A stretch of DNA of 64,000 nt, taken from Bacteroidales bacterium (lineage in GTDB: Bacteria; Bacteroidota; Bacteroidia; Bacteroidales; P3). The notes beneath the pieces were generated by a model. That model ran no database searches. It was not told the DNA's origin and was given only the letters and a program-made list of their open reading frames with translations. The stretch lies in contig JAFWYO010000137.1 in the NCBI GenBank assembly GCA_017517715.1, forward strand, positions 6,018 through 70,017, in the 5' to 3' direction. This document shows positions 1-64,000 of this stretch, in pieces. How positions within the stretch are numbered: the stretch's first letter is position 1; the number at the start of each line of letters is the position of its first letter. Made by a program: the position numbers and the translations under genes.

Positions 1-120
1 TTTATGATAAAATTTTTGCACTGTGCGAGTATGGACACATATTTGATCTGCTAACCATCTGTCAGTGCGCCCCTGGTGTCGCAACTCCTCTCGGATTTTT
101 GTTCCAATATTTATTTTCAT
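1..120 (-). CDS. XRE-like helix-turn-helix DNA-binding protein, N-terminal part only (runs off the window start)
   Basis: Reverse-strand ATG at 118-120. My translation is MKINIGTKIREELRHQGRTDRWLADQICVHTRTVQKFYHK, which resembles an HTH_3-type N-terminus. It is absent from the ORF track because it is truncated. Confidence 0.45.
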   Translation of the reverse strand, partial: MKINIGTKIREELRHQGRTDRWLADQICVHTRTVQKFYHK

Positions 121-330
121 ATTTGTTTTGATTTTATTGTTGCTGGCAGAGCTGCACATTAATGATAGTTGATTAACTGTTTTGGTTAAAAACAGTCCTT
201 GCTTTTTAGAATAAGGATATATTTTTTTGAAAGATTGTTTTTGTGAAATGGTTTGTTATTAATGTGTTAGGTAGTAGTAGGGGAAAGTATTCATAGTGCA
301 AATTTAAATTTTAAATACAGATAAATGCTA

Positions 331-380
331 ATAGGCATACGCCCAATTTAGGCGTGTGCCTATATCGGGCGTATGCCTAT
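331..380. repeat. Perfect 14-nt inverted repeat with a related palindromic box in the loop
   Basis: ATAGGCATACGCCC (331-344) pairs with GGGCGTATGCCTAT (367-380). TAGGCGTGTGCCTA (349-362) lies between them. Confidence 0.8.
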
Positions 381-454
381 AATTCCTATACCGTTCTTGC
401 TAACGAGTCTGCCTGTCGGCATCCGAAGCAGGCTTGGCGCAGACCTTACCCAGA

Positions 455-500
455 AAACAATAAAAACCAACGGCCGTTAGGGGATAAATTCTAACGGCCG
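455..500 (-). terminator. Rho-independent terminator downstream of the outer-membrane receptor gene
   Basis: Stem AACGGCCGTTAG (469-480) / CTAACGGCCG (491-500). On the minus strand it is followed by a T-rich tract. Confidence 0.6.
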
Positions 501-515
501 CTTTGGGTTAAAGAG

Positions 516-2780
516 CTACTCGCTTCCGCTTTTGGTTTTGCTTTCCAGCTCCATCTTGCCGAATCGCAGGGTTATGCCGGCCGAGATGTAGCGGCTCTTG
601 AGGGTTCGGCTCAGGCTTTCGCGGATGTAGTAGGGGTTGGTGTTATTGCTTTCGTTGCCAATACGTTTGCCCCAGTTGAAGATGTCCTGTATGTTGACGA
701 AGGCGCTAAGCTTGCGTTTGAAGAAGTCGGCACGGATGCCGGCATTGAGCCTGTATTGCGCACTGCCGGTCGACAGCAGTCCTATCGTTGGCGAAGTGTA
801 GTTGGCCGATGCGTTCACCTGGTAGCGTCCCAGTATTTTTGCCCACAGATTCAGCTTCATACTGTATTGCCACTGGCTGTCGCTGTACGGCTCTTTCCCC
901 AAGCGGTCGTAATGGATGCTGTAGCCATAGTTATAGATATTTCCATCGAAGCGCAGGTTGAAGAATGCCGTGGGGCGCCAAGTGCCGTTGGCGGTCAGGC
1001 CGTAGCGATGCGAAGAGCCGAGATTGTATGGCGTGCTGTAGGTTATCACCCTGCCGATGTAGGGGTCGATGCCGTCGGTGACGTCCGTGAGCCATTCTAT
1101 TTCGCCGGTCGACAGTTTGGCGTACAGGTCGGCGCTTATGCTGCCATTGCTCATATATTTGCTCCAGCCCGCCTCGGCGCTGTGTATGTAACTTTGCGAA
1201 AGATTATGGTTGCCAATACGATAGCTGTCCTCGCCATAAGTGCGGAACTGCGACAGGTCGTTCGAGTTGGGGTTCTGCATACGCAATGTGTAGTTGAGTT
1301 TCAGGTTGTGCATCTTCTCAGTCTGATAGGTCAGATGGATTGAGGGGTTGTAGGTTATGTTGAGCAGTGAGGTGTCGACACCGGGAAGTGTAATCGTCTC
1401 GGTGTAAGCATACTTGTAGTAGCTTATCCTTGCTCCCATTCCAAGTTTCAGTGTGATGCCTCCCCACCGGTGCTGCCATCCGATGTCGGCAGAGACGGCT
1501 TTGTTGTCGGCGTTGAAGATGTAGCGTCGCAGCGTGTCGTACAGGGCAGGGGAGAGGACGGTGGTCTGCTCGTCATAGGCTGCATTGAGTATGTAAGGCT
1601 GAAGGTCACTGTAGCTGTTGGACTGGGAAGCAGAGAGGCCGTAGGTGAATTCGCCCCGCTCGCTGTATGGGCGGTTGTAGCGTAGCCGCATAGTGACGGA
1701 GGGCATAAACTGGTTTACGTCTTTGAATTTGTAACTATTGCTTTCCAGGCCGTCGGTGACATTATAGACGCGGCTATAGATGATTTTTTGGTCGGTCTTG
1801 TTGATGTTTCCATTGAGGCTGACGGTCAGGTTGTGACCTTTTTTGTCGAATCGTTTGGTGTAGTAGCCTCCGAAAAAACCAAACAGCGTGTTGAAATGTT
1901 GCGTCTGGTCTTGATTGTAGATGTACAATGCAGGGGAAGGAAAGAAATGCTCGCGTTGCACCCACAGAGAGGACTCGATATCGTGTGTGCTGGGGCTCAG
2001 GTTGCTCCAGAAGTTGATGTCGCTGGTGCTGTCGATGGCATAGTTGAAGCTCATAAATATGGTGCCCATATTGTTGCGGGTTCCATAGTTTGAACTGTTG
2101 GTGTTGCGTATCAGCATTTGCAGCCGTTCGAGGTCGCCCGGAGCCGCTGGGTTGTCGCCGAATGTGGTGCTTTTGCTCCACGACTCGTTGTCGTTATTGC
2201 TGTTGCGAAAACTGCCGTAGATGTTGAACGACAGCTTGTCGCTGGCCCAGGTGTAGCTGATCCACGGCGAGACGTAAGGCTGCGAAGCTGCGTTCAGGCC
2301 AAAGCTCAGGAAATGGTTTTTCTTGATGTGGGCACGTGTGATGATGTTGATTACGGCTTCGGCCTCGGTCGCGTATTTTGCCGAGGGATTCGTGATGGTT
2401 TCGATGTGGTCTATGGCGCTGGCCGGCAGCGTCTGCAGCCAGGTCTTCAGGTTCTCCTCGCTCAGTTTCGACGGTTTGTCGTCAATCCAGATTTCAATGC
2501 TGCTGACACCGCGCAGCTGCAGGTTGCCCTCCACGTCGACTGTCACGCCGGGCGTGTTCTGCAGCGCGTCCTCGGTGGTTCCGCTCTGTACCGACGGGTC
2601 GTCGGCCACATTGTATATGTTCTTTTCGCCGTCGGCGGTGTAGATGGGCCGTTTGGCGGCAATGGTCACAGCCTGAAGCGTTTTGGCCGGCTTCGCCGTT
2701 TTTGTCGTGTCGACGCTTTGGCACACAGTGGGTGCCGCCACTGCTATCAGCAGTGGTAACAAAAAGTTACGTAAATTCAT
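516..2780 (-). CDS. TonB-dependent receptor-like outer-membrane beta-barrel protein
   Basis: 754 aa with a signal peptide (MNLRNFLLPLLIAVAAPTVCQ) and a plug-like N-terminal region (NTPGVTVDVEGNLQLRG). The rest is long, Tyr/Asn/Ser-rich and beta-strand-like. It is the last gene of an ECF sigma operon. Confidence 0.8.
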   Translation of the reverse strand: MNLRNFLLPLLIAVAAPTVCQSVDTTKTAKPAKTLQAVTIAAKRPIYTADGEKNIYNVADDPSVQSGTTEDALQNTPGVTVDVEGNLQLRGVSSIEIWIDDKPSKLSEENLKTWLQTLPASAIDHIETITNPSAKYATEAEAVINIITRAHIKKNHFLSFGLNAASQPYVSPWISYTWASDKLSFNIYGSFRNSNNDNESWSKSTTFGDNPAAPGDLERLQMLIRNTNSSNYGTRNNMGTIFMSFNYAIDSTSDINFWSNLSPSTHDIESSLWVQREHFFPSPALYIYNQDQTQHFNTLFGFFGGYYTKRFDKKGHNLTVSLNGNINKTDQKIIYSRVYNVTDGLESNSYKFKDVNQFMPSVTMRLRYNRPYSERGEFTYGLSASQSNSYSDLQPYILNAAYDEQTTVLSPALYDTLRRYIFNADNKAVSADIGWQHRWGGITLKLGMGARISYYKYAYTETITLPGVDTSLLNITYNPSIHLTYQTEKMHNLKLNYTLRMQNPNSNDLSQFRTYGEDSYRIGNHNLSQSYIHSAEAGWSKYMSNGSISADLYAKLSTGEIEWLTDVTDGIDPYIGRVITYSTPYNLGSSHRYGLTANGTWRPTAFFNLRFDGNIYNYGYSIHYDRLGKEPYSDSQWQYSMKLNLWAKILGRYQVNASANYTSPTIGLLSTGSAQYRLNAGIRADFFKRKLSAFVNIQDIFNWGKRIGNESNNTNPYYIRESLSRTLKSRYISAGITLRFGKMELESKTKSGSE

Positions 2781-2785
2781 CGGTA

Positions 2786-3235
2786 TTATTCTTTTGTGAT
2801 TTCTCTTATCAATACGTGAGCCAATACTTTCTCCATATCTTTGTCGTTCCTGATTTGGAATACCATTGCCGAAAGGTTATAAGGCGAAAAGAATGTCAGG
2901 TATCGCCCCTTGTCGCTCGGCAATGCGGAGGAGAAGCGTATGATAAAGTATTTTTTGTTGTCGAGGTCAATGTTTTTTGTAGAGTGTTGCCCTATTGATG
3001 AAGGCTGTTTCTGCTTTGGCAGCGAAAACAGGTATTTAACTATTGTGTTGTAGGCATCGCTGTCGGCGGCCATCAGGAAGGTAACGTTAATGCTGTCGTC
3101 GTTGCCAAGTGGGTAGTTGTCAACACAATAGGTCTGTATGTTCTTTTGTGGGAGGAACTGCAGGCAGAGGGCCGACTGGCTGTGCGCCGCCGCTATGCTT
3201 AACAAGGTGACCAGTATGATGAGTGTTTTTTTCAT
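2786..3235 (-). CDS. Hypothetical secreted protein
   Basis: I chose the internal ATG at 3235 because it gives a signal peptide, MKKTLIILVTLLSIAAAHSQ. The start overlaps the stop of the upstream gene by 4 nt. Confidence 0.6.
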   Translation of the reverse strand: MKKTLIILVTLLSIAAAHSQSALCLQFLPQKNIQTYCVDNYPLGNDDSINVTFLMAADSDAYNTIVKYLFSLPKQKQPSSIGQHSTKNIDLDNKKYFIIRFSSALPSDKGRYLTFFSPYNLSAMVFQIRNDKDMEKVLAHVLIREITKE

Positions 3236-3516
3236 TCTTCTGATTCTATGGGTGTTATGCTTATTTCGTTGATGTTTTGCCTGATGATGTCCATAGCGTT
3301 CTCTTTCTGGCAGTTGTTGTTGCAATAGACGTGCAGGCCCGTCACGGGCTTTGGTTCTGCATTGCTATGCTGCGGAATCAGCACCATCAGGGCTATTGCC
3401 GCTGCAGCGGGTATGGTTATCCACCAGGGGCGAAAGTTGATATGCCTGGTGCACTCTGCCTGACGCTCGGCGGCATTGGCCTGGTGCAGTTGTTCTATAA
3501 GGATGTCGGTATTCAT
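3232..3516 (-). CDS. Putative minimal single-pass anti-sigma factor
   Basis: 94 aa with one hydrophobic helix (WWITIPAAAAIALMVLIP). It overlaps the stop of the ECF sigma gene by 4 nt. The call rests on position only. Confidence 0.5.
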   Translation of the reverse strand: MNTDILIEQLHQANAAERQAECTRHINFRPWWITIPAAAAIALMVLIPQHSNAEPKPVTGLHVYCNNNCQKENAMDIIRQNINEISITPIESEE

Positions 3517-4001
3517 AATTGCTCCTTTCTGTTCATTTCATTCAGTTTTTGCTTTATGCGCGAAATGCGTGTAGTGACGTTGCTTTCAGATGATTGCAGC
3601 ATCTGCGCCATCTCTTTTCCGTTCCACCCGTCGATGTACAATTGTATCAGTCTTTGGTCCGCCGCCGGCAGCCGGCGTATGAGCGAGTATAGTTGTTCGA
3701 CGGCTTCGTTGTTGTCTGTGGAATACGGTATATCTGAGGTCTCCAGCGGTTGTATTTCGACTTGTCGTTCTCTGTTTCGTTTCCACGTGATGGCGGTGTT
3801 TTTTGCCACCCTGTATATCCACGTAATGGGTTTATGGCTTGGTTTCCAGTGCTTCCATCCTCTCCACAAATTGAGCAGAATATCCTGACGCAGATCCTCG
3901 CGGTCCTCTCGGCTGTCGCCACAGAACGAGCGGCATATCTTTTCGATAAGTGCCGTATGCCGTGTGATGGTTTCGAGAAATGGATGTTCGTTTGTCTGCA
4001 T
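3513..4001 (-). CDS. ECF-type RNA polymerase sigma-70 family factor
   Basis: Region 2 reads DLRQDILLNLWRGWKHW and region 4 reads MAQMLQSSESNVTTRISRIKQKL. I preferred the ATG at 4001 over the upstream GTG at 4043. Confidence 0.8.
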   Translation of the reverse strand: MQTNEHPFLETITRHTALIEKICRSFCGDSREDREDLRQDILLNLWRGWKHWKPSHKPITWIYRVAKNTAITWKRNRERQVEIQPLETSDIPYSTDNNEAVEQLYSLIRRLPAADQRLIQLYIDGWNGKEMAQMLQSSESNVTTRISRIKQKLNEMNRKEQL

Positions 4002-4073
4002 ATTTTGCGGAAAGCTTTTGACTATATTAAACGCAAAAATCACAAAAAAATCACACGCATCCGAAAATTCTTG

Positions 4074-4081
4074 TACTTTTG
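4074..4081 (+). promoter_or_regulatory. Bacteroidota -7 promoter box (TAnnTTTG) upstream of aroB
   Basis: TACTTTTG lies 56 nt upstream of the aroB ATG. Confidence 0.45.
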
Positions 4082-4136
4082 TATTTCTTCGTTATTGTTT
4101 CGAATAGGTGTATATGTTTAATAATAAGGTCTCTAT

Positions 4137-5207
4137 ATGAAATCAAATATTTTGTATTCCTCTCGCATTTCGTCTCTGGCAAAGTTGAACCGGCTTTTAA
4201 TGTCCGAAACATACAGCGATGCCAAATTCTTCATTCTTGTCGATGAAAATACATACAATCAATGTCTTCCGTTGTTAATCAGCAAAGTTTCTGCATTGGA
4301 GAATGCCGATTTTTTTGAGGTCCCCGTAGGCGAGGAGGCCAAGTCGCTCGAAGTGGCGGCCCAGCTGTGGGGTGCCTTGCTCGACAGCGGTGCCGATCGT
4401 AACAGCGTGATTCTGAACCTCGGCGGAGGCTGTGTCAGCGATATCGGCGGCTTCGTCGCCGCAGGCTTCAAGCGCGGCATCCGTTATATCAACATCCCGA
4501 CCACTCTTGTTGGTATGATCGATGCCTCCATCGGTGGTAAAACGGCTGTCAATGTGGAGAATGCAAAGAATCAGGTCGGCTTTTTCCATCAGCCCGATGC
4601 GGTGTGCATATATCCGGATTTTCTAGACACTTTGCCCGATTTGGAATTGGTTTCTGGCGCTCTTGAAATGGCTAAAACATTGTTGTTGAGCGACGAGAAG
4701 GCTTTCGTCAACCTCGCCAATTCATTTGTCGGATGTGCGAAATATCCGCTTGATGAAATCAAGAAATATATTGTGCAATGTGTCGATTTCAAGCAGAGTG
4801 TTGTTAGCGCCGACCCTTACGACAAGTCAATCCGCAAGATGCTGAACCTGGGACACACCTTCGGTCACGCCATCGAGAGCTATATGCTGGAACAGAATCG
4901 CGCCATAACCCACGGCATCGCCGTTGGAATCGGCTTGGAATGTGCACTTTACCTTTCCACAATGAAGCTTGGTTTTAGCAAAGACATATATACTCTTTTC
5001 AAGCAGATGCTTCATCACATTGTTGATTTCGAACGCTTCACGCTCGCCGATACCGAACATATCCTGTCGTATATGCGTCAGGACAAGAAAAATCACGATG
5101 GACTGATTCTATGTGTTTTGCTGCAGGAGGTGGGCGCTCCTGTCATCGATGTCGCCATCGACGAGAACGAAATCCGCGACGCGCTGCTAAAATTCGGCAA
5201 GTTCTAA
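4137..5207 (+). CDS. aroB: 3-dehydroquinate synthase
   Basis: Carries the DHQS hallmark NLGGGCVSDIGGFVAAGFKRGIRYINIPTTLVGMIDASIGGKTAVN. Length is 356 aa. Confidence 0.9.
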   Translation: MKSNILYSSRISSLAKLNRLLMSETYSDAKFFILVDENTYNQCLPLLISKVSALENADFFEVPVGEEAKSLEVAAQLWGALLDSGADRNSVILNLGGGCVSDIGGFVAAGFKRGIRYINIPTTLVGMIDASIGGKTAVNVENAKNQVGFFHQPDAVCIYPDFLDTLPDLELVSGALEMAKTLLLSDEKAFVNLANSFVGCAKYPLDEIKKYIVQCVDFKQSVVSADPYDKSIRKMLNLGHTFGHAIESYMLEQNRAITHGIAVGIGLECALYLSTMKLGFSKDIYTLFKQMLHHIVDFERFTLADTEHILSYMRQDKKNHDGLILCVLLQEVGAPVIDVAIDENEIRDALLKFGKF

Positions 5208-5861
5208 CTGCGTTGCCACTTTACCGCTGCAGTAGCGCGCGTATGGGCATTCGTAGGGTGTTGAGCATTGCTCGCCTCGCTCCACGCTGGGCTCCATACC
5301 CTGCAGAACCTCTTTGAAGTGCTCTACTTGTTTTGCTATCAACGCTTTGGCTTCTCGAGCGGTGGGCAACAGTTCCTCGTATAGCGGTTCGTCGTTGCCG
5401 TCGTTGTAAACTATTTGGAATGAGGTCAGTCGGTCGATGCAGTTGCTCATAACATAGTGCTGTATGCTGACATCGCGACGGAAGACATCCTTGACCGACA
5501 GCGAATTCTTTATTTCATAAATAGCTACGTTCCCGTCGGCATCCTTATGGACAACGTCGGCCAGCACTAGCACCTCATTGTACACAAAACCAGCCTCGTA
5601 GAGGTTCACCTCGCCAGGTTGCGCAAGCATCGTGGCGGTCAGTTCGGGGTACTTTTCTATACGGTGCCCCAGTCGTTGGCTGAGGTCTATTGCATTTGGA
5701 AACAGCGATTTGACCTTTGCCTCGAAGTCGCGGCCGCGGCGGAAGCGCGCCAGCGTCTCTGGCGGATAGTATGCCAGCTGTGGCTTGTAGACATCCAGAT
5801 AGAGGGCCTTCTCGCATTGCAGACCCCGGATGAATTTGCTCTTTGTCAGTCGGTAAATCAT
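5187..5861 (-). CDS. PD-(D/E)XK nuclease-like protein with Cys cluster (DUF2779/Cas4-like)
   Basis: Has a D...EIK motif (LADVVHKDADGNVAIYEIKNS), an N-terminal Cys (LQCEKALYL) and a C-terminal CX5CX5C (CSTPYECPYARYC). Confidence 0.55.
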   Translation of the reverse strand: MIYRLTKSKFIRGLQCEKALYLDVYKPQLAYYPPETLARFRRGRDFEAKVKSLFPNAIDLSQRLGHRIEKYPELTATMLAQPGEVNLYEAGFVYNEVLVLADVVHKDADGNVAIYEIKNSLSVKDVFRRDVSIQHYVMSNCIDRLTSFQIVYNDGNDEPLYEELLPTAREAKALIAKQVEHFKEVLQGMEPSVERGEQCSTPYECPYARYCSGKVATQLELAEF

Positions 5862-7117
5862 TTGGAATCAACTAATAGCTGCGTTGTAGTTCGCGAACGC
5901 TGCTGCAGCAGTATCGTTCGCCCATCGACAATCTCGTCGATTATCTGCTGGTTGTAGTAGCGTATCGTAATCAGCTGCAAGCCTGTGTTGTATACAAGCC
6001 GGAACTGCGATTCGAGCCGTTCGCGTATTTTGTCGAGCAGTATCTCGTTATAGTCGAGGCAGAGCGAGAAACTCAGGGCCGAATTCTGCATCAGGTTGAC
6101 GCGTATGTTCAGCTCGGCCAGCACGGCGAAGATGGTTTGCAGGTTCTCTTCGGCGATGAAGGAGAAGTCCTTGGGTTGTATAGAAATGAGTATCTGGTTG
6201 TTTTTGAAGATGTAAAGTGGCGTCAGCGGCTCTATCGAATCGAATGGGCCGATGACCGACCCGTCGGCCGACGGGTCGAGGAAAGACTTTATATTCAGCT
6301 GGATACCCTTGTTTTGGATAGGTTTGACGGTCTTGGGGTGGATTACCGAGGCGCCGTAGTAGGCAAGCTCGATGGCCTCGTTGAAAGGTATCTTGTTTAT
6401 TTTTATGGTATTGGCGAAAAACTTGGGGTCGGCGTTGAGGAATCCCGGCACATCTTTCCAGATGGTCATATTGTCGGCGTCGAGGCAGTAGGAGAGGATC
6501 GAGGCCGAGTAGTCGCTGCCCTCGCGCCCCAGCGTGGTGGTTGTCCCGGCGGCTGTCCCGGCGATGAAACCTTGAGTGATAACGAGTTGAGAGTTGAGAG
6601 TTGAAAGTTGAGAGTTAGCCTGGCGGCGGGTGGTGTCGAAGTCGACGATGCCTTCGCGGTAGTTCTCGTTGGTGCGGATCACGTCGCGCACATCGACCCA
6701 TACATTGCTGATTCCAACGCTGTTAAGGTAGCCCGAGATGAGCGTGGTTGAAATCAGCTCGCCGAACGAAACCGTCTGGTCGTAGTCAAAGTTGTAGTTG
6801 GTTGCCTTACGGGCCGACACCTCGTCGAGCTGGCCGAACAGCTCGCGCAGCCGTCCAAATGTCGGGTCGCCCTTGTCGGCAAACAGGCTGTCGGCAATCG
6901 TCAGGTGATAGTCCGTGTTTTGCTGCAGCAGCTTTCGCCGATCGTTGTCCGACGCAGGCACGCCGGGCACCACCTTTTCCAGCAGGTTGGTCGTCTTGCC
7001 CATTGCCGAAATGACCACAACCAGCGGCGTTTCAAGATATTGCCGAACAATTTCCGCCACGTTTCGAATGGCCTCTGCGCTGTTGACGGATGCCCCGCCG
7101 AATTTGAAGACTTTCAT
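5858..7117 (-). CDS. lysC: Aspartate kinase
   Basis: N-terminus is MKVFKFGGASV, with TTTLGREGSDYSA further in and ACT-like C-terminal repeats. Length is 419 aa. Confidence 0.9.
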   Translation of the reverse strand: MKVFKFGGASVNSAEAIRNVAEIVRQYLETPLVVVISAMGKTTNLLEKVVPGVPASDNDRRKLLQQNTDYHLTIADSLFADKGDPTFGRLRELFGQLDEVSARKATNYNFDYDQTVSFGELISTTLISGYLNSVGISNVWVDVRDVIRTNENYREGIVDFDTTRRQANSQLSTLNSQLVITQGFIAGTAAGTTTTLGREGSDYSASILSYCLDADNMTIWKDVPGFLNADPKFFANTIKINKIPFNEAIELAYYGASVIHPKTVKPIQNKGIQLNIKSFLDPSADGSVIGPFDSIEPLTPLYIFKNNQILISIQPKDFSFIAEENLQTIFAVLAELNIRVNLMQNSALSFSLCLDYNEILLDKIRERLESQFRLVYNTGLQLITIRYYNQQIIDEIVDGRTILLQQRSRTTTQLLVDSK

Positions 7118-7137
7118 AGATTGACTTTGATAAAGAT

Positions 7138-7260
7138 GGGAGTTTAGGGGAATTAAGAGAGTTAGAGGAAGTTAAGGGGAGTTAGAGGGAAGTTAAGGGA
7201 CAAATGTACCTGCTGGACACTATCGTCCATTAACTTCCCTTTAACTTCCCTTTAACTTCC
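7138..7260. repeat. Imperfect hairpin built from 10-11 nt tandem units (GGGAAGTTAAG / TTAACTTCCCT); likely smpB terminator
   Basis: The left arm (7138-7200) is purine-rich tandem units. The right arm (7230-7260) carries three TTAACTTCCC(T) units complementary to the left arm. Confidence 0.7.
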
Positions 7261-7298
7261 AACATCCCATAATATATAATTGATTAAAAATCTGTTTC

Positions 7299-7751
7299 TC
7301 AGCTCAGCTGGCGTTCCATATCGCGGCGGGTATCTTTCTCCTTGATGGTTTCGCGCTTGTCGAAGAATTTCTTGCCTCGCGCCAGCGAGATGTTCAGCTT
7401 GGCGTAGCCTTCGGGGTTGATAAACAGCAGAGTAGGGACGATAGTGAAGCCGCGCTCCTTGATTTTGTTTTGCAGCTTGCGCAGCTCCTTGCGGTTCAGC
7501 AGCAGCTTGCGGTCGCGCTTGGCGGCGTGGTTCAGCCAGCTGCCGAAACGGTACTCGGCTATGTGCATCTGCTTCACGTACAGTTCGTTGCCGATAAAGG
7601 CGCAATAGGCGTCAGTCAGGTTGGCGCGCCCCTCGCGGATGCTCTTTATCTCCGTGCCCGTCAGCACCAGTCCCGCCGTGTACGAATCCATCAGAAAGTA
7701 CTGGTACTCAGCCTTCTTGTTCTTTATTTCGATAATATTCTTTGCTTCCAT
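7299..7751 (-). CDS. smpB: SsrA-binding protein
   Basis: 150 aa. [31 protein letters not shown] is typical of SmpB. Confidence 0.9.
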
Positions 7752-7822
7752 ACAACTACAATTACGTCAAAACCGCAAAAATGTTGTATGTGACCGTATT
7801 ATTTTGTGCCACTTTCTGGTTG

Positions 7823-8149
7823 TCAGCTCTTTTTGCTCTTCCGTGGCTTCGGTTCCGGCAGGGCCTGGACGGTGGCGCGCACCAGGGCGGCAAGATAGTC
7901 GCGGTCGTCGACATCCTCTATGTAGAAGCAGGGCTTGGCACCCTCGTAGGGCGGCCGCATATCCTCGCTTCGCAGCAGGGCGCGGCCCGCATCGGTGGGT
8001 TTCACATAAAAACCGTTGTCGCTCACCAGGCCGAAAGGCTTTCCGGCGCAATAGAGCGTGTAGTCGCCAAACATTTTGCGTGCCGTTACCTCGCCTGCGC
8101 CGCCGCACTGGTCGACTATATACTGCACAAAATCAGGATTGCTTGCCAT
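7823..8149 (-). CDS. TfoX/Sxy N-terminal domain protein
   Basis: 108 aa. KMFGDYTLYCAGKPFGLVSDNGFYVK matches the TfoX_N pattern. Confidence 0.7.
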   Translation of the reverse strand: MASNPDFVQYIVDQCGGAGEVTARKMFGDYTLYCAGKPFGLVSDNGFYVKPTDAGRALLRSEDMRPPYEGAKPCFYIEDVDDRDYLAALVRATVQALPEPKPRKSKKS

Positions 8150-8169
8150 AGGAATATTTTTTTATAAAG

Positions 8170-8337
8170 TTACAGTAGGTTTTCTATGTTGCCATTGAAA
8201 AATGATTCAAGGGGCATCGAATCGCCTCCGACCACTAGCGAGTGGCGCGGTTTGAAGCGTTCGCGGAATATCGCCAATCCGCTGTTCATCTGTATTTTGC
8301 CGCTTTTGACTTCGATAGCCACAACGTCATATTTGCA
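8170..8337 (-). pseudogene. C-terminal remnant of a DUF4143-type AAA ATPase gene
   Basis: My minus-strand translation is CKYDVVAIEVKSGKIQMNSGLAIFRERFKPRHSLVVGGDSMPLESFFNGNIENLL, followed by a stop. It resembles the conserved tail of that family. A stop lies directly upstream and there is no N-terminal part. Confidence 0.45.
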
Positions 8338-8362
8338 TTATTTTCGACTGCAAAAATACATA

Positions 8363-8440
8363 AAATCTTCAATTCTCAAAAGAAAAATCTTCAAAAGTCT
8401 GAAAAAAAATCTTCAAATCTTGTCTTAAAAATCTTCAAAT
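8363..8440. repeat. 22-bp tandem repeat, 4 copies (core AAATCTTCAA)
   Basis: The core recurs at 8363, 8385, 8407 and 8429, an exact 22-nt period. Confidence 0.8.
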
Positions 8441-8641
8441 AGGTACGCGGGAGTCTTGCTTGCGAAATAGAATAGAATCGCAGGCGGAGGTGCCTGTTTT
8501 TTTCGCAGGCGGGGCGCCTGCATACCAAATCCGAGCCGGAGTTTTCTGGTAAAACGCATCTGTAAATTGTTGATAACTTGCCTCCGAAAGGGCCTAAAAA
8601 AGGGCCAAAAACGGCCTTTTGCAACTGCCTGTTTTCCAGAT

Positions 8642-8712
8642 ACCATCTTCTTACCAAATTCTACCCAAGTTCTTACCAAATTCTTACCAAATTTTACTTC
8701 AGTAGAAGATGG
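8642..8712. repeat. Hairpin-bounded repeat (CCATCTTCT ... AGAAGATGG) enclosing TCTTACCAAATT units; a related copy lies at 39427-39510
   Basis: The 9-nt inverted termini are at 8643-8651 and 8704-8712. The internal unit occurs three times. The segment shares the strings CCATCTTCTTA and TACTTCAGTAG with the 39.4-kb locus. Confidence 0.65.
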
Positions 8713-8851
8713 TCAGAATTTGTTAATAACTTTTTCAGAACAGGGTTCGGAGCGGCTCTTTTGGAGGCGGAGTTTTCTGTGGCAGGGGCATTGTGGATCG
8801 GAGGCTCGGTCGTCGGCGATATGGATTACAAGGGTTGCGGATTTGGACGCT

Positions 8852-8940
8852 TCGTGTTGGGGATTCGTGTTTTGCGCGTTGTGGATTTTGGCTTTGCGTG
8901 TTGTGGATTCGGGTTTTGCGTGTTGTGGTTTTGTTTGGTG
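8852..8940. repeat. Tandem repeat of about 22-24 bp, about 4 copies (GTGTTGTGGATT..TTTGCG)
   Basis: Visible period in cgtgttggggattcgtgttttgcg / cgttgtggattttggctttgcg / tgttgtggattcgggttttgcg. Confidence 0.7.
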
Positions 8941-9038
8941 GTGGTCGGATGGGGTTGTGGGGGTGCGGCGAAATGTTAAAAATAGTCCGAAAGTGAAGAT
9001 TTCGGGGGTCGAAGGCTTGCGGATTTAGGTTTTTTTAG

Positions 9039-9046
9039 TATTTTTG
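9039..9046 (+). promoter_or_regulatory. -7 promoter box (TAnnTTTG) upstream of the alpha-oxoamine synthase gene
   Basis: TATTTTTG lies 84 nt upstream of the ATG at 9130. Confidence 0.4.
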
Positions 9047-9129
9047 CGTTTCGAAGTACCGCGCGCGCTAAGGCGTTAGCGGTTGTGAATGATAATGTTA
9101 CGCTGAAATCTAAATAAAAATTAAACAAT

Positions 9130-10395
9130 ATGAAGGATATTTTTGAAAGAATCAAAGAGTCGACCGGCGGTCCGCTGGGACAGTATCGCAAGCTGGCCGA
9201 TGGCTATTTCTATTTTCCGAAGCTCGAGGGCGAGCTGGGTCCCGAAATGACGTTCAACGGCAAGAAGGTGCTGAACTGGAGCCTGAACAACTACCTGGGT
9301 CTGGCCAACAACCCTGAGGTGCGCGCCGCCGACGAGGAGGGTGCCCGCCGCTGGGGCCTTGCCTATCCGATGGGAGCCCGTATGATGAGCGGCCATACCG
9401 CTCTGCACGAGGAGGTTGAGTCGATGCTGTGCCAGTACACGCACAAGAAGTACGGCTACCTGCTCAACTTCGGCTATCAGGGTCAGATTAGCATCCTCGA
9501 CACCATCGTCAGCCTGCGCGACGTCATCGTCTACGACAGTGAGGCCCACGCCTGCCTGATCGACGGTTTCCGCGTGACGGGTGCCAAGCGTTTCAAATAC
9601 CAGCACAACGACATCGAGAGCCTGCGCAAGCAGCTGACCCAGGCCACGGCGCTGGCCGAGAAGCAGGGCGGCGGCATCCTGGTGGCCACCGAGGGTGTGT
9701 ACGGTATGGAAGGCGACCTGGGCGCGCTGGACAAAATCGTTGCCCTGAAGAAAGAGTTCAACTTCCGCATCCTGATCGACGATGCCCACGGTATGGGCGT
9801 TATGGGTCCCGAAGGCCGCGGCACGCACACGCACTTCAACTGCGAGGACGAGATCGACCTCTATTTCTGCGCCTTCGCCAAGACGATGGCCATCATCGGC
9901 GGCTTCATCGGCTGCAACGACGAGGACATCATCACCTACCTGCGCTTCAATATGCGTTCGCAGATCTATGCCAAGAGCCTGCCGATGCCTATCGTTTGGG
10001 GCGTCAAGCGCCGTCTGGAAATCATCAACCAGCATCCCGAATACCGCGAGAAGCTGTGGGAGCTGTCGACCTACCTGCAGAAGTCGCTCCAGGCCGAGGG
10101 CCTGAACACGGGCGTCACCGAAAGCCCCATCACGCCGGTCTTCTTCCCGGGCGACGTGAACCAGGGCACCAACGTGGTTGTCGACCTGCGCGAAAACTAC
10201 GGCATATTCTGCTCCATCGTGGTCTATCCCGTGGTGCCGAAGGGCCAGATTATGCTGCGTATCATCCCCACGGCGGTCCACACTATGGAACACGCCAACC
10301 GCACCATCGAGGTGTTCCGCGAGGTGAAGAAAAAACTCGACGAAGGCGTCTACAACAAGCCGATGCCCGATATGCATATTATCAAACACAAATAA
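9130..10395 (+). CDS. Alpha-oxoamine synthase family PLP enzyme; candidate cysteate-C-fatty acyltransferase (CapnB/SulA-like) or serine palmitoyltransferase-like
   Basis: 421 aa with AONS/SPT family architecture. The PLP-lysine context is CAFAKTMAIIGGFIG and there is an HGMG motif. It sits next to a cysteate-synthase-like gene and an SDR. Confidence 0.75.
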   Translation: MKDIFERIKESTGGPLGQYRKLADGYFYFPKLEGELGPEMTFNGKKVLNWSLNNYLGLANNPEVRAADEEGARRWGLAYPMGARMMSGHTALHEEVESMLCQYTHKKYGYLLNFGYQGQISILDTIVSLRDVIVYDSEAHACLIDGFRVTGAKRFKYQHNDIESLRKQLTQATALAEKQGGGILVATEGVYGMEGDLGALDKIVALKKEFNFRILIDDAHGMGVMGPEGRGTHTHFNCEDEIDLYFCAFAKTMAIIGGFIGCNDEDIITYLRFNMRSQIYAKSLPMPIVWGVKRRLEIINQHPEYREKLWELSTYLQKSLQAEGLNTGVTESPITPVFFPGDVNQGTNVVVDLRENYGIFCSIVVYPVVPKGQIMLRIIPTAVHTMEHANRTIEVFREVKKKLDEGVYNKPMPDMHIIKHK

Positions 10396-10396
10396 T

Positions 10397-10543
10397 TAGG
10401 AACAAGAGAGTTGAAGGTTTTTTGGCTTTCAACTCTCATTATATTTTAGGAACAAGAAAGCTGAAGTTTTTCAACTTTCAACTATTAATTAGAGACAAGA
10501 GAACTGAGGTATTTTCAACTTTCAACTCTCAACTTTCAACTTT
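10397..10543 (+). repeat. Three tandem stem-loop units of about 45-50 bp, ending in a TCAACT(C/T) heptamer run
   Basis: The units start at TAGGAACAAGAGAG (10397), TAGGAACAAGAAAG (10447) and TAGAGACAAGAGAA (10490). Each forms a GAGAGTTGAAGG / CTTTCAACTCTC-type hairpin. Confidence 0.75.
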
Positions 10544-11767
10544 ATGAAATACCAGCTCAGATGCAAGAAATGTGGCAAGGTCATCGCCGACTTTGCCACT
10601 TGGTTTCGTCAGGACCAGAAGTGCGACTGCGGCAGCGGATATGCCGAGGTGGAATACCTGGAGCCGCTGCACGCCCCCGCCGAAAAGCCTGCAACCGACT
10701 CGTACCAAGACTATTACTTCGATATGCTGCCCATCGCCGACCGCCAGAATGTGGTCAGTTTTGGTGAGGGCCTGATTCCCATCGAAAGGTGGGACAACCT
10801 GGAAGCATACGCCAAAGGTAAAGGCGTTGATTGCAAGGTGTTTGTCTATCGTAACGACCTGAACCGCGGCAGCGGCTCGTTCAAGGATATCAGCGCGGCG
10901 CTGGCCGCCACGGTGCTGAAGGAGAATGGCGTCAAGGAATACTGCCTGGCCTCGACGGGCAACTCCGGCGTGGCTTTTGCCACCTACAGCGCCAAGGCTG
11001 GCATCCGCTTCACCGAGTTTGCGCCCAACTGCATCGACCCCGCCACGGTCGAGGCCATCCGCAAGGTGGGCCAGCCCGTGGTCGTCTCGGCCGGCGGCTA
11101 CGGCGCCGCCAAGGAGGAGGCTGCCAACTATCACAAAACCAACAATGTACTGATTAGTGGCGGCAACACCGACCCGCTGCGCATCGAGTCGAAGCGTCTG
11201 GTGGTGTTCGAGTGTCTGCGCCAGATGGGCCAGCTGCCCACGGTCTATATGCAGGCTGTGGCCGGCGGCACGTCGCCCCTGGCTTTCGAGAAGGGCTTCC
11301 GCGACCTGCAGGCTATGGCTGGCGACAAGGCTGGCGACTACCAGCTGCCGCGTATGCTGCTGGTGCAGCAGGACGAGTGCGACCCGATGGTGACGGCCTG
11401 GGAGAAGGCCACCGCTGCCGGGTTCCCCGCAGGGTGGGAGCAGCAGTACGAGGCCAAGAAGGACCTCAAGACCCGCATCGGCATCCTGACGGCTGCCAAT
11501 CCGGGCAACTATCCGCTGGTGGCTCCGCTGGTTAAGCGTTCGGGTGGTACCTTCATCCGCGTCAAGGAGGCCGAGCTGCCCCGCTACGGCAAGGAGATGA
11601 AGGCCAGCCGCGGAGTGCTGATGGGCCCCGCCTCTATGGTGTGCTATGCCGGATTCTTCCAAGCTGTGGACTGCGGCGAGATCAAGAGCGGCGACGTCGT
11701 GCTGCTCAACACCGGCGAGGGCTGCGACCGCGCCCAGTGGTTCAGGGAGTTGGTGGAAGAGAATTAG
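10544..11767 (+). CDS. Threonine-synthase-like PLP enzyme; candidate cysteate synthase (CapnA-like)
   Basis: 407 aa with an N-terminal zinc-ribbon-like CKKCG...CDCG. The PLP-lysine motif is GSGSFKDISAAL, followed by ASTGNSG. It lies between the AOS and SDR genes. Confidence 0.65.
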   Translation: MKYQLRCKKCGKVIADFATWFRQDQKCDCGSGYAEVEYLEPLHAPAEKPATDSYQDYYFDMLPIADRQNVVSFGEGLIPIERWDNLEAYAKGKGVDCKVFVYRNDLNRGSGSFKDISAALAATVLKENGVKEYCLASTGNSGVAFATYSAKAGIRFTEFAPNCIDPATVEAIRKVGQPVVVSAGGYGAAKEEAANYHKTNNVLISGGNTDPLRIESKRLVVFECLRQMGQLPTVYMQAVAGGTSPLAFEKGFRDLQAMAGDKAGDYQLPRMLLVQQDECDPMVTAWEKATAAGFPAGWEQQYEAKKDLKTRIGILTAANPGNYPLVAPLVKRSGGTFIRVKEAELPRYGKEMKASRGVLMGPASMVCYAGFFQAVDCGEIKSGDVVLLNTGEGCDRAQWFRELVEEN

Positions 11768-11801
11768 TCAAGACTAGTATGACTAGTTAAACTAGAATAA
11801 A

Positions 11802-12602
11802 ATGAAGAAATTCGAAAACAAAACTGTTTGGATTACAGGCTCATCGTCGGGCATTGGCGAGGCTACGGCCTATCGTTTTGCCCAGGAGGGTGCAAAGGTG
11901 ATTGTCACCGCCCTTGAGGCCGACCTGCTCGAAAAGGTAGTGGCCCGCTGCAAGGAGCTCGGCGCTCCTGATGCGGCGGCGCTGCCCTTCGACCTGTCGG
12001 ACAGCGACGGGCTCGACGCCCTTGCCGAGCAGGCGTGGAACCGTTTTGGCGGCATCGACATCCTGTACAACAATGCCGGCATCAGCCAGCGCGGCACCAC
12101 CGTCGAGACCGAGATGCGCGTCATCCGCAAGGTGATGGACATCGACTATTTCGCCCCCGTAATCCTGACCAAGAATATCCTGCCGCGGATGATAGAACGG
12201 GGTGGGGGACAGCTGGTTGTGACCACCAGCATCGCGGGTCGTTTCGGCTTCCCGCTGCGGTGCGCCTACAGCTCGGCCAAGCACGCCCTGTATGGCTTTT
12301 TCGAGACCGTCCAGGCCGAGACCTACGACCAGAACATCCGCGTCACCATCGTCTGTCCAGGCCGCGTGCAGACCAACATTTCGAAGTACGCCCTCGAAAA
12401 GGACGGCCGCCAGCACGGCAAGATGGATGCCGGCCAGGCCGGTGGCGTCACGCCGCAAAAGGCTGCCGACAAAATCGTCAAGGCTGTCTATAAGAAGAAA
12501 CGCGAAGTCCTTGTGGGCCGCTACGAGCTGCTGATGGCCTACATCAAGCAGTTCTTCCCCGGTTTGGCCGCACGTCTTGCAAGAAAGATTAAACCAATGT
12601 AA
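11802..12602 (+). CDS. Short-chain dehydrogenase/reductase; candidate 3-dehydrocapnine reductase (CapnC-like)
   Basis: Has the TGSSSGIGEATA cofactor motif, NNAG, and the YSSAKHAL catalytic YxxxK. Length is 266 aa. Confidence 0.7.
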   Translation: MKKFENKTVWITGSSSGIGEATAYRFAQEGAKVIVTALEADLLEKVVARCKELGAPDAAALPFDLSDSDGLDALAEQAWNRFGGIDILYNNAGISQRGTTVETEMRVIRKVMDIDYFAPVILTKNILPRMIERGGGQLVVTTSIAGRFGFPLRCAYSSAKHALYGFFETVQAETYDQNIRVTIVCPGRVQTNISKYALEKDGRQHGKMDAGQAGGVTPQKAADKIVKAVYKKKREVLVGRYELLMAYIKQFFPGLAARLARKIKPM

Positions 12603-12626
12603 ACTAATTATTTAATACTCTAAAAA

Positions 12627-13259
12627 ATGAAAAAAACTTTAATTCTGACTGCTCTGCTGTGCGTGGCTGCCGTGTGTGGCGCACAGGAATCGAAAGGCAG
12701 CTTTATGACCGAAGCCGGTCTTGGTTTCTCCAAGTTTGGTAACTATGCACCCGTGTCGGCTTTTGTCGACCCCACTGAATCCTATAGTATGATTCCTTCG
12801 GAACACATCACGCTGGGCTATCGTTTTAAGAACAACGCTTTTGTCGGCCTCACCATCGGTTCGCGTGGTGGCAACACCTCGTTCCGCGAGCTGGACGAGA
12901 ATTTCTTCGACCTCGACATTATGGCAGACTTCCGTGACTATGTTCCTCTTGGTAACCGTTTTGAACTGGAAACTGGTGTCGCTTTGGGAGTGCTGTTCCA
13001 CGGTAGTGGATACGAATTTGCCGGCAATATTGAATCTGCCGCACGTTTTGGTTTCTGCTGCAACTTCGAGATGGGCATCAACTACAAAAGCAGCAAGCAT
13101 ACCTTCGTGGGTTTGCACGCACAGCTGCCTTATTATGCCAACATTGGCAGCGAACCTGCGGAACTGCCTGCTGACCTTACCGCTTTAGGCTATACTGCCA
13201 CCGACGCACCGCAAATGACTGGATGCAGCATCCAGTTTACCTTCGGCATCCGCTTCTAA
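12627..13259 (+). CDS. Small outer-membrane beta-barrel protein (porin-family-like)
   Basis: Signal peptide MKKTLILTALLCVAAVCGAQ, an alternating beta-strand pattern and a C-terminal Phe (FGIRF). Confidence 0.6.
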   Translation: MKKTLILTALLCVAAVCGAQESKGSFMTEAGLGFSKFGNYAPVSAFVDPTESYSMIPSEHITLGYRFKNNAFVGLTIGSRGGNTSFRELDENFFDLDIMADFRDYVPLGNRFELETGVALGVLFHGSGYEFAGNIESAARFGFCCNFEMGINYKSSKHTFVGLHAQLPYYANIGSEPAELPADLTALGYTATDAPQMTGCSIQFTFGIRF

Positions 13260-13284
13260 AAGAAACGAACATACAATAACGAGA

Positions 13285-13318
13285 GAACCCCATACTTGCC
13301 GTGTGGGGTTCTTTTGTT
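13285..13318. terminator. Bidirectional terminator hairpin between convergent genes
   Basis: GAACCCCA (13285-13292) pairs with TGGGGTTC (13304-13311), followed by a T-run. Confidence 0.65.
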
Positions 13319-13331
13319 TTGTAGATTCTTG

Positions 13332-14339
13332 TTACTCTGAGTAATGTGCATCGATCTGGTCGAGGATGGCCAGCACCTCATCGAGGGTGGTGACGCTGAC
13401 CAGAGGGATGCGGAACCGCTTGAAGTCGAAGAGGCCGCGGAAATAGGCGCCGTAGTGCTTGCGCATCTCGAAGATGGCCTGGCGTTCGCCCTTGAAGTCG
13501 ACGGCGGCGAGCAGGTGCTCGCGACAGACGGCAACACGGTCATAAACGGAAAGCGGAAAGCGGAAAGCGGAAAGCGGAGAGGGCGAAGTGGAATTATCTG
13601 AATTCATCAGCTCTTTTGTCTGCTCGAAAATCCAGGGGTTGCCGATGGCGGCGCGGCCGATGAGGATGCCGTCGACGCCATAGCGTTGGCGAGCCTCTAT
13701 GGCCTGCTGCGGTGTGGTGATGTCGCCGTTGCCGAAGACGGGTATGTGCAGGCGCGGGTTGGCTTTGGTTTCGCCGATGAGCGTCCAGTCGGCCTCGCCG
13801 CGATACATCTGCGACTTGGTGCGGCCGTGGATGCTCAGGGCCGCGATGCCCACGTCCTGCAGTTGCTCGGCAAGGGTGACGATGATCTTGCTGTTTTCGT
13901 CGTAGCCCAGACGTGTCTTGACGGTGACGGGCAGGGGCGAGCGCTTGACGAGTGCTGCGGCAATAGCCACCAGTTTTTCAGGCTCTTTCAGCATTCCCGA
14001 GCCGGCACCCTTGCCAGCCACTTTGCGCACCGGGCAGCCCCAGTTGATGTCGATAAAGTCCGGCCGGGCGTCGGCCACCACGTCGATGCAGCGCAGCAGC
14101 GAATCCTCGTCGTTGCCGAACACCTGTATGCCGATGGGGCGTTCAAATTCGGCAAAAAGCATCTTGCGGCGGCTCTTCTCGGCGTCGCGGATCAGGGCTT
14201 CGCTGGCGATGAACTCGCTGATGAGCACGTCGGCCCCGTGCCGCTTGCAGAGCTGACGGAACGGCAGGTCGGTGATGTCGTCCATCGGCGACAAAAACAG
14301 CGGGAATTCGCCAACTTCTATGTTGCCTATTTTTGCCAT
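13332..14339 (-). CDS. dusB: tRNA-dihydrouridine synthase
   Basis: LSPMDDITDLPFRQLC, DINWGCP and HGRT are Dus family motifs. Length is 335 aa, including an atypical repeat-encoded segment. Confidence 0.88.
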   Translation of the reverse strand: MAKIGNIEVGEFPLFLSPMDDITDLPFRQLCKRHGADVLISEFIASEALIRDAEKSRRKMLFAEFERPIGIQVFGNDEDSLLRCIDVVADARPDFIDINWGCPVRKVAGKGAGSGMLKEPEKLVAIAAALVKRSPLPVTVKTRLGYDENSKIIVTLAEQLQDVGIAALSIHGRTKSQMYRGEADWTLIGETKANPRLHIPVFGNGDITTPQQAIEARQRYGVDGILIGRAAIGNPWIFEQTKELMNSDNSTSPSPLSAFRFPLSVYDRVAVCREHLLAAVDFKGERQAIFEMRKHYGAYFRGLFDFKRFRIPLVSVTTLDEVLAILDQIDAHYSE

Positions 14340-14399
14340 CTACAATATTTTGCGTTGCTTTGCGTTATCGTGAAAACGAATGCAAAGATAACAAAAAAT

Positions 14400-14864
14400 A
14401 TGGAAAGAACGCAAACCATACATTATCAAGAATATAAACTTGCCGAACTGAATGCTGCCGACCGCCAGCTGATGGAATCTGCCATAGAGGCGGCCGACAC
14501 CGCCTACGCACCCTATTCCAACTTCTACGTTGGTGCCGCGCTGCGCTTGGCCGACGGCACCATCGTCAAGGGCAGCAACCAGGAGAACATAGCCTATCCC
14601 AGCGGACTTTGTGCCGAGCGCACGGCGTTGTTTGCAGCTTCAGCCCAGCATCCGGGCGTTGCTGTCGAGGCGTTGGCCATCGTGGGCCGCAATCCTGAGG
14701 GTATGCTTACGGCCGCCAGCCCCTGCGGCGCCTGCCGCCAGGTTATGGCCGAGCAGGAAGGCCGTCAGGAGAACAAACTGCGAGTTTTGTGCTATCATTC
14801 AAACGACAAAATACTTGTATTTGAGGGTGTCGAATCGCTTTTGCCATTTATTTTCACTATGTGA
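14400..14864 (+). CDS. cdd: Cytidine deaminase
   Basis: I chose the ATG at 14400 (MERTQTIHYQEY). Zinc motifs are CAERTALF and PCGACRQ. The longer track ORF starting at 13686 is antisense to dusB. Confidence 0.85.
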   Translation: MERTQTIHYQEYKLAELNAADRQLMESAIEAADTAYAPYSNFYVGAALRLADGTIVKGSNQENIAYPSGLCAERTALFAASAQHPGVAVEALAIVGRNPEGMLTAASPCGACRQVMAEQEGRQENKLRVLCYHSNDKILVFEGVESLLPFIFTM

Positions 14865-14966
14865 AAAGAAACTTGCTGCTTGCTGTAAACGCCTGAGACA
14901 TAGCGTTGTATTAATTATAGTATAAAAAGTTTTTGAATAAAAGTTTGCTATACTGAATTTTCTTTG

Positions 14967-14974
14967 TACTTTTG
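14967..14974 (+). promoter_or_regulatory. -7 box TACTTTTG with TTTG -33-like element (14944-14947), upstream of the ppiD-like gene
   Basis: Matches TAnnTTTG 66 nt upstream of the ATG at 15040. The TTTG element lies about 20 nt further upstream. Confidence 0.5.
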
Positions 14975-15039
14975 CAAACTTGTTTGAGGCCAATTGCGCC
15001 TCCTTATAACTATGTAAAATTATAAAAATACAATAACAA

Positions 15040-17169
15040 ATGGGAATTATTGGAAACATTAGAAAACATTCGTGGATAGCAGTTACCATTGTGGGTATAG
15101 CTATCATTGCTTTTATCATCGGCGACCTTCAGAAGAACCGTAACCAGGAGGCTTTTGCCAAGCTGGACGGCGACGAGGTGACCTACGACTATTTCAACAG
15201 CCGTGTGCTGCAGCGCGAGCAGGACTACAATATGCGCGGCAACAGCAACTACGCCTTCAAAGAGAGTGTTTGGCAGGAAATCGTGCAGGAACGCCTTCTT
15301 GACAAGGAAATGAACGCATTGGGCGTTGTCGTCACCGATGCAGAGGTCAGTGATATGTACGTCGGCCGCTTCATCCATCCGTCATTGCAGCAGCAGTTCA
15401 CCAACCAGCAGACCGGCCAGTACGACCGTCAGGGTATCAGCAATTATGTGCGCCAGATAGAGAGTATGCCCGACACGATGGAAGCCAAAATCCAGTGGCT
15501 GAAATTCCAGGAGCAGGTGCGTGAAGACCGTCAGAGAACCAAGTATATTGCTATGCTCCAGAACGGTATGTATATGCCCAAGGCCATTGCTGCCAAGATA
15601 GCCGAAATGAGCGCCAAGCAGTCCGATGTTCGCGTGGCAGCTATGCTTTATTCGCAGAACAGCGACATCCAGATCGAGCTGACCGATGCCGACTATCAGA
15701 AATATTTCGACACCCATAAGAAAGAGCTGAACCGCGACGTTTTCCGTATGGACAACCGCGAACAGCGTGAAGCTGCCTATGCTGTCTTCACTGCCCAGCC
15801 CTCGCAGAAAGACATTGCCGAAATAGAATCGGAAGTCAACAGCTGGTGGAGCGAAATGCAGACAATGGACGAGAAAGGTATTATCGATTTCGTCAATATG
15901 CACGGCGGCTACGACTCGATGTTTGTCAGTAGCGATGTTTTCGCCACCCCGCTCGACTCGATTATCAAGGCTTCGCATTCGGGTGCCGACATTGCCCCGA
16001 TCGTTGTCCAGGCTATGACTCGCGACGGCTACAACCGTCACACCTATGGCGAATACGTTATGGGCAAGGTGCTCAAGACCGAGATGCGCCCCGACAGCTT
16101 GCGCATTTCCCTGATTCTTATCCCTTCGCAGAACTATCACCAGAGCATCACCCGCACCCCTGAACAGGCTGCCCACCTGCGCGACAGCGCTATGGCCAGC
16201 ATTAAGGCCGGTATGCCTTTCGAGGCTGCCGTTGCCGCTTTCTCGATCGATTCCACCAATGGCGGCGACCAGGATTGGCAGCTCGACGGTGCCTATGGCA
16301 TCCTGAACGAAGATGTCGTGCACCACAACGTTGGCGACGTGTTCGACAAAGAACTGCCCAACAAGGCCGGCTATTTCATCGTCAAAGTTACTGGCAAGAC
16401 TGCCAACAAGATGAAATACCGTGTTGCTTTGGCCCAGAAGGTCATCACCCCCAGCACCGACACCGAGAAGGATGTCCGCGACCGCGCCAACCAGTTCGCC
16501 AGCCAGTTCTCGACCTGCCAGGCTATGATTGAAGGCGCTCAGGCCCAGAACATCCAGATGCGCAATGCCCTGCTTACGTCGATGAGCGACTCGCTGGCCG
16601 GATTCTCCAACACCCGCGATGCCGTCCGCTGGTTATTCAACGAAAAGACCGTTGCCGGTTCTGTCAGCGGCGAAATTTACAACTCGGACTACAGCTACAT
16701 CGTTTGCGGATTGCGCGAGGTGTATGTCCCCAACAAGCTGACCCTCGACCAGGCTCGTCCGCTGATTGAAAACCGCCTGCGCATTGAAAAACTGGGCGAA
16801 CAGCTCGCTGCAAAAGCCGAGGACGCTGCCAATGGAACCAGCGACATCAACGCCATTGCCGCCAAGCTGAACGTCAGCGTCGATACTGTTGCCGGCGTCA
16901 CCTTCGGCAGCTATCTGGGCCGTAACGGTATGGAGCCCAAGGCAACATCGGCCATCGCCGCCAAGAAAGACACCGGTATCATAGGCCCTGTCCAGGGTGC
17001 CAATGGAGTGTATGTCATCAGCGTCGACAGCAACACCCAAGCCGAGGCCAACGATGCCGAGAACATCCGCCAGCGCTACGAAAACGCCGGTATGAACGCT
17101 CTCAACTACTTGATCCCCGTGTTGCAGAACCGTATCAAGATAGTCGACAACAGACTTATGTATCTCTAA
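15040..17169 (+). CDS. PpiD/SurA-like periplasmic chaperone, peptidyl-prolyl isomerase family
   Basis: 709 aa with an N-terminal membrane anchor, MGIIGNIRKHSWIAVTIVGIAIIAFIIGDL, typical of PpiD-like proteins. Confidence 0.75.
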   Translation: MGIIGNIRKHSWIAVTIVGIAIIAFIIGDLQKNRNQEAFAKLDGDEVTYDYFNSRVLQREQDYNMRGNSNYAFKESVWQEIVQERLLDKEMNALGVVVTDAEVSDMYVGRFIHPSLQQQFTNQQTGQYDRQGISNYVRQIESMPDTMEAKIQWLKFQEQVREDRQRTKYIAMLQNGMYMPKAIAAKIAEMSAKQSDVRVAAMLYSQNSDIQIELTDADYQKYFDTHKKELNRDVFRMDNREQREAAYAVFTAQPSQKDIAEIESEVNSWWSEMQTMDEKGIIDFVNMHGGYDSMFVSSDVFATPLDSIIKASHSGADIAPIVVQAMTRDGYNRHTYGEYVMGKVLKTEMRPDSLRISLILIPSQNYHQSITRTPEQAAHLRDSAMASIKAGMPFEAAVAAFSIDSTNGGDQDWQLDGAYGILNEDVVHHNVGDVFDKELPNKAGYFIVKVTGKTANKMKYRVALAQKVITPSTDTEKDVRDRANQFASQFSTCQAMIEGAQAQNIQMRNALLTSMSDSLAGFSNTRDAVRWLFNEKTVAGSVSGEIYNSDYSYIVCGLREVYVPNKLTLDQARPLIENRLRIEKLGEQLAAKAEDAANGTSDINAIAAKLNVSVDTVAGVTFGSYLGRNGMEPKATSAIAAKKDTGIIGPVQGANGVYVISVDSNTQAEANDAENIRQRYENAGMNALNYLIPVLQNRIKIVDNRLMYL

Positions 17170-17249
17170 GATATTGCACAGTGAGTTGCGCCAGGCGGCC
17201 GGGACGATGTTCCCCAGACAGTCGCGGGTCGCAATCCACGAAACAACAA

Positions 17250-17281
17250 GGCGGTGTATAAAATTTTGCACCGCTTTTTTT
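17250..17281 (+). terminator. Rho-independent terminator after the ppiD-like gene
   Basis: GCGGTG / CACCGC stem followed by T7. Confidence 0.6.
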
Positions 17282-17356
17282 AACGGAAACAAACAATGTC
17301 GCTAAAAGGAAAGATATCAGGGTTTTTTTGCCGGAATCAAACGCTTCTTCCTGCGT

Positions 17357-17818
17357 TTGTGGAACGGCCGCCATACTATTGGCGACCTGATGAAGCACAA
17401 GCATCGTTTTGTGGTGCTCGACACAGAGACCTACAAAGAAAAGATATCTTTCCAACTGTCGGGAATCAATATATTTGTTTTCCTTGGCATAACATCGCTA
17501 GTGCTTGTGTTTCTGACGGCATTGCTGCTGGCATTCACTCCGCTGCGCGAACTTATACCCGGCTATGCTAACACCGGAATGGTGGCACAAACTTACGAGA
17601 ATGCCCGCACAATCGACTCTCTTGAAACGGAATTGAAGTCTCAGGAGGAGATGCTGGCCGACATACAATATATAATGTTAGGGAAGGACCCTGCCGAGCG
17701 TCACCGGATAGAGCGCCAAAGCAGCGATAGCGTCAAAGTGCAACCAACCCCCTACGTGCGTTCTAAAGCCGACAGCTTGCTGCGCGACGAGGTGGAAAAG
17801 AGGGAGAAAACGAAATGA
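17357..17818 (+). CDS. Hypothetical single-pass membrane protein (start uncertain; possible frameshifted N-terminus from ATG 17296)
   Basis: Has a TM helix (INIFVFLGITSLVLVFLTALLLAF) followed by a coiled-coil-like region. The stop overlaps the dxr start (ATGA). Confidence 0.55.
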   Translation: MWNGRHTIGDLMKHKHRFVVLDTETYKEKISFQLSGINIFVFLGITSLVLVFLTALLLAFTPLRELIPGYANTGMVAQTYENARTIDSLETELKSQEEMLADIQYIMLGKDPAERHRIERQSSDSVKVQPTPYVRSKADSLLRDEVEKREKTK

Positions 17819-18963
17819 ACAAAAGACATATAGCCATTCTCGGTTCTACGGGCTCGATAGGAACCCAGACGCTCAACGTCATCCGCCGCCACCCCGACCT
17901 GTTCGAAGCCGAGGTGTTGGTGGCAGGAGGCAATGCCGACTTGCTTATAGAGCAGGCCCTGGAATTCAATCCCAATATGGTTGTAATTGCCGACAAGGAA
18001 AAATATTCCAAAGTCAGCGAGGCCTTGAAGGATACCGACACGAAGGTCTTTGCAGGCGAAGAATCGATAGGCGATGCCGTGGAGATGGATTGCGTCGACA
18101 TCGTTGTCGCAGCCATCGTGGGCTTTGCCGGGCTTCGTCCCACGCTCAGGGCCATACGTGCCGGCAAGACAATAGCGCTGGCCAACAAAGAGACGATGGT
18201 CGTTGCCGGCGAAATAGTCACTTCCGAAGCGCGCCGCTGCGGTACCGCCATCCTGCCGGTCGACTCCGAGCACTCGGCTATTTTCCAGACCCTTCAGGGC
18301 GAAATGGGCAACCGCATCGACAAGATTTTGCTCACCGCCTCGGGCGGGCCGCTGCTGGGCCGTTCGCGCGCGCAGTTGCAGGATGTCGCACTCGAAGAAG
18401 TTCTGCACCACCCCAACTGGAATATGGGTCGCAAGGTCACCATCGATTCCGCCAGCCTGATGAACAAAGGGCTCGAGGTCATCGAAGCCAAGTGGCTGTT
18501 TGGCGTCGATACCGACCGTATCGAGGTGCTTGTCCATCCGCAAAGTATCGTGCATTCGATGGTGCAGTTCGAAGACGGTTCCATCAAAGCACAAATCGGA
18601 ACTCCCACGATGGAGACCCCCATACAGTATGCCCTCAGCTATCCGCACCGCATCGAAAGCCACATTCCGCGATTCAGCTTCTGGGAGCATCCCGAGCTGA
18701 CTTTCCTGCGCCCCGATACCGACACATTCCGTTGCCTGCCCCTGGCCTACAGCGCAATAGCCCGTGGCGGCAATATCCCTTGCGTGATGAACGCTGCCAA
18801 CGAGGTGGCCGTCCAGCGCCTCCTCGAAGGACGCCTGCGCTTTATAGAAATAGCCGATTTTGTGGCCGATGCTATGGATCGCGCCAACTTTATACCTCAG
18901 CCCACTTTCGACCAGCTGATAGAATGCGACGCCGAAGTGCGCAAAAACTTAATGCAAAAATAG
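17815..18963 (+). CDS. dxr: 1-deoxy-D-xylulose-5-phosphate reductoisomerase
   Basis: ILGSTGSIGTQTL, LANKE and NAANE are Dxr motifs. Length is 382 aa. Confidence 0.92.
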   Translation: MNKRHIAILGSTGSIGTQTLNVIRRHPDLFEAEVLVAGGNADLLIEQALEFNPNMVVIADKEKYSKVSEALKDTDTKVFAGEESIGDAVEMDCVDIVVAAIVGFAGLRPTLRAIRAGKTIALANKETMVVAGEIVTSEARRCGTAILPVDSEHSAIFQTLQGEMGNRIDKILLTASGGPLLGRSRAQLQDVALEEVLHHPNWNMGRKVTIDSASLMNKGLEVIEAKWLFGVDTDRIEVLVHPQSIVHSMVQFEDGSIKAQIGTPTMETPIQYALSYPHRIESHIPRFSFWEHPELTFLRPDTDTFRCLPLAYSAIARGGNIPCVMNAANEVAVQRLLEGRLRFIEIADFVADAMDRANFIPQPTFDQLIECDAEVRKNLMQK

Positions 18964-18970
18964 TCATTCA

Positions 18971-20443
18971 ATGAAAATAATAGCACTGCTCCTCAGCCTT
19001 TCGCTCCTCGTACTGACACACGAACTCGGGCATTTCTGTTTCGCCCGGCTCTTCAAGACGCGAGTACGCCGTTTCTACCTTTTCTTCAATTGGGGTTTCT
19101 CGATACTTAAAGCCAAGAAATTCAATGGCAAATGGCATTTCCTCTTCTTCAATTCGACTACTCCCGACGAGTGGAACGAAAAGAACCTGGCACCCGAAGA
19201 CCAGGACAATACCCTGTGGGGCATCGGTTGGGTACCCCTGGGCGGCTATTGCGACATAGCAGGAATGATCGACGAAACCAAGGGCAAAGACGATCTCGAA
19301 AGCGAACCGCAGCCCTGGGAATACCGCAGCAAAAAAGCCTGGCAGCGCCTTTGCATCATCAGCGGCGGCGTGCTGGTCAACTTCCTGTCGGCATTGCTCA
19401 TCTACACCTGCATCTTTGCGCATTGGGGCAAGAACGACCTGCCGCTCCAAAATGCCAAACTCGGATACGACTACCATCAGCTGCTTGTCGACGAGGGCTT
19501 CCAGGCGGGCGATGTCATCTGCGCCATCGATGGTGAGGAAATGACCAATATTGTCACCGCACAGCACAAGCTTTTGCTCGACAAACCCCAGGTCGTAACT
19601 GTTATGAGGCCCGTGCGCATCAGCGACACCTCCTACAGCGGCGACCAGGCCGCAGGCGAGCCTGTGGTGATGACCATCGCCGAACGCGACACGATGGTGC
19701 GCGTCGACATTAATATGTCGGCCGACCTGATGACCAAAATCGAGCCGCGCGACACCAACCTGCTCTTCACCGTGCGCACCCCGTTCGTGGTCAAGGACTT
19801 CGGCCCCGGCTCGCGCGCCAAACGTGCCGGTATGCAAATCGGCGACAGCGTGGTCAGCATCAACGGCGAGCCGATGGCTTGCTATACGGAAATAACGCCC
19901 AAGCTCAGCGAACTCAGCGACAGCATCGCCACAGTCGGACTTTGGCGCGACGGACAGTACACCACCGTTGATGTCGAGGTGGACGGCAAAGGCAAAATCG
20001 GAGTCTATCTGATGGATTACCGCGACCTCTTCGAATGCACGCACACCGACTACACATTCTGGCAGGCCATCCCCGTAGGCATCAGCTACGGCTGGGACCA
20101 AATGATCACCTATGCCCGCTCGCTCCGCATCCTCTTCACCAAGGACGGCTACAAGGGCCTGGGCGGTTTCGGCACGCTGGGCGGCCTTTTCCCCGAGCGC
20201 TGGAGCTGGTACTCCTTCTGGTCCATCACGGCCCTCCTGGCCCTTATTCTGGCCTTTATGAACGTCATCCCCATCCCCGGCCTTGACGGCGGACACATCG
20301 TCTTTACGCTGTGGGAAATAATAACCCGTCGCAAACCCAGCGAAAAATTCCTCGAAGTGACGCAAACCGTCGGTATGGTCATCCTACTGGCACTGCTCGT
20401 TGTGGCCAACGGCAACGACATTTTGCGGTGGCTGGGATTTTGA
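18971..20443 (+). CDS. rseP: RIP site-2 metalloprotease
   Basis: HELGHF zinc motif, PDZ-like central region and a C-terminal NVIPIPGLDGG motif. Confidence 0.88.
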   Translation: MKIIALLLSLSLLVLTHELGHFCFARLFKTRVRRFYLFFNWGFSILKAKKFNGKWHFLFFNSTTPDEWNEKNLAPEDQDNTLWGIGWVPLGGYCDIAGMIDETKGKDDLESEPQPWEYRSKKAWQRLCIISGGVLVNFLSALLIYTCIFAHWGKNDLPLQNAKLGYDYHQLLVDEGFQAGDVICAIDGEEMTNIVTAQHKLLLDKPQVVTVMRPVRISDTSYSGDQAAGEPVVMTIAERDTMVRVDINMSADLMTKIEPRDTNLLFTVRTPFVVKDFGPGSRAKRAGMQIGDSVVSINGEPMACYTEITPKLSELSDSIATVGLWRDGQYTTVDVEVDGKGKIGVYLMDYRDLFECTHTDYTFWQAIPVGISYGWDQMITYARSLRILFTKDGYKGLGGFGTLGGLFPERWSWYSFWSITALLALILAFMNVIPIPGLDGGHIVFTLWEIITRRKPSEKFLEVTQTVGMVILLALLVVANGNDILRWLGF

Positions 20444-20504
20444 CCTGAACAAGCATTATAATATTGAATAACACCGGCACAAACCGGCACGCCAACAGAA
20501 CGAT

Positions 20505-21839
20505 ATGAAAAAACTGGACAAACTGATAGTAAAGTCGTACGTGGGACCGCTGATCCTCACGTTCGTCATTGCCGTCTTTGTCCTGCTGATGCAGTTCATC
20601 TGGAAGTATGTCGACGACATCGCCGGCAAAGGCCTTTCCGTAGGCATCATCGGCGAGCTGCTGCTCGACGCCTCGGCCACCTTTGTGCCTATGGCAATGC
20701 CCATAGCCGTCCTGTTTGCCTCGATAATGACTATGGGCAACTTCGGCGAGCACTACGAGCTGGTGGCCATCAAAAGCGGCGGCATCCCTTTGTGGAGGGC
20801 TATGGTGCCGATGAGCATCATCGTGCTGTTTCTCACCGTAGTTGCCTTCCTTTTCGCCAACTATGTGATGCCCTCGGCGGTGCTGAAATACCGCACCACG
20901 CTCTACGACATCACGCGCAAAAAACCAGCCCTGAACATCCGTCCCGGCGAATACTATACCGAAATCGAAGGCTTCGTGATACGCGTAAACAAAAAGGACT
21001 CGGACGGCAAAACGCTGCACGACATAACGATCTACGACCATCGCGGCGCCACCGGCCAGCCGGACGTGGTCGTCGCCAAGCACGGCACAATGCAGACAAC
21101 CCCCGACGAGCGCTACCTGCTGTTCACCCTCTACGACGGTTGCTCGTACAGCGAGACAATGGGCAACGACAAAACCGAATCCAAACCCTTCACGCGCGTC
21201 TATTTCGAAAAGAACGAAGTGACCTTCGACCTCTCGGACTTCGCTTTCGACAAGACCGACGAGAGCATCTTCCAGGGCGGATACCAGATGATGAACCTGG
21301 AACAGCTCGACTCGAACGCGACGCGCCTCAAGGAGCAGCGCGACAAGACCTACGCCACGCAGTTCGAGAATATGAGCAACATAATGCCCCACTACAAGCC
21401 CACGAAAAGCGGCACGGCCGCAAGCGTGAATGCACTGCTCGACTCGCTCGCCACCAAAGACTGCCTTCGCGTCTGTGCCGACGCCCAGTCAAGGGCCGAA
21501 CGTTGCCTCAGTGACGCCCGCATCCATTCGCAAGTCGTCACCTCGCAAACCGAGTACATCAACCGCCACTATATCGAGTGGCACCGCAAATGGACGCTCA
21601 GCATAGCCTGCCTGGTCCTCTTCCTGGTCGGCGCCCCCTTCGGCTCCATAGTCCGCAAGGGCGGCCTCGGTGTGCCCCTGGTGGCCTCGGTGATATTCTT
21701 TGTCCTGTATTATGTGATAGGAATGATAGCCGAAAAGGCCGTCCGCGAAGGCGCCCTGGGCCCGATGGGTATGTGGATTTCCACCTTCGTTATGCTGCCC
21801 ATAGGCCTGCTGCTGACCTACAAGGCCGTGCAGCGCTAG
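20505..21839 (+). CDS. LptF/LptG family LPS export permease
   Basis: YjgP/YjgQ-type N-terminus, MKKLDKLIVKSYVGPLILTFVIAVFVLLMQFIW. Length is 444 aa, with several TM segments. Confidence 0.8.
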   Translation: MKKLDKLIVKSYVGPLILTFVIAVFVLLMQFIWKYVDDIAGKGLSVGIIGELLLDASATFVPMAMPIAVLFASIMTMGNFGEHYELVAIKSGGIPLWRAMVPMSIIVLFLTVVAFLFANYVMPSAVLKYRTTLYDITRKKPALNIRPGEYYTEIEGFVIRVNKKDSDGKTLHDITIYDHRGATGQPDVVVAKHGTMQTTPDERYLLFTLYDGCSYSETMGNDKTESKPFTRVYFEKNEVTFDLSDFAFDKTDESIFQGGYQMMNLEQLDSNATRLKEQRDKTYATQFENMSNIMPHYKPTKSGTAASVNALLDSLATKDCLRVCADAQSRAERCLSDARIHSQVVTSQTEYINRHYIEWHRKWTLSIACLVLFLVGAPFGSIVRKGGLGVPLVASVIFFVLYYVIGMIAEKAVREGALGPMGMWISTFVMLPIGLLLTYKAVQR

Positions 21840-22130
21840 CGCCCTTCCCTTGCCGTTTTTCTGTTCGGCGCTCCGAAGCGCTGTCCCGGTTCCGCCAGCC
21901 ACCCGCTAGCGGGTGCCGGCCTTTCGTGCCAAGAATCCGTAGGGGAGCAAATTTTTTTTTGAGAAAAATTACTATTAAAACATAGTGAGAATCAACCGTA
22001 TACGAACTTTTCAAAAAATTTTTTCAATTTTTTTCACTATGTTTGTAGTTTTTGGGGTTTGTTTTTCGTTTTATTGGGTGTAAAAAACAGAAATCAATTA
22101 ATCAATCATCAAAACAAAATTTAATTCAAA

Positions 22131-22703
22131 ATGAAAAAAACATTCTTTTTCGCTCTCGTAGCACTTCTGACTCTTGGTATGGCTTCCTGCTCGAAGGAAA
22201 ACGTTGAACCCGCCAACCAGAACATCGACCTCAACGCAAACGCTCTGAAAGCAAACAAGAGCAATAATTTCGCCAGCACCCAGTGGGTGTGCAATGTTGA
22301 TACGGTTCTCGACCTTGGTGCTATCTACGGCATCAACGACCCGAATATTGACCTGACTATTCCTGTCAACACCACTTTCACCCTCGATTTCAACGCCACT
22401 GGCGACACCCTGGCTCTCTCGATCAGCGCTTTTGACAGCTCGGAAGTTGTCTTCGTTACCGGCGACGGCGAGACTATGACTATCGACTTTGCTTTCAACT
22501 TTGATCAGGCTACCAACATCGGCACGATGGTCGGAACCGTGAACGACATCACCGGCGAGCCCGTTACCATCACCCTCGAGTTTGTGTATGACGTTATTAC
22601 TAACACTATGACAGTGACTTCGCCCCTGGAAGGCGACCCGACCGACCCGGTCAGCACTACTTTCCTCGGTTTCTTTGAAACTCTGGTTTTCAGCCTCGTC
22701 TAA
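22131..22703 (+). CDS. Hypothetical lipoprotein
   Basis: Lipobox LTLGMASCSKEN. A TATGTTTG box at 22038-22045 lies upstream. Confidence 0.6.
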   Translation: MKKTFFFALVALLTLGMASCSKENVEPANQNIDLNANALKANKSNNFASTQWVCNVDTVLDLGAIYGINDPNIDLTIPVNTTFTLDFNATGDTLALSISAFDSSEVVFVTGDGETMTIDFAFNFDQATNIGTMVGTVNDITGEPVTITLEFVYDVITNTMTVTSPLEGDPTDPVSTTFLGFFETLVFSLV

Positions 22704-22906
22704 CTTAACTTATAAAACTTTTCATAACGTAATAGTGTTAATGAATCATTGGGGAGGAGTCCGTGAAGGTCTCCTCCTTTTTTTTGAAACTTTCGTCGAG
22801 GGGAAAGTTTTTCTTTACTTTTAACATACTGATAAATAATTTTTTGGAGGGTGTGGCGTTATTGAATGAAAATTGAGTGAAAAAAACGTAAATAAAGATA
22901 ATTAAG

Positions 22907-23974
22907 ATGGAAGATTTTTTTGTTTCCGGTATACAGCAAGTCGGCGTGGGATGTGTTGATTTCCAGGCTGCTTGGCGCTGGTATATCGAAATGTTCCAGA
23001 TGGATGTGCGCATACTGGAGGACGACACGGTGGCCGAGCGTATGCTGCCTTATACGGGCGGCAAGGCCCAGAAGCGCCACGCCTGTATAGCTGTCAACCT
23101 TCAGGGTGGCGGCGGTTTCGAGATTTGGCAGTATAGCGAACGCAAGCCGCAGCCAGTGGGTTTTGACATCCAGGTTGGCGACTTGGGTATTTTTGCCGCC
23201 AAAATCAAAAGCCGCGATGTCGAGTCTTTCCATAGAGAACTTGCGGCCAAGTACGACCGTGTGGGACCTGTGTGCCAGTCGCCTGACGGACGCCGTTGTT
23301 TTGTGGTCGAGGACCCTTGGGGCAATTGGTTCCAGGTGGTCGAGGACGGGACGGTCTTCATCGACCGCGGACAGCTGAGCGGCGGCATTGTGGGCGCGAC
23401 GACCGGATGTAGCGACATCGACCGCACTATGCCGCTGTATCGCGACGTGTTGGGATACGACCGCGTGGTGTACGATGTTACGGGCACATTCGACGATTTG
23501 GCCTATATGCGCGGCGGCGACGGGCGTTTCCGTCGTGTGCTGCTGGCTGGCAGCAAGAAGCGCAAGGGCGCTTTTGTGCCGCTGTTTGGCGAGAGCACCA
23601 TCGAGTTGGTCCAGTCGCTAGACCGCCAGCCCCGCAAGATATACGAAGGCCGCCAGTGGGGCGACCCGGGTTTTATCCAGATTTGCTTCGATGTGACCAA
23701 TATGCGTGCGCTCGAGAAGCATTGCAACGCTTTGGGCTTCCCGTTCACGGTGGACAGCTGCAAGGGCGACGAGCACTTCGATATGGGCGAGGCCAGTGGC
23801 CACTTCACGTATGTCGAGGATCCCGACGGCACGCTGATAGAACTGGTCGAAGCGCACAAGCTGACAGTGCTGAAGCGTCCGCACATTTACATAGATATGC
23901 TGAAGCGTAACCGCGAGAAGGCTTTCCCGAAGCTGTTTTTCAGGCTTATGGCTTTGAACAAGGTGAAACTTTAA
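22907..23974 (+). CDS. VOC (glyoxalase/dioxygenase) superfamily protein, multi-domain
   Basis: 355 aa. GIQQVGVGCVDFQAAWRWY and the repeated beta-alpha-beta-beta-beta-like modules are typical of VOC proteins. It ends 21 nt before the first Hdr-like gene. Confidence 0.6.
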   Translation: MEDFFVSGIQQVGVGCVDFQAAWRWYIEMFQMDVRILEDDTVAERMLPYTGGKAQKRHACIAVNLQGGGGFEIWQYSERKPQPVGFDIQVGDLGIFAAKIKSRDVESFHRELAAKYDRVGPVCQSPDGRRCFVVEDPWGNWFQVVEDGTVFIDRGQLSGGIVGATTGCSDIDRTMPLYRDVLGYDRVVYDVTGTFDDLAYMRGGDGRFRRVLLAGSKKRKGAFVPLFGESTIELVQSLDRQPRKIYEGRQWGDPGFIQICFDVTNMRALEKHCNALGFPFTVDSCKGDEHFDMGEASGHFTYVEDPDGTLIELVEAHKLTVLKRPHIYIDMLKRNREKAFPKLFFRLMALNKVKL

Positions 23975-23995
23975 AACGAGAGAAACACTATTTTT

Positions 23996-24601
23996 ATGAG
24001 TAACTTGGTCGATTATATAAAGCAGGACGAGCGGGCCGACGAGGCTCTGAAAGCCTGTATGAACTGCGGAATGTGCACGGCGGTCTGTCCTGCGGCAGAA
24101 TTCTACGACTACGATCCGCGCCGCATCTGCGATATCGTCCAGCGCGGCGACGAGACGGAAATAGAGAACCTGCTCAAGGGCGACACGATATGGTTCTGTG
24201 GCCAGTGTATGTCGTGCAAGACGCGCTGTCCGCGCGGCAATGTGCCTGGCGAGCTGATCAGCGTTTTGCGTCGCGCCTCGGAGGAGCTTGGCTATTTTGC
24301 CGAGAGCGAAAAGGGCCGACAGCAGAAACAGCTGATGAACTCTATCGGCAGCAACATTCTGGAGATAGGCTATTGTGTGCATCCCGACCGGGTGGATCCC
24401 GACTATCACCCCGAGCAGGGCCCGATATGGGAATGGTACAAGGAAAACATCGAGGAGATAGCCCCGAAGCTGGGTGCCAACTATCACGGCAACGGTCCGG
24501 GAGCCTTGCGCAACATACCCGAAGAGGACTTGGACGAGGTGCGCCGCATTTTTGAGGTTACGGGAGGTATGGAATTGAGGGAAAAAGTGCTGGAGAATTG
24601 A
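23996..24601 (+). CDS. HdrC-like 4Fe-4S dicluster protein
   Basis: Two CxxCxxCxxxCP motifs: CMNCGMCTAVCP and CGQCMSCKTRCP. Confidence 0.75.
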   Translation: MSNLVDYIKQDERADEALKACMNCGMCTAVCPAAEFYDYDPRRICDIVQRGDETEIENLLKGDTIWFCGQCMSCKTRCPRGNVPGELISVLRRASEELGYFAESEKGRQQKQLMNSIGSNILEIGYCVHPDRVDPDYHPEQGPIWEWYKENIEEIAPKLGANYHGNGPGALRNIPEEDLDEVRRIFEVTGGMELREKVLEN

Positions 24602-24654
24602 GAATGGGGGAAGGGCGATAATTAGTTGCAAATCTTTGATTACACAAGGAATAA

Positions 24655-25020
24655 ATGAAAAAATTCGGATTCGTTATTTCGCAGGGCCGTCAGCTCAATT
24701 TCGACGAGATGCACAACGAGAAGGTGGAAAAACTGCTCGAACTGGTGCCATCGTACAGGTTGTGTATCGGTTGCGGCGGTTGTACGGCGGCCTGCTCGGC
24801 GGCCGGTTTTACCGACTATAATATCCGCAAGATACACACTTCGTTCTTCAGAGCCCAGTATGAAGGTCTGGACGAGCAGTTGAAGCGGTGTATGCTGTGT
24901 GGCAAGTGCCTGCTGGTATGTCCGCGAGGAGTGAACACGCGGTCGCTGATAATCAATATGAGAAGGGTGCTTGCCAATGTGCAGCCCAACACTTTTGTAA
25001 GAAAGGGGGCGGAAGAATGA
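24655..25020 (+). CDS. Small HdrC-like 4Fe-4S ferredoxin-domain protein
   Basis: Cluster motifs CIGCGGCTAAC and CMLCGKCLLVCP. Length is 121 aa. Confidence 0.7.
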   Translation: MKKFGFVISQGRQLNFDEMHNEKVEKLLELVPSYRLCIGCGGCTAACSAAGFTDYNIRKIHTSFFRAQYEGLDEQLKRCMLCGKCLLVCPRGVNTRSLIINMRRVLANVQPNTFVRKGAEE

Positions 25021-26897
25021 AGTGGCCGTTTGTCGTTTTTGCTATTTTGTACTGGCTCGGCGTAGTGGGCCTGATGGTTAAGTGGGTCTTTTTCGAGCCG
25101 CTGTTTTCGGTCTTCGTGCTGCCTTTTATGCTGGGTGTCATTCTGTTGCTGTTCTTCTCGATTGTCAAATATTGGCGTTGGATCAACAGTTTCGACAAGC
25201 TGCAGCGCGCCATAATACGCAAGAATATCTGGAGCTGGCGTTTCCTGCCTGCCATTTGGGAGGCGTTCCGCGAAGGCTTGCTGCACTGGCGCATCACGAA
25301 AAAGAATCTTTTGCTGGGATATATGCACCGCAGCCTTGCTTTCGGCTGGTTTCTGCTTATCGTTGTCGGTGCTGTCCAGTCCCGTCTGGCGATTCCCGAC
25401 GGACACCCTATGTGGGTTGCCATTTTCTTCAATTATTTTGAGCAGGATGTGGATATTTCGGCATTCAAACACGCTGTGCTTTTTGCCAACGTGATGGATG
25501 CTTTGCTGATATATGTGCTTAGCGGTCTTTTCCTGGCTATGTTCAAGAAGGTGTGGTCGCGCCCGATGGGTATGAAGCGCACCACGCGACATACGCTGAT
25601 GGACCGCGTGGCCAAGATGGCCCTTTGGTGCATCTTCCCCTTCAGGCTTCTTTCGGAAGGGGTTACGTCGTCTCTGTATGGCAATGGCGGTTTTATGATC
25701 AAGCCTCTGGGCGATCTGATCTATACGATAGGACTGTCCAACCAGGCTTTTGAATACACCTGCTGGACGCTTTACAGTGTTGCCCTGGGCACATTCTTCT
25801 GCCTGATGCCGTTCTCGCGCTATATGCATATCTTTACCGAGATTTTCCTGATTTATTTCCGCCAGTTGGGTGTGCACGACAGCGACAAGAAAACGGGCTA
25901 CACGATGTTCGAACTCAGTGCCTGCTCGCGTTGCGGAATCTGTATCGACGGCTGTCCGATGAACAAGGAACTGGGCATTGTGAATATGCAGGGCGTTTAT
26001 ATGTTGCAGTCTATCAGGAATCTGGAACTGCAGAAGAATGCCGAGCCGATAGCTGAAAACTGCCTGATGTGCGACCGTTGTGTTGCCGATTGCCCTGTCA
26101 ATCTGGACCTTTCGGTCATACGCCGTCAGGTGCGCATCAATAACAAAAAGGATATAGACAGCAAGGGTGGCTATGGCTATCTGCGTGATGTCCAGCCGTT
26201 CAACTCGATAGGCCGTGTTGCCTATTTTGGCGGATGTATGTCGCATCTGACGCCGGGCATCACCAAATCGATGGAGACGATTTTCAATGCTGTCGGTCAG
26301 AAATACTGGTATATGGACCGGGACGAGACTATCTGTTGCGGTCGCCCGCTACTGCAGCAGGGCTTCGAAAACCAGGCCTTTGAACTGCGGCGCAAGAACA
26401 CGGAGCTCATTGTCAACAGCAAGGCGACAATGCTAGTCACTTCGTGCCCAATCTGTTATCAGTCGTTCAAGAAGGAGTACAAGCTGTCGATTCCGGTGGT
26501 GCACCACACGGAGTATATCAATATGCTGATAGAGAGCGGCCGGCTGAAGCTGCGCAAGGACGACCGCAAAGTGACCTACCACGACCCGTGCGAACTGGGA
26601 AGGGGATGCGGCATATACGACGAGCCGCGCGACATCCTGAAGGCGACCACAACGCTGCTCAAAACCAAGAATGAACGTGAACACAGCCTGTGCTGTGGTT
26701 TCAATCTGGGCAATCCGCTGTTGGACATCGAACAGCAGACCGAGATTCGCAACGCATCGCGCGAAAACCTGTTGGCACCGGAACCGGACTTGATAGCAAC
26801 AGCCTGTCCGATGTGCAAAAAGGCCTTTATGCGTGCCGACAATGTGCCGGTTAAGGATATAGCCGAAATTGTGGCCGAGAATATTATAAAAAGTTGA
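25017..26897 (+). CDS. Membrane-anchored HdrD/DsrK-like Fe-S protein (polytopic N-terminal domain, 2x[4Fe-4S], two CCG domains)
   Basis: I chose the ATG at 25017, which forms an ATGA overlap with the upstream stop. The N-terminal hydrophobic helices are followed by CSRCGICIDGCP and CLMCDRCVADCP. The CCG domains read CCGRP...CPICY and CCGFNLG...CPMCK. Confidence 0.75.
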   Translation: MKWPFVVFAILYWLGVVGLMVKWVFFEPLFSVFVLPFMLGVILLLFFSIVKYWRWINSFDKLQRAIIRKNIWSWRFLPAIWEAFREGLLHWRITKKNLLLGYMHRSLAFGWFLLIVVGAVQSRLAIPDGHPMWVAIFFNYFEQDVDISAFKHAVLFANVMDALLIYVLSGLFLAMFKKVWSRPMGMKRTTRHTLMDRVAKMALWCIFPFRLLSEGVTSSLYGNGGFMIKPLGDLIYTIGLSNQAFEYTCWTLYSVALGTFFCLMPFSRYMHIFTEIFLIYFRQLGVHDSDKKTGYTMFELSACSRCGICIDGCPMNKELGIVNMQGVYMLQSIRNLELQKNAEPIAENCLMCDRCVADCPVNLDLSVIRRQVRINNKKDIDSKGGYGYLRDVQPFNSIGRVAYFGGCMSHLTPGITKSMETIFNAVGQKYWYMDRDETICCGRPLLQQGFENQAFELRRKNTELIVNSKATMLVTSCPICYQSFKKEYKLSIPVVHHTEYINMLIESGRLKLRKDDRKVTYHDPCELGRGCGIYDEPRDILKATTTLLKTKNEREHSLCCGFNLGNPLLDIEQQTEIRNASRENLLAPEPDLIATACPMCKKAFMRADNVPVKDIAEIVAENIIKS

Positions 26898-26933
26898 AAA
26901 ACTGAGGTTTAATCCGGAATATTAGAATTGTTT

Positions 26934-27995
26934 ATGGAAAAACGTTTTTGGAACGAGTATCAAAAAGAGATTGCCGACGACCATTTCTTCTATGAGCGGA
27001 GCTGCATCAGGCAGACTTTCTTTCCTGGTTCGGAGGCTGCTTTCCTGCGCATCCTGCGCGACGAACTGGGCAAGGATATCTGCGACAACCCACACCAGCA
27101 CACGTGTACGGGAATCGGCTACCACAGCGATGTGGTTCCTTTTGAGACAACAATGACGGTGGTGGCGCGCCTGTTCTCGCTGATGACGGAGTGCGGATAC
27201 GAGAACTATGTGCCTTCGTGCGTCACTTCGTTTGGTGTTTTTTCGGAGATGATAGAAAAGTGGGAAAACGAGCCTGAGCTGCTCGCAAAAGCCCAGCAAT
27301 ATCTCTGGGAGGCCACAAAACGCGAATTCAAAATACCAAAGAATATCGTGCATCCGTCGGATGTCATCTACAAATTCCGGTTCGACCTGAAGCCGAAAAT
27401 GAAATATCAGCTGGTGAACCGTTTCACCGGCAAGCCTTTGCGCGTTGTGGAGCATATTGGCTGCCATTATGCCAAGATTTTCCCTGAGCGTGGCATCGGC
27501 AAGGCTGAGTTTCCCTACGTGCTGGCAGGAATGATCGAGGCGTGGGGCGGCGAGGTTGTGGATTATCCCGAACGGCGCCATTGCTGCGGGTTTGGATTCA
27601 GGCAGTATCTGGTGCAGGAAAACCGCGGCTATTCTATTGCCAATACGAAAAAGAAGTTCCAGTCAATGGAGCCCTTCGAGCCCGACTTCATACTTACCAA
27701 TTGCCCGGGATGCGCTATGTTTATGGACAAATGGCAGTATACCATTGCTGAAATGGAACACAAGACTTTTGACAAACAAGGCTATGGCATTCCGGTGCTG
27801 ACATACGAGGAGCTGACCGGATTGTTGCTGGGCTACGACCCTTGGCAGCTGGGACTTCAGCTGCACCAGGTGCAGAGCGAGCAGTTGCTCAACAAAATTG
27901 GCATCGCCTATAATCCCGACGAGAAATATAAGGGCGTTTCGGGCCGTTTGCTGCCCCGTCCTGCCCGTCCCGAATGCCTCAAAGTCGAATCGTGA
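26934..27995 (+). CDS. HdrB-like CCG-domain protein
   Basis: The C-terminal CCG domain is canonical (HIGCHYAK ... RRHCCGFGF ... NCPGCAMF). The N-terminal copy is degenerate. I preferred the ATG at 26934 over the TTG at 26928. Confidence 0.7.
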   Translation: MEKRFWNEYQKEIADDHFFYERSCIRQTFFPGSEAAFLRILRDELGKDICDNPHQHTCTGIGYHSDVVPFETTMTVVARLFSLMTECGYENYVPSCVTSFGVFSEMIEKWENEPELLAKAQQYLWEATKREFKIPKNIVHPSDVIYKFRFDLKPKMKYQLVNRFTGKPLRVVEHIGCHYAKIFPERGIGKAEFPYVLAGMIEAWGGEVVDYPERRHCCGFGFRQYLVQENRGYSIANTKKKFQSMEPFEPDFILTNCPGCAMFMDKWQYTIAEMEHKTFDKQGYGIPVLTYEELTGLLLGYDPWQLGLQLHQVQSEQLLNKIGIAYNPDEKYKGVSGRLLPRPARPECLKVES

Positions 27996-28041
27996 CAATA
28001 TATATAATTCATTCTTTCTTTAATCGAATAAAATCATAAAA

Positions 28042-29049
28042 ATGAAATCAATATCAATCATTGGAGCCGGTCCTGCCGGTATCGAGGCTGCCTCGGTGCT
28101 TGCCAAACAGGGAATGCCGGTGAATCTTTTTGAAAAATCTTCATCGCCTTTGAAAAATATTGCCGACAAGGCTTTTCTGTTCCCTAATTTTGCTGCGGCG
28201 AGCGACATTGTTGACTTGATGAACAAAAAGCTGCTGAATCAGAACATCACACTTCATCACGATACTGATATCGTCAAGATGCAGCGCGAAGGGGAGGCGT
28301 GGAAAATCGTCGACGGCAAGGGTAATGCATACTATAGCGATTACGTGCTTATGGCCACCGGATACACTCCTTTCGATGCCCACCGCAAGGAGGAGTTGGG
28401 CTATGGTATTTACAATGGCATAGTGACTTCGCTCGAGATGGAGAAGATGATTCGCTACAATCAGATTGTCAATTCGCTAGGCGAGAAACCGAAACGTGTA
28501 GTATTCTTGCAGTGTGTAGGTTCGCGCGATGAAAAGTCGGGCAATCACTATTGCTCCAAGGTCTGCTGTGTTACTGCCGTGAAACAGGCCATCGAGCTGA
28601 AACGCCAGTTGCCTGATACGGAAGCCTATATATTCTATATGGATCTTCGTATGTGGGGCCAGCATTTTGAGGAGATGTACCGTGAGTCGCAGCAGAAATA
28701 TGGTGTTCGGTATGTTCGTGGACGTATTTCGGAGGCTTCGGGCACTTTCGATGGAAGGGTGCAAGTAAAGGCAGAAGACACGTTGATGGGTTTGCCTCTT
28801 AAAATGACCACAGACCTGCTTGTGCTGATGGTGGGTATGGAGGCGTCGGAAGGTACCAAGTGCCTCGCCAAATCGTGCGGGATATGTGGCGAATACGGCT
28901 TCGCAAAGTCTGTCGACCCGCATCTGGGCGACTGTTTGACAGAGCAGAAAGGCCTGTTCGTTTGCGGCGCCTGCAAACGCCCGATGTCGATAAACGATGC
29001 CGTAAACGACGGACGTGCAGCCGCGGTGGCCATAATGGAATCGGAGTAA
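28042..29049 (+). CDS. HdrA-like FAD-dependent oxidoreductase (short form)
   Basis: IIGAGPAGIEAA dinucleotide fold, plus the HdrA hallmark CVGSRDEKSGNHYCSKVCC. Confidence 0.75.
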   Translation: MKSISIIGAGPAGIEAASVLAKQGMPVNLFEKSSSPLKNIADKAFLFPNFAAASDIVDLMNKKLLNQNITLHHDTDIVKMQREGEAWKIVDGKGNAYYSDYVLMATGYTPFDAHRKEELGYGIYNGIVTSLEMEKMIRYNQIVNSLGEKPKRVVFLQCVGSRDEKSGNHYCSKVCCVTAVKQAIELKRQLPDTEAYIFYMDLRMWGQHFEEMYRESQQKYGVRYVRGRISEASGTFDGRVQVKAEDTLMGLPLKMTTDLLVLMVGMEASEGTKCLAKSCGICGEYGFAKSVDPHLGDCLTEQKGLFVCGACKRPMSINDAVNDGRAAAVAIMESE

Positions 29050-29058
29050 GACCTTATC

Positions 29059-29229
29059 CTACCATACCCAGTTGTTTTCGCTATAACTGGCAGCCTGGTT
29101 GAGGTTTTCGTCGGTGTCGCTGGTGAGCAATCCGCAGACAAAAAGGGTAGAGAACACGCTTGCATCGAATCCTCGTTCTACTTTGAATGTCACAACCGTA
29201 AGTGTTGGGGCAATATATTCTTGTTTCAT
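29059..29229 (-). CDS. Candidate small protein (56 aa), unknown function
   Basis: Sequence from the internal ATG is MKQEYIAPTLTVVTFKVERGFDASVFSTLFVCGLLTSDTDENLNQAASYSENNWVW. It starts 17 nt after the mazG stop on the same strand, and its composition looks host-like. Confidence 0.35.
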   Translation of the reverse strand: MKQEYIAPTLTVVTFKVERGFDASVFSTLFVCGLLTSDTDENLNQAASYSENNWVW

Positions 29230-29245
29230 AATTGTTATGTTGGCG

Positions 29246-30049
29246 TTAGTGGGTGGTGGTGGTTTTGGCTTCGTTCCAATACTTCTGCATTTCCTCAAGG
29301 CTCAGTTCTTGGATATTGCGGCCTTGTTTGTGGGCTTCCGATTCGACATACTTGAATCTTTCGGCAAATTTGCGGTTGGTGCGGGCCAGTGCGTCGTCGG
29401 CATTGATGTTTTCGAAGCGAGCCCATTTGACGATGGCAAACAGCAGGTCGCCCAGCTCCTCTTCGGCATAATGTCGGGCAGTATCCCCTTCGGAGTGGTA
29501 TTTGCCCAAGGCATCGATAAATTCACCATATTCTTCGTCGACTTTGGCGATAGCCATTTCCCTGTTTGGGAATTCGAAACCCAGTCCTGCGGCTTTTTCC
29601 TGCAGCCTGATGGCTTTGATGAGCGACGGCAGGGAACTGGGTACACCTTCCAGGGCCGACCGCCTTCCCTCTTTCATCTTCACCTGCTCCCATTTCGGCG
29701 TCTCCTGCTGGCGGGCAGGCTGCATCACGCCGTCGCGATCGGGAAGCGCAATGTGCGGATGACGCGAAATCAGCTTGCTGCAAATGCTGTCAATCACATC
29801 GTTGAGGGCGAAATGGCCTTCGTCGTCGGCAATTTTGGAATAGAACATCAAATGCATAAACAGGTCGCCAAGCTCTTTGCGCATCTCGTCGTAGTTGGCT
29901 TTGGTTATGGCCTCTGAGAGTTCGTAAACCTCTTCAATGGTCAGATATCGCAGGCTGTCGATAGTCTGCACGCTGTCCCACGGGCATTCTTTCCTCAGAA
30001 TGTCCAAAATGCTGCTCAACCATTGGAGTGATTTCTGTTCTTCTGTCAT
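29246..30049 (-). CDS. mazG: Nucleoside triphosphate pyrophosphohydrolase
   Basis: KECPWD, EEVYEL and two tandem MazG-type EExxE motifs. Length is 267 aa. Confidence 0.88.
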   Translation of the reverse strand: MTEEQKSLQWLSSILDILRKECPWDSVQTIDSLRYLTIEEVYELSEAITKANYDEMRKELGDLFMHLMFYSKIADDEGHFALNDVIDSICSKLISRHPHIALPDRDGVMQPARQQETPKWEQVKMKEGRRSALEGVPSSLPSLIKAIRLQEKAAGLGFEFPNREMAIAKVDEEYGEFIDALGKYHSEGDTARHYAEEELGDLLFAIVKWARFENINADDALARTNRKFAERFKYVESEAHKQGRNIQELSLEEMQKYWNEAKTTTTH

Positions 30050-30068
30050 TGCGTTAGTTATGAATTGG

Positions 30069-32336
30069 TTATACTCTTTGCACCTGTTCCACTCCTTCTA
30101 TGGCCCTGATGCTTTCAATCAGTTGGTCCAGTCGGCTGAGGTTGTGGACATAGAGCATAATAAGTCCGTGGACAACACCTTCTGATGTTTCGAGTGTTAT
30201 GGCACGCATATTCAGGTTCATATCCTCGCTGATGATGCGCGTCAGTTGCTGCAGCAGTCCCTTGCGGTCGATGGCGGTTATGGTGATGCCTGTCAGGAAC
30301 GCAATCTTTTCGCCCGGACGCCAGCGCACGCGTACTATGCGGTCTTCGTGTGTCGACATTTCGTGGATGGCCGTAGGACAGTTCGTGCGGTGAACCATAA
30401 TCTTGTCGTTGCTGACGATGCCTACCACTCTGTCGCCTTGCACAGGCTTGCAGCACGGTGCGGGTTGGGTGTCGAAACTGTCGTATTTGGAGTCGGCGAG
30501 GAATGGCGAGGTGGTGATGGATTTTTGGCGGATATCCTTGGCGGAATTCTGCTGGTTTTTTCCGTCAAACAATTCTTGATAGGGCTGCAGGAATATCAGT
30601 TGCGGTTTCGACTTGCTCAGGTGGAAACATTGTTTCAGAGCATCTTCGTTGATGCTTCCTGTGGCTATGCGATAGTAGAGCTCAATGTCGCTGTCCAGGT
30701 TGAAGAACAGGCGCAGGCGTGCTGTGCGTTCGGGCGTAATGCTGATGTGCGATTTCTTCAGGAAGTCTTTGAGCATCTGTTCGCCCTTGTCGAAATATTG
30801 TTTCTTTTCGTTGCGCAGATAGTCTTTGATATGGTCTTTGGCTCTTTGGGTTTGTGCATTGTTGAGCCATTCCTCGTTGGGCACAGTTTTTTTCGAGGTC
30901 AGTATTTGAACCTGTTCGCCGCTATGCAGCCTGTAGCCTATCGGGACCACACGGGCGTTGACTTTGGCGCCGATGCAGTGGTCGCCCAATTCGGAGTGTA
31001 TGGCATAGGCAAAGTCCAGTACGGTGCTGCGCGACGGCAGTTTTATGGTTTCTCCTTTGGGCGTGAAGATGTATATTTCTTTGGTGTAGAGGGTTTCCTT
31101 GAATTCTTCCACCAGGTCGAGGGCGTTCTTGTTTGGGTCCTCCAGCGAACTGCGTATCTGTCCCAGCCATTGTTCGACGGGCGACTGTTGGATGGGCTCG
31201 TCGGGGTGTGCCTCCTTGTACAGGAAATGTGCCGCCATACCCTTTTCGGCTATCTGGTCCATACGCGTGGTGCGTATCTGCACCTCCACCCAGCGGCCGA
31301 TGGGACTCATCACCGTGGTGTGGAGCGACTCGTAGCCGTTGTTTTTGGGCGTTGTGATCCAGTCGCGGAAGCGTGTCGGTTGCGGTCGGAACAGGCCGGT
31401 AATGAGGGCATAAACCTTGAAGCACTCCTCTTTTTCTATCTTGTGCAGCTCCTCTTCGGGCATCGTTTCGCTGCCGGGGATGTCAAGGATGATGCGCATA
31501 GCGTAAAGGTCGAAAATCTCGTCAAACTGAACCCCCTTGTTCTGCATCTTTTTCCAGCACGAATAGACCGATTTGACGCGAGTCTTTATGTTGTAGTGGA
31601 AATCGTTCTTGTCCAGCAACTCGCGGATGGGTGCCGTGAAGCACTGTTTCAGTTTTATTTCTGTTCCGCTGGTTTTCTTTATTTTCTCCTCAATCTCGGC
31701 GTATTTGTCGGGATTGTTGTATTGCATCACCAGGTCGTCGAGTTCGGTCTTTATGTTGTAAAGTCCCAGCCGGTGCGCCAAAGGAATGTAAAGATACTGT
31801 GTTTCCGACGATATGGCCAGTTTCTTGGTGTCTTTCATCGACCCCAATGTGCGCATATTGTGAAGCCGGTCGCACAGTTTGAGGAAAATAACGTAGGCGT
31901 CGTCGCACATAGCCAACAATATCTTGCGGTAATTTTCGGCCTGCGAAGAGAAATCGTCATTCTGCTCGGCAATCATCGACGCTTTGTCGATCTTGGTCAC
32001 GCCGTCGACAATGCGGGCCACGCGGTCGCCAAACACGGCGCGTAGCGTCTCCAGCGTGATGTCGGTGTCTTCTACCACATCGTGCAGCAATGCGCACACC
32101 ACCGCAATCGGCCCCAGTCCAACCTCCTCGACAGCGATTTGTGCCACTGCCAGAGGGTGGAAGATGTACAGTTCGCCGCTTTTGCGCCGGGTGTCGCTAT
32201 GGGCATTGCTGGCTATGGTGAAAGCGCGGAAAATATTGTCTTCATCCTCGGTTGTCAACTGCTGGTTGGCCTTGCAGGTTGCTACTAGTTCGTCGTATTT
32301 CTGTTTTACAAGAAGTTCTTCCGGTATTTCGTCCAT
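30069..32336 (-). CDS. Bifunctional (p)ppGpp synthetase/hydrolase, RelA/SpoT family
   Basis: HD domain (LLHDVVEDT), synthetase region (YESLHTTV), and TGS and ACT-like C-terminal domains. Length is 755 aa. Confidence 0.9.
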   Translation of the reverse strand: MDEIPEELLVKQKYDELVATCKANQQLTTEDEDNIFRAFTIASNAHSDTRRKSGELYIFHPLAVAQIAVEEVGLGPIAVVCALLHDVVEDTDITLETLRAVFGDRVARIVDGVTKIDKASMIAEQNDDFSSQAENYRKILLAMCDDAYVIFLKLCDRLHNMRTLGSMKDTKKLAISSETQYLYIPLAHRLGLYNIKTELDDLVMQYNNPDKYAEIEEKIKKTSGTEIKLKQCFTAPIRELLDKNDFHYNIKTRVKSVYSCWKKMQNKGVQFDEIFDLYAMRIILDIPGSETMPEEELHKIEKEECFKVYALITGLFRPQPTRFRDWITTPKNNGYESLHTTVMSPIGRWVEVQIRTTRMDQIAEKGMAAHFLYKEAHPDEPIQQSPVEQWLGQIRSSLEDPNKNALDLVEEFKETLYTKEIYIFTPKGETIKLPSRSTVLDFAYAIHSELGDHCIGAKVNARVVPIGYRLHSGEQVQILTSKKTVPNEEWLNNAQTQRAKDHIKDYLRNEKKQYFDKGEQMLKDFLKKSHISITPERTARLRLFFNLDSDIELYYRIATGSINEDALKQCFHLSKSKPQLIFLQPYQELFDGKNQQNSAKDIRQKSITTSPFLADSKYDSFDTQPAPCCKPVQGDRVVGIVSNDKIMVHRTNCPTAIHEMSTHEDRIVRVRWRPGEKIAFLTGITITAIDRKGLLQQLTRIISEDMNLNMRAITLETSEGVVHGLIMLYVHNLSRLDQLIESIRAIEGVEQVQRV

Positions 32337-32372
32337 ATTGTAATGTGGTGATAAATGTTTGTTTTATGGTGA

Positions 32373-32957
32373 TTAAAAAATAATCCAAGCCCCAAATAGC
32401 GCAGCCAGATTGAGGCTTAGGCCAATGGTGTAGTAGGCCCTATGGTCGACATACACCCTGCTCAGCGAAATGCTCCACCAGGCAAACCGGCCTCCGTTGG
32501 CATTGTAGTTGGCGCCCAAACGGGCGCCTATTTCGAAGCCTACGGGGTTGGCAAAAAACTGTTCCAGCCCCTGCGCGTATGCCACGCCGCCAAACAGTTG
32601 CCAGTCGGTCCTGACAATACCGGCAAGCGGCCTCACAACAAGGCCGCCTGTCAGCATATAATGTGAATAATTAAGCGCTCCGCTTGCATATCCGCCCATT
32701 CTGTAGGGCACGTATGAAAAATTTAGACCCAATTTCGTAGAGTTGTTTCTCTGAAAGACTGTCAAGCCCTCAAAGAAGAAACTGCTGTATTCGATGTCGC
32801 CTTTCGCCGCCTTTTGCAGGTGGTGCAGTGACTGACTCACTCCGACCGACGATTCGTATTGCAATTCGTCGCTGCTGCTTACCACCTCGTCGTTGTTCTG
32901 TGCTCGTACGGAAGTCAGCAGAAAAACAAGCGATATGCAAAGTAAAAAGCGTTTCAT
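32373..32957 (-). CDS. Hypothetical secreted/outer-membrane protein
   Basis: Signal peptide MKRFLLCISLVFLLTSVRAQ. The body is Gly/Tyr-rich and beta-strand-like. Confidence 0.55.
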   Translation of the reverse strand: MKRFLLCISLVFLLTSVRAQNNDEVVSSSDELQYESSVGVSQSLHHLQKAAKGDIEYSSFFFEGLTVFQRNNSTKLGLNFSYVPYRMGGYASGALNYSHYMLTGGLVVRPLAGIVRTDWQLFGGVAYAQGLEQFFANPVGFEIGARLGANYNANGGRFAWWSISLSRVYVDHRAYYTIGLSLNLAALFGAWIIF

Positions 32958-32961
32958 TGGC

Positions 32962-33987
32962 CTATTCTTTCGTCTCCGACAAAGCCTGGCGGATATTGCT
33001 CTCCAGTTCGTCGCTCAGCTCCGGATCGTCGCGCAGCAGCATCTTGACGGCTTCGCGGCCCTGAGCCAGCTTGCTCTCGCCATAGCTGAACCACGAGCCG
33101 CTCTTCTTGATGACGCCGGTCTCGACGCCAAGGTCCACAATTTCGCCATATTTCGAGATGCCTTCGCCAAACATCAGGTCGAACTCACACACGCGGAACG
33201 GAGGCGCCACCTTGTTCTTCACCACCTTCACCTTCACACGGTTGCCGATGTTCTGGTCGCCGTCCTTGATGGCCTGTATGCGGCGAATGTCGAGGCGCAC
33301 CGAAGCGTAGAACTTCAGCGCGTTGCCGCCCGTCGTCGTCTCGGGGTTGCCGAACATCACGCCGATTTTCTCGCGCAGCTGGTTGATGAAGATGCAGCAG
33401 CAGCCCGTCTTGCTGATGGTCGACGTCATCTTGCGCAGGGCCTGCGACATCAGGCGGGCGTGCAGACCCACCTTCGAGTCGCCCATCTCGCCGTCGATTT
33501 CGGCCTTGGGCGTCAGGGCCGCCACCGAGTCGATGACGATGATGTCGATGGCACCCGAGCGTATCAGGTTGTCGGCAATTTCAAGGGCCTGCTCGCCGTT
33601 GTCGGGCTGCGACACCAGCAGGTTGTCGATGTCCACACCCAGCTTGCGGGCATATACCGGGTCGAAAGCGTGCTCGGCATCGATAAAAGCAGCAATGCCG
33701 CCCTTCTTCTGGCTCTCGGCGATGGCGTGGATGGCCAGCGTCGTCTTACCCGACGATTCGGGGCCGTAGATTTCGATGATTCTTCCCTTCGGAAAACCAC
33801 CGATGCCCAGCGCCGCGTCCAGGCTTATCGAGCCCGTCGAAATGGCCTCGTAGGTCTCGTCTGGACGGTCGCCCAGCTTCATAATCGAACCCTTGCCATA
33901 GCTCTTCTCGATTTTGTCCAGCGTACTCTGCAGTATTTTCAGTTTCTCCAGTTTCGATGCTTCTGCATCATTCATTTCTTTTGCCAT
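32962..33987 (-). CDS. recA: Recombinase A
   Basis: [11 protein letters not shown] Walker A and the [22 protein letters not shown] motif. I preferred the ATG at 33987 (MAKEMND) over the upstream TTG. A TAAATTTG box lies on the minus strand at 34044-34051. Confidence 0.92.
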
Positions 33988-34113
33988 AATTATCAAAATG
34001 TTATATGTTGTTATAAATTTATTTTTGCAGATTTTGCAATCTACAAATTTACATATTTTTTTTAAAATCGACTAAAGCTTTCAAAAAAATATTACCATTC
34101 CAAAAAAAATTCG

Positions 34114-34121
34114 TACTTTTG
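34114..34121 (+). promoter_or_regulatory. -7 box TACTTTTG upstream of the aminotransferase gene
   Basis: Matches TAnnTTTG 26 nt upstream of the ATG at 34147. Confidence 0.45.
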
Positions 34122-34146
34122 CAAATTCATTCAAACAATCAAAACT

Positions 34147-35349
34147 ATGGAAATCTTATCAAACCGCATTCTAAATATGGCCGAGTCCGAGACTCTGGCT
34201 ATGACCGCAAAAGCACGCGAACTCAAGGCCCAGGGCAAAGACGTTATCAGCCTCAGCATCGGCGAGCCCGATTTCAACACCCCCGAGGTGGTCAAAGAGG
34301 CCGCAAAGAAAGCCATCGACGACAACTTCACCCACTATCCCCCCGTGCCCGGCTATCCCGACCTGCGCGAAGCCGTATGCGAGAAGTTCCGCCGCGACAA
34401 CGGCCTCGAATTCAAGCCCGAACAGATCGTCGTCAGCACCGGCGCCAAGCAGAGCCTATTCCAGGTGGTGCAGTGCCTCATCAACCCCGGCGACGAGGTT
34501 ATCATCCCCACACCATTCTGGGTCAGCTACAAGGAGTTCGTCCGCCTGGCCGAAGGCAAATGCGTCTTCGTCAAGACCAAGCTCGAGAACGACTTCAAGG
34601 TGACCCCCGAGCAGCTCGAAGCCGCCATCACACCGCGCACCAAGCTCATAATGTTCTCCTCGCCCAGCAACCCCACCGGTATGCTCTACACCAAAGAGGA
34701 GCTGCGCGGCATCGCCCAGGTCGTCGCACGCCACGAAAACCTCTTCGTCCTGGCCGACGAAATCTATGAGCACATCAACTTCGTCGGCAAGCACGAGTCG
34801 ATAGCCCAGTTCCCCGAAGTCCGCGACCGCGTCATCACCGTCAACGGCGTCGCCAAAGGCTTCGCAATGACCGGCTGGCGCATCGGCTTCATCGCCGCCC
34901 CCACCGTCATCGCCAAAGCCGCCAACAAGCTGCAGGGCCAGGTGACCAGCGCCACCTGCTCCATTGCCCAGAAGGCCACCGTCTGCGCTATGCTGATGGA
35001 CCCCAAGACCTCGAAAGACATTATCGATATGCGCAACACCTTCCAGCGTCGCCGCGACCTGGTCTACAAGCTCCTCTGCGAAATACCGGGCCTCAAAGTA
35101 CGCCTGCCGCAGGGTGCCTTCTACTTCTTCCCCGATGTCAGCTCCTACTATGGCAAGTCCTTCAATGGCAAAAAGATAGAAAACAGCACCGATATGGCTT
35201 TCTATCTCCTCAACGAGGCCAACGTAGCCACCGTGATGGGCTCCGCCTTCGGCGACGACACCTGCATCCGCCTCAGCTACGCCACCAGCGAAGACCTCCT
35301 TGTCGAAGCCATCCGCCGCATCAAAGAGGCCCTGGCCAAGCTGCAGTAA
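34147..35349 (+). CDS. Class I/II pyridoxal-phosphate aminotransferase (aspartate aminotransferase-like)
   Basis: SNPTGM, and the NGVAKGFAMTGWRIG PLP-lysine region. Length is 400 aa. Confidence 0.85.
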   Translation: MEILSNRILNMAESETLAMTAKARELKAQGKDVISLSIGEPDFNTPEVVKEAAKKAIDDNFTHYPPVPGYPDLREAVCEKFRRDNGLEFKPEQIVVSTGAKQSLFQVVQCLINPGDEVIIPTPFWVSYKEFVRLAEGKCVFVKTKLENDFKVTPEQLEAAITPRTKLIMFSSPSNPTGMLYTKEELRGIAQVVARHENLFVLADEIYEHINFVGKHESIAQFPEVRDRVITVNGVAKGFAMTGWRIGFIAAPTVIAKAANKLQGQVTSATCSIAQKATVCAMLMDPKTSKDIIDMRNTFQRRRDLVYKLLCEIPGLKVRLPQGAFYFFPDVSSYYGKSFNGKKIENSTDMAFYLLNEANVATVMGSAFGDDTCIRLSYATSEDLLVEAIRRIKEALAKLQ

Positions 35350-35370
35350 TATACTACACAACAAAAATCA

Positions 35371-35407
35371 AAACCCCGAAACCCTATTGTAGTTTCGGGG
35401 TTTTTGT
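35371..35407 (+). terminator. Rho-independent terminator after the aminotransferase gene
   Basis: AAACCCCGAAAC / GTTTCGGGGTTT stem followed by a T-run. Confidence 0.75.
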
Positions 35408-35432
35408 TTGATTTGTTTTAGTTCTATTTTAA

Positions 35433-35608
35433 CCCGTCGCGGCGGATCTGCGATCCGACGCTTAATAATATAACGATTTTCAATCCGCAGCACAATAAAA
35501 CGCTTGCAACAGCGTTAATGTTGGCGGATTGAAAATCCTGATACTAAGCAGTATCGGATTGCAAATCCGATACAACACACGCAAAAAAAGGACATCCGCC
35601 GCGTCGGG
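35433..35608 (+). repeat. Cassette-boundary element, copy 1 (full length, about 176 bp)
   Basis: Terminal inverted repeats are CCCGTCGCGGCGGAT and ATCCGCCGCGTCGGG. Nested internal stems are GATTTTCAATCCGC/GCGGATTGAAAATC, AACGCT/AGCGTT, GATACT/AGTATC and GTATCGGATT/AATCCGATAC. Confidence 0.9.
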
Positions 35609-35699
35609 AGTCTGGATCATATAATGAATCCAGAGCACAACTCAAAGTATGCAGAAAGGATGAGAACTGTTTTCGGGACTAACAAAGCACGTAGTAACT

Positions 35700-36392
35700 A
35701 TGAAAAAAATAAAATTGAAAAACAGGCGCGGTATATTATGTATTAACACTGTGTTAGCTATTAGTTTTGCACTATTATCGTGCAATAATAATGGAAATTG
35801 TTCTTCGTTTCCAGACTTGGAATTACATAACGAAACAGTGAATGATTTCAAGGTCAAATTTCTCATTCCGAGAAACTACACGAAAAATCTGCGTGATGAA
35901 CGGTCCCGGTTGGCTTTTTATATTGACAGGACAATGATGGACGACGGTTCTCTAATCTTTTTCTCAAACGATGAGCCTAGATCCTATTTTGCAATAATGT
36001 CTTGCAATTTTAAGGACGACCCCTATAGGTATTCCGATTATATGAAAGGAGGTGAGCTCTATTTGGATTCAATTTTGACTATCCAGCAACTATCCAATGA
36101 CAAAGATTGGACCTCCAGAATGCCCTTAATACAAAAAAAGAAAGATAAGAACGGTCATCCAATAACTGTCGCACAATACATTACACGATATATGGATTCT
36201 GACACTATCTGGGGTTTCCCTAATATAAGCGTAGGAGCGGTTGAAAAAGATTCTGTCGAAGCCATTTTCGATTTTACAACAATTATTGGAACAAATATCA
36301 TTGAGTGTTACTACTATTCGCTTGATTCGTATGATAATTTCTCCTACGAGCGATACTTGAAAATGTTAGAATCGATAGCAGTTTCCAAATAA
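35700..36392 (+). CDS. Cassette 1: hypothetical lipoprotein (AT-rich)
   Basis: 230 aa with lipobox-like FALLSCNNNG. I recognise no family. Confidence 0.6.
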   Translation: MKKIKLKNRRGILCINTVLAISFALLSCNNNGNCSSFPDLELHNETVNDFKVKFLIPRNYTKNLRDERSRLAFYIDRTMMDDGSLIFFSNDEPRSYFAIMSCNFKDDPYRYSDYMKGGELYLDSILTIQQLSNDKDWTSRMPLIQKKKDKNGHPITVAQYITRYMDSDTIWGFPNISVGAVEKDSVEAIFDFTTIIGTNIIECYYYSLDSYDNFSYERYLKMLESIAVSK

Positions 36393-36432
36393 TTAATCCG
36401 TTGCTGCAGATGTTGGGTGTTCGCATCGATTA

Positions 36433-36609
36433 CCCGACGCGGTGGATCTGCGATCCGACGCTGGTTAATATAAGGATTTTCAGTCCGCAGCACAATAAAA
36501 CACTTGCAACAGCGTTAATGTTGGCGGATTGAAAATCCTGATACTAAGCAGTATCGGATTGCAAATCCGATACAACACACGCAAAAAAAAGAACATCTGC
36601 CGCGTCGGG
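36433..36609 (+). repeat. Cassette-boundary element, copy 2 (full length)
   Basis: Near-identical to copy 1. The arm substitutions (GGTGGAT / ATCTGCC) keep pairing as G-T wobbles. Confidence 0.9.
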
Positions 36610-36629
36610 AATAAACGAATAATTATAGG

Positions 36630-36827
36630 ATGATAATTGCAAATTATATAGGTGGTTTTTTCCGCTGGCTTCTTAGAGGGTGTCGGACAAGATTGGATGA
36701 CGAATTGCATTGCAAAAATGGATGGCTCGACAACATTCCAATACTAAACATATATGAGAATGCAATCCTTGCTATGCTGTTTGTTGCCATAGTAATTGTT
36801 GCATTGTTTGTTTTTGGGATTTTATAG
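36630..36827 (+). CDS. Cassette 2: small hydrophobic protein (65 aa)
   Basis: C-terminal TM helix AILAMLFVAIVIVALFVFGIL. It starts 21 nt after repeat copy 2. Confidence 0.45.
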   Translation: MIIANYIGGFFRWLLRGCRTRLDDELHCKNGWLDNIPILNIYENAILAMLFVAIVIVALFVFGIL

Positions 36828-36983
36828 ATCCGACGCTTAATAATATAACGATTTTCAGTCCGCAGCACAATAAAACACTTGCAACAGCGTTAATGTTGGC
36901 GGATTGAAAATCCTGATACTAAGCAGTATCGGATTGCAAATCCGATACAACATACAAAAAAAACGAACATCCGCCGCGTCGGG
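36827..36983 (+). repeat. Cassette-boundary element, copy 3 (lacks the 5' terminal arm)
   Basis: Starts at GATCCGACGC, overlapping the cassette 2 stop codon. The rest is collinear with copies 1 and 2 through ATCCGCCGCGTCGGG. Confidence 0.9.
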
Positions 36984-37021
36984 AGTTAAAATCACAAGAA
37001 GTCTACTGAAAAAAATCTGAA

Positions 37022-37633
37022 ATGTCCAAGAAAGATATTATAACTGATGTATTAATGGTTACAATCGCCATTATCATTTCATTTACCTTTTTTTTATATA
37101 AAAAAAATAACATCTTACAAGAATATGCTTTTGACAAATGTGATACAACTGAGATGCCAGAATTTTTAATACCTTTTTATTATGTACCAAATAATCCTTT
37201 CCCAACAATCAAAGTAAAAACTCAATCTTGTATAGACTCTAATTTTTTTCAATGGGATTCTATTCTTGTTAATGTCTCAAAATTCTTTTATTTGAAAGTA
37301 TATAAAGCAGATTCTGTTTGTTTGCTGAATCCTTGCGATAACGAATGTTCGATTAAAGAAATGACGGTGTATTACAAAACTGGAGAAAGATTATACACAG
37401 GCAATTCTTTGAACAAAAATGACAGAATAAAAAGATTACTTGCAGTATTAGATTCAATTACAATCGCAGAAATGAAAAAAAATTCATATAGATATACGTC
37501 AACCTACGAAGAATTCCAGAAAAAAAACAAAGAAACTATACTCTATGACTATGAATACACTGAACATTTTGAGAATGGATTAAGGCAACCATACGATAGA
37601 TTTGATGTCAAATTAATGTTTGTTTCTCGCTGA
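37022..37633 (+). CDS. Cassette 3: hypothetical membrane-anchored protein
   Basis: 203 aa with N-terminal TM VLMVTIAIIISFTFFLY. It is very AT-rich. Confidence 0.55.
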   Translation: MSKKDIITDVLMVTIAIIISFTFFLYKKNNILQEYAFDKCDTTEMPEFLIPFYYVPNNPFPTIKVKTQSCIDSNFFQWDSILVNVSKFFYLKVYKADSVCLLNPCDNECSIKEMTVYYKTGERLYTGNSLNKNDRIKRLLAVLDSITIAEMKKNSYRYTSTYEEFQKKNKETILYDYEYTEHFENGLRQPYDRFDVKLMFVSR

Positions 37634-37646
37634 ATAACTCCAATTG

Positions 37647-37692
37647 AAATCCGATACAACACACGCAAAAAAAGAACATCCGCCGCGTCGGG
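37647..37692 (+). repeat. Cassette-boundary element, copy 4 (3'-terminal 46 bp only)
   Basis: AAATCCGATACAACACACGCAAAAAAAGAACATCCGCCGCGTCGGG matches the 3' end of the full copies. Confidence 0.85.
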
Positions 37693-37775
37693 TTTGGTTG
37701 AATGTTCTGTCATATACAGGAGGTAGTAAAACAAAGTATTACACAATTGGTGCATATAAATGAAAAAAGAACAAG

Positions 37776-38766
37776 ATGAGAGATATTACCACTATTATTA
37801 TGGCATTGTTTCTGGTAATGACTCTGACAACAGAATCATTTGGACAAAATCCCGATTATTCCTTTTCTATAGAGGAGATCAATGGCTTTTGCTATGATAT
37901 TTATTCTCATAATAATAAAGAATACAAAGTTTGTTACGGCAGGCCGTCCTTTTCAAAAACTCTATTTCATTTTTCAGATGCTGAGAGAAAATGTTTTATA
38001 CTCCAATCAAAAAGATTTTCACCGACTGGAATGAATAGTCGAATTTTAATCTTAGATATAAAAAACAATATTGTACAAGAAATAGACAGTTGTTACGATA
38101 AGAATAATGGAATAAATCGTAAGGATTATTTGGCTACGTCAGGAGATACTGTTTATTTGGCATACCCCGAAAAAAATACTATTATCGCTTGTCTTTTTTC
38201 AAAACAAATGACACCTGCTTTTTCGAGTAGCAACAAGAGTAATTTTTTAAATATAATTGAACATCATCAGGATATATATACTTGGTGTGTCACAAAAAAT
38301 AATAAGAGGTTAGCATACAAGAGGAACGAAGAAGATAGCATAACTGTTATTTCCGAATACGAGACAGTAAAAATTCCATCGGGGTTTTCCGAAGTTTTAG
38401 CGTGGAGAGATGAAAATCACTTGCTCTATACAAAAATAGAAGTAAAAGGAATGGGAGATTTCTATTACGATTTATATGAATATAATATACAAGAAAAAAA
38501 AAAGCAACTTGATACTTGAAGGATTGCTGGATGTATATGATTTCTATAGCAACTTATTGTTATATTCAACCTCGCATAACAAACTAACTGTAGCTAGTCT
38601 AAATGGTGATGGGATAAAAGTGGAAAAGCAATTAGATCTTTCAACTCAATTTGAGTGGGTTTATTCGGCATATATTATTAATGACGATGAATTCATAATA
38701 GGAGGAGATAAAGATCAAACAGATTGTCACTATTTTAAATGCAGATTTTCAATTGCAAAAGATTGA
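37776..38766 (+). pseudogene. Cassette 4: secreted repeat/beta-propeller-like hypothetical protein, frameshifted in an A10 run
   Basis: ORFs 37776-38519 and 38476-38766 overlap across the A10 run at 38494-38503. Removing one A fuses them (..YEYNIQEKK-SNLILEGLL..). The signal peptide is MALFLVMTLTTESFGQ. Confidence 0.6.
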
Positions 38767-38842
38767 TATTTTAATGTAATATATTATCTTGCTATAGCGG
38801 AATTTGCAATTATTCACCCGACGCGTCGGATGTTCGAGGCGT

Positions 38843-38924
38843 TGCGGCGGATCTGCGATCCGACGCTGGTTAATATAAGGATTTTCAATCCGCAGCACAC
38901 AAAAAAGAACACCCGCCGCGTCGG
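38843..38924 (+). repeat. Cassette-boundary element, copy 5 (internal deletion of about 95 bp), preceded by a 20-nt duplicate of the 3' terminus at 38814-38834
   Basis: GCGGCGGATCTGCGATCCGACGCTGGTTAATATAAGGATTTTCAATCCGCAGCACA is joined directly to CAAAAAAGAACACCCGCCGCGTCGGG. Confidence 0.85.
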
Positions 38925-39004
38925 GATGTTTTCATCTTTAAGTTATGACAGAAATCATATCTGCCAGACGTTTATTCAAGTTTTGATAGAGTGACAAAAC
39001 CTGA

Positions 39005-39231
39005 CGGTGCGACACACCCCGCCCGTTGGGCACCCCTCTCCGAGAGGGGATGGCGCGGTAGCGGTTTGGATGTCTGTTAGTTTGACGCAACTATTTACGA
39101 GAAAAAAATCGACTGCGTAGCCATCCCCTCTCGGAGAGGGGAGAAGGAACTGCCAGTAGGATCCAAAGCTCCAGTGAAGCTTTGGAGTTCCGATAGCGAA
39201 GCGGTGAACAAAAGGGCGGGGTGTGTCGCAC
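39005..39231. repeat. Composite inverted repeat (GGTGTGTCGCAC box plus CCCCTCTCNGAGAGGGG palindrome box)
   Basis: 39032-39053 is the exact reverse complement of 39119-39140 (22/22). 39005-39023 is the reverse complement of 39213-39231 (18/19). Confidence 0.85.
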
Positions 39232-39324
39232 TCGCAATCCCAAGCGGACAATAAATGCAGGTGTGTCGCACTCGCAATCCCAAGCGGACAATAAATTCAG
39301 GTGTGTAGCACTCGCAATCCCAAG
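39219..39324 (+). repeat. 40-bp tandem repeat, 2.6 copies (GGTGTGTCGCACTCGCAATCCCAAGCGGACAATAAATNCA)
   Basis: Copies start at 39219, 39259 and 39299 with an exact 40-nt period and no unique spacers. Confidence 0.9.
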
Positions 39325-39805
39325 CTGTTTTTCTAATCGAGATTCAAACCGCCGGATTCGTTCTGGCTGTTTTTTGCCGCCGGAAAGCCTCGACAGGCGC
39401 CTCTTGCCAGCGGCATAACTCCCTGTTGCACATATACCATCTTCTTATCATCTTCTACTAAACTTCTTTTTAACTTTTTACTAAATTCTACTTCAGTAGG
39501 CAATAATAAGAAGAAAGTAACGTTATGGTTAAAACTTAATGTGGCGATGCGAGGGTGAAATGTGGTTCAATTCGATTGAAAACAGATGACCTCTAAATAT
39601 TCTTCTTTCTTGAACACGAATTTAACGAATAATACGAATTAAAAGCTCCGTAAATATTAACTGTGAAAGCAAACGATGCTGCCACACACGGGGCCACTCT
39701 ACGCGCTCCACAGGAGCTTGTACCAAGCAAAACACGAATTTTACGAATTACAGAGGTTGCCGACAGTAATTAGTGATTGTGTAATAAACAGTAAATGATA
39801 CGCTT

Positions 39806-40618
39806 ATGGGAAAACAACAGAATTCATTCGGTGGCGGCTTCAGCGGACGGCTGGGCGCGACGGTGGGCTACAACTGGCGCGGGCGCTGGTGCGTGCGGTC
39901 GCTGCCTGGCGACTTCCACGATGCGCGGAGCGATGCGCAGCTGCGCCAGCGGAAGCTTTTTGCGGAGATGGTCCGTTTTGCGGCCAAAGCCAGGCGGATA
40001 TTGTCAATATCGCTCGAGGTTGTGTCTCGCAATGAGGGCGTTACGCCGAGCAATTATTTCACAAGGATGAACAAGGGGTGCTTTTCGATTCAGGATGGCG
40101 AACTGGCTGTCGACCTGCCGTCGTTGCGCCTCAGCGAGGGACCGGTGGCCCCGGTGGCGTTCGATGTGCCTCAACTGGTTGACGATACGACGATTAGCAT
40201 CGCTTTCGAGAAGAATCCGCTGAACCGTAACTGCAGTGCGGACGACCAGATTTATCTGGTGGCATATTGTCCTGAATACAAGAGTTTTGACTTTTCCGAC
40301 GCGACGGCGCGGCGGCGCAAACAGGCTGTGCTGCAGCTGAATGAGGGCTGGGTAGGCAAGGAGGTGCACCTGTGGGGCTTTGTCGTCGACAGGGCCGGCC
40401 GTGCGTCGCAGAGTGTTTATATCGGAAGTGGGGTTTTGGATTTTTCGGCTGTAAGTGAAAATACTGACAACGAAAGTGTTGGCTTCGCAGATGTTCCTTT
40501 CGTTGACGAGCAGACGGGCGAAATAATGTATGACGGAACGCCGGCTGCCGATGGTGCTGCTTCGGGCCGAGTTGTACGGCAGGCTTCGAAGGCTGTCCCT
40601 TCTTCGGGCGAGGGATAA
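39806..40618 (+). CDS. DUF6266-like hypothetical protein
   Basis: 270 aa. The N-terminus MGKQQNSFGGGFSGRLGATVGYNWRGRWCVRSLP matches what I remember of the DUF6266 pattern (G.SGK.G..VGY...G...R). Confidence 0.55.
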   Translation: MGKQQNSFGGGFSGRLGATVGYNWRGRWCVRSLPGDFHDARSDAQLRQRKLFAEMVRFAAKARRILSISLEVVSRNEGVTPSNYFTRMNKGCFSIQDGELAVDLPSLRLSEGPVAPVAFDVPQLVDDTTISIAFEKNPLNRNCSADDQIYLVAYCPEYKSFDFSDATARRRKQAVLQLNEGWVGKEVHLWGFVVDRAGRASQSVYIGSGVLDFSAVSENTDNESVGFADVPFVDEQTGEIMYDGTPAADGAASGRVVRQASKAVPSSGEG

Positions 40619-40628
40619 GAGGCTGATT

Positions 40629-41000
40629 CTATTTGTCTTGTCCGTTAGGGACGGCGAAAATGACGGTTAGCGCTCCGACGGCGCCGGCTACGGGGACTAT
40701 GATGCGGGCCACCGAGCCGGCGGGGATGAAGACGAACGTCGACAGCAGCACCATTGCTGCCATTATGCCGATGGCTCCGGCTTTTTGTGTGGCGGTCATT
40801 CCGCCGCGCCGCTTGTAGTCGCGTATGTAACGCCCTAGCCACGAGGCCAGTAGCCATTGCTGCAGACGCGGCGACGAGCGGTAGAAGAACCACGAGGCCA
40901 GCAGCAGGAATGGCGTGGTGGGCAGCCCTGGAACCACCACGCCCAGGGCTCCGAGGCCTACGGTGAGGAGGCCTAGCGCTATGTAGATGTACCGTTTCAA
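40629..41000 (-). CDS. YbaN/DUF454 family inner-membrane protein
   Basis: The C-terminal part of track ORF 40629-41357 reads KRYIYIALGLLTVGLGALGVVVPGLPTTPFLLLASWFFYRSSPRL. I chose the TTG start at 41000, which overlaps the thioesterase stop. Confidence 0.6.
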   Translation of the reverse strand: MKRYIYIALGLLTVGLGALGVVVPGLPTTPFLLLASWFFYRSSPRLQQWLLASWLGRYIRDYKRRGGMTATQKAGAIGIMAAMVLLSTFVFIPAGSVARIIVPVAGAVGALTVIFAVPNGQDK

Positions 41001-41398
41001 AGTTCTTGGATTCGCTGGTAGAGTTCGGGGAACCGTTTTTCGAGCGAGACGGGGCGTCCGTTTTCGAGGAAACAATGGGTGCTGGTGGCGGTGCAGATGG
41101 TTTTGCCGCCGCAAGTCATTGTGTAGGAGAATGATATTTTCAGCGGGGTTGTTTCGGCCACGCGGACTTCGATTTCGAGGATGTCCTTGAAGGTCGAGGT
41201 GTGGCGGTAGCGGCAGTCGACGGCCACTACGGGCGACACTACGCCTTCGGCTTCCATACGGTCGAAGCCGTAGCCCATCTGGTCCATCCAGTCGACGCGC
41301 GCCTCTTCCATAAAACGGATGTAGTTGCTGTGGTGGGTGATGCCCATTCGGTCGCATTCGTAGTATTTCACCTCGTGCCGGTAGGGTTTGATGTTCAT
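40997..41398 (-). CDS. Acyl-CoA thioesterase, 4HBT/YbgC family
   Basis: 133 aa. VKYYECDRMGITHHSNYIRFMEEAR is a typical hotdog-fold thioesterase N-terminus. Confidence 0.8.
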   Translation of the reverse strand: MNIKPYRHEVKYYECDRMGITHHSNYIRFMEEARVDWMDQMGYGFDRMEAEGVVSPVVAVDCRYRHTSTFKDILEIEVRVAETTPLKISFSYTMTCGGKTICTATSTHCFLENGRPVSLEKRFPELYQRIQEL

Positions 41399-41557
41399 AT
41401 TTTTCTGTGCAAGTTTTTGTTAATCAATGATTATGATGCTTGGATTGGACCTTTTCCGTTGGTCTGAATCTTTTGCAAATTTACATAATTAATGGGGAAT
41501 ATGGAAAGAAGATGGTTAAATTTGTTAGGGTTTTGATGGTGAGATACTTTATTTTGC

Positions 41558-41640
41558 GGTGTGTCGCACCGTCAAACCAAACGTACAGGGTGTGTCGCAC
41601 TCGCAAACCCAGGCGGAGAATAAACGGGCGGGGTGTGAGG
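41558..41640 (+). repeat. Two GGTGTGTCGCAC boxes plus a GGGCGGGGTGTG box (same family as 39005-39324)
   Basis: GGTGTGTCGCACCGTCA at 41558, GGTGTGTCGCACTCGCAAACCCAGGCGGAGAATAAA at 41589, then CGGGCGGGGTGTGAGG. Confidence 0.8.
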
Positions 41641-41832
41641 GTTGCTGCAAAAAAAGAGAGGTGGCCTCGCGGGCGCCTCTCTTCCGAACAACATTAAATT
41701 GGTTTCTGGGCTATCTGATTGACAAGGGTTTTTGCTTGTGATGCTTTTGTGCCCAGAAATGTTGCAGCATCGTTTGTCGTGTAATAACCAAAGTGTTAAA
41801 ACTATGTGTCATAACGTTTAACTTCTTGTTTT

Positions 41833-43026
41833 TTAGTCTGCTTCGTAGATCAGCAGCTCGCCGTCGACGTAGAGGAAGAGCATCGGGTCTTTGTCTCTTT
41901 TCTTGAAGATCCAGCATCCGCCGTTCTCGCGGTCGATTTCGGTCTTGATGTATCGGCTGCTGATTTGCTGCTCGGCCAGCACTTTGTCGTTCTGGTCGAA
42001 GACCTGCAGGTAGGTGTTGCCGTCCGCATCGTTCACGATGGCGTACATTATGTCGCCGCTCACGGCATAGCTCACCAGGTCGACGTTGTAGGTCTCGCGG
42101 ACGTAGCGGTTCACGACGACGACGTCAGTAACGTGATAGTCATACCAATACGAGTTGCAGTAGACCCAGAAGCCTGGCCAGAAGATGGGGCGCGGATGGA
42201 CGTGGACCCACACCACGGGGCGCATATGCATCATATGGTGATGGTAGGGGTGGTGGAAATAGGGTGCGGGGTGCATCGGACGGTGCGAGGGGGGCATATG
42301 TCCTGGACGGTCGGGGCGTGCATAGTGATGGCCGGGGTGGTTCTGCGGATGGACTGTGCCACGGCCGCTTTGTCCTATGGTGCCGGGGGCGCCGGGTGCA
42401 CCGTTGCCGCGCGATTTGCTGACGCGGGGAGCGTTGTCGGCACGGTTGCTGCTGAGACCTGCCGAATGCTCGTTGCGGCCACGGCTGCCGATATCGCCAC
42501 TGTTGCGTGACGGACGGTCGCCGCCGCGAACGCCGTTCGATGCGGGACGGCTGGGCGAACTGCTGCGCGGTGCCTCGATCGAGGAGCGCGAGCTGCTGCG
42601 CACGCTGCTGCGGCCGTTATCGGACGAGGTGCCGCGATAGGTGGCTGTGCCTCTGCGCTCGGAAGACGATGGGCGCGACACGGAGCCGCCGCGGCTGCCC
42701 GAGAACGAGCTGCTGCTGCGCGACGAAGAATTTGAAAACGAACTGGAGCTGCGGTTGCTGCTGCCCGAATGCGAACTGCGGCTGCTGCCAGAGAATGAAC
42801 TGCCGCTGCGCGACGAGGAGCCCGAGTACGAGCTGCTGCTACGCGACGAGCTGGAGTGCGAACTGCCGCTGAACGAACTGTGGCTGCCACCACCGCGCGA
42901 ACTGCTCGATGAAGAAGAGCTGTGGCCACCGCCACGCGAACCGCCGCCGCGTCCTTGGGCATACACCGGGGTAGCGCTGAGCAGGGTTCCTAGTGCCACA
43001 ATTGCGATTAACTTGTTGGTTTTCAT
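41833..43026 (-). CDS. Secreted protein with a Ser/Gly/Arg low-complexity region of about 200 aa, a His/Pro-rich segment and a compact C-terminal domain
   Basis: 397 aa with signal peptide MKTNKLIAIVALGTLLSATPVYAQ. This is followed by GGSRGGGHSSSSSSSSRGGG..., then HPQNHPGHHYARPDRPGHMPPSHRPMHPAPYFHHPYHHHMMHM. Confidence 0.7.
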   Translation of the reverse strand: MKTNKLIAIVALGTLLSATPVYAQGRGGGSRGGGHSSSSSSSSRGGGSHSSFSGSSHSSSSRSSSSYSGSSSRSGSSFSGSSRSSHSGSSNRSSSSFSNSSSRSSSSFSGSRGGSVSRPSSSERRGTATYRGTSSDNGRSSVRSSSRSSIEAPRSSSPSRPASNGVRGGDRPSRNSGDIGSRGRNEHSAGLSSNRADNAPRVSKSRGNGAPGAPGTIGQSGRGTVHPQNHPGHHYARPDRPGHMPPSHRPMHPAPYFHHPYHHHMMHMRPVVWVHVHPRPIFWPGFWVYCNSYWYDYHVTDVVVVNRYVRETYNVDLVSYAVSGDIMYAIVNDADGNTYLQVFDQNDKVLAEQQISSRYIKTEIDRENGGCWIFKKRDKDPMLFLYVDGELLIYEAD

Positions 43027-43072
43027 AATATATCCTTTCGTTTAGTTGTTTCTTTTCGGTTTTTTCACAATG

Positions 43073-43080
43073 CAAAAGTA
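43073..43080 (-). promoter_or_regulatory. -7 box (TACTTTTG on the minus strand) upstream of the SR-rich protein gene
   Basis: CAAAAGTA on the plus strand, 47 nt upstream of the start at 43026. Confidence 0.45.
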
Positions 43081-43317
43081 CTTACACATTTGCAAGTAAA
43101 ACCCGAAATGTTGTCCTCTTTTTCCCTTTTTTTGCCCGAAAAACCCGAAAATGGCACGTAATGGATTGGAATACAGTGGTTTTATTGCATAGGGTGTGTC
43201 GCACCGTAAAGGTACCATAAAGAGCATTATAAATACACGCAAGCAGGGCATTTCCTATTGTGGGAAATGCCCTGCTTGATGGTAATGTGTGCCGGTTTGT
43301 GTGTTGCCTGGTCGGGG

Positions 43318-43857
43318 TCAGTTGTTTTCGACGCTGTTGTTGTCGCTTTCGACGACGTTGTTGTTGTTGTCGGCATCGTTGTTTTCATTGTTGTTGTCGG
43401 CGACAGAACGCGAAAACACTCCGAGGTTGCGGAAAGCTATATAATAATATGTTATGAAGAGCAGGGTGAACATTATGTCGCCCAGCGGCAGTCGTTCGCG
43501 GCCGAGGAAGAGGAGGGTGACGAGCATCACAAGCAGTTGTGCCAGTGTGTATAGGTGGAAACCTATTTTGCGCAGGTTCCACATCAGGATGACGCCTGTC
43601 AGCGAAAGGGCGTAGAGCAGTGCGCTGCAGAGGAAGAAGGAGCGTGGCGTTTCGAAGAACTGTTCCAGATAGACTGTCATTTCTGCTGGAAATGGCATAG
43701 AACCAGACAGGTACGTCGCTTTTAAGGAAGGGAAAAGCAGTCCTGTCATCAGATAGCTGATGAATAGGGTGCCGGAGCCTATGATGCTTAGAACCAGTAT
43801 TATTCGTAAATTACGGCGTCGCGCTTCGAATATCTGTTGTTCGAGATTGTTGTCCAC
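43318..43857 (-). CDS. Hypothetical polytopic membrane protein with Asn/Asp-rich C-terminal tail
   Basis: 179 aa with about 4 TM segments. The tail is ADNNNENNDADNNNNVVESDNNSVENN. Confidence 0.55.
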   Translation of the reverse strand: MDNNLEQQIFEARRRNLRIILVLSIIGSGTLFISYLMTGLLFPSLKATYLSGSMPFPAEMTVYLEQFFETPRSFFLCSALLYALSLTGVILMWNLRKIGFHLYTLAQLLVMLVTLLFLGRERLPLGDIMFTLLFITYYYIAFRNLGVFSRSVADNNNENNDADNNNNVVESDNNSVENN

Positions 43858-43907
43858 AGTGAAAAATGAAGATTATTTATTGTGTAAGTTGCTGTTTCCA
43901 AATGGTG

Positions 43908-44744
43908 TTAGAATATTTTACGCAGTTCGTCGGCCATCTGTTGCTGCAGTTTGGCTGCCTCTTCGGCGGCGCGCTGTGCAAAGTCGGCGCCGTTGGAGGC
44001 GTAGATGATGCCGCGCGACGAGTTGACGAGCAGGCCGCAGTCGCTGTTGAGGCCGTAGCGGCACACTTCGCTGAGGCTGCCGCCCTGGGCACCGACGCCG
44101 GGGACGAGGAGGAAACTGTCTGGGACTATGTTTCTTACGGTTGTTAGCATATCGGCTTTGGTGGCTCCGACGACGTACATCATATTGTCGGGCGTGCCCC
44201 ATTGCTGCGATGCGAGCAGCACTTTTTCGAAGAGGTAGCAGTCGTCGTATTCGGTCTTGATGTACTGGAAGTCGAAGGCGCCTTTGTTGGAGGTAAGTGC
44301 CAGCAGGATAACCCATTTGCCGTCGTAGACGGTAAAGGGTGTCACGGAATCTTCGCCCATATAGGGGGCTATGGTCATCGAGTCGAAATTGAAGTCGCCC
44401 TCGGGGTCGAGGAAGGCTTTGGCATACTGCTGCGAGGTGTTGCCGATGTCGCCGCGCTTGGCGTCGGCGATGGTAAATGCTTTGTCGTCAAGGCTGTGGA
44501 GGTAGTCCATAGTCTTCTTGAGCTGGACAAGGCCTTTGATTCCGGCGGCTTCGTAGAAGGCCAGGTTGGGTTTGTAGGCCACGGCGTAGGGCAGTGTGGC
44601 GTCGATGATGGCCTTGTTGAAAAGGAAGATGCCGTCTTCTTCGTTCTGAAGGTGTTGGGGCATTTTGCGGATGTCGGTGTCGAGTCCGACGCAGAGGAAG
44701 GACTGTTTGCGACGTATGGTTTCGACTAATTCTTTGCGTGTCAT
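43908..44744 (-). CDS. pyrF: Orotidine-5'-phosphate decarboxylase (type 2)
   Basis: [10 protein letters not shown] and [11 protein letters not shown] motifs. Length is 278 aa. Confidence 0.88.
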
Positions 44745-44849
44745 ATTTGTGAATTGTGATTTTAGTGGATTGTGATGGGTTACTAGTGATTTAAAATCAG
44801 TCTTTTGTGAGTTTGTGGAATGTTTGTTCGAGGCTGTCGTGTCCTTGGG

Positions 44850-45500
44850 CTAGAGTTGGTCGATGGTGTTGTCGGCGACGATGCGTCCGTGGTTGATGAT
44901 GACGGCGCGGCTGCACATTGCTTCGACTTCCTGCATTATGTGTGTCGAGAGGAGTATGATTTTGTTTTTTCCGGCGTTGCGGATCACTTTGCGGATTTCT
45001 TCCAACTGGTTGGGGTCTAGGCCTGTGGTGGGTTCGTCGAGGATGAGCACCTGTGGGTCGTGGATCATAGCTTGCGCCAGGCCTACGCGTTGGCGGTAGC
45101 CTTTGGAGAGGGCGCCGATTTTTTTGCCCAGTTCGGGCGAGAGTCCGGTGAGTTGTATCATTTCGTCGACGCGCTGCCGACTGTTTTTGACTTTGTGTAT
45201 ATCGGCGATAAACTGCAAGAATTCAGGGATGTACATCTCTGTGTAGAGGGGGTTGTGTTCTGGCAGGTATCCGATGCAGCTGCATACTTTCTGCGGCTCG
45301 TCGAAGATGCTGTAGCCGCACACTTTGGCGTCGCCTTCCGATGGGGGGATGAAGCAGGTGATGATTTTCATCAGCGTCGATTTGCCTGCACCGTTGGGGC
45401 CTAGCAGTCCGACGATTTCGCCGGGTTTGACGGCAAAGCTGACATCGTCCAATGCACGCTGCGAGCCGTAGAGTTTTGTTATGTGGTTTATTTCAAGCAC
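44850..45500 (-). CDS. ABC transporter ATP-binding protein (GldA-like)
   Basis: Walker A GPNGAGKST, signature LSKGYRQR and Walker B LILDEPT. I chose the GTG at 45500 (LEINHITKLYG) to avoid a 62-nt overlap with the amidase gene. Confidence 0.8.
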   Translation of the reverse strand: MLEINHITKLYGSQRALDDVSFAVKPGEIVGLLGPNGAGKSTLMKIITCFIPPSEGDAKVCGYSIFDEPQKVCSCIGYLPEHNPLYTEMYIPEFLQFIADIHKVKNSRQRVDEMIQLTGLSPELGKKIGALSKGYRQRVGLAQAMIHDPQVLILDEPTTGLDPNQLEEIRKVIRNAGKNKIILLSTHIMQEVEAMCSRAVIINHGRIVADNTIDQL

Positions 45501-45513
45501 GTTGGTTGGGTTT

Positions 45514-46836
45514 TCATTGTTCTTGTAGTTCGCGGGCTTCCTGGATGCTGATGCGTTTGCCGTTATAGAAGGCAATCACGAAGGCATCTTTGAATCCTTT
45601 TTTGCGCATTTCGTTTTGCAGGTTTTTGGCACGGGCGATGGTGGTCTCGTTGCCTATAGTGTAGCGGATGATGCCGTCTTGCTTGTAGAGTTGGTATCCG
45701 GTGACGCCTTTGAAGTCCTTGGCGCCCTCTTTGAGTTCTTTCTCGCTGGTGAGGAACTGTACACGGTAGGTGACGCCTTCGACAACCATTTCGTCTTTGC
45801 GTACTGTGGTCTGGATTTCAGGCTCTTCGGTGCGGAAGGGCTCTATCGAGGGTGGCACGTTCTTTTCGGGCAGTTCGATGTTGGCTTTGGGAGCCTCTTC
45901 GCCTTGCGACTGCAGGATGGTGGTGGCCAGGGCGTCGTCTTGCTGCATCTGGGCCTTGAGGGTGCTGTCGGCAACGGCATCGCCTTGTGGTACAGGTTTT
46001 TTGCCTTTGTTTTTGCCGTATCCGGGCAGGTCGATTTCCATCTTTTTGGGTTTGACGGACGATTCTTCGTGGGCCTTGTAGTTGGCAAAGGCGTTGAGCA
46101 GGCAAACGGCTATGGTGGCCTGTCCTTCGTCGGACATCATATAGGCCTCTTCGGTGGGGTTGCTGATGAAGCCCACCTCGGTGAGGACGGCCGGCATTGC
46201 GGTCTTGTAGAGGACGAAGAATTCGGCCTGCTTGACACCGCGATTGGTGGTCTTGATTGCTCCTTTGTATTGGTCTTGAGTGAATTGTGCGAAGTTGAGG
46301 CTTTTGTCGATATAGGCGTTCTGGTACATCGCGAACATCACGTAGCTTTCGGGCGAGTTAGGGTCAAAGCCTTTATATGCGCTGTTGTCTTTGTAGCCTT
46401 CCTCGAGCAGTATGTCGGCATTTTCCTTCTTGGCGACTTCCATATTGGCGCGGCTGCGCGAAAGACCCATCACATAGGTCTCCATACCGACGGGCACCGA
46501 GGTGGGGTGCGAGTTGATGTGGATGGAGATGAACAGGTCGGCTTTGGCGCGGTTGGCGATGTTGGCACGTTCGGCAAGGGTCACATCCACATCGGTAGTG
46601 CGTGTGTAGATGACATTGACGTCGGGGTAGTTGTCCTCGACGAGTTTGCCGAATTTTTTTGCTATGGAGAGGGTGAGGTCTTTTTCCTGGCTGTGTTTGC
46701 CAAGTGCACCTGGCTTGTCGCCACCGTGTCCGGGGTCAATAACGAGGGTTTTGACTTTTCCCGGCTCTCTTTTTTGTGAAAAAGCGACACCGGAAACGAT
46801 GAACAAAGCAATAAAAAATACAAATAAACGTTTCAT
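45514..46836 (-). CDS. N-acetylmuramoyl-L-alanine amidase with C-terminal SPOR-like domain
   Basis: The Amidase_3 start is VIDPGHGGDKPGA, followed by ISIHINS. The C-terminus (YRVQFLTSEKELKEG...) is SPOR-like. Confidence 0.82.
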   Translation of the reverse strand: MKRLFVFFIALFIVSGVAFSQKREPGKVKTLVIDPGHGGDKPGALGKHSQEKDLTLSIAKKFGKLVEDNYPDVNVIYTRTTDVDVTLAERANIANRAKADLFISIHINSHPTSVPVGMETYVMGLSRSRANMEVAKKENADILLEEGYKDNSAYKGFDPNSPESYVMFAMYQNAYIDKSLNFAQFTQDQYKGAIKTTNRGVKQAEFFVLYKTAMPAVLTEVGFISNPTEEAYMMSDEGQATIAVCLLNAFANYKAHEESSVKPKKMEIDLPGYGKNKGKKPVPQGDAVADSTLKAQMQQDDALATTILQSQGEEAPKANIELPEKNVPPSIEPFRTEEPEIQTTVRKDEMVVEGVTYRVQFLTSEKELKEGAKDFKGVTGYQLYKQDGIIRYTIGNETTIARAKNLQNEMRKKGFKDAFVIAFYNGKRISIQEARELQEQ

Positions 46837-46925
46837 TTACAAGTATATATTTTTTGTTTTTATGATTTGAGCAAATTATATTATCTTTGCAATTTGAAAA
46901 TGCAAAGATACTAAATTTTTAGATA

Positions 46926-49540
46926 TTGAGTATCAGAAAACCATATAATTTTCAACTTTGGCTTCTACTGCTCATTTTTGTGGTTGGAAGCGGGTTGGTT
47001 TCGTATGCCCAAGATACGGTTGGTATGCGTGTGCAAGTGCCTGACACTTTGACTGATGCAACTGACAGTACCGTTAGGGGAGGAAACCTTGTGCCGCTGT
47101 CGAAGGATGCCGTTACCGAGATTGTTTCGTATAAGGCTGTCGATTCGGTGGCTATCGATTTGGAGTCGAAGAAGGCCTTTTTGTACAAGGATGGCGAGAT
47201 CGACTTTGAGGATATGAACCTCAAGGCCGACGCTGTGGAGCTGGACTTCGACCGGCAGCAGTTGCGCGCTTGCGGCATTGCCGACAGCACGGGGAAATAC
47301 AAGGGGCGTCCGCTTTTCAAGCAGGGCGAGTCGGAATACAATGCCGACACGATACGGTATAACTATAAGAGTGGCAAAGGCTTGATTTATGGTGTGATAA
47401 CGCAGGAGGGAGACGGCTTTCTGCACGGCGACAAGATTAAGAAGATCAACGATTCGGTGATGTATCTGAGCAGTGGACAATACACCACCTGTAACTATGC
47501 GCATCCGCATTTGCCATCAATTTCTCGGAATCGAAGCTGATTACCAACGACAAGATATTGACTGGTCCGGCCTATGTGAGCATTGAGGACGTGCCGACGC
47601 CGCTGGCGCTGCCGTTTGCTTTTTTCCCTCTGGCGCACGACCGCACGTCGGGCCTTCTGCTGCCTTCGTATGGATGGATGAACGGACGCGGATACTACCT
47701 GAAAGACGGTGGCTGGTATTTTGCCTTCAACGACTATGTGGATTTGGCGCTGATAGGGGAGTTGTACACCAACTTGAGCTGGGCTCTCGAGGCACAGTCG
47801 AACTATTATCGCCGCTACAAATACAAGGGTAATTTTGACATTCGCTACGGTGTCACCAAAACCGGCATACGTGGCGACACAAATACATACAATAAATATG
47901 GTGACTTCAAGGTTACGTGGCGGCACGACCAGGACGCCAAGGCTAATCCCAACAGCCGTTTTTCGGCCAATGTGAACCTTATCAGCCGTAATTATAACCG
48001 CAATACAACCAACTCGTCCGACTATTTCAACAGTACAACCACGTCGAGTGTAAGCTACACTACTTCGATTGGTTCGTGGTTCAACCTGGCGTTGTCGGCC
48101 CGCGAATCGTACAATATCCAGACGGGTTTGATGAACATCCAGCTGCCGTCGCTGTCGCTGAGCAGCAACACGTTCTATCCTTTCCGACGCAAGATGCCGT
48201 CGGGAGCCTATCGCTGGTATGAAAACATTTCGATGTCGTATGTGCTTGAAGGTGCCAACAATATTAATTCGCAGGATACCAATCTGCTGAAGAAGAATAT
48301 ATTGAACCAGATGCAATATGGCATAAGTCAACGCGTCCCGGTGCAAAGCACGCTGAAGGTGCTGAAGTATTTCAACTGGACCAACTCGATGGCATACAAT
48401 GAGCGTTGGCACTGGTCGACGATAGAGAAGAACATTGACTCGACTGGAGCGCTGGTTATCGACACCGTCAGAGGGTTCCGCGCCAACCGGGATGTGTCGT
48501 TCAACTCGTCGCTGTCGACGCGCATTTATGGTATGTTCAATTTCAAATACGGCCCGCTGAAAGCTCTGCGTCACGTGGTCAATCCGAGCCTGTCGTTCAA
48601 TTTCAGGCCTGATTTCGGCAGCGACCGGTTCGGATACTGGAAGTCGTATACCGACACGACGGGCTATGTGCACCGCTATTCTATTTTCGAGCAGAGCCTG
48701 TATGGCGGACCGGCTGACGGTCGTTCGGGCCAGATAGGTTTTTCGATTGGCAATAACCTGGAGGCCAAGATAAAACCGCTGCGCGACACTAGCGACGAGC
48801 TGAAGAAAGTGATGCTGATAGAGAATCTGACGTTGTCGATGAATTACGATATTGCACGCGATTCGCTCAATTGGTCTAACCTGAATGTCAGCGGTCGAAC
48901 GACGCTGTTCAAGATGCTGGTACTTAACTATTCCGGTTCTTTTTCGCCTTACGAGATTGATTCGCTTGGCAACAAGCACAACCAGTTTTTGTGGAACACT
49001 CAGAAGAAGCTTTTCAAGCTGAACCAGTCGACGTGGAGCACGCAGCTGTCGTGGAGCCTGAACAACAACACTTTCAAGAAGGATGCCCCGAAGGGGCAGG
49101 GCACTATGGTGACTCCGATAATGCAGACGCCCTACGATTACAATCCGGCGCTGATGATGGGCACTTATGCCGATTTCTCGGTTCCGTGGAATGTGTCGCT
49201 GCACTATACGATGAGCTATGTAAGTGCTTACGATGCGGCGCGCTTCAACATAAATCGCAACATCACCCATTCGGTGACGGTGTCGGGCAATTTTTCGCTT
49301 ACCGAGAATTGGAAGTTCAATGTGTCGACAGGATATGATTTCACCAACAAGGGTATGTCGTATACCAGCATCGACATCTATCGCGACCTGCACTGCTGGG
49401 AGATGCGGTTCAACTGGGTGCCGTTCGGATACTACAAGAGCTGGAATTTTGTAATCAATATCAAAGCCAGTTCGTTGCACGACGTTAAATACGAAAAACG
49501 AGAAAATTATCAATCGAACCAGGGCTACTACGTGTATTAG
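46926..49540 (+). pseudogene. LptD/OstA-like LPS assembly outer-membrane protein, interrupted by a 1-nt frameshift near 47510
   Basis: ORFs 46926-47540 and 47558-49540 are collinear parts of one protein. Adding one T to the T3 run at 47510-47512 gives ..TTCNYAHPHFAINFSESKLITNDKILTGPAYVSIEDVP.. Confidence 0.7.
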
Positions 49541-49568
49541 TCTGATTGGTTGGGAAAAACATCATCAT

Positions 49569-49883
49569 ATGGAAACAAAACTGTACTACAGCATTGGAGA
49601 AGTGGCCGAAATGTTAGGTGTCAATACCTCGATGCTTCGTTTTTGGGAAACCGAATTCAAGGATTTGCGTCCCGTGAAAAACAAAAAAGGCACTCGCAGC
49701 TATACGCAGCAGGATATAGAATTGCTGCGCAGAATACACTATCTGACCAAGGAGTGCGGATTGACGTTAGATGGTGCACGTCAGCAACTTAAGAACGATA
49801 AAGCACCCGACAAGAATATGCAGGTTGTGGATACTTTGAAGGAATTGAAAAAATTTTTGATACAAGTGAAACAAAATCTGTAA
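49569..49883 (+). CDS. MerR family transcriptional regulator
   Basis: YSIGEVAEMLGVNTSMLRFWETEF is a MerR-type HTH. Length is 104 aa. Confidence 0.8.
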   Translation: METKLYYSIGEVAEMLGVNTSMLRFWETEFKDLRPVKNKKGTRSYTQQDIELLRRIHYLTKECGLTLDGARQQLKNDKAPDKNMQVVDTLKELKKFLIQVKQNL

Positions 49884-49962
49884 TTCTGCGTTATAGACAA
49901 TAACAACGTAACCGATTATTAACCAAATCAATCCCTTTTTATTAATCAAAACAACTCTCATT

Positions 49963-50706
49963 ATGAAAAATAAATTATTTTTCGGAAGCCTGGTATTGGC
50001 TATGTTTGCTTTCACATCGTGTGAAGGTATGATCACAAGTCTCAACGAAACCATCGAGGATGGCCTTTCTGGCAATGCTTCTTTGACGGTTACACGTGAA
50101 AGTCAGGATGGGACAATCACTGATTCTTTGAAATTCACTTCGAGCATTGTCGACGTATTCAACCTGTCGGAATACGATACGACGGCAATCGAAGGCCATT
50201 CGACCATAGCTATCAGTGCCAATGTCGACTTTGGTGAAGCAGATGTGGAACTGGAGTTCCCGTTTATGTATTATCGTCTGAACGATTCTGTCACAGGTGC
50301 TTACAACTTCGACACCATCTTGACAATGCAGATGCTGCAGAATTTCGATTTTGCCTCTTTGGTGGATATCCTTGGCAGTCCTGATGGTGGCAATATGATG
50401 GTGTTGGTCGAAAACGACAGCTGCTGGTATGTCACCTATAGTGGTCAGTTTGTCGTCACGGAATACCCGACGGTTGGTCATATCGTGAAAGGCAACTTCA
50501 GCAATGTCGAAGCATTGTATGTGACTCAAAGCAAAGTGAATGAGCTGAGCAATGATATCGAGAATATGAATTATGCCCATATTAACGATATAAATTATTA
50601 TTTCCCCAGAGTGACCCTTTCGGGCACGGTTTCGAGCCGCCGCTGGAGCGTCATACATAGCATCTTCAATGCTGCATTCCTGCAGGGTGGTATGGCATCA
50701 AAATAA
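49963..50706 (+). CDS. Hypothetical lipoprotein
   Basis: Lipobox MFAFTSCEG. Length is 247 aa. Confidence 0.6.
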   Translation: MKNKLFFGSLVLAMFAFTSCEGMITSLNETIEDGLSGNASLTVTRESQDGTITDSLKFTSSIVDVFNLSEYDTTAIEGHSTIAISANVDFGEADVELEFPFMYYRLNDSVTGAYNFDTILTMQMLQNFDFASLVDILGSPDGGNMMVLVENDSCWYVTYSGQFVVTEYPTVGHIVKGNFSNVEALYVTQSKVNELSNDIENMNYAHINDINYYFPRVTLSGTVSSRRWSVIHSIFNAAFLQGGMASK

Positions 50707-50715
50707 AACATTGCT

Positions 50716-51558
50716 TTGTGGCAAGTGAATAGCGTTAATAGTTTTTGCAAGAAAATTATGGTTATGGTGGCGTTGCTTTATGCGGCGCCACTTTTTGCAC
50801 AGTTCGATTATCCGTCGCTCGGCGGCAGGGGAGCTGCTATGGGTGGCGTGTCGTTGACGCTAGACGATGCTATGTCGGCTATGTCGGGTTCTGCCACGCT
50901 GGCATATGCGGAACGGTCGGCCATTGCTGTTGGCGCCAGGCAGGACTATCTGGCTGAGGGGATGGGTTATGCAATGCTTGGCGGCATTGCCAAAGTGGGC
51001 TTTGGCGCATTGACGGCCTCAATGGTGCATTTCGGCAACAGCGACTACAACGAGCAGATGCTGTCGCTGGCTTATGGTATTCCGCTGGGCAAATCGGTTG
51101 CTCTTGGTGTTATGCTCCATTATTTGCATTCCGGCACCTCAGACCCATATTATGACCCGATAAATGCAGCCACTTTTTCGTTGTCTGTATATGCTAGACC
51201 ATCGGAGGATTTCGGTCTGGGTTTCAAAACGTTCAATCCTCAATCGGCGTTTTTTGACGGCAACGGGAATCCGCATTTGCCGGCACTTATGAGTGTCGGA
51301 GTTTCGTATTTCCTGGCAGAAGACCTGCTGGCAGTTGCCGAGGTGGAAAAGAATATGTATCAAAAAGCTACGCTCCGCATCGGACTCGAATATTCCTTGC
51401 AGAATATGTTTCTTTTCAGATGGGGCATCAATACCGCTCCGGTAATCTATTCGTTCGGCTTCGGGATGCGGCTGAGTTCTTTTGGATTCGATGTTGCGGG
51501 CCAGATCCATAATGTCCTCGGCTTTACGCCGCAGTTGTCAATGTTTTATTGTTTCTGA
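50716..51558 (+). CDS. Putative outer-membrane beta-barrel protein (start uncertain: TTG 50716 or ATG 50758)
   Basis: Signal peptide KKIMVMVALLYAAPLFAQ, a GGRGAAMGGVS motif, and an aromatic C-terminus (MFYCF). Confidence 0.55.
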   Translation: MWQVNSVNSFCKKIMVMVALLYAAPLFAQFDYPSLGGRGAAMGGVSLTLDDAMSAMSGSATLAYAERSAIAVGARQDYLAEGMGYAMLGGIAKVGFGALTASMVHFGNSDYNEQMLSLAYGIPLGKSVALGVMLHYLHSGTSDPYYDPINAATFSLSVYARPSEDFGLGFKTFNPQSAFFDGNGNPHLPALMSVGVSYFLAEDLLAVAEVEKNMYQKATLRIGLEYSLQNMFLFRWGINTAPVIYSFGFGMRLSSFGFDVAGQIHNVLGFTPQLSMFYCF

Positions 51559-51559
51559 T

Positions 51560-53674
51560 ATGCGGCTGCGTCGAATCATATTCCTATATCTACTGATAAT
51601 CAGTATGCCATTTGCGACTGCACAATCGGATGATGTGGCGTGGGGTGAAATAATGGAACTATGGGCCGATCGGAACGATAACGAAACGATACCTGACGAT
51701 TTGGCTGAACAATTGCTCGACCTTTGTGAAAACCCAGTGAACATTAATGATACGAGCTATGAGAACCTGTCGCTAATTCCTTTTTTGACTGATTTTCAAC
51801 GTAAAGCCCTGTGCGCATATATCCTTCAGAACGGACAGTTGGTTTCGCTGAACGAGTTGTTTATGATTAGTGCCCTTGATACCAATACGATACGGATGCT
51901 TAGGCAGGTTTCTGTGGCGGAACCGGTCAAGGACACCCATCGTAGTCTACGGGAACTGCTGAAGCAGGGTCACAACACCTTCGTGACGGGCACTAAAAGC
52001 ACATTTCCTCGTAGTCGTGGGTATCAAGAAGATATCTATTTGGGCTCGCCATACAGATTTTATTTCAAATATGCCTTTAAGAGTGGGGACCGAATCAGTT
52101 TTCAACTGAGCGGTGACAAAGACGCGGGCGAAATGTTTTACTTTGGCCAGAGCGGCGACAAGAATCTTTATGGGCTTGATTACTATGGATACCATTTGAT
52201 GCTCAATAAGTTCTGGCGTTTAAAGAAGACGATTGTTGGTAAATATCATCTACAGTTTGGTCAAGGTGCAACGCTGTGGAGTGGCTATGCTCCGTGGATT
52301 TCTGGCACGACTCCGCTTTACCGTTATAATGTCGGAATACGGCCTGCCAGTGCCTTCTGCGAGTATGGTTTTCTTCGCGGCGCGGCGACTACGATAGCTC
52401 TGATGCCTGAGGGTAGGGGAGATAATCTGGACTTGACGCTCTTCTATTCGAATGTAGATCGCGACGCTACCGCATCCTCCGGTGGCGATTCAGAGCAAGA
52501 ACAGACCTACCAAAGTATCTATCAGTCGGGTTACCATCGGACTAGCAACGAGCTAAGCAAGAAAGGCAACCTTAACGAACAGCTGTATGGTGGCAACTTG
52601 CGATACCGGAACAGCCATATAAGCGCAGGTGCTACGGCTTATGCAACAGTTCTGGATAAAGCCATCGAACCTGCAGAATATGTATATAATCACTTTGTTT
52701 TCAGAGGGAAAAACAATTTCAACTTTGGCGTTGATGCTTCTTATAGTATTCGGAATTTTCTTTTTTTCGGCGAGGCGGCAATGTCTGTGAATGAAACATC
52801 TTTTTTGTCTGACGACGCTACGAAAGCTCTGCTGAAGTCGGACTGGATGCCGTTGGCTGCTGTTGTTGGAATGCATACGCATTTGGCTTCGAATAATACT
52901 CTTTCTGCTGTTTTCCGCTATGGTTCACCGACTTACCATAATCTACACGCTGATCTTATCGGTCAGGGTTCATCTGTGGCCAATGAGAGATGTTTTCTGC
53001 TGCTTTTCAAAACGCACTTGCCCTTTTATATCCATCTAGTGTCGTCTGCCAGCTATTCCTACTACCCTACATTGCGATACAATGTATATGCTCCTTCGTC
53101 TGGGGTTGACTATTACCTTGACCTTTCCAAGGAAATAGCACACAACACATTGCTCGAAATCAAATACCGTTACAAGCAATCGCAGAGGAACCGGCCTGAG
53201 CAGACTTACCAGATTGAAACGGTCAATCGTCAGCAGCTGCAAGCTACGCTCGACTATAGGCCTTCGCAGCAATGGCGAATGTTGTCTAGAGTGGTCTATT
53301 GCCGATTCAACGGAGAAGAGGATGACCCGAAAAACGGCTTCCTGGTTTTTTACGAAATTTCTTGGAATGGCCTGCTCTTTTCGCGTCCGGTTACTGCAGG
53401 ATTACGTTTGTCGATGTTTGATGTGGATGACTATGATGCCCGCATCTATTCGTACGAACGAGACCTTCAGTATGAATACGGTGTGCCTATGCTGATGGGA
53501 CGTGGGATGAGATGTTTTGTTGTTGGCCGCTATTCAATCACGCCGCGTATAACATTAGCGCTGAAATATACGTTGTCATACTATCCCGATCAACAAACAG
53601 TGGGGTCGGGATATGAAAAAATTGAAGGGAATAAGAGACAGGAGATTAAGGCTCAACTTCGGATGAATTTTTAG
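51560..53674 (+). CDS. Helix-hairpin-helix domain protein fused to a large beta-barrel-like C-terminal region
   Basis: I chose the ATG at 51560, which gives the signal peptide MRLRRIIFLYLLIISMPFATAQ. The ComEA-like HhH segment is NLSLIPFLTDFQRKALCAYILQNGQLVSLNEL. The C-terminus is LRMNF. Confidence 0.6.
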   Translation: MRLRRIIFLYLLIISMPFATAQSDDVAWGEIMELWADRNDNETIPDDLAEQLLDLCENPVNINDTSYENLSLIPFLTDFQRKALCAYILQNGQLVSLNELFMISALDTNTIRMLRQVSVAEPVKDTHRSLRELLKQGHNTFVTGTKSTFPRSRGYQEDIYLGSPYRFYFKYAFKSGDRISFQLSGDKDAGEMFYFGQSGDKNLYGLDYYGYHLMLNKFWRLKKTIVGKYHLQFGQGATLWSGYAPWISGTTPLYRYNVGIRPASAFCEYGFLRGAATTIALMPEGRGDNLDLTLFYSNVDRDATASSGGDSEQEQTYQSIYQSGYHRTSNELSKKGNLNEQLYGGNLRYRNSHISAGATAYATVLDKAIEPAEYVYNHFVFRGKNNFNFGVDASYSIRNFLFFGEAAMSVNETSFLSDDATKALLKSDWMPLAAVVGMHTHLASNNTLSAVFRYGSPTYHNLHADLIGQGSSVANERCFLLLFKTHLPFYIHLVSSASYSYYPTLRYNVYAPSSGVDYYLDLSKEIAHNTLLEIKYRYKQSQRNRPEQTYQIETVNRQQLQATLDYRPSQQWRMLSRVVYCRFNGEEDDPKNGFLVFYEISWNGLLFSRPVTAGLRLSMFDVDDYDARIYSYERDLQYEYGVPMLMGRGMRCFVVGRYSITPRITLALKYTLSYYPDQQTVGSGYEKIEGNKRQEIKAQLRMNF

Positions 53675-53678
53675 TGAT

Positions 53679-54425
53679 TCAGCCTTCAGTTTTAGGTATT
53701 GTGCCGTTCTCTACCAGCTTTTTGTAGGTCTTTTCTGCAGCCAGTTGTTCTGCAGCTTTGATAGAGAATTCGATGGCTTTTTCTGCAGGTTCACCATCAA
53801 GCAGCACCTGCACTTCGTATTCTTTCCTGCTGGCGTTCTGCTTGCCTTGAAATATTGTACGGACTACTTCGAACGAAACTTTCCGTTTCTCTTTTTGGCC
53901 CCAGTCGATAAGTTTGCTTTTGTAGTTCCAGTCTTGTTGCGAAAGGGCATCGACATCAAGGTGGAACCGTATTACCCTGTCGATGATTATTTTACGGGTA
54001 AAATTATACCCTTTTTCCATATAGATGGCACCAACCAGGGCTTCGAAGGCGTCGCCTTCGATGGATTTGAAAATACCTTGTTGTTCTTTGTTGTACTGTA
54101 TCAGTTTGGTAAGACCAATCTTGTGTGCTAGCTTGTTAAGGTTGGCTCGGCTTACGATTTTCGACCGCATTATAGTAAGGAACCCTTCGCCTTCGTAGGG
54201 GTACTTCTTGTAGAGATAGTCCGCAACAATGGCACTCAATACCGCATCGCCAAGGTATTCAAGACGTTCGTTGTTGATGCGTCGGCCTTTAAGGACTTCT
54301 ACCGATTTGGACTTGTGTATAAAAGCAATCTGATAGATATCGGTCCTTCGTGGAGTGAAACCTAAGATGTTTTTAAAGAAATTGTAAAAATCCTCGTTGC
54401 CTTTGTGTCTGTTGAACAATAACAT
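53679..54425 (-). CDS. rnc: Ribonuclease III
   Basis: The ERLEYLGDAVL signature plus a C-terminal dsRBD. I chose the ATG at 54425, directly after the fabF stop. Confidence 0.88.
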   Translation of the reverse strand: MLLFNRHKGNEDFYNFFKNILGFTPRRTDIYQIAFIHKSKSVEVLKGRRINNERLEYLGDAVLSAIVADYLYKKYPYEGEGFLTIMRSKIVSRANLNKLAHKIGLTKLIQYNKEQQGIFKSIEGDAFEALVGAIYMEKGYNFTRKIIIDRVIRFHLDVDALSQQDWNYKSKLIDWGQKEKRKVSFEVVRTIFQGKQNASRKEYEVQVLLDGEPAEKAIEFSIKAAEQLAAEKTYKKLVENGTIPKTEG

Positions 54426-54426
54426 A

Positions 54427-55674
54427 TCAGTCGAATTTGCGGAATGCCAGACTGACGTTGTGACCACCAAAACCAAAGGCGTTGCTGAGGGCGAAGCGCA
54501 CATCGCGTTTCACAGCCTTGTTGAAGGTGAAATCAAGAGGTTCAATGTTGGGGTCGTCAGTGAAGTGGTTGATTGTCGGAGGAATAATTCCGTTTTTGAT
54601 TGTCAGGATGGTAGCGATGGCTTCGATACTGCCGGCAGCACCCAGCAGGTGTCCGGTCATAGATTTTGTCGAATTCAGGTTTATTTCCTTAGCGTGCTTG
54701 CCGAACAGCCGTGCAATGGCTTTGGGTTCCGAGATGTCGCCAATCGGTGTTGAAGTTCCGTGGGTGTTGATGTGGTCTACATCTTCGAGGGCCATTCCTG
54801 ACTCTTCTACAGCTTGTCTCATAGCCTCGTAGGCCCCTTGGCCTTCGGGGTGAGATGCTGTTATGTGGAAAGCGTCTGCCGACAACCCACATCCTGTAAG
54901 TTCGGCATAAATCTTCGCACCGCGGCGCAAAGCGTGTTCAAGTTCTTCCAGAACCAAGGCTCCTGCACCTTCGGCAAGGACAAAACCATCGCGGTCCTTA
55001 TCGTATGGACGCGAAGCTGTCGCAGGATCGTCGTTGCGGCACGACAGGGCTTGCATAGAGCCAAAACCGCCTATACTGCATTCTGCCACAGCGGCTTCCG
55101 AGCCACCGGCAATAATCACATCGGCTTTACCCAACCTCAGTAGGTTGAAGGCATCGCTGATGGCTGCTGCCGATGAGGCACACGCCGCCACCGTGCAGTA
55201 GTTAGGCCCTTGGTATCCGTGCCTTATCGATATTAATCCGGCACAGATGTTGGAAATCATCCTTGTACAGAAAAAGGGACTGAAACGAGGTTTGCGTCCT
55301 TGGCGTTCAAATTCACTGACTTCTTCTTGGAAGCTGAGGACGCCACCGTTGCCGCTACCCCAAATGACTCCGACCCTTGTCCTATTGACTTTTTCGTCGT
55401 CCAGCCCGGAGTCCTTTATTGCCTCTTCCGAGGCTACTAGACCATATTGTGAGAAAAGGTCTAACTTTCTGATTTCTTTACGGTCAAAGAAATTTGTCGG
55501 GTCAAAACCCTTGACTTCGCACGCAATTTTGCATTTGAAGTCTGTCGTGTCAAAGCGAGTAATCGGTCCGGCACCACTTACTCCGTCAAGCATAGCTTGC
55601 CACGTTGTGGCGGTATCGTTACCTATCGGTGTAAGTGATCCCAGACCTGTAACAACTACTCTCTTTAGATTCAT
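54427..55674 (-). CDS. fabF: Beta-ketoacyl-ACP synthase II
   Basis: Active-site context TVAACASSAAAI, HGTSTPIGD and GHLLGAAG. Length is 415 aa. Confidence 0.92.
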   Translation of the reverse strand: MNLKRVVVTGLGSLTPIGNDTATTWQAMLDGVSGAGPITRFDTTDFKCKIACEVKGFDPTNFFDRKEIRKLDLFSQYGLVASEEAIKDSGLDDEKVNRTRVGVIWGSGNGGVLSFQEEVSEFERQGRKPRFSPFFCTRMISNICAGLISIRHGYQGPNYCTVAACASSAAAISDAFNLLRLGKADVIIAGGSEAAVAECSIGGFGSMQALSCRNDDPATASRPYDKDRDGFVLAEGAGALVLEELEHALRRGAKIYAELTGCGLSADAFHITASHPEGQGAYEAMRQAVEESGMALEDVDHINTHGTSTPIGDISEPKAIARLFGKHAKEINLNSTKSMTGHLLGAAGSIEAIATILTIKNGIIPPTINHFTDDPNIEPLDFTFNKAVKRDVRFALSNAFGFGGHNVSLAFRKFD

Positions 55675-55683
55675 AAAGAATCT

Positions 55684-55920
55684 TTATTTTCCAGCATTTT
55701 CGATGAAGGAGATAGCGTCACCGACGGTGGCGATTTTCTCAGCTTCGGCTTCAGGAATCTGGATGTCGAACTCTTTCTCAAGTTCCATTATTAACTCAAC
55801 GGTATCGAGCGAATCAGCTCCGAGATCATTGGTGAAACTAGCTTCCGGAGTAACATCTTTTTCATCGACACCAAGCTTATCAACGATGATAGCTTTTACT
55901 TTAGTTGCAATTTCAGACAT
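55684..55920 (-). CDS. acpP: Acyl carrier protein
   Basis: From the internal ATG: [18 protein letters not shown]...[17 protein letters not shown]. Length is 78 aa. Confidence 0.92.
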
Positions 55921-56260
55921 TTTTTCTAGATTTTGAATTAAACATTTAATTTGCAAAGAAACGAAAAAAAACTCATATAACACTAATTTTTCTTTGCCTT
56001 TAACTATGTTAAATATATTAACAAATTGTAATCCAATATTATATAATACTTAAATTTTTTCATCGAATTTTTGAGGAAAGTGATAAAAAACACTATTGAT
56101 AATCAACTTGATATAAATTTACTATAAATATAATAATTTGATATACAGTACTGTTTTTTTTATTTAGCAAAAAAGTGCAAAAAATCGAAATTTCTTCTTA
56201 TTTTTGCAAAAATTTTGACGAAATCAACCTTGTTTTTTAAACCCTGAAACGCACTCTGAT

Positions 56261-56860
56261 ATGTCAAAAACTATCCAGTTGGCAATCCTTGCTTCGGGCA
56301 ACGGCACCAATGCATAGCAGATAGCAGAATATTTTGCCGACAAACCAGCGGTCAATATTAATGTTATTATATATAATAAAAAGGATGCTTATGTAGCAAA
56401 GCGTGCCGAAAAGCTCGGAATAGAGAGCAAATACTTCAATCGCCATTCTTTTCTCGAAACCGACGACGTCCTGCATTTCCTGCAGGAGCGACACATTGAC
56501 TATGTTATCCTCGCAGGATTCCTTCTGCTTGTACCGCAGAATCTGCTCGATGCTTTTCCAAACCGCATCGTCAATATACACCCGGCGTTGCTACCCAAAT
56601 ATGGCGGTAAGGGAATGTATGGTCATAATGTCCACGAAGCTGTCGTTGCCAATAAAGAGGCCGAAACTGGCATAACAATACACATCGTCGACCAGCATTA
56701 CGATCGTGGAACTATCTTGTTCCAAGCACGTTGCAAGGTCGATCCGTCTGATACGGCCGATGATGTAGCGGCAAAGATACACCTTCTCGAAAAGGCTTAT
56801 TTCCCACGCGTGATTGATTCGCTAGTGATGAACAAACCTATGCCGAAACAAGAATCATAA
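56261..56860 (+). pseudogene. purN: Phosphoribosylglycinamide formyltransferase with an in-frame TAG at codon 19
   Basis: My translation from the ATG at 56261 is MSKTIQLAILASGNGTNA, then a stop, then QIAEYFADKP...NIHPALLPKYGGKGMYG in the same frame as track ORF 56588-56860. The TAG is at 56315-56317. Confidence 0.7.
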
Positions 56861-56862
56861 CT

Positions 56863-57996
56863 ATGCGCATTGCTGTCAATACTCGCCTTCTGCTACCCGG
56901 AAAACTTGACGGAATAGGCTGGTTCACAGCCGAGTCTGTAAAGCGTATTGTCGTTGCACATCCAGAGCACGAGTTCTTCTTCCTCTTCGATCGCAAGCCC
57001 TCTCCGCAATTCATTTTCGGTCCCAACGTTACACCAGTGGTGCTATGTCCGCAGGCCCGACACCCGATTTTGTGGCGAATCTTCTTTGAAATAAGTGTGA
57101 CTTGGGCCTTGCGCCGATACAAGATAGACCTCTTTCTTTCGCCCGACGGATGGATGTCGTTGCGCACCAAAGTGCCGACTCTGACGGTGATACACGACCT
57201 CAATTTCGAGCACTCTTCCGACTATCTCCGTCCATCGCACCAACGCTATATGACGCGTTTCTTTCCGCGTTTTGCCCACAAAGCAACGCGAATTGCTACG
57301 GTGTCTGAGTTTTCAAAACAAGATATTGTAGAAACGTATGGCGTTGATTCAAAAAAAATAGATGTTGTATATGACGGTGCCCATAGCTTCTATCGTCCCT
57401 GTAGTGACGACGAGAAGAGGTTGATACGCCAAAAATATACCGACGGAAAGCCTTTTTTCATTTATGTCGGCACAATATCCCGTCGCAAAAATTTGACGAA
57501 CATTCTATTAGCCTTCGATAAGTTTAAAGATGCCCATCGTGATTCACAACAGCAGCTGCTGGTTGTCGGCAGCCGCTACTGGTGGCAGGACGAGCTGGCG
57601 TCAGCATACGACAGTATGCGTAACCAAGGTGATGTGCGTTTTGTCGGCCACGCTGAGTCAGACGTACTTGCACAACTGATGGGAGCATCGGCAGCATTGG
57701 TCTACACCTCTCTGTTCGAGGGGTTTGGCATACCTATTATAGAAGCTTTTTGTGCTGAAACAGCTGTGATAACCTCCGATGTGACTTCGATGCCAGAGGT
57801 GGCGGGCGATGCAGCCTTGCTCGTCGATCCTCTGTCTGTCGATGCCATTGCAGATGCAATGAGCCGCATAGAAGGCGACGAGGCTCTTCGTACGTCTCTC
57901 ATCGAGAAGGGTAGAGCCCGCAAGGAGCTCTTCTCGTGGGATCGTACGGCGACGTTGCTGTGGGATAGTCTGATGAAAACAAAAGCGAACATATGA
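56863..57996 (+). CDS. Glycosyltransferase family 4 (GT-B fold)
   Basis: 377 aa. FEGFGIPIIEAF matches the GT4 EX7E region. Confidence 0.75.
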   Translation: MRIAVNTRLLLPGKLDGIGWFTAESVKRIVVAHPEHEFFFLFDRKPSPQFIFGPNVTPVVLCPQARHPILWRIFFEISVTWALRRYKIDLFLSPDGWMSLRTKVPTLTVIHDLNFEHSSDYLRPSHQRYMTRFFPRFAHKATRIATVSEFSKQDIVETYGVDSKKIDVVYDGAHSFYRPCSDDEKRLIRQKYTDGKPFFIYVGTISRRKNLTNILLAFDKFKDAHRDSQQQLLVVGSRYWWQDELASAYDSMRNQGDVRFVGHAESDVLAQLMGASAALVYTSLFEGFGIPIIEAFCAETAVITSDVTSMPEVAGDAALLVDPLSVDAIADAMSRIEGDEALRTSLIEKGRARKELFSWDRTATLLWDSLMKTKANI

Positions 57997-59174
57997 AAAG
58001 ACGATGGATTACCCTTGCGACGGCACTGCTGCTGATTGCTTCTGCTCAAGCCCAGACGCACCCAAAACTGATGCCCAATCTGGTTTATAATCCGTCGTTT
58101 GAGGAATACCGTGAATGTCCGCGTAAAATCGATGCTTTAGGTACACTTACCATCGTTGACGCCTGGTATCAGCCTACGGCGGGATCGGCAGACTACTACA
58201 ACGTTTGTGGGTCGCGAGACTGCGGCGTTCCAAAAAATAAACTTGGCATACAGGATGCCCATCTTGGCGATGGCTTTTGTGGCATATATTGCTCAAAAAC
58301 AGATTATCGAGAGTATCTGCAAACCGAACTCAAAGAACCTCTGCAAGCTGGTGAAATGTATCGTGTGTCGTTTTATGTCAGTCTTTCCGAATATTCTTCG
58401 GGAGCTGTTGCCACTATCGGAGCACTTTTCACCGACGAGCGTATAGTTGATACTGTGCGTAGCGTATTGATGAACAAGAGTGTACGTCAGTTGGCACCTG
58501 GTGTGTCGCAGACGGTGGCTTCCTATTATGAACCGCAAGTTGTGAACGAATATGACCGGGTGCTAACCGACACAAAGTTGTGGATGCAGATCAGTGGTGT
58601 CTTCACCGCACGTGGTGGTGAGCGCTTTATGACTATCGGTAATTTTTTCCCTGCTTCCCAATCCAATGTTGTAGATCTGGATTCGCTCACATATCTGTTG
58701 CCTGGAGCCTACTATTATATTGACGATGTGTCGCTTGTTTGCTTAGGTTGCACAGGTGCCGACAAGGAACAAGACTCGTTGGTTGATAGTGTTGCTGAAG
58801 AGACCACTGAGGCTGATACTTTCCAGGTTGGCGCAACATTTGTGCTGCGCAACATATTCTTCGATTATGACAAAGCCACTATTTTACAGCAGTCTTACAA
58901 CGAATTGCAGAACCTGCTGGCCATCCTGCAGAGTCACCCTACGATGAAGATTGAGATTGACGGTCATACTGACGGTCACGGCTCGATTGACTATAACCAG
59001 CGCCTGTCCGAAAATCGTGCAAAGGCGGTGGTGGATTTCCTTATTTCCAAAGGTATCGACCCGAAACGGTTACAGTATAAAGGATTCGGGAAGACGCGTC
59101 CAATTGACACTAATACTACAGACGAAGGCCGTGCGCGTAACCGTCGTGTGGAGTTTATGGTGCTTTCCTTATAA
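57993..59174 (+). CDS. OmpA-family protein (C-terminal OmpA/peptidoglycan-binding domain)
   Basis: Signal peptide, then C-terminal IDGHTDGHGSIDYNQRLSENRAKAV...NRRVEF. Confidence 0.8.
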   Translation: MKRRWITLATALLLIASAQAQTHPKLMPNLVYNPSFEEYRECPRKIDALGTLTIVDAWYQPTAGSADYYNVCGSRDCGVPKNKLGIQDAHLGDGFCGIYCSKTDYREYLQTELKEPLQAGEMYRVSFYVSLSEYSSGAVATIGALFTDERIVDTVRSVLMNKSVRQLAPGVSQTVASYYEPQVVNEYDRVLTDTKLWMQISGVFTARGGERFMTIGNFFPASQSNVVDLDSLTYLLPGAYYYIDDVSLVCLGCTGADKEQDSLVDSVAEETTEADTFQVGATFVLRNIFFDYDKATILQQSYNELQNLLAILQSHPTMKIEIDGHTDGHGSIDYNQRLSENRAKAVVDFLISKGIDPKRLQYKGFGKTRPIDTNTTDEGRARNRRVEFMVLSL

Positions 59175-59235
59175 TAGCTATAACTAGTAAAACTAGTAGC
59201 AATAGTGATACTTTTTACCTGTACTATTGCAATAA

Positions 59236-59265
59236 AAAAGTCCGCAATTTCTTGCGGACTTTTTT
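59236..59265. terminator. Bidirectional terminator between convergent OmpA-family genes
   Basis: An A-run, then the GTCCGCAA / TTGCGGAC stem, then a T-run. Confidence 0.7.
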
Positions 59266-59310
59266 ATGAGTGTTAGATTACTCTCTTTTTAAGAAGGTTT
59301 TAAACCTCTC

Positions 59311-60549
59311 TTATTTGTTTACGCGATAGAAGGAGACGCGACGGTTGATGGCGTTCTTGATGTCGCCAAAGCTCATCGACTTGCCCTTGCCGTTGGTGGT
59401 GAGGCGATCCTCAGCAACACCGCGTTTCACAAGGAGTTTCTTCACGTAGTCAGCGCGTTTCTCAGAAAGTTTCTGGTTGTAAGCGTCGCTGCCGCTGTAG
59501 TCGCAGTATCCAACAATTTCGAAGTTGACATCTTCATTGTCCTTCATAACCTTAGCGATGGCGTTGACCTTGCCCATCTGGTCCTCAGACACAGTGTACT
59601 GGTCTACATCGTAGAGGATCGAGAACGGGAGAGCGTAGAAGTTGTGCTTGTTGCTCTCGTAGCCTTCGATGACCTTGCGGAGGCTGTCGGCGGTACCGTC
59701 GTCGGCCTTGACGATCTTGTTGGTGTTGGTGTTGTTCTGGTTAGCTTCGAGCTCGTTGATGCGGTTTATGAGCTTAGCCTCGCGGGTCTTGGCGTCGCGG
59801 AGATCGTTACGCAGACCGTCGATTTCGTTGCTCATCTTGTCGAAGTTCTCCTGGGTCAGCAGAGCGCGCTGAGCGATGAGGTCGAGGTCGGTCTGGGTAG
59901 GTCCGAAGTTGTACATCCAGCCGAGTCTGACCATACCGGTGTTGTCGTGCCACTGGTGGATCGGGTTGGCGATGTCGGCAGCGATATCGTCAACGATTTC
60001 GACGAAGATCGAGGAGTGGTTGAATTTGTAGCTCCAACCAAGACCGCCCTGCAGGTACATACCGATGAAGCCGAGAGCGACGTCGTCGCGGCTGAAGGTA
60101 GCACCAGTACCAGCCAACAGGTAGAGGTTGCCTCTGCGGTCGGGATCATAGCCCTTGCAAAGACCCTGGAAGCTCATTTTGAAGTCGACACCGGCTTTGC
60201 CATAACGGTCATAACCCTGAAAACCGTCGCGGTTGTAAGCTCCAACGGGAAGAGGGTTAGCCCATTTGTGGTAGAGACCAGGGGTCTCGCCGATAAGACG
60301 CATACTCCAAACGGGGCTCAGTTCTTTCTCGAAGAAAAGGTTAGCACCGATGTTGCTACCATCGCGCCAGTCGAGAATACCACCGTGCTCGTATTGCCAG
60401 CTGTAAATCACGGAACCACCGATTGACCAGTTGCTCCAGAATCCGAAGTGGGGATACTCAAGCTCGTAGTTCTTCTCTTGGGCGTTAGCATTGCAAGCGA
60501 AAACCATAAGGCTTGCAAGCATTCCAATTTTAAATAGTTTTTTCAACAT
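59311..60549 (-). CDS. Major OmpA-like outer-membrane protein (beta-barrel, coiled-coil linker, OmpA domain)
   Basis: 412 aa with a signal peptide. The C-terminus reads GYCDYSGSDAYNQKLSEKRADYV...NRRVSF. Confidence 0.82.
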   Translation of the reverse strand: MLKKLFKIGMLASLMVFACNANAQEKNYELEYPHFGFWSNWSIGGSVIYSWQYEHGGILDWRDGSNIGANLFFEKELSPVWSMRLIGETPGLYHKWANPLPVGAYNRDGFQGYDRYGKAGVDFKMSFQGLCKGYDPDRRGNLYLLAGTGATFSRDDVALGFIGMYLQGGLGWSYKFNHSSIFVEIVDDIAADIANPIHQWHDNTGMVRLGWMYNFGPTQTDLDLIAQRALLTQENFDKMSNEIDGLRNDLRDAKTREAKLINRINELEANQNNTNTNKIVKADDGTADSLRKVIEGYESNKHNFYALPFSILYDVDQYTVSEDQMGKVNAIAKVMKDNEDVNFEIVGYCDYSGSDAYNQKLSEKRADYVKKLLVKRGVAEDRLTTNGKGKSMSFGDIKNAINRRVSFYRVNK

Positions 60550-60591
60550 AGTTTATTGTTTTTTTGAAATTATTACACATAAATAACTTTG

Positions 60592-60599
60592 CAAAAGTA
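60592..60599 (-). promoter_or_regulatory. -7 box (TACTTTTG on the minus strand) upstream of the OmpA-like gene
   Basis: CAAAAGTA on the plus strand, 43 nt upstream of the start at 60549. Confidence 0.5.
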
Positions 60600-61181
60600 C
60601 GAATTTTTTATTTAATGCTAAAGTTTTTTTCTTTGTTTTTTTATTTTTTTTAAGAAACGTGTTTTGCGAGATGCTTGACGTAGTATTGTGTTTGTAGTTT
60701 AGTTATTTGTTTTTCAGTTGTGTTAGATGATTGTTGTGCAAAACTTATCAACAGTTGTTTCTTTATATTTTTTCGTTTTTTTTCGTTCTAATATACGTTA
60801 ATGCAATGCCTTTTGTTTCATTTTTTGAAAAAAATATTAGAAAATTTTTGTTTTTTTGTTGAAAAAATGTGCCAAAAACAATTGGTATGAGTGTGAAGGG
60901 TGTGGGGAGTTCGTGTGTTTTTTAATCTTTTTTGGTCATAATCCGAAAAATATTCGTACATTTGCAATCTCGTTTGCTGGGCTTTGGGGAGTAATATAGT
61001 TGAGCGTTTGTGGCTTGTTTTTCCCTGTAGGCGAAGGATGTATTTGTCACATATCCGGTTGCTATAGAGAGGTTGTAGGGTAGCAGGCGAGGGGACAGGA
61101 TGCCGTGGAAAAGGCGGCAGTGTAGTTGGTGAAACAGAAATGATTTCATTATAATATATTATAACATAATAGATAAAAACA

Positions 61182-62507
61182 ATGAACGAACTACGAATTG
61201 ATACAGAACATTTACGTCAGTATGTTTCTGACGACGAGATCCGCCAGATATCGGCCGAAGTGCTTTCGGCCAAAAAGACTTTGATGAGCGGCAACGGCAA
61301 GGGCAACGATTTCCTTGGCTGGGTGAACCTGCCAGAGGAGCTAGACCCGCAGATTGTTAGCTCCATCAAGAACGATGTGGCGCGTCTGGCACCTAAAATC
61401 AAACTGTTTGTTGTCATCGGCATCGGTGGCTCTTATCTTGGCGCGCGTGCCGTTATCGAGGCCTTGCAATCCGAATTTGCTGCCGTGCTGCCGTCGCAGC
61501 ATCCCTTTGTCGTTTATGCCGGCCATACGCTGAGCGAGGACTACTACCGTCAGTTGCTCTCGTTGCTCGATGTAAACGACTATGCCGTTGCGGTCATTTC
61601 GAAATCGGGTACCACCACCGAGCCTGCTGTCGCGTTCCGCATAGTCAAAGCACATCTCGAGTCGAAATATGGCAAGAACGAGGCTGCTCGACGCATTATC
61701 GCCATTACTGATGCCCGTCGTGGCGCACTGCACGACATCGCTGTCCAGGAACGCTACCCGATGTATGTCATTCCCGACAACGTGGGCGGCCGCTTCTCGG
61801 TATTGACGCCCGTCGGCCTGCTGCCCATAGCGATGGCCGGCTATGATGTCGACGCCCTTCTGCAGGGTGCCCGCGATATGCGCCGCCTGTGCATCGAGAG
61901 CGACGATGTCTTTCAGAATCCCGCTCTGCTTTATGCCGCCATCCGCAACATCCTGTACCGCAAGGGCCGCAAGGTAGAGATGCTGGTCAACTTCTTGCCC
62001 AATCTTAAATATATAAGCGAATGGTGGAAGCAGCTGTATGGCGAGAGCGAAGGCAAGGAGGGCAAGGGCATCCTGCCCCACAGCCTCAGTTTCACTACCG
62101 ACCTCCATTCGATGGGTCAGTATGTCCAGCAGGGCGAGCGCCTGATGTTCGAGACCTTCATCAGCGTCGACAAGCCTGCTTCGAAAGTGGACATTCCTGC
62201 CGACGAGCAGAACCTTGACGGCATCAATTACCTGCTGGGCAAATCGTTGAACGAAATCAACCACAATGCCGAGCTGGGTACGATGATAGCCCATCGCGGC
62301 GGTGGGGTGCCTGTATTGAAAATATGCGTTCCCCAAGTGGATGAATATGTGCTGGGCCAGTTGATCTATTTCTTCGAGTTTGCTTGCGGAGTCAGCGGCT
62401 ACACGCTGGGTGTCAACCCGTTCGACCAGCCGGGTGTCGAGGCCTACAAGAAGAATATGTTCATCCTGCTGGGCAAACCCGGCTACGAGGGACAAGAACT
62501 TGTATGA
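61182..62507 (+). CDS. pgi: Glucose-6-phosphate isomerase
   Basis: 441 aa. GIGGSYLGARAV and SKSGTTTEP are PGI motifs. Confidence 0.9.
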   Translation: MNELRIDTEHLRQYVSDDEIRQISAEVLSAKKTLMSGNGKGNDFLGWVNLPEELDPQIVSSIKNDVARLAPKIKLFVVIGIGGSYLGARAVIEALQSEFAAVLPSQHPFVVYAGHTLSEDYYRQLLSLLDVNDYAVAVISKSGTTTEPAVAFRIVKAHLESKYGKNEAARRIIAITDARRGALHDIAVQERYPMYVIPDNVGGRFSVLTPVGLLPIAMAGYDVDALLQGARDMRRLCIESDDVFQNPALLYAAIRNILYRKGRKVEMLVNFLPNLKYISEWWKQLYGESEGKEGKGILPHSLSFTTDLHSMGQYVQQGERLMFETFISVDKPASKVDIPADEQNLDGINYLLGKSLNEINHNAELGTMIAHRGGGVPVLKICVPQVDEYVLGQLIYFFEFACGVSGYTLGVNPFDQPGVEAYKKNMFILLGKPGYEGQELV

Positions 62508-62542
62508 TATTACCCATCAATAGTTTGTGAATAAATGGGAAT

Positions 62543-62577
62543 GGGCTGCCTGTGGCAGCCCATTTTATTTTTTTTTC
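62543..62577. terminator. Terminator hairpin between the convergent pgi and ssb genes
   Basis: GGGCTGCC / GGCAGCCC stem followed by a long T-run. Confidence 0.7.
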
Positions 62578-62606
62578 TGTTGCAGGAAGGCGAGTTTGCC
62601 TTTGTT

Positions 62607-63059
62607 TTAGAACGGCAGATCGCCTAGGGGTTCGGTCTCGTCGGTCAGGATGTTGGCGAAGGGGTCGTTGGCGGGTGTCTGCTGTTCTTCGTTGCGTCCG
62701 CGGTTGCCGAGGAGGGTGAAGTTCTCGGCCACCACTTCCGTGGCATAGTGTTTCACGCCTTCGCGGTCTTCCCAGCTGCGGTTCTGCAGCTTGCCTTCCA
62801 CATAGATTTGCATACCTTTCTTGAGCAGTTTTTCGGCAATGTCGGCCAGACCTCGCCAGCACACCACGGTGTGCCAGTCGGTTTGTTCGACACGTTCGCC
62901 GTCACGGTTTTTGCGGTATTCCGTTGTCGCCAGCGGAAAGGTTGCCTTGCGGACCACCGGAGCCATCGGGTCGTCGCGGTGTCCGTCTTTTGGGAATGAT
63001 ATGATTTCGGGATTTTTCCCCAAGTTACCAATCAGTATTACTTTGTTTACTCCTACCAT
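62607..63059 (-). CDS. ssb: Single-stranded DNA-binding protein
   Basis: N-terminal OB fold (VNKVILIGNLGKNPE) and an acidic C-terminal tip (DLPF). Confidence 0.9.
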   Translation of the reverse strand: MVGVNKVILIGNLGKNPEIISFPKDGHRDDPMAPVVRKATFPLATTEYRKNRDGERVEQTDWHTVVCWRGLADIAEKLLKKGMQIYVEGKLQNRSWEDREGVKHYATEVVAENFTLLGNRGRNEEQQTPANDPFANILTDETEPLGDLPF

Positions 63060-63272
63060 AAAATTAAGTTATAAAATTACTGTCAAAATACTTTGCAAAG
63101 ATAGCAAAATTTCCTATCCTTGCAAGAACATTTTTCGGCCGCGCGTTCCAATGCTTTGTCTTTCAATGGTGAGAAGTGTTGTTTTTTCTTGGTTTCCGTT
63201 GCTTTTGGGCAATAAAAAAAGGATTCTCGTGATGAGAAATCCTCTTTTTTTGATGCGTAGTGCTGAGTCTCT

Positions 63273-63470
63273 TTATTTGTCCAGCTGCTCCTGACGGAGT
63301 TTCTGCACGTAGATGGCTTTCAGCCTGCGTTCGCGGTTGATGACAGAGGGTTTGGTGAATTTCTGACGCTCGCGGAGCTCTTTCACCACACCTGTTTTTT
63401 CGAATTTGCGTTTGAGTTTTTTCAGTGCGCGTTCGATGTTGTCACCTTCTTTGATAGGAACTACGATCAT
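63273..63470 (-). CDS. rpsU: 30S ribosomal protein S21
   Basis: 65 aa. MIVVPIKEGDNIERALKKLKRKFEKTGVVKELRERQKFTKPS is typical S21. Confidence 0.9.
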   Translation of the reverse strand: MIVVPIKEGDNIERALKKLKRKFEKTGVVKELRERQKFTKPSVINRERRLKAIYVQKLRQEQLDK

Positions 63471-63526
63471 TTTTAATACCTCTTTCTTGTTAGGGTTAAT
63501 AATTAATTATTTGTATGACAACCAGC

Positions 63527-63766
63527 TTAGAACTGGAAATGTCCTTCGGCGGCAGCGTCCTTGATGGCGTTGAGGACACCCTTCTTGTTGATGATGCGCA
63601 TACCCTTGGCCGAAACTTTCAGCGTGATCCACATATCCTCTTCGGGAATGTAGAACTTCTTGGTCTGCAGGTTGGGCATAAATTTTCTTTTGGTATGAAT
63701 ACGCGAGTGGGAAACGTTGTTTCCGCTGATGACGTGCTTTCCTGTAATTTCACAAATCTTTGACAT
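63527..63766 (-). CDS. rpmB: 50S ribosomal protein L28
   Basis: 79 aa. [34 protein letters not shown] is typical L28. Confidence 0.9.
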
Positions 63767-64000
63767 CTTATTCTAAATTTTAAATTGCTTTTATTATTGT
63801 TTGAATTTGCGTTCTTGGTACGAATCGGGAGCGTTGCCGCTTGCCTTTTCCGCCCCAAAACGGAGTGCAAAAGTCGCATCTTTTTCCAAACTGGCAAAAT
63901 GTTTTTTTGTCAGAAATCGGAATTTAAATATTTTTAACATTTTGTAATTTATAAATCTCTTGGAAACAACTGCTTACGAAAAATCAAAAAATCGATTTAA

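Follow-up and report, generated by a model that had tools for sequence, protein, structure and literature searches.

The 64,000-nucleotide stretch of DNA analyzed here (the window) comes from an uncultured rumen Bacteroidales bacterium whose genome (MAG) is 90% complete. It contains a cluster of heterodisulfide reductase (Hdr)-like genes whose domain composition, conserved cofactor ligands, conserved operon organization, and linkage by neighborhood and phyletic pattern to cysteate synthase suggest that the products form a quinone-linked, sHdr-like membrane redox complex supplying sulfite for cysteate and sulfonolipids, a reading to which we assign a probability of about one-half. We found no published description of this Hdr-like complex in the literature. 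The original prediction of an Hdr-like module in a non-methanogen, combining a membrane-associated HdrD-like subunit with soluble A-, B- and C-like parts, is confirmed by the Pfam and NCBIfam domains, and the relatives of the module belong to uncultured Bacteroidales.

Organization of the operon

The operon in the window comprises six open reading frames, all on the forward strand, whose coordinates as originally assigned are correct:

22752..22790, + strand: terminator-like hairpin (GGAGGAG...CTCCTCC plus a T run), read directly in the sequence
22907..23974, + strand: VOC, a 355-aa two-domain vicinal-oxygen-chelate (glyoxalase-fold) protein (two Pfam Glyoxalase domains)
23996..24601, + strand: C1, HdrC-like, with two [4Fe-4S] motifs (NCBIfam HdrC models)
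24655..25020, + strand: C2, a 121-aa dicluster ferredoxin (Pfam Fer4 families)
25017..26897, + strand: ED, a 626-aa membrane subunit with Fe-S and two CCG domains (two Pfam CCG domains plus Fer4)
26928..27995 (likely start 26934), + strand: B, HdrB-like subunit (NCBIfam HdrB)
28042..29049, + strand: A, a short, 335-aa HdrA-like flavoprotein (HdrA models; alignment to PDB: 6TJR)

The hairpin closes the upstream lipoprotein gene and sets the upstream limit of the operon. From VOC to A, the successive intergenic gaps are 21, 53, -4, 30 and 46 nucleotides, the negative value being an ATGA overlap of the C2 stop with the ED start. Metatranscriptome contigs from sheep gut together cover all genes of the operon and bridge the ED-B and B-A junctions; being assembled, they are open to DNA carry-over and cannot prove a single transcript. 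Their depth falls from 48–90 on the lipoprotein gene to 2–13 on the Hdr-like cluster. The suggested co-transcription of VOC with this cluster fits the 21-nucleotide gap, the absence of a terminator and the conserved adjacency of the two, and is not directly shown by the RNA contigs.

Architecture and conserved residues of the subunits

All of the cysteine motifs originally quoted are found in the translations, and their conservation was scored across 59–74 orthologues, depending on the subunit. Among the proteins of the cluster, B shows the strongest conservation, with 75–95% identity in the rumen loci and 58–82% across the order. Its match to the NCBIfam HdrB model is full-length (141 bits; profile positions 7–304 of 304), and HdrB chains in the PDB score up to 102 bits. 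The start of B is probably the ATG at 26934, since orthologues begin MxKRxWNEY. Of the two CCG domains ascribed to it, one canonical and one degenerate, the former is the C-terminal one, whose 5-Cys motif is complete and invariant or nearly so among orthologues. The N-terminal site is not decayed but is a three-cysteine variant (C26...C60-T...C98-x-x-S), in which C26, C60 and C98 are strictly conserved along with the conserved T61, S101 and H66. B is the likely catalytic subunit.

A equals sHdrA (PDB: 6TJR) in length and domain make-up, its residues 1–331 aligning to residues 1–336 of the latter (180 bits). It scores up to 220 bits against HdrA models, and its match to the methanogen HdrA is limited to the core halves. 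It is predicted to carry an FAD site and a single [4Fe-4S] cluster site, and it has no ferredoxin or MvhD domains. The spacing originally given for its diagnostic motif was wrong, the actual form being CVGSRD-x6-YCSKVCC rather than CVGSRD-x8-YCSKVCC. The anticipated possibility that this protein might lack the Fe-S and FAD residues is not borne out, as the GxGxxG motif for FAD binding is kept, and so are the four cysteines of the cluster (C158, C171, C175 and C176, invariant among orthologues). More than 5,500 close relatives were recovered, mostly from Bacteroidales metagenome bins.

C1 matches the NCBIfam HdrC models over its whole length (88–91 bits). Both of its CX2CX2CX3C motifs are kept in 66–67 of 67 sequences, with C45 and C127 invariant, and its gene lies always immediately 5' of B in the ancestral gene order; it probably serves as the electron wire between B and A. 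The eight cysteines of C2 are invariant in 74 sequences, and its gene is always immediately 5' of ED, even where the C2-ED pair stands alone (loci L033, L051, L057, L066 and L076). C2 probably has a comparable role, wiring the flavoprotein to the membrane subunit.

ED consists of an N-terminal domain that is polytopic by hydropathy, an HdrC-like domain with two [4Fe-4S] motifs, and a third domain in which both CCG (non-cubane cluster) motifs are complete; the domain models matched are a 4Fe-4S dicluster and two CCG domains (76 bits). The eight dicluster cysteines and both 5-Cys CCG motifs are invariant or nearly so among orthologues, and H90, H104, H192 and H271 of the membrane part are conserved in 99–100% of them. 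Among NCBIfam models, ED scores best against TfrB (111 bits) and LdhH (105 bits); its matches to LdhH and GlpC (63 bits) are partial and far below the family cut-offs. The best sequence match in the PDB is the ETF:menaquinone oxidoreductase (EMO) of M. smegmatis (PDB: 9OJN_A; 71 bits, residues 302–604), which shares with ED the same three-domain architecture in a single chain (bioRxiv 10.64898/2026.08.18.745454). From its sequence, ED is best described as EMO/HdrDE-like, and would form the link to the quinone pool.

Phyletic distribution and relationship to sHdr

Of the 401 species of the order that were sampled, 140 have an HdrB-like homologue; in this count the operon is scored by this one protein, with some noise from a paralogous C1-B pair in some genomes (loci L092-094, L117, L121 and L124). 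The conserved five-gene unit across the order is C1-B-A-C2-ED, a gene order seen in 37 loci that represent about 33 families. The combination of subunits, originally called unusual, is no local oddity but a conserved operon in about a third of the sampled species. The gene order of the window, which starts with VOC, is derived and belongs to the rumen lineage. In diverse lineages, the commonest neighbors of the operon are a HisKA_3 kinase and a LuxR-type response regulator.

The C1-B-A-C2 part of the conserved operon mirrors the shdrC1B1A(H)C2B2 order. Furthermore, emo genes are located in type II shdr clusters, and EMO has been proposed to hand sHdr electrons to menaquinone (PMC11094781; bioRxiv 10.64898/2026.08.18.745454). 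The lipoate-binding, DsrE/TusA or sulfite-reductase genes that were originally suggested as companions elsewhere in the genome are not seen: LbpA/GcvH, TusA, DsrE and NIR_SIR were not found in the 90%-complete genome, nor was a YeeE-type importer, and LbpA/GcvH, TusA, DsrE and the importer are also missing among the neighbors of the operon. Given the absence of LbpA, TusA and DsrE from this genome, a canonical sHdr system was rejected; the lack of these defining traits of sHdr function also speaks against the proposed supply of sulfite.

Linkage to cysteate synthase and the CysH pattern

A sulfonolipid head-group block, which would consume the product of the complex, lies in the same window 10 kb upstream of the operon (9130..12602, + strand):

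9130-10395, + strand: capB/CFAT-like (NCBIfam serine palmitoyltransferase/BioF family)
10544-11767, + strand: CapA-type cysteate synthase-like (NCBIfam threonine-synthase/cysteate-synthase-like)
11802-12602, + strand: SDR/CapC-like (NCBIfam SDR)

Orthologous capB/capA/capC blocks are directly beside the Hdr-like cluster in 24–28 of 76 related loci, and there are at least four arrangements in which the operon adjoins either a CapA-type cysteate synthase gene or the complete capB-capA-capC block. In one family (f7), the gene directly 3' of ED encodes a true TIGR03844 cysteate synthase (443 and 474 bits, with a cut-off of 325 bits) that is only 22–23% identical to CapA. In several lineages, the operon adjoins or encloses a cysteate synthase gene of one of two unrelated types.

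The phyletic patterns point in the same direction. Cysteate synthase occurs in 151 genomes, 141 of which also encode CysH (PAPS reductase) or the operon. Within this set of 151, the operon is present in 28 and absent from 10 of those without CysH, and present in 31 and absent from 82 of those with it (odds ratio 7.4 for complementarity of operon and CysH). Among genomes lacking CysH, cysteate synthase occurs in 28 of 37 with the operon versus 10 of 86 without it (odds ratio 23.6). Because the genomes share ancestry, the Fisher p-values exaggerate the strength of these associations; the family-level table, restricted to CapA, is still skewed (9/4 versus 6/23, p 0.005). Over all sampled genomes, the operon and CysH show no anticorrelation. 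Six genomes carry capA and B on one contig no more than about 16 kb apart, and none of them has CysH. In three others (G071, G101 and G288), capA adjoins cysH instead. The 90%-complete genome studied here has a cysteate synthase, and no PF01507 (CysH/CysD), APS kinase, NIR_SIR or Sat was detected in it; Sat was likewise not found in five genomes of the same genus. A link to organosulfur metabolism, originally considered speculation, thus gains support from both gene neighborhood and phyletic pattern. Provision of sulfite for cysteate synthase cannot be the sole role of the operon, because 66 of 125 operon-bearing genomes are without a recognized cysteate synthase; 57 of these 66 have CysH, leaving 9 of the 125 with neither.

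Proposed mechanism and alternative functions

We propose that the proteins would assemble into one membrane-bound complex, sHdr-like in build but wired straight to the quinone pool. In the favored chemistry, sulfane sulfur derived from sulfide would be oxidized to sulfite at B, from which electrons would pass via C1 to a dimer of A, then through C2 to ED, which would deliver them to menaquinone through its Fe-S clusters and a pair of b hemes. FAD would hold the four electrons before they pass by way of menaquinone to fumarate reductase, and the two-heme membrane domain could let the membrane potential assist a nearly isoenergetic step. The sulfite would then enter cysteate synthase and sulfonolipid synthesis in strict anaerobes presumed unable to make it from sulfate. 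A fumarate reductase cytochrome b was found in the same genome; no MenA was detected in this MAG (90% complete), so the quinone may be scavenged or menA may lie in the missing 10%.

A general thiol/disulfide:menaquinone oxidoreductase, acting on a low-molecular-weight thiol, protein disulfide or persulfide in redox homeostasis or a branch of anaerobic respiration, would render the proximity of cysteate synthase indirect, for example through shared sulfur regulation. This would accommodate the wide spread of the operon, about half of whose bearers are without cysteate synthase, its kinase and LuxR-type neighbors, which suggest an inducible respiratory or stress function, and the many substrates of CCG proteins or their action merely as electron entry sites (EMO). 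Nevertheless, we regard it as doubtful: it fails to explain why the operon goes with CysH when cysteate synthase is absent and against it when the latter is present, does not predict the independent recruitment of two non-orthologous cysteate synthases, and is at odds with the rarity of operon genomes having neither gene. Sulfite might instead be supplied reductively, with B or the CCG domain of ED splitting the S-S bond of thiosulfate or R-S-SO3- into a thiol or sulfide plus sulfite, formally a heterodisulfide reduction, using electrons from menaquinol or a donor at the flavin. The chemistry of Hdr, HdrDE and DsrK is reductive S-S cleavage, and CysH works via an enzyme S-sulfocysteine that is reduced by a dithiol to sulfite; both are precedents for such a reaction, which would also account for the cysteate-synthase neighborhood and the CysH complementarity. 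However, the potential of thiosulfate cleavage is very low (about -400 mV), beyond what menaquinol can drive, and the products of the cluster include no low-potential donor of the kind that a hydrogenase, Fdh, Flx or NAD(P)H domain would provide. Moreover, a two-electron cleavage would not require an sHdr-like FAD subunit and two arms, the genome has no YeeE-type thiosulfate importer, and its lack of CysD/CysH, APS kinase and Sat, the last also missing from the congeners, makes APS/PAPS-derived S-sulfonates an unlikely source. On balance, the reductive route is unlikely.

Operation in reverse, as a possibly reversible siroheme-independent sulfite reductase converting CysH-made sulfite to sulfane sulfur or sulfide, appears quite improbable. 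CysH occurs in 262 of 401 genomes and siroheme NIR_SIR in only 31, so that most CysH-bearing Bacteroidales are without a known sulfite reductase, and among genomes without cysteate synthase CysH is present in 57 of 66 with the operon versus 68 of 144 without it. Against this, the operon and NIR_SIR show no complementarity (14 of the 31 genomes with NIR_SIR also have the operon), and 148 genomes with CysH and no NIR_SIR, a figure derived from the counts, are also without the operon. Inward electron flow from menaquinol would probably run against the redox gap as well as the membrane potential, and the genome under study, devoid of CysH and sulfate activation, would have no sulfite to reduce. 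Least probable is a LutABC-, GlcDEF- or GlpABC-type hydroxy-acid or glycerol-3-phosphate dehydrogenase, with CCG proteins merely relaying electrons to quinone and VOC as a glyoxalase feeding D-lactate. The partial matches of ED to LdhH and GlpC and the resemblance of VOC to two-domain glyoxalase I are in its favor, but it is largely refuted by the inventory of domains and partners: the ED scores are sub-threshold, B goes with HdrB (141 bits, versus 34 for LdhH and 18 for GlpC) rather than with the LutA/LutB or GlpC groups envisaged at the outset, neither the operon nor its neighborhood contains a LutB/LutC, GlcD/E or GlpA/B partner, and the ancestral operon is without VOC.

The VOC gene

VOC is missing beside the operon of ancestral order and absent from four of five complete genomes carrying the latter. 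About 55 of 76 related loci have it immediately 5' of C1, and it is a lineage-specific accessory first gene of the rumen-lineage form of the operon, outside the conserved core. Its AF2 model (pLDDT 90.7) is closest among PDB folds to GLOD4, the two-domain maize glyoxalase I, PcpA and B. subtilis 3OAJ (TM 0.5–0.67, 12–16% identity).

Organization of the gene cluster

The region 22907-29049 is occupied by six forward-strand open reading frames, which are here given short names in gene order:

VOC (+), 355 aa, VOC-family protein
C1 (+), 201 aa, HdrC-like protein
C2 (+), 121 aa, dicluster ferredoxin, its stop overlapped by the ATG of ED as ATGA
ED (+), 626 aa, protein with membrane, Fe-S and two CCG domains, its start overlapping the C2 stop
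B (+), 355 aa as called, with the ATG at 26934 as the likelier start, HdrB-like protein
A (+), 335 aa, short HdrA-like flavoprotein

Two small genes flank the cluster:

22131-22703 (+), 190-aa lipoprotein-like gene, no family match, RNA contig depth 48-90
29059-29229 (-), 56-aa ORF in the gap separating A from mazG, conserved at 46-63% identity among seven close relatives (L001, L002, L003, L006, L007, L009, L065)

The lipoprotein gene is terminated by a strong hairpin with a downstream T run (22752-22790), and at the 3' end of the cluster mazG is convergent. The spacer 22791-22906 contains no instance of the strict Bacteroidetes promoter motif TTTG-N17-23-TAnnTTTG, and a sigma-70 scan gave results at chance level. 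No terminator was detected in the VOC-C1 gap by a scan that itself performed at chance level. All six genes are covered by contigs from sheep-gut metatranscriptomes, at a depth of 2-13 as against 48-90 for the upstream lipoprotein gene. RNA contigs span the ED-B and B-A junctions, though as assembled contigs they are no proof of a single transcript and may include DNA carry-over; neither the VOC-C1 nor the C2-ED junction is spanned by an RNA contig by at least 31 nt.

Conserved domains and predicted cofactor ligands

Pfam and NCBIfam searches recovered every one of the domains named in the original prediction, with B and C1 being full-length relatives of HdrB and HdrC. Alignments of 59-74 orthologues indicate that the predicted Fe-S ligands are all invariant or nearly so: eight cysteines are conserved in each of C1, C2 and the dicluster domain of ED, as are both complete 5-Cys CCG motifs of ED, the C-terminal CCG motif of B and four cysteines of A. 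The membrane part of ED additionally contains four conserved histidines, which would be enough for two bis-His hemes b.

B had been described as combining one canonical and one degenerate CCG domain. The C-terminal motif is indeed canonical, but the N-terminal site, which has 3 of the 5 cysteines in all orthologues, is a variant rather than a decayed version, given that the replacements Thr61 and Ser101, together with His66, are themselves conserved across the order. The expectation that A would retain its FAD and Fe-S residues on proper alignment was borne out, with the four cluster cysteines being invariant and the protein matching sHdrA of Hyphomicrobium denitrificans (PDB: 6TJR) from end to end (residues 1-331 on 1-336, 180 bits). 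The model of the VOC protein (pLDDT 90.7) resembles only generic two-domain VOC metalloenzymes, and a complex prediction of B with VOC scored 0.00, which is uninformative either way.

Phyletic distribution and operon architecture

Searches with the fused ED protein recovered 76 loci from rumen, hindgut, termite gut and digesters, nearly all of which are labeled as MAGs of uncultured Bacteroidales or Bacteroidota. The majority show the order VOC-C1-C2-ED-B-A, and B is the most conserved protein among them (75-95% identity). In an even sample of the order, closed single-contig genomes such as G234 included, B is present in 140 of 401 species and 100 of 237 genera. The flanks of B were examined in 40 of these 140 genomes and in five second copies, and 37 of the loci contain C1-B-A-C2-ED without VOC. 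An orthologue of VOC is absent from four of the five closed genomes with these five genes, while the fifth encodes it 290 kb away. C1-B-A-C2-ED is the ancestral core, and the arrangement of the window is a derived one found in rumen lineages; the core, with or without VOC, is henceforth called the operon. We found no published description of it among reports of Hdr-like genes in Bacteroidales, Bacteroidetes, Prevotella, Alistipes or Bacteroides, and the main text of a survey of sHdr systems neither mentions Bacteroidota nor describes it (PMC11094781).

The recurrent neighbors of the core are a HisKA_3 kinase and a LuxR-type regulator, and PLP enzymes with the threonine-synthase fold. In about 8-10 loci belonging to different families (L086, L090, L101, L102, L110, L112, L113 and L116 among them), the core is immediately preceded by the kinase, a small protein of ~318 aa, and a LuxR/NarL-type response regulator, making this pair a candidate dedicated regulator of the operon. 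Two reduced forms were also observed, namely VOC-C1-C2-ED with B and A missing within 8 kb downstream (L028, L029, L030, L032, L044) and C2-ED alone (L033, L051, L057, L066, L076). Their existence points to C2-ED as a membrane unit in its own right.

Association with cysteate synthases and complementarity to PAPS reductase

Clustering of the ORFs around the 76 loci uncovered a block of three genes, encoding an alpha-oxoamine synthase, a zinc-ribbon PLP enzyme and an SDR, each of which is found beside the cluster in between 19 and 28 loci. It may be placed upstream and co-directional, downstream and co-directional, or convergent. This block probably encodes the capnine/sulfonolipid head-group pathway, and the same block is found in the window:

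9130-12602, putative capB-capA-capC block, whose domain families (threonine-synthase-family PLP, alpha-oxoamine synthase and SDR) would fit the capnine/sulfobacin pathway (CapA/Cys, CapB/CFAT/SulA, CapC/KCR)

The CapA-type protein of the window scores 98 bits on the TIGR03844 model (cut-off 325), as expected for a separate bacterial type of cysteate synthase. In one locus (L083) capB-capA directly precedes C1, and in another (L112) capA directly follows ED. One family (f7) instead has a TIGR03844 cysteate synthase directly after ED (443 and 474 bits, cut-off 325), which is of the methanogen type and shares just 22-23% identity with CapA. The CapA blocks and this gene, both beside the operon, suggest that two non-orthologous cysteate synthases have been recruited to it. 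The substrates of cysteate synthase are phosphoserine and sulfite (PMC13692747).

We then scored the sampled genomes for the CapA-type synthase (401 genomes), the TIGR03844 type (361), CysH, the PAPS reductase (401), and siroheme NIR_SIR (401), and cross-tabulated the results by script, with B standing for the operon. The CapA type is present in 71 of 401 genomes and the TIGR03844 type in 90 of 361 Bacteroidales species, 89 of them over the curated cut-off; among 14 control genomes only Methanosarcina acetivorans has the latter. Overall, 42% of species possess a cysteate synthase of either type. CysH (TIGR00434, mostly over the curated cut-off) was detected in 262 of 401 genomes as against 31 of 401 for NIR_SIR, implying that most CysH-bearing genomes lack a known enzyme to reduce their sulfite. 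CysH without either cysteate synthase or the operon was seen in 68 of the 361 fully scored genomes.

Plain co-occurrence of the operon with the CapA type was tried and rejected, as B is present in 23 of 71 CapA-positive and 117 of 330 CapA-negative genomes. On its own, the operon shows no association with either cysteate synthase or CysH, and the signal emerges only upon stratifying by CysH and adding the second synthase type.

Operon and CysH in the 151 genomes with a cysteate synthase
CysH absent: operon present 28, operon absent 10
CysH present: operon present 31, operon absent 82

Within these 151 genomes the operon and CysH are complementary (odds ratio 7.4), and 141 have one or both. Among genomes lacking CysH, a cysteate synthase occurs in 76% of operon carriers and 12% of non-carriers (odds ratio 23.6). 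In the absence of cysteate synthase the association changes sign, with CysH present in 57 of 66 operon carriers. The 28 operon-positive, CysH-negative genomes with a cysteate synthase span 20 families, and a family-level table restricted to the CapA type is still skewed (p 0.005, the p-values ignoring phylogeny and hence being indicative only). CysH is absent from all six genomes in which capA and B share a contig and lie no more than ~16 kb apart, and in three others (G071, G101, G288) capA adjoins cysH instead. NIR_SIR shows no complementarity with the operon. These phyletic patterns are indicative of the operon substituting for PAPS reductase specifically in genomes with a cysteate synthase.

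Relationship to sHdr, EMO and methanogenic HdrABC

The sHdr systems of Hyphomicrobium denitrificans, Aquifex, Acidithiobacillus, Sulfobacillus and others are encoded by type I (shdrC1B1AHC2B2) or type II (shdrC1B1AH-B3-etfAB-emo) clusters (PMC11094781, PMC6067878). The operon parallels shdrC1B1A(H)C2B2 in that C1-B-A is followed by a further ferredoxin (C2) and a further CCG module. Its A protein is likewise short, with FAD, a single [4Fe-4S] cluster and no ferredoxin domains. ED shares its architecture with the EMO protein of type II, for which electron transfer to menaquinone via etfAB-emo has been proposed (PMC11094781), and sulfite is the proposed product of both systems. However, sHdrH, separate B2/B3 and EtfAB are missing, and with them the syntenic core that defines sHdr, namely shdrC1-B1-A-H-C2-B2, or shdrC1-B1-A-H-B3 with etfAB (PMC11094781). 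ED joins the second CCG module and a heme-b membrane domain in one chain, with this EMO-like protein replacing B2/B3 and Etf. The hosts are fermentative strict anaerobes of the gut and rumen as opposed to sulfur lithotrophs, and the role would be biosynthetic as opposed to dissimilatory.

LbpA and its maturation genes are obligate associates of sHdr (PMC6067878), and TusA and DsrE3 are the sulfur transferases that accompany it (PMC11094781). The lipoate-binding, DsrE/TusA and sulfite-reductase genes that might have been encoded elsewhere in the genome of the window were not found in the available assembly, which is 90% complete: there is no match to the GCV_H family (GcvH/LbpA), TusA or DsrE, nor was a YeeE-type transporter found, while a single rhodanese is encoded elsewhere. 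The operon neighbors likewise include no genes for LbpA, lipoate maturation, TusA or DsrE. BPL_LplA_LipB genes near three loci were discarded as a lipoate lead, as they look like housekeeping genes, lying on the opposite strand beside rsfS and ftsH. Given that the defining accessory set is missing, we classify the operon as a variant that would work like sHdr rather than as a member of it.

Among proteins of solved structure, ED is closest in sequence to the M. smegmatis ETF:menaquinone oxidoreductase (MsEMO; PDB: 9OJN_A), with low similarity (71 bits). EMO is a single chain of NarI-like heme-b, HdrC-like dicluster and non-cubane-cluster domains, close to HdrDE, in which the non-cubane clusters are the electron entry sites toward the menaquinone/quinone pool (bioRxiv 10.64898/2026.08.18.745454). 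Pfam matches, conserved Cys and His residues and hydropathy point to the same single-chain layout in ED (membrane domain, two [4Fe-4S] clusters, CCG domains), the likeness of the membrane domain being apparent from motifs and conserved histidines, with no Pfam NarI match. Unlike EMO, ED is not adjacent to etfAB; Etf genes are found neither in the operon nor among its recurrent neighbors, and its partners are the Hdr-like A, B, C1 and C2. Both 5-Cys motifs of ED are complete, whereas the distal cluster is variable in EMOs. Its four histidines would fit two hemes, as compared to three in the EMO of Syntrophus aciditrophicus (SaEMO) and the lack of the distal heme in MsEMO.

The closest solved relatives of B, C1 and the core of A are the methanogenic HdrABC complexes (PDB: 5ODC, 9SFI and others), which share the [4Fe-4S] motif CVGSRD...CSxxCC. 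Only the two core halves of A (2-56, 102-331) align with methanogen HdrA, indicating that A lacks the N-terminal, inserted and C-terminal ferredoxin domains. Those domains are needed for ferredoxin reduction. Methanogenic HdrB also differs from B in having two complete CCG motifs, and hydrogenase, formate dehydrogenase and MvhD partners are missing from the present system, whose host does not belong to the methanogens. Among relatives of B from outside Bacteroidota with a readable context, the nearest (P0145, 40% identity) has a canonical hdrB-hdrA(MvhD-fusion) arrangement around it; the contigs with the nearest non-Bacteroidales HdrB representatives are too short to classify.

Predicted function and alternatives

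The genome of the window encodes a CapA-type cysteate synthase, and no PF01507 protein (CysH/CysD), real APS kinase, NIR_SIR or Sat was found in its 90%-complete assembly; Sat was also not found in five further genomes of the same genus. This suggests that sulfite from sulfate is unavailable to this organism, and, with no CysD, APS kinase or Sat, an APS/PAPS-reductase-like role of the operon was set aside for it. The comparable QmoABC of sulfate reducers does unite HdrA-like flavoproteins with a membrane HdrC/HdrE-like subunit and tie menaquinol to a sulfite-producing step (APS reduction), but it lacks a CCG/HdrB-type subunit and has AprAB as its partner, whereas CCG modules are present in the operon.

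The gene neighborhood and the phyletic link to the sulfite-consuming cysteate synthase lend indirect support to a complex that would oxidize protein-bound sulfane sulfur to sulfite. By homology, the favored path would have this oxidation take place at B, with C1 relaying electrons to the FAD in a dimer of A, which might act as a store, as proposed for sHdr. From A they would move through C2 to the Fe-S chain and hemes of ED, and then via menaquinone to fumarate reductase. The two-heme NarI-like domain of ED could let the membrane potential pull electrons outward, as described for SaEMO, thereby helping a near-equilibrium oxidation step. Fumarate reductase cytochrome b is present in the genome of the window; MenA (TIGR00751) was not found in the 90% that is available, and either it is encoded in the missing 10% or menaquinone is scavenged. 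We assign a rough probability of 35% to the full reading, in which Bacteroidales that are strict anaerobes make sulfite from sulfide by a dedicated biosynthetic pathway requiring neither oxygen nor sulfate activation, and a membrane-anchored sHdr-like complex oxidizes sulfane sulfur at a modified non-cubane Fe-S site and delivers the electrons to menaquinone with the aid of the membrane potential.

Several other roles have to be weighed against this. One is a general thiol:quinone oxidoreductase, which we regard as unlikely. HdrDE of Methanosarcina and DsrMK(JOP) of sulfate reducers also pair a membrane cytochrome b with a cytoplasmic Fe-S/CCG protein and tie the quinone or methanophenazine pool to chemistry on S-S bonds. 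Sulfite would again be the product if the complex split the S-S bond of thiosulfate or an S-sulfonate reductively, as would suit a cysteate synthase, and this appears slightly less probable still. HdrDE and DsrMK differ in that they consist of two subunits and have no HdrA/B/C partners, and in their substrates, CoM-S-S-CoB and the DsrC trisulfide, which belong to methanogenesis and sulfate respiration; the genome of the window has no detectable NIR_SIR-family sulfite reductase. Operation in reverse, in a sulfite-reducing role, is improbable. The presence of CCG proteins had also raised the prospect of a hydroxy-acid dehydrogenase of the LutA/B or GlpC type. Scores far under the LutABC/GlcDEF/GlpABC cut-offs and the lack of LutB/LutC, GlcD/E and GlpA/B partners in the operon place its CCG proteins outside these families, and such a function is essentially excluded.

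The oxidation of sulfane sulfur to sulfite, if correct, would explain where sulfonolipid synthesis in the gut and rumen obtains its sulfite. The sulfonolipids of gut Bacteroidota are immune-active, and their head group derives from cysteate (PMC13692747); the sulfonolipid literature that we searched does not state the sulfite source of sulfide-living strict anaerobes. Being present in about a third of the sampled species and substituting for PAPS reductase in cysteate-synthase genomes, the operon is a concrete, testable candidate for this source. It might also provide a model for the origin of sulfite in methanogen coenzyme M synthesis, an open question for methanogens and ANME archaea (PMC6286981). 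More generally, it would extend Hdr-like sulfur chemistry from aerobic and lithotrophic sulfur oxidizers to fermentative gut bacteria, and reveal a new way for an Hdr core to reach the quinone pool, with an EMO-like subunit and no ETF.

Additional Hdr-like and CCG-domain proteins

A second, paralogous C1-B pair occurs without A, C2 and ED in six loci (L092, L093, L094, L117, L121, L124), its B being 61-67% identical. It is surrounded by genes for DUF134, small NifX/Nitro_FeMo-Co-like proteins, a Cys/Met-metabolism PLP enzyme and thioredoxin, and looks like a different sulfur-related Hdr-like module. Two further proteins or loci were recorded:

C116:7881-8546 (-) of the window's genome (G000), 254-aa protein carrying two CCG domains, the genome's sole CCG protein apart from those of the operon
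L079:3851-5104 (-), metagenome contig with P0145 followed by a long HdrA-MvhD fusion

The size of the former suggests that it is LutA-like. In the latter, an opposite-strand gene beside hdrA is 44% identical to the TIGR03844-type cysteate synthase of another locus (L119), and the source organism may be a methanogen.

Follow-up and report, generated by a model that had tools for sequence, protein, structure and literature searches.

Putative orphan Rhs immunity genes bounded by a palindromic repeat in a Bacteroidales genome

Downstream of an aspC-like gene in the window, a 64-kb stretch of Bacteroidales DNA, five same-orientation copies of a 176-200-nt element bound four low-GC ORFs between positions 35433 and 38925. 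The array starts 28 nt past the terminator of the aspC-like gene. The features are listed below; contigs and loci used for comparison carry L numbers.

34147-35349: aminotransferase (aspC-like) gene (Pfam Aminotran_1_2 at 2.9e-79)
35370-35404, no strand: bidirectional intrinsic terminator of the aspC-like gene, a 14-pair stem and then a T run
35433-35608, + strand: element copy W1, full short form, 176 nt, termini CCCGTCGCGGCGGAT and ATCCGCCGCGTCGGG (sequence comparison; hairpin z = -7.3)
35609-35743, + strand: Rhs C-terminal (Rhs-CT) toxin gene remnant, last 45 codons and stop (tblastn, L039 DNA homology)
35700-36392, + strand: cassette 1, 230-aa lipoprotein, putative orphan Rhs immunity gene (homologues after Rhs-CT ORFs)
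36433-36609, + strand: element copy W2, full short form (sequence comparison)
36630-36827, + strand: cassette 2, 65-aa protein with a C-terminal hydrophobic segment, putative orphan immunity gene (71-aa homologue after an Rhs-CT ORF)
36827-36983, + strand: element copy W3, lacking its 5' part (covers element positions ~45-200), with two allelic block sets combined as a mosaic
36984-37020, + strand: second Rhs-CT toxin gene remnant, last ~12 codons and stop (L038 homology)
37022-37633, + strand: cassette 3, 203-aa protein with an N-terminal membrane anchor, putative orphan Rhs immunity gene (L038 homologue)
37647-37692, + strand: element copy W4, 3' end only (comparison with L038)
37693-37775, + strand: spacer including a probable third toxin-gene tail (blastn and local alignment)
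37776-38766, + strand: cassette 4, secreted all-beta protein, putative orphan Rhs immunity gene, frameshifted (homologue P0124 after an Rhs-CT ORF)
38816-38925, + strand: element copy W5, terminal short form, internally deleted (sequence comparison)

The GC content is 0.26-0.39 between 35550 and 38850, 0.54-0.62 in aspC, and 0.55-0.65 past 39750. With up to 2 mismatches allowed, the 15-mer terminus of the element has 8 matches in the window, every one within the array (0.14 expected by shuffling; no shuffle reached 8), and no element copy was found elsewhere in the window. The copies, the GC profile and the hairpin fold bear out the sequence-only reading of a structured repeat placed cassette-like between same-strand AT-rich single ORFs. 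The five copies lie where that reading had put them, with the fifth redefined. The 20-mer at 38816-38835, taken there for a 20-nt duplicate of the 3' end near 38814-38834, is the reverse complement of that end. Since this sequence opens the long form found at other loci as its 5' terminal inverted repeat (CCCGACGCGGCGGATGTTC), the fifth copy spans 38816-38925. No recombinase, transposase or RHS gene was found in the entire window, about 30 kb to either side of the array, in agreement with the earlier statement on recombinases.

The element forms a single long imperfect hairpin (DNA fold -46.5 kcal/mol, z = -7.3; long form z = -8.2) with terminal inverted repeats of 15-20 nt. The short form (176 nt) is the long form (~200 nt) minus ~22 nt between two GCGGCGGAT direct repeats. 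A GC-rich GCGGCGGATC/GATCCGACGC hairpin lies at the start, and inverted 8-9-nt arms, GCGGCGGA and TCCGACGC, can be read 7 nt apart inside the repeat. Comparison with L038 indicated that W4 originated through simple deletion of positions 29-151 across the 7-nt microhomology AAATCCG. W5 begins like the long form, with the 5' inverted repeat and the 5' half of that form, and then jumps to the final ~30 nt; the arrays of L060 and L044 end with the same short element and downstream flank. The allelic blocks B and D are present among the copies in all four combinations, a sign that copies have recombined with one another.

All four cassette proteins have homologues elsewhere that are encoded immediately after an ORF with the Rhs-associated core (TIGR03696, 61-64 bits, cut-off 32.5), while none matched known immunity families in Pfam or NCBIfam, and cassette 1 matched nothing in either. 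The ideas of immunity storage and of a tie to Bacteroidales orphan-immunity arrays, both raised in the sequence-only reading, were good leads. Cassette 1 is 99% identical to L039 4035-4727, downstream of a 282-aa Rhs-CT ORF (Rhs_assc_core TIGR03696, 64.4 bits, cut-off 32.5). It also shows 70% identity to an L064 ORF after CT359, 54% to a 233-aa L026 ORF after the orphan CT246, and 52% to an L063 ORF after CT321. The homologue of cassette 2 is a 71-aa ORF (L039 4979-5194; L060 7634-7849), which in L060 is immediately 3' of a 314-aa Rhs-CT ORF (Rhs_assc_core 64.5 bits). Cassette 3 is 97.5% identical to L038 10259-10870, immediately 3' of a 239-aa Rhs-CT ORF (DKYPNISPYAYCAWNPIKLVDPD). The homologue of cassette 4 is P0124 (331 aa), directly 3' of a 299-aa Rhs-CT ORF in L058 and L059. 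Identity between the window proteins and these partners is only 51% for cassette 2 and 60% for cassette 4, a point to be weighed against the interpretation given below. The frameshift in cassette 4 corresponds to A10 in the window and A9 in the same-species contigs L002 and L011, and splits an intact 329-aa protein into 247 and 96 aa (37776-38519 and 38476-38766). Its AF2 model is unreliable (pLDDT 46.9).

Tails of 12-45 codons from apparently deleted toxin genes precede three of the four cassettes and are fused exactly at the element 3' terminus, which gives three independent junctions, each on a G-run. The tail at 35609-35743 follows the 3' terminus of W1 without a gap and runs into the beginning of the cassette 1 gene. 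It shows 97.8% identity to residues 238-282 of the 282-aa Rhs-CT ORF of L039 (tblastn), and the DNA homology to L039 begins at 35607. At such identity across 45 codons, chance similarity seems unlikely. The second remnant is fused to the 3' terminus of W3; homology to L038 (98.8% over 672 nt) begins at 36982, corresponding to 38 nt ahead of the stop of the 239-aa Rhs-CT ORF. In the spacer before cassette 4, homology to the 3' end of the 299-aa Rhs-CT ORF of L058 starts from 37712 (blastn: 37712-38766 vs L058 2024-3081, 70%), and the local alignment extends back to the GGG of the element terminus. The 3' terminus of W2 is the exact end of the unit common to the window and L039 (toxin tail, immunity gene and element). 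The stop codon of cassette 2 abuts the truncated W3.

Comparison of the aspC locus across strains, proposed together with the cassette idea, revealed variation, and the breakpoints fall at the repeats. Different arrays, inverted arrays or a fragment of an RHS gene are found on contigs whose aspC is 97.5-98.5% identical. Across 10 kb, as far as the aspC stop, L038 and the window are 97.5% identical, and the aspC of L024 is 98.5% identical; L036 and L060 have other cassette sets or orientations. In the near-identical strains L024 and L044, an intact-type recombinase/RHS locus is located between aspC and the flank at 39300-39748 of the window. The same-strain contigs L001-L011 showed no variation at the locus. 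The pattern of immunity genes without toxins recurs in L012, L027, L036, L039 and L060. An invariant locus with no recombinase link, which would have spoken against a cassette array, is contradicted by these strain differences and by the tyrosine recombinase of the related loci.

In total, 77 element pieces were found across 28 loci. A same-strand low-GC ORF lies within 300 nt after 26 of the 33 pieces having the 3' terminus, and one stops at most 150 nt upstream in 42 of the 66 having the 5' terminus. The possibility of a generic repeat at random sites does not agree with the 22 true metagenome loci: the element adjoins low-GC cassettes or RHS modules at 17, two have a toxin-antitoxin pair, and three are contig-end fragments. 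Capture of arbitrary genes is not seen: the repeats accompany Rhs immunity genes and, at other loci, one toxin-antitoxin pair. Arrays are located at aspC, mazG, a membrane-protein gene and other sites. Copies in the window and in a goat-omasum MAG are ~95% identical; the array of this MAG is at another chromosomal site with other genes, and its relA/mazG region is 75-79% identical. The element appears to be confined to Rhs/immunity arrays, where its orientation is that of the genes; between species with ~77% identical housekeeping genes, its conservation is ~95%.

The intact layout of the related loci is inverted orphan toxin-immunity modules, a XerD-like tyrosine recombinase, a DUF8202/T9SS-tail protein, a ~3000-aa RHS protein, an immunity gene, and more orphans. 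L026, L063 and L044-L057 include the recombinase, the DUF8202/Por_Secre_tail protein, the ~3000-aa SpvB/TcdB_mid/RHS protein, the immunity gene, and orphan modules. The tyrosine recombinase suspected at the end of some arrays is hence present in related loci, though not adjoining the repeats.

With a probability of roughly 0.65, the array is an orphan-immunity island in an uncultured Bacteroidales of the gut or rumen, derived from the variable arm of an Rhs/YD polymorphic-toxin locus by loss of the toxins. Each cassette protein would neutralise one Rhs C-terminal toxin delivered by related strains. Antidotes kept without the weapon would constitute defence, and the array most likely protects the cell from the toxins of rivals. 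The toxin genes would have been deleted, leaving a 12-45-codon tail ahead of three of the four immunity genes, and this tail probably holds the expression signals of the immunity gene itself. The 176-200-nt palindromic repeat appears to be the cassette boundary, placed after the stop codon of each immunity gene, with its 3' terminus as the precise junction. Cassettes composed of toxin tail, immunity gene and repeat differ among strains and species in combination, position and orientation. Their reshuffling may have two components. One would be homologous recombination or gene conversion between near-identical repeats, which the mosaic copies show. The other would be end-specific joining of the repeat 3' terminus (...GCCGCGTCGGG) to GG sites within toxin genes, with removal of the toxin. 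For the end-specific step, the evidence leans slightly to an enzyme that recognizes the hairpin termini and acts in trans, either the XerD-like recombinase heading the intact loci or a transposase. The clean cassette boundaries make the array a useful case for how such defence islands are assembled.

The repeat as the site of the recombinase is one of several live hypotheses, because the repeat is not near the recombinase and RHS loci without the repeat have the recombinase too. In an integron-like capture, the repeat would be a folded attC-like site, and the XerD-like recombinase of an RHS locus encoded elsewhere in the genome would act in trans. Recombination of the repeat 3' terminus with GG secondary sites would excise circles of tail, immunity gene and repeat, which would re-insert at the 3' terminus of a resident repeat. 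This scheme is tentative and somewhat doubtful. It accommodates the strong hairpin, the strict co-orientation of repeats and cassettes, the sharp crossover point at the 3' terminus, and the shared unit of exactly tail, gene and repeat. The inverted arms with their 7-nt gap resemble a tyrosine-recombinase core site, the recombinase is conserved in intact loci of the same lineage, and integron-like intergenic repeats have been described for rAID-1 (10.1101/471110). However, no repeat or repeat motif was found in the neighbourhood of the recombinase in related loci, leaving no attI equivalent. RHS loci wholly without the repeat are also headed by the recombinase (59-62% identity) and have orphan arrays, and two element-bearing loci have a damaged recombinase, a pseudogene in L026 and a truncated gene in L024. 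The toxin-antitoxin pair of L021 and L037 lies between the halves of the element (5' half, pair, 3' half), which is the opposite topology, and the contigs showed no circular junctions.

The same pair could be the cargo of a selfish, non-autonomous MITE-like palindromic element that colonized Rhs orphan arrays. Such an element would belong either to the TIR type or to the IS200/IS605 PATE type, whose insertion is strand-specific and leaves no duplications. A copy would land in a toxin gene and recombine homologously with an upstream element half, deleting the toxin. This scheme, too, is tentative and somewhat doubtful. The defined ends with terminal inverted repeats, the length of ~200 nt, the AT-rich interior and the internal-deletion derivatives fit such an element, and the ~95% copy identity against ~77% for housekeeping genes, with arrays at several chromosomal sites, suggests recent spread. 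Its 5' termini interrupt RHS gene fragments, from the Rhs core in L039 and from the RHS body in L040, as its 3' termini cut toxin genes, and two copies are in tandem 3 nt apart in L041. On the other hand, searches for a target-site duplication or an empty site found none, no toxin gene holding an inserted element with both flanks kept was seen, and no autonomous partner with matching ends was found, only an IS3-type OrfA fragment adjoining one copy in L031. Copies are absent from the window beyond the array, the strict element pattern matched on one contig only of the goat MAG, and plasmid, phage and viral collections gave no match. The element resembles MITEs and palindrome-associated transposable elements in being short and non-coding as well, but differs from them in its restriction to Rhs or immunity arrays and its constant orientation relative to the genes.

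An expression element, such as a terminator/insulator, an RNA-stabilizing hairpin or a Bacteroidetes-type promoter, would allow independent expression of orphan genes, with shuffling as a by-product of homology. Its orientation always matches the genes, its 5' half begins 0-50 nt past immunity stop codons, and its 3' end is 2-136 nt ahead of the next start codon. The RNA fold is strong (z = -8.2), and the opening GC-rich hairpin would suit such a role. This explanation is nevertheless unlikely. On the coding strand, no intrinsic-terminator pattern was called within the elements; inspection of the 3' half by eye revealed no TAnnTTTG-type -7 box, and Rfam gave no match. Covariation is near nil (term -0.26; double changes at 2 of 41 pairs), a purely structural role does not need 95% sequence conservation across species, and the precise end junctions with toxin genes are left unexplained.

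Because cassette 4 is frameshifted in the window, the array is possibly decaying rather than maintained; yet inert wreckage left after loss of the RHS gene and recombinase, with no present defensive role, is quite improbable, since the truncated or deleted element copies and the damaged recombinases of L026 and L024 are set against three intact immunity ORFs of four with all toxin genes gone, recurrence of this pattern in five other loci, 97.5-99% identity of cassette proteins to copies of other strains, and an intact cassette 4 in L002 and L011.

Clusters of attC sites without an integrase are known as CALINs, and attC sites are 57-141 nt long with RYYYAAC/GTTRRRY cores. The array shares with integrons and CALINs the same-strand, mostly promoterless single-ORF cassettes, each closed by a foldable imperfect palindrome with a sharp crossover at its 3' end, and with CALINs the lack of an adjoining integrase. 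The integron-like view thus held for the cassette layout, while integron identity was dropped: there is no IntI-type integrase and no attC-type core, the repeat is 176-200 nt and beyond the attC range, and the related recombinase scored 62.6 bits on the integron-integrase model with a cut-off of 265. The cargo is also restricted to immunity genes.

Rhs orphan modules formed by C-terminal displacement in Enterobacteria were reportedly described by Poole in 2011 and Koskiniemi in 2014. Jackson et al. 2009 likewise describe orphan rhs-CT/immunity modules of Enterobacteria arising by this displacement. Similarly, a full-length RHS gene is followed or flanked by modules in L026, L063 and L055, each related-locus module keeps a core-coding piece, a new toxin domain and an immunity gene, and the window cassettes probably derive from such modules. 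In contrast, the window has no toxin parts beyond the tails, no core remnants and no nearby main rhs gene, the conserved sequence between cassettes is a dedicated palindromic repeat instead of the core remnant, and the parent locus includes a tyrosine recombinase as well as an inverted orphan arm.

Zhang, Iyer, Aravind and colleagues are said to have described polyimmunity loci of polymorphic toxin systems in 2012. An Rhs-linked poly-immunity cluster is described for Stenotrophomonas in a preprint abstract (bioRxiv 10.64898/2026.07.13.738213). Tandem heterogeneous immunity genes without toxins are common to these loci and the array, whereas the descriptions are not known to include a conserved palindromic boundary repeat or base-precise toxin-tail junctions.

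Like rAID-1, the array has orphan immunity genes, conserved repetitive intergenic sequences and a Bacteroidales host, with a XerD-like tyrosine recombinase in related loci. It is outside the rAID-1 definition, and is set apart by the recombinase placement and the immunity families. Over ~30 kb to each side of the array, the window lacks a recombinase. The one in related loci is divergent from the low-GC orphan arm, and the DUF8202/T9SS-tail gene and the 9-kb RHS gene lie between it and the orphan modules on the other side. The immunity genes of this array go with giant SpvB/TcdB/RHS proteins, while rAID-1 is defined by T6SS immunity families, and the repeat here is a 176-200-nt palindrome with terminal inverted repeats.

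No full-length RHS protein was seen to carry the cognate toxin of cassette 1, which was found solely in short orphan ORFs; assemblies break at the Rhs core and could conceal full-length carriers. Among 1.84 billion representatives, cassette 1 itself matched just 15 clusters at 50% identity.

Five copies of a hairpin-forming palindromic repeat (the element), all in the same orientation, separate four AT-rich ORFs at 35433-38925. The sequence-only reading had described this arrangement, and both the copies and the GC contrast were confirmed: GC is 0.26-0.39 inside the array, 0.54-0.62 in the aminotransferase gene aspC just upstream, and 0.55-0.65 beyond 39750. The ORFs, designated as cassettes 1-4, encode 230, 65, 203 and, when intact, 329 aa. 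Cassette 4 is frameshifted in the window by an A10 homopolymer at 38492-38501; the run is A9 in L002 and L011, two contigs of the same species in which the 329-aa ORF is intact. The extra A may reflect true slip-strand variation or a mistake in the assembly.

Element copies and a gene of the downstream flank in the window
35433-35608, same orientation as the other four copies: W1, full element copy
36433-36609, same orientation: W2, full element copy
36827-36983, same orientation: W3, 5'-truncated element copy
37647-37692, same orientation: W4, 3' end of the element only
38816-38925, same orientation: W5, short terminal form of the element
41833-43026, minus strand: gene for a 397-aa secreted protein in which about 200 residues form a low-complexity region rich in serine, glycine and arginine, and another stretch is rich in histidine and proline

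The element is non-coding, 176-210 nt long across copies, and about 70% self-complementary as a long imperfect palindrome, with a folding z-score of -7.3 to -8.2 against shuffled sequences. Its termini, CCCGACGCGGCGGAT and ATCCGCCGCGTCGGG, are terminal inverted repeats of 15-20 nt. With up to two mismatches, the 15-nt terminus matches eight times in the 64-kb window, all eight within the array, while 0.14 matches are expected from shuffles. A long form of about 200 nt is common at other loci, and its 5' terminus is the 20-mer at 38816-38835; what had been taken for a 20-nt direct duplicate of the 3' end is this inverted copy. W4 arose via a deletion across a 7-nt microhomology. Two allelic blocks are seen in all four combinations among the copies, which indicates that element copies exchange sequence.

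Two further configurations were observed among the comparison loci from other genomes and metagenomes (L001-L064). In L041 (1477-1863), two full elements form a direct tandem with a gap of 3 nt and no intervening cassette. In L021 (156-877) and L037 (3077-3797), a RelE/YafQ-like toxin (93 aa) and an antitoxin (77 aa), with GC of about 0.5, lie between the 5' and 3' parts of an element; the pair appears to have been inserted at the hairpin apex, giving a TIR-cargo-TIR form.

A strict pattern scan of species-representative genomes revealed one other array, in one species, a Bacteroidales MAG from goat omasum (L012). A 19-mer scan of metagenomes gave 31 matches, 22 of which were true loci; the nine discarded as chance matches were 19-27 nt long and in high-GC contigs. 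No match was found in viral contigs, plasmids, or phages. The contigs of the compared loci are short and broken at repeats, and the maps of the true metagenome loci place the repeat inside Rhs/YD polymorphic-toxin loci. The element is restricted to such arrays and has two defined ends. Identity as a REP/BIME was dropped on the basis of the element size and its confinement to the array.

The four cassette proteins showed no significant family in Pfam and NCBIfam, and their likely role was recognized through their neighbors at other loci. Many ORFs in related loci open with the Rhs-associated core (FTGKEKDSETGFYYFGARYYDP...DPMADKYPSISPYAYC; 61-64 bits on TIGR03696, cut-off 32.5), with a small low-GC gene behind each of them, as is usual for a toxin-immunity pair. 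All four cassettes have a homolog in this immunity position after an Rhs C-terminal toxin (Rhs-CT) ORF. Cassette 1 is 99% identical to the gene after the 282-aa toxin of L039, and in L064, L026 and L063 the genes that follow related toxins share 70%, 54% and 52% identity with it, respectively. Cassette 3 shows 97.5% identity to the gene after the 239-aa toxin of L038, cassette 2 shows 51% to a 71-aa gene after the 314-aa toxin of L060, and cassette 4 shows 60% to a 331-aa gene after the 299-aa toxin of L058 and L059. Because this adjacency to Rhs-CT ORFs is conserved, the cassettes are probably orphan immunity genes of an Rhs system, their function being read from synteny.

These families are small: the cassette 4 family comprises six clusters, and the cassette 1 family comprises 15 clusters at 50% identity among 1.84 billion representatives. 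The AlphaFold2 model of the 329-aa protein, built on a 6-sequence alignment, is all-beta and unreliable (pLDDT 46.9). The toxin cognate to cassette 1 (L039, 3233-4081) has no family match and contains an HGAGHNAGFNH motif. No full-length RHS protein ending in this toxin was found; all homologous clusters (17 of 17) are orphan-sized, 166-359 aa.

The boundaries between the element and the cassettes retain pieces of the toxin genes. Homology between the window and L039 begins at 35607, in the last base pair of W1; it covers, at 97.8% identity, the last 45 toxin codons and the immunity gene, extends through the following element (W2), and ends precisely at the 3' terminus of W2. For L038, the homologous stretch opens at the 3' terminus of W3 (36982), with 38 nt left before the stop codon of the toxin. 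Upstream of cassette 4, homology to the 3' end of the L058 toxin extends back to the terminal GGG of W4. At all three junctions of element 3' terminus and toxin tail (ATAGG/AGTCTGG, AATGG/AGTTAAA, and GGGG/TTGGTTGA), the toxin is deleted, while its tail and the immunity gene are kept. Thus, the element 3' terminus has been joined three times, independently, to a run of G within a toxin gene. The element is oriented as the genes are, and in most cases its 5' end starts 0-50 nt past an immunity stop codon. Among 28 loci, full elements are followed only by immunity-only cassettes, with no exceptions, and toxin-bearing modules are preceded by the 5' half of an element, a distinct conserved leader (about 230 nt), and a remnant of the Rhs core.

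The upstream part of the parent arrangement is seen in L026 and L063, where a DUF8202/Por_Secre_tail protein gene is followed by the gene for a 2992-aa SpvB/TcdB_mid/FG-GAP/RHS protein, an immunity gene, and orphan modules with 5' halves of the element between them; the array of L063 is closed by a full element. A tyrosine recombinase gene upstream of the DUF8202 gene in L026 carries an in-frame stop, and that of L024 is truncated. The intact XerD-like recombinase of related loci (P0001) is 336 aa long, and its family includes more than 120 clusters at 57-75% identity. In every context examined, the recombinase, the DUF8202/T9SS-tail gene, and an RHS gene of about 3000 aa come in this order after inverted orphan toxin-immunity modules, of which L055 has at least six. 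The layout recurs in L044-L047, L048-L057 and L063, with XerD-like recombinases of 330-336 aa. Each inverted orphan core is paired with the main RHS core through inverted repeats of about 180 nt (79-90% identity), and inverted Rhs-core copies form both ends of eight metagenome contigs of about 11 kb. The recombinase-DUF8202-RHS segment looks invertible, which could swap the toxin tip. Searches of the available literature found no paper on recombinase-driven Rhs toxin switching, an Rhs shufflon, or an invertible recombinase-RHS layout.

The sequence-only reading had noted no recombinase in view and had proposed looking for the repeat in related genomes and comparing cassettes across strains. 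No recombinase, RHS, or DUF8202 gene was detected in the window by tblastn, and Pfam analysis revealed only housekeeping genes among the other ORFs; repeats were found at related loci, recombinases in related RHS loci, and differences in cassettes or orientation in L038, L024, L060 and L036. Over 10 kb, L038 matches the window at 97.5% identity as far as the aspC stop codon; on the far side lies an inverted array that retains the 239-aa toxin and the 203-aa immunity gene. L024, where aspC is 98.5% identical, has fragments of a recombinase and of an RHS gene (698 aa), together with an immunity gene and an element facing aspC. L036 (92.7% identical) shares the aspC-W1 junction and has two other cassettes, and L060 has the same short terminal element and flank with other cassettes. 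In L044, a recombinase-RHS locus and an orphan module adjoin the 39300-39748 flank of the window. The same-strain contigs L001-L011 are collinear with the window. This variation at the aspC locus indicates that the window array is the orphan arm of an Rhs locus whose weapon and recombinase are absent.

The orientation of the array relative to aspC flips among near-identical strains (the window versus L038 and L024). In the goat MAG L012, the relA/mazG and recA regions are 75-79% identical to the window, the repeats are about 95% identical, and the array is at a different site with different genes. Compared with window 29246-35349, this array (JAFROL010000009.1) follows mazG, not aspC, and terminates in the flank downstream of the gene for the serine-rich protein. 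The difference is consistent with an inversion, between the species, of the mazG-relA-recA-aspC block or of the array.

The locus is best read as an orphan Rhs-immunity island reshuffled at dedicated repeats. It descends from Rhs orphan arrays of the kind formed by C-terminal displacement and has lost their core remnants, toxins, and main gene. Modules of such arrays keep a core remnant, a toxin, and an immunity gene, as do the relatives, whereas the window keeps 12-45 toxin-tail codons and no core; a full-length rhs gene is adjacent in L026, L063, L055 and L044, while the window contains no RHS sequence. In function and layout, the closest known system is rAID-1, the recombinase-associated orphan-immunity islands of Bacteroidales, which shares orphan immunity genes, low GC, co-orientation, and the presence of intergenic repeats. 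These islands are defined first of all by an adjacent 5' recombinase, and further by low-GC co-directional genes (GC ≤41%), intergenic motifs, and immunity homologs (10.1101/471110). The window has four co-directional ORFs (at least two are required) with GC 0.26-0.39, repeats between them, and orphan immunity genes as judged from adjacency to Rhs-CT ORFs elsewhere, but no adjacent 5' recombinase. In the related loci, the XerD-like recombinase of the P0001 family is not directly upstream of co-oriented low-GC genes.

The element may be acted on by an enzyme specific for its ends, for which a recombinase and a transposase deserve roughly equal weight. As a folded recombination site served by the recombinase of the RHS loci, the repeat would resemble an integron site, a reading that fits its folded structure and the shared unit of tail, gene, and repeat. 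However, neither the repeat nor its GCGGCGGAT motif occurs in the vicinity of the recombinase or within the recombinase-RHS segment; the repeat is missing from more distant recombinase-RHS loci (in L055, a search for an equivalent intergenic repeat found only the shared Rhs-core coding repeat); and a toxin-antitoxin pair can lie inside one element, between its halves. Integron attC sites are 57-141 bp long, with R''/L''...L'/R' boxes and RYYYAAC/GTTRRRY cores. The element is 176-200 nt long and has no GTTRRRY, no IntI-type recombinase lies beside the array in the window, and the related-locus recombinase scores 62.6 bits on TIGR02249 (cut-off 265) and 43.5 on NF011946 (cut-off 435). Identity as an integron was rejected, since sites, length, and recombinase family were tested and none matched. 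The array does share with integrons a series of single-ORF cassettes in one orientation, every one of which ends in a site able to fold.

A MITE-like element moved by a transposase would fit the 15-20-nt inverted termini on a short non-coding unit, the deletion derivatives, and the high identity across species. Against this, the searches revealed neither target-site duplications nor empty sites, no dispersed copies, and no autonomous partner, and the terminus matches in the window are confined to the array (8/8). Joining the flanks of 20 full copies yielded only tandem-copy artefacts, and the small set of 64 loci contained no spanning empty site and flanks without duplication. A purely transcriptional role lacks support: the Rfam scan of the window gave no match, the elements were not called as terminators, and the 21 copies are too conserved for the hairpin covariation test to inform. 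A tRNA scan of the window gave no match.

A bolder proposal, which we regard as improbable, is that the repeat would be the site of a hairpin-dependent immunity-gene cassette system in Bacteroidales, analogous to integrons with unrelated sites. It would be run in trans by the XerD-like recombinase, which would also invert the 11-kb recombinase-DUF8202-RHS segment between the Rhs-core inverted repeats and swap the toxin tip, combining a toxin shufflon with an antidote archive.

Orphan-immunity islands shape strain competition in the human gut, and their assembly is an open question (PMC12247911). With the window locus, such islands are seen also in rumen-type Bacteroidales and in connection with giant SpvB/TcdB/RHS toxins beside a T9SS-tail protein. 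Its anatomy is legible through base-precise boundaries, toxin tails that reveal the parent modules, and near-identical strains with different cassette sets, and the ends of a defined 176-200-nt repeat are directly checkable against a candidate recombinase. If the repeat is a recombinase or transposase substrate, it offers a concrete way to strip toxins and archive antidotes; if not, the locus is still a clear case of defence genes reshuffled by recombination at dedicated repeats.

The downstream flank carries a second repeat family, GGTGTGTCGCAC(TCGCAATCCCAAGCGGACAATAAAT), with eight matches versus 0.3 expected, at 39007-39339, 41558-41600 and 43193. Three tandem 40-nt units lie at 39220-39339, and a 22-nt perfect inverted repeat lies at 39033-39054/39120-39141. 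The second-repeat copies flank the genes for a DUF6266 protein, a thioesterase, and the serine-rich protein. The 397-aa secreted protein has no match in Pfam, and its gene is a recurrent far boundary of such arrays in L020, L034 and L036.
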